Of a DNA stretch of 6,114 nucleotides, positions 1 through 6,114 are shown in pieces. Where the stretch lies: the NCBI GenBank assembly GCA_016840425.1, contig JAEOSI010000144.1:1-6114 (forward strand), read 5' to 3'. The DNA is from Candidatus Wukongarchaeum yapensis (GTDB lineage Archaea; Asgardarchaeota; Wukongarchaeia; Wukongarchaeales; Wukongarchaeaceae). The notes under the pieces were generated by a model that was not told the origin of the DNA, did no database searches, and saw only the letters and a list, made by a program, of their open reading frames with translations. The translations under genes were made by a program, and so were the position numbers. Each line of letters begins with the position of its first letter. Positions within the stretch are counted from its first letter, which is position 1.

Positions 1-391
1 GTTTAAATATTACAGGATAACCCATTTCTTCCGCTATTTGAAAAGCGGATTTAACGTCGAACCCTACAACAGTTTTTGGGGTTGGCAATCCGTTTTTCGC
101 TAGGAGTACTGATGTTTTCACCTTATCAAAACAGTTTTCAGCTATTAAATATGGGTTTATCACTTCTAATCCCTGATTTTCAAGTACGAAGGTTATGTAA
201 AGCCCTTTGAGAGTACCTACGCATCGCATAATTATGATGTCTGCTTCGATATCATTGGGCTTAGTTAAGGAAAACTTACGTGTTTTGCTATCAATAATAA
301 CTAACTCTCCCCCAAGTTTTTCCACAGTTTCGAAAAGTAAGCGTTCATCAGGCCTAACACGGTCAACCACTATGCCAACCCTAGTAACCAT
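1..391 (-). CDS. lysX: LysX/ArgX family ATP-grasp ligase (alpha-aminoadipate/glutamate--LysW ligase, RimK superfamily), N-terminal 130 codons; gene continues beyond the left edge
   Basis: Manual minus-strand translation from ATG at 391: MVTRVGIVVDRVRPDERLLFETVEKLGG...IIIMRCVGTLKGLYITFVLENQGLEVINPYLIAENCFDKVKTSVLLAKNGLPTPKTVVGFDVKSAFQIAEEMGYPVIFK, open to the edge. DRxRxDE, RC, N...C.DK..TS..L...GLP.PKT and GYPV.K match LysX/ArgX. It lies directly downstream of lysW. Absent from the ORF track because its stop is outside the window. LysX versus ArgX cannot be resolved from this part. Confidence 0.93.
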   Translation of the reverse strand, partial: MVTRVGIVVDRVRPDERLLFETVEKLGGELVIIDSKTRKFSLTKPNDIEADIIIMRCVGTLKGLYITFVLENQGLEVINPYLIAENCFDKVKTSVLLAKNGLPTPKTVVGFDVKSAFQIAEEMGYPVIFK

Positions 392-528
392 GGATCACAA
401 CCCCAAAAAATATTATTTTTACACTAAAAAAATAATGAACCCGATAATTAACACAAACGTCCTATATTGATAAATACCCTTCCACATGATTATTTAAACA
501 ATATTTAATAAAATGAAGTTAGAAGTTG

Positions 529-554
529 AGGGAAAATTTTTTCCAATTTTCCCT
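529..554 (-). repeat. Perfect 10-bp inverted repeat (hairpin) abutting the lysW stop codon
   Basis: AGGGAAAATT (529-538), 6-nt loop TTTTCC, AATTTTCCCT (545-554). The lysW TAA occupies 555-557. The repeat is certain; its function is inferred. Confidence 0.75.
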
Positions 555-734
555 TTATTCGCCCCAATCTTCTCCTTCTAATTCAGCGATCTCAAAGAGT
601 AAAGGCTCTATAGAGATTACCTCAAGGGTAACACCACATTCCTCACAGGTGGTAATTTCCCTGATTAAAGGGTCTTTTAAACCAATTAAAGCGCCACATT
701 CTGGACATTCTCCTGTTCTTGCAATCTCTACCAT
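555..734 (-). CDS. lysW: LysW/ArgW amino-group carrier protein (zinc ribbon, 59 aa)
   Basis: Two CxxC motifs (CPECG, CEECG), highly acidic (15 D/E versus 3 K/R) and the diagnostic C-terminal EDWGE. Start moved from the track's 755 to ATG at 734 because GAGGTGAT (742-749) lies 7 nt upstream. Confidence 0.97.
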   Translation of the reverse strand: MVEIARTGECPECGALIGLKDPLIREITTCEECGVTLEVISIEPLLFEIAELEGEDWGE

Positions 735-741
735 AAATCCA

Positions 742-749
742 ATCACCTC
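742..749 (-). promoter_or_regulatory. Shine-Dalgarno site of lysW (GAGGTGAT)
   Basis: Complementary to the archaeal 16S rRNA 3' end (AUCACCUC), 7 nt upstream of ATG 734. Confidence 0.8.
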
Positions 750-802
750 AGCCAAAATAATTACATGGTTGTATTACTAGGAAAAAAGGAAGGTATAATT
801 GG

Positions 803-823
803 TTTTAAAAACCTATCTTTTTC
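803..823 (-). promoter_or_regulatory. Putative BRE/TATA promoter of lysW
   Basis: Minus strand reads GAAAAAGATAGGTTTTTAAAACC: a purine-rich element followed by TTTTAAAA (803-810), about 70 nt upstream of the lysW start. The BRE-TATA spacing is not ideal. Confidence 0.4.
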
Positions 824-847
824 ATCTTTCTAACCGATAGATCAATA

Positions 848-907
848 GTTAAACTTTTGGATAATACAAAAACTTAACGATATAGCTGGATAATACAAAA
901 ACTTAAC
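848..907. repeat. Perfect 21-bp direct repeat (2 copies, 29-bp period) plus an inverted half-site; operator-like
   Basis: TGGATAATACAAAAACTTAAC at 858-878 and 887-907, separated by GATATAGC. GTTAAACTTTTG (848-859) is a 10/12 inverted match to CAAAAACTTAAC (867-878). Confidence 0.85.
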
Positions 908-928
908 AATTTTTTTGGAAAAAACCCT

Positions 929-945
929 AAAAAACTCTTTAAATG
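929..945 (+). promoter_or_regulatory. Putative BRE/TATA promoter of the gelsolin-like gene
   Basis: AAAAAAC-TC-TTTAAATG, with the TATA-like box at 938-945, about 55 nt upstream of ATG 999. SD-like GAGGTAGTGATC at 985-996. Confidence 0.55.
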
Positions 946-998
946 ATTTTAACGTACTATAATATGATAAGCTATTCCATAAGCGAGGTAGTGATCAA

Positions 999-1262
999 AT
1001 GAAAAAGTTACGTGTTGCAGAAGATGGTGACACAGAAGAATTAAGTTCTATGTCATTTGGCTCGGATGAGGTTTTTTTGATCGTTGATGAAGAAGGGAAG
1101 AATGTCTACATCTGGATAGGATGCAATGCAAACGTTAGAAAAAGGTTTGCCGCGGCGAGGGCAGCAGGAGAGATAAAGCGACAAGACTTAACATATAGTA
1201 ACATTACTATTGACGAGGAGCATGAACCTGCTGGCTGGCGTTCTAAAATTTTGACAGTCTAA
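999..1262 (+). CDS. Single-domain gelsolin/villin-repeat protein (Asgard-type eukaryotic signature protein, putative actin regulator), 87 aa
   Basis: FGSDEVFLIVDEEGKNVYIWIGCNANVRKRFAAARAAGEIKRQ...ITIDEEHEPAGW follows the gelsolin-repeat pattern LxSxDVFILD...xYxWxGxxA, then a long helix, then xxExxEPxxF(W). It has a good RBS and its own promoter and terminator candidates. Assignment is by motif recognition, not by database search. Confidence 0.85.
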   Translation: MKKLRVAEDGDTEELSSMSFGSDEVFLIVDEEGKNVYIWIGCNANVRKRFAAARAAGEIKRQDLTYSNITIDEEHEPAGWRSKILTV

Positions 1263-1340
1263 TGGGTTAGTGTTCTTCTTAAATAATGAAATCTGTTTTA
1301 AAAAAGAGTAAAAGGAGTTATTTTCTACCCTAATTTACCC

Positions 1341-1350
1341 TTTTTATTTT
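1341..1350 (+). terminator. Putative oligo-T terminator after the gelsolin-like gene
   Basis: TTTTTATTTT about 80 nt downstream of the stop, typical of archaeal intrinsic terminators. Confidence 0.4.
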
Positions 1351-1459
1351 GTTCAAAAGTCTCTCTCCTCATCCCGGCAATTAAAAGATTTTTAATAATT
1401 TTATAAAATAGGAGGGATTTCAAATCTTACCTTAACCTTAAATTAGTTTTTAGTAGAAG

Positions 1460-1473
1460 CGAAAATTTTTAAG
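1460..1473 (+). promoter_or_regulatory. Putative BRE/TATA promoter of the TrmB-family gene
   Basis: CGAAAA directly followed by TTTTTAAG, about 55 nt upstream of the TTG start. SD-like AAGGAAG at 1512-1518. Confidence 0.65.
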
Positions 1474-1526
1474 AAAGAGTTAGGCAATTTTGTTTTGAAA
1501 AAGGTTTTCGAAAGGAAGAGTTCTTT

Positions 1527-2372
1527 TTGGATGAATTAGAAGAAGTTGAAGAACTTAAAGAGAATTTCGGGCTTAATACCTATGAGGCAAGGGTTTATGT
1601 AGCCCTGATTAAACGAGGGGAGATGGTTCCAAAGAAGATCGGTGTTGAGGCGGATATTCCTTTGCCAAGGACTTATGATACGCTGCGTGCCTTAGAGGAG
1701 AAAGGATTTGTAATCTCTACGCCTAGCAAGGCGGGATCTTCGCGACGTTATAGGGCTGTTGATCCAGAAATTGCTTTAACTAAACGTATGAAGGATTTTG
1801 AAGAAGATTATAAAGCATTAATCAGTAAAAAAAAGAAGTCTTTTAATTTTTTAGTAAAAAAGCTTGCAGAGGCTTTTAAAACTTCAAGCGAAGTTAGGTT
1901 AGAAGAGGTTTTTTTAATAAGAAGGCTAGAAAACATTATTGAAAAAGCTTGGAACATGATAAAACGCGCCAAAAATGAAGTGATTTTAGTAGGATATGCC
2001 ACAATAGAGATATGGAATTACGAGGAATGGAAATTAAAAGAAATGCTCCCAATAATTCACGATAGACTAAAAAACAAGGTCTCCTTCAAACTAATCGTCC
2101 CAAAATTAGAAGAAAACCAGAAAACATTGATAAAAACAATAATTGGCGGATTTAAAGAACTTTTCACGGTAAAAATTAGTGAAAATACAATGCTTGACTT
2201 TTTGATAACAGACCAAAAAGAAATACTTTTAGGAGTGCCTAAACCCGATATGGAAGAAGTTTTTGAAGGAAGCGCTTCAGCTTTATGGTTTCAAAACCCC
2301 CTTTTTGCCAATGCCCTTAAAAGAAACTTTCACCTCTTATGGAACCAAGCGGATACTCTAGAAATATCTTGA
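1527..2372 (+). CDS. TrmB-family transcriptional regulator (winged HTH, dimerisation helix and PLD-like effector domain), 281 aa
   Basis: N-terminal FGLNTYEARVYVALIKRG...IPLPRTYDTLRALEEKGFV...RRYRAVDPE is the TrmB wHTH signature. The C-terminal part (IKRAKNEVIL...DFLITDQKEILLG...LWFQNPLFANALKRNFHLLW) is PLD-like. The TTG start is the only candidate after the in-frame TAA at 1470. Confidence 0.93.
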   Translation: MDELEEVEELKENFGLNTYEARVYVALIKRGEMVPKKIGVEADIPLPRTYDTLRALEEKGFVISTPSKAGSSRRYRAVDPEIALTKRMKDFEEDYKALISKKKKSFNFLVKKLAEAFKTSSEVRLEEVFLIRRLENIIEKAWNMIKRAKNEVILVGYATIEIWNYEEWKLKEMLPIIHDRLKNKVSFKLIVPKLEENQKTLIKTIIGGFKELFTVKISENTMLDFLITDQKEILLGVPKPDMEEVFEGSASALWFQNPLFANALKRNFHLLWNQADTLEIS

Positions 2373-2381
2373 GGTAGTAGG

Positions 2382-2399
2382 TTTTTAGGTGGGCTTTTT
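2382..2399 (+). terminator. Putative oligo-T terminator(s) of the TrmB-family gene
   Basis: Two T5 tracts (2382-2386 and 2395-2399) immediately after the TGA, in the convergent junction. Confidence 0.35.
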
Positions 2400-4509
2400 A
2401 TAAGGTGAGACTTATTCTTGATTCTTGTTTTTCGTTTGGATTAAGGTTGAAGGGGAAAGTGTGGACTAATAGTAAGCCTTGATATGTGTCTTCTCTTCCA
2501 AAATCTGTGATGTTTGTTGTTAATATTTTGTCTATCAGTAAGCAGGATTGGGGGGTTGCTGTGATTTTTATGTTTAAGTTATTGTATGGGTCGGATATTG
2601 AGAGTTTTTTGTATTTCTGCTCTATTGATTCTTCTCTTTCTTTTAGGGGTATTTCAGAGTTATTTTCAAGGTTTGTTATTTTTGTTTGTTCTAGTTCGCT
2701 TATTAGTACTAGAGGTGTTTCGATTATTAGTTGTCCTTTAAGAGTTTCTGGACCTTTATTTTCTATAGTAAAGGTTGCAGTAAGTGTTTCATTTTGACGA
2801 TTGGTTCCGGCTATTTGGAATGACTTCAAAAAGGTTATGTTTGTTCCATTTTGACCTACTTTTAGGTATTCTTCGCGTTTTAATACGCATTTTGTGTCTT
2901 TTAGTTCTTCTATTCGGAAATCTCCCCAAGATAAGCTTCCTAATTCCTGATATTCCCTTTGCATAACACTGGTTTTTGTACTGTTTTCTGGCAGAAGGTA
3001 TATTCGAAATGCTTGGAGGGAATGTCTATCAAAGATCAAACCTGGAACGTTTTCATGGTAGGGTTCTTTTACACGTGTTTTTACATTAAGAAGGTTGAAA
3101 AGGGCTTTTTTACTGTCTAACTCGAAAACACTGCCTCCCTTATGAGGGGAGATGTAAACGTTTAAATTATGTCCTTCTATCAAAATCTCAGGGATAAAGT
3201 CACAATTGAAGTCTAATTCAAGCATTCTTGGCAGTTTAAACACGCTTAAGTTTTGCAGTAATTTTTCTGCTTCTCTCTCTGCGAAAATTAAATGCTTGTA
3301 AACACTGTTGCGAAGAGATCTGAGGTACACTCCTCCAAAAAGCCCATGCCAATAAACATCATTACACTGCGCTTTAAACAGTTCTCTTTTAAGGGTTCCT
3401 ATTAAACTTTCATCTGCTCCCCTTTTTTCTGCTTCAAGGATCTTTTTACGTACATAAAGCATTTTATTATGCATATTAGAGGACTCAGAGTATTTTGTGA
3501 GAAAGTTTCTCCAAAAACCACCCTTTGAAAACCAAAAAATTAAGCTTTTAAAATAAATTTCTTGATGCTCGGCTATTTCCATCATTTTTTTGTAACCGAT
3601 CTGGGCACCAGTTGGAAGGGACCAAACAGACAGCTTATCATAAGAAACCGTGGGAAGATAGATAAGACTCGACGGGTTAAAAACTGCAACATATTCTGAG
3701 AGAGTTGTAGGGATAATCCAAGGAGTTTCCTCAATCATTTTTAGAAAAGCAGACATCCAAGGCCGACCATCATAACCGCTTACATAACAGATATCGTGAG
3801 TTGTTCTGTCACCAGCAGGCCATTCTCCCATTTTTTCAGAATCACTACTGAAAACCACTATGCGATTTTTTTCAAAATTCTTAACCCTTGAAAGGAAATC
3901 TTTCGTTTCTTCTGGGAGTTTCCAAGGGGTAAGGTAGCGTATGGTTTCATTTATGGGGAATATTTTAACAGGGTAGCCTTGATCTTCGGTAACGAAAGGG
4001 TAAAAGGTTTCTTCTTCCTTAAAACCAAGATATTTTATGTGATTATCATCGATCAAAACATACTCTATTCCTGCCTTATGAAGGCTTTTTGGAAGTTGGG
4101 GCTCCCAAACTCTTTCTGCCAACCATAACCCTTTTGGATCGTAATTAAAAATTTCTTTTATACGTGTTTTGTGAAGGCTTATTTGATCTACTCGGTCTTC
4201 TTCAGGAATCACCGCAAGTATAGGCTCATAATAACCCCCCGAAAGAATCTCTGCTTGACCTCTTTTAACCATTGAACGAACCATATCGATATGTTCAGGA
4301 TGATTATATTCAAGCCACTCTAAAAGAAAGCCTGAATAATGGAGACAAACTTTCACTTTTGAATGCTCGTAAAGTTCCTTAATCAGCGGGTTATAAGACG
4401 ATTGAAAAACTTTTTCACAAACATGATCAAACTGACCCACAGGTTGGTGAGCATGAAATATCAAAGGAAAATAAACTATGGCTTCAGAAACTTCCTCATT
4501 TAAAGGCAA
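2398..4509 (-). CDS. Glycoside hydrolase family 57, 4-alpha-glucanotransferase / alpha-amylase type (Thermococcus litoralis TLGT / Dictyoglomus AmyA-like), with C-terminal beta-sandwich domain; about 703 aa
   Basis: GH57 conserved regions HAHQP, HYSG.LLEWL, GGYYEPIL, GLWLAERVWEP (nucleophile Glu, codon 4114-4116), SSDSEKMGEWP (acid/base Asp, codon 3841-3843; 91 residues after the Glu, as for E123/D214 of TLGT), GGFWRNFL.KY.ES and AQCNDVYWHGLFGG.YL. Start moved from 4569 to TTG at 4509 because GGAGG (4517-4521) lies 7 nt upstream. No signal peptide, so probably cytoplasmic. Confidence 0.93.
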   Translation of the reverse strand: MPLNEEVSEAIVYFPLIFHAHQPVGQFDHVCEKVFQSSYNPLIKELYEHSKVKVCLHYSGFLLEWLEYNHPEHIDMVRSMVKRGQAEILSGGYYEPILAVIPEEDRVDQISLHKTRIKEIFNYDPKGLWLAERVWEPQLPKSLHKAGIEYVLIDDNHIKYLGFKEEETFYPFVTEDQGYPVKIFPINETIRYLTPWKLPEETKDFLSRVKNFEKNRIVVFSSDSEKMGEWPAGDRTTHDICYVSGYDGRPWMSAFLKMIEETPWIIPTTLSEYVAVFNPSSLIYLPTVSYDKLSVWSLPTGAQIGYKKMMEIAEHQEIYFKSLIFWFSKGGFWRNFLTKYSESSNMHNKMLYVRKKILEAEKRGADESLIGTLKRELFKAQCNDVYWHGLFGGVYLRSLRNSVYKHLIFAEREAEKLLQNLSVFKLPRMLELDFNCDFIPEILIEGHNLNVYISPHKGGSVFELDSKKALFNLLNVKTRVKEPYHENVPGLIFDRHSLQAFRIYLLPENSTKTSVMQREYQELGSLSWGDFRIEELKDTKCVLKREEYLKVGQNGTNITFLKSFQIAGTNRQNETLTATFTIENKGPETLKGQLIIETPLVLISELEQTKITNLENNSEIPLKEREESIEQKYKKLSISDPYNNLNIKITATPQSCLLIDKILTTNITDFGREDTYQGLLLVHTFPFNLNPNEKQESRISLTL

Positions 4510-4672
4510 ACTTTTTCCTCCATTCTTCTTAACCAAATCGGATCGAAAAACAAACCTTAAATTTAACAATGATTACTTCTATGGCTAAAATTTACTTTTA
4601 ACATCTACTGCCAATTATAAGAATGATGCAACTCTTAAAAAATAATTTAATGGCTTTTAAGCGTTTTTAATC

Positions 4673-4731
4673 AAAAAAACAAAAGAACCAAAAAAGCATT
4701 AAGAAACATCCAAAAGAAAAAGAAGTAAAAA
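4673..4731 (-). terminator. Extended oligo-T terminator region downstream of dnaJ
   Basis: Multiple A4-A7 tracts on the plus strand (T tracts on the minus strand) 25-85 nt downstream of the dnaJ stop. This suggests the GH57 gene is transcribed separately. Confidence 0.55.
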
Positions 4732-4757
4732 TTAAAGAACTATTGTTTATTTTAAGA

Positions 4758-5903
4758 TTATTTTGAAAGTTCTGCGAATTTTCTCAACAGTTCTTCCTGC
4801 TCTTTTGTTAGCTTTTCGGGGACTTTGATGTTTACGACTACGTGCATATCGCCCCTTTTTCCTCCTCCAAGCGGGTTTAGGCCTTTTTTCTTGAGCCTAA
4901 AAATGGTGCCTGGTTGTGTACCTTTAGGAATTTTCAGCTTGGCTACACCATCGAGGGTGGGTACTTCTATCTCATCACCCAAGGCGGCTTGGGTAAAATC
5001 TAGCTCTTTTTCTAAAATTATGTGGCTATTGTATCGTTTAAAGAGTTTGTGAGGGCGTACCTGTATATTTACGTAAAGGTCACCGGGCTCAGCTCCGGCT
5101 TCTCCTGCTTCTCCTCCTCTTCTCACCTTTAGACTATGCCCAGTTTCTACCCCAGGCGGGATCTTGATCTTGATTTTTCTTGGTTTTGGGACAACTCCTT
5201 CGCCTTTACATACGGAACATTTCTTTTTGATTTGTTGCCCTGTTCCTCCGCATTGATTACATGTTGAAACAGTTGCAACATACCCAAAAGGAGTTCTACG
5301 TTCTTGTCTTATTTGTCCTGTACCGTGGCAAGTGGGACATTGAACGATATCGTCTTTGCTTTTTGCTCCCGTTCCGTCACATTCTTCGCATTTTACTCTT
5401 GTGTAATATTCTATCTCTTTCTCAAGTCCGGTAAGGACATCTTCCAATTCTATTTCTAGGTTGTAACCTAAATCGGCACCTCTTCTCGGAGCGGAACGCC
5501 AAGAAGGTTCTTCACCCCATCCACGAGACCTTCTTCCAAAATTAAAAAGACGTTCAAATATCGTGCCTGTTTCAAAACCACCAAAGCCAAGAAGGTCGGA
5601 GAAGAGGTCTCTTATATCATCGAAATGGGTAAAGTTTCGGAAGAAGTCAAAACCTCCAGGCCCAAAGTCTGAAGCTACCCCTGCATGACCGAATGTGTCA
5701 TATCGCTGGCGTTTTTCTGGATCGCTTAACACTTCATAAGCTTCAGAGACCTCGATAAACTTTGCTTCAGCCTCTTTTGGATTGTCCTTATTTCTATCTG
5801 GATGATGTTTTTTTGCTAATCTACGATAAGCCCTCTTTATCTCTTCGAGGCTGGCATCTCTACTTACCCCTAAGACCTCATAATAATCTCTTTTCGCTGG
5901 CAT
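4758..5903 (-). CDS. dnaJ: Class A (type I) DnaJ / Hsp40 co-chaperone, 381 aa
   Basis: J domain (RDYYEVLGV...HHPDRN...[16 protein letters not shown]), G/F-rich linker, four CxxCxGxG zinc repeats ([32 protein letters not shown]) and C-terminal domains ([34 protein letters not shown]). SD-like GAGGT at 5914-5918. Confidence 0.98.
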
Positions 5904-5946
5904 TTAACTAGAAACCTCGTCAACCCTCATTAAAACAACTAGGATA

Positions 5947-5960
5947 ATTTAAGTATAAAA
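5947..5960 (-). promoter_or_regulatory. Putative TATA region of dnaJ
   Basis: Minus strand reads TTTTATACTTAAAT, about 45-55 nt upstream of the ATG. The adjoining T tract could alternatively be a terminator of an upstream gene. Confidence 0.4.
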
Positions 5961-6053
5961 AAAGAAAGGATAGAGCGACTTACTTCTAACTACTAATAAA
6001 AATAGTTTTTTATTTTTTCTTAAATGTTTTTGTTTTGCTTTGTTTTTATATTC

Positions 6054-6114
6054 ATGCTCAACGAAGACTCTTTCCGCAAGGGAGAAGATAAATTGCTATC
6101 GATGAATATTAGGG
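6054..6114 (+). CDS. Possible 5' end of a gene divergent from dnaJ (product unknown)
   Basis: Frame open to the edge (MLNEDSFRKGEDKLLSMNIR) with in-frame ATG 6054, TTG 6093 and ATG 6102. GGAG at 6081-6084 lies 8 nt before TTG 6093, and TTTTTATA is at 6043-6050. Too short to identify. Confidence 0.3.
   Translation, partial: MLNEDSFRKGEDKLLSMNIR

Follow-up and report, generated by a model that had tools for sequence, protein, structure and literature searches.

A divergent ProGel-type single-domain gelsolin gene and the actin toolkit of its host, Candidatus Wukongarchaeum yapensis

Introduction

Gelsolin-domain proteins belong to the eukaryote-signature proteins through which the Asgard archaea are linked to the beginnings of the cytoskeleton of eukaryotes. 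Three architectures of the Asgard gelsolins were described by Akıl et al. 2020, namely ProGel, which contains the domain only, 1DGelX, which contains the domain followed by an X region, and 2DGel, which contains two domains (PMC7444086). The ProGels are known from the Thor and Loki lineages, and two were found in MK-D1 and four in GC14_75 (PMC9433394). A crystal structure of ProGel with actin is available, and the Thor ProGel was found to sit on rabbit actin at the cleft of subdomains 1 and 3 in a loose, cofilin-like orientation (PMC7444086). The same protein was reported to contain no Ca2+ sites, barely changed the kinetics of pyrene-actin and was found to bundle and anneal filaments at 96-256 µM (PMC7444086). 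The 1DGelX proteins were found to sever filaments independently of Ca2+, an activity that was ascribed to their extension (PMC7444086). A DWG motif was named for the gelsolin domains in the same work (PMC7444086).

The DNA analysed here (the window) is a stretch of 6,114 nucleotides from Candidatus Wukongarchaeum yapensis, which forms contig C148 of a genome of 2.16 Mb in 277 contigs with a completeness of 92%. It was found to contain a short gelsolin gene among metabolic and regulatory genes, and the gene, its protein and the actin-related genes of the host are described below.

Gene model and flanking regions

The gelsolin open reading frame was found at 999..1262 of the forward strand and contained 87 codons followed by a TAA stop codon, exactly as in the original prediction. 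The start was placed at ATG 999, the earliest start codon past the in-frame stop, within an open frame of 99 aa at 963-1259. The coding sequence, with the stop codon included, was annotated as an 87-aa single-domain gelsolin of the ProGel type from the open reading frame, the Pfam Gelsolin match, the AF2 model, the Foldseek comparison and the dN/dS value, and it is almost certainly a real gene. A Shine-Dalgarno-like GAGGT was found at 985..989 of the same strand, 9 nt upstream of the ATG, a candidate for the ribosome-binding site of its own that had been proposed for the gene. The stretch GCGAGGTAGTGATCA, which includes the GAGGT, was found to be identical in the alignment with the congeneric genome G001.

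The divergent intergenic region between lysW on the reverse strand and the gelsolin gene occupies 756..998 and contains candidate archaeal promoter(s). Two TATA-like AT-rich stretches were recognised in it by eye as candidates only, TTTAAAT at about 940 and TATAATAT at about 958. The same region was found to contain a 29-nt tandem duplication (TGGATAATACAAAAACTTAAC...) at 858-915, which is present as a single copy in G001; it may represent a doubled promoter or operator element, or a simple slippage event. The gelsolin gene is followed by a non-coding spacer of 264 nt (1263..1526) that contains no open reading frame of at least 40 aa on the forward strand, and the oligo-T runs 3′ of the stop codon were noted by eye as candidate terminators only. 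A promoter and terminator scan, whose models cover bacterial sigma-70 promoters and hairpins only, returned no relevant signal on either side of the gene. The gelsolin gene points away from lysW, and 264 nt free of open reading frames lie between it and trmB, so that it is probably monocistronic.

The flanking genes were found to be LysX (2-391) and LysW (555-755) on the reverse strand, a TrmB-family regulator (1527-2372) on the forward strand, and a GH57 amylase/4-alpha-glucanotransferase (2398-4569) and DnaJ (4758-5903), both on the reverse strand. These are common archaeal genes, in agreement with the ordinary neighbourhood described in the original prediction. The GH57 open reading frame contained three Pfam domains and lies tail-to-tail with the TrmB-family sugar regulator, with which it forms a plausible regulator-target pair; its true start may be downstream of the TTG listed for it.

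Family assignment

The Pfam Gelsolin profile PF00626 was found to match the 87-aa protein with 22.2 bits (cut-off 21, E 1.2e-4), and the match extends over residues 13-77 and profile positions 8-72 of 76, so that one repeat spans nearly the whole protein. The same frame scored 21.5 bits in the genome scan, which is again above the cut-off. The profile search that had been proposed as a check of the gelsolin assignment thus came out above the gathering score. The Cofilin_ADF profile PF00241 gave no match to the 87-aa protein even at E<=1. In a phmmer comparison with the PDB sequences, the matches included a Lokiarchaeota 2DGel (7.6e-7), adseverin and gelsolin (about 1e-6) and the Thor ProGel chain 7c2f_B (1.1e-4).

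An exhaustive HMMER (phmmer) search of 1.84 billion representatives was found to return 114 proteins at E<=1e-3, and a word-index homolog search returned P0001, an entry of a metagenome protein library, as the only relative. A family profile (A1), made from an alignment of 40 sequences, matched the Thor ProGel over its full length with an E-value of 4.4e-17, the 2DGels with 3e-16 to 2e-19 and villin with 7e-20. On the gelsolin protein itself, the family-profile domain covers residues 1-84 (aligned positions 13-96 of the 99-aa open frame). A gelsolin-like domain of the Sec23/24 type was also considered. It was discarded, since the gene encodes a stand-alone protein and the PDB matches of the A1 profile at E<=0.01 contained no Sec23/24 chain.

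Among the phmmer set and six frames of the host's own genome, the family-profile domain was found in 115 sequences. The short single-domain architecture was found in 26 of them and an N-terminal domain followed by an extension (1DGelX-like) in 36, whereas 33 contained two domains, 16 contained multiple domains and the remaining 4 contained one internal domain. The nearest relatives outside the genus were found to be 38-45% identical to the gelsolin protein in local alignments of 59-84 residues, with a maximum of 45%; most of them are N-terminal domains of single-domain proteins of 280-316 aa, and a few are short or two-domain proteins. The match in G002, a genome of the same order, was just 30% identical. 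Judged from these identities, the protein is placed on a divergent, genus-restricted branch.

Six short library entries (P0012, P0022, P0028, P0034, P0047 and P0048) were found to be nearly identical to the N-termini of 1DGelX proteins of 250-350 aa, followed by the presence of unrelated sequence. These apparently single-domain entries are truncated or frameshifted gene calls, and the ProGel counts taken from such libraries are therefore inflated.

Predicted fold and conserved residues

The AF2 model, which was run on the A1 alignment, was obtained with a pLDDT of 86.9 and a pTM of 0.72. It contained the elements E2-6, E12-15, E25-30, E35-40, H46-62, E67-72 and H80-86 in the order b-b-b-b-H-b-H, that is, five strands, a long helix of 17 residues and a short C-terminal helix, and the domain is complete. 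The best PDB match in Foldseek was the Thor ProGel bound to rabbit actin (7c2f_B; TM 0.83/0.82, rmsd 1.8 Å over 84 columns), followed by domains of Asgard 2DGel, eukaryotic gelsolin, adseverin and villin; all 50 among the PDB matches listed were gelsolin-family chains. The predicted structure is hence the gelsolin sheet with its long helix, as the original prediction had anticipated, and the protein very probably has the gelsolin fold of the ProGel class.

The core strands (codons 25-41, 1071..1121 of the forward strand, VFLIVDEEGKNVYIWIG, from the A1 alignment) were found to contain the D-W-G signature, with D30, W39 and G41 lying within VDEEGKNVYIWIG. In A1, the W39 and G41 residues were conserved in 39 of the 40 sequences and D30 in 31 of the 40. 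The core is followed by the long helix (codons 46-62, 1134..1184 of the forward strand, VRKRFAAARAAGEIKRQ), which corresponds to H46-62 of the model and is the predicted actin-facing element. The helix was found to start with V-R-K-R-F, in which Arg47 is shared by 35 of the 40 family members, K/R49 by 39 and Phe50 by all 40, and a VRK(K/R)F helix start is common to most of the ProGel/1DGelX domains. The helix contained six basic residues and one acidic residue, whereas the whole protein is acidic, with a pI of about 5.0.

The comparison of the Ca2+ sites covered the type-II site, the type-I site being one that is shared with actin. At the type-II site, K48 of the gelsolin protein was found to align with the Glu ligand, represented in gelsolin G2 by the E of 'NRYERL' and in the 2DGels by that of 'DEKF/REKF'. 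The Thor ProGel contains Lys in this column as well, and Glu was found in 0 of the 40 members of A1. With Lys48 in the place of the type-II Glu ligand, the protein likely acts without Ca2+ control.

Ortholog, selection and occurrence

The ortholog in the congeneric genome G001 was found to be 87 aa long too and 87% identical, and the order LysX-LysW-Gel-TrmB-GH57 is common to G001 and the window. The stop codon is placed at the same codon and the C-terminus is the same in both, with TAA in the window and TGA in G001. The two genes differ by 17.5 synonymous and 12.5 non-synonymous differences, and the resulting dN/dS of 0.15 indicates that the gelsolin frame is under purifying selection. The library entry P0001 was found to be a third variant, with 86% identity.

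The locus was found in the metagenomes of sediment, mangrove, marsh, seawater and soil (12 studies). One metatranscriptomic library contained contigs on 1061-1430 and none on LysX, LysW or TrmB. These contigs come without strand or transcript ends, carry-over of DNA into the library is possible, and they give a weak hint that the gelsolin gene is expressed.

Evolutionary placement

A maximum-likelihood domain tree of 99 domains and 95 columns was found to be poorly resolved. The canonical D1 and D2 domains of the 2DGels were placed apart from a large ProGel/1DGelX clade, with an SH-aLRT support of 92% on both sides, which is below the 95% threshold for a starred branch. The domains of five two-domain proteins (P0003, P0004, P0008, P0009 and P0050) were found inside the ProGel/1DGelX clade, and within it the window protein pairs with P0001 on long branches. 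The single-domain proteins and those with an X region are mixed throughout the clade; the tree requires the 'single' label to change 19 times, and starred branches force at least 8 of these changes. Several of the short entries are plainly truncated or frameshifted 1DGelX genes (for example P0047/P0076, P0048/P0074 and P0022/P0030).

As the two architectures are intermixed in the tree, a loss of the X region is as possible as its primitive absence. The published analysis met the same limit on the ancestral or derived state of the single-domain proteins (PMC7444086). With a domain tree that is mixed and poorly resolved, the word 'ancestral', which the original prediction had applied to the gene, describes the architecture and stands for no demonstrated history.

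A remnant of an X domain was searched for by tblastn in the whole genome with 34 C-terminal extensions taken from gelsolins with a single N-terminal domain, a search of low power because the X regions are divergent, and none was found downstream of the gene or elsewhere except the intact 1DGelX-like gene of contig C110. One of the 34 queries (P0040, the part past the first domain) turned out to be a second gelsolin domain and matched the 2DGel genes of contig C23.

Actin toolkit of the host genome

The host genome was found to encode an actin that scored 444.6 bits against Pfam Actin; its score was 656 bits against the actin of the Hodarchaeales isolate HC1 and about 550-560 bits against those of eukaryotes. 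The genome also encodes profilin. The host, an Asgard archaeon, thus has the actin cytoskeleton that the original prediction had expected from the gelsolin gene, as the presence of both actin and profilin bears out. The cleft motifs of the host actin (YASGRT and SVWIGGSILSSL) are intact by comparison with eukaryotic actin. The main actin gene is split by a contig end between C185:3719-4842 (+) and C43:2-172 (+); the last 10 or so actin codons lie at the start of C43, and the two pieces overlap by 47 residues and can be joined.

Two tandem 2DGel genes (L001-L004), whose open frames are 204 and 216 aa long, were found at C23:7330-8587 (-), and their domains were placed within the canonical D1 and D2 clades. 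The 1DGelX-like gene is present on C110, and contigs C214 and C125 contain more gelsolin-domain open reading frames. Gelsolin-domain matches were found in all 40 related genomes searched (39 listed as 'same phylum' and one of the same genus), and short gelsolin matches, with open frames of at most 117 aa, were found in about 18 of the 41 Asgard genomes.

Two true ADF/cofilin genes were found at C199:8613-8975 (+) and C91:1511-1864 (+) (L035 and L036), which matched PF00241 with 93 and 76.8 bits, respectively. A true ADF/cofilin gene was found in just 5 of the 41 sampled Asgard genomes, which belong to the genus of the window, to G002 of the same order and to family f14, and no mention of true Asgard cofilins was found in the literature examined.

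Several actin-family open reading frames besides the main actin were found in the host genome. The frames at C97:541-1704 (-) (L008/L011) and C20:3187-4386 (-) (L009/L012) contained the Pfam Actin positions 69-408 followed by positions 5-70, and this order within one frame points to circularly permuted actins.

Proposed function and alternative explanations

The gelsolin protein would be one member of a set of actin regulators in the host that comprises profilin, two ADF/cofilins, two 2DGels, the 1DGelX-like protein and other gelsolin-domain proteins around the actin itself. By analogy with the assayed Thor ProGel, it would bind actin monomers weakly and, at high concentration, would decorate the sides of the filaments and promote their bundling and annealing with no severing, and the Lys48 in the place of the type-II Glu ligand would free this action from Ca2+ control. 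From the same analogy we infer that the protein binds actin at all, as well as where and how strongly it does so and what this does to the filaments. On these grounds, the reading of the protein as a ProGel-type actin regulator appears quite likely as a whole, and the protein likely binds the host actin; the chances are about even that it resembles the Thor ProGel as a weak side binder or bundler that is independent of Ca2+. The Thor protein was active on rabbit actin only at 96-256 µM, and the physiological role of the ProGel class is therefore uncertain.

The readings that compete with this one differ in what they deny. A chance open reading frame or a false-positive gelsolin match would be in keeping with a single-sequence Pfam score just 1.2 bits over the cut-off, and it has practically no probability given the profile E-values of 1e-17 to 1e-20, the 114 relatives, the confident fold and the conserved ortholog. 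The gene could also be the remnant of a truncated 1DGelX, a decaying fragment that has lost its X region and has no function of its own; the mixing of single-domain and X-bearing architectures in the domain tree and the many short database entries that are plainly truncated 1DGelX genes (for example P0047/P0076 and P0048/P0074) are in line with it. The gene of the window, however, has kept its length of 87 aa, its C-terminus and the position of its stop codon in G001, has a dN/dS of 0.15 as expected under purifying selection, and encodes a complete domain including the C-terminal helix, with no X-like sequence downstream, all of which makes a decaying fragment very improbable. An X region that was lost in the past, with the gene then kept as a working ProGel, would fit the reading as an actin regulator of the ProGel type.

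The remaining explanation accepts the gelsolin fold and assigns it a partner other than the main actin, either an actin paralog (for example an ARP or one of the permuted actins) or a protein outside the actin family, the ProGel having been repurposed beside the true cofilins. It draws on the several actin-family open reading frames of the genome, two of them apparently circularly permuted, on the two bona fide ADF/cofilins, of a kind found in only 5 of the 41 sampled Asgard genomes, and on the divergent, genus-restricted branch on which the protein lies. Its helix-start motif and core signature are nevertheless of the general type of the ProGel/1DGelX clade, no feature of the protein indicates a different partner, and the cleft motifs of the host actin are intact, so that another partner is rather unlikely. 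The regulator acting on the main actin of the host is the reading that we prefer.

The host contains two true ADF/cofilins, which may already cover the part of a cofilin there. The ProGel could then be a separately maintained regulator with a job of its own, such as filament-side bundling or the binding of permuted actins, and would not be 'the Asgard cofilin', an idea that we put forward as a long shot. A stable coexistence of ProGel and cofilin would also be relevant to the proposed descent of cofilin from ProGel, and their joint occurrence in this genome bears on the published view of ProGel as a counterpart or precursor of cofilin in the Asgard archaea. The gene alone leaves the current picture unchanged. 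What makes it valuable is the set of genes around it in the genome, where the actin toolkit is unusually full and the joint occurrence of a ProGel and a true cofilin could serve to test whether their roles are distinct.

Comparison with known systems

The closest described protein in structure is the Thor ProGel (7c2f_B). It shares with the window protein a single domain of the gelsolin/cofilin core without an extension (87 aa in the window protein, 92 in the Thor protein), a hairpin that is longer by two residues before the W-x-G strand, the presence of Lys for the type-II Ca2+ Glu, and an Asgard host that contains actin. The identity of the two proteins was just about 21% in the structural alignment. 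The helix of the Thor ProGel starts with ELFKKL, whereas that of the window protein starts with VRKRF, which contains the family-invariant Phe50, and is richer in Ala and in basic residues. The Thor ProGel is an atypical member of the clade on account of its ELFKKL helix start, and its biochemistry may transfer to the window protein in part only.

The Asgard 1DGelX proteins, in which the X region is disordered or a coiled coil, contain a gelsolin domain of the same subfamily and the same clade as the window protein, but the latter has no X domain and its stop codon lies directly past the C-terminal helix. The Asgard 2DGels and the eukaryotic gelsolin, villin and adseverin share the fold and the Pfam family and gave significant sequence matches to the window protein. 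They are built of two to six domains and a WH2-like linker, and have a conserved Glu in their type-I and type-II Ca2+ sites, whereas the window protein contains one domain with K48 for the Glu and no linker. The ADF/cofilins (PF00241) have a related core fold; the window protein contains D-W-G and not the WP of cofilin, and the extra helices are missing from it.

The protein is a stand-alone, minimal gelsolin domain that lacks both an X domain and a second repeat, and to this extent the original prediction stands. Its further description as a bare ancestral-type module apart from ProGel, 1DGelX and 2DGel is not supported in that form, the architecture being exactly that of ProGel (PMC7444086). 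A single domain without an X region is the published ProGel class, to which the gene of the window adds one divergent single-domain example, a new member of a class that is already characterised.
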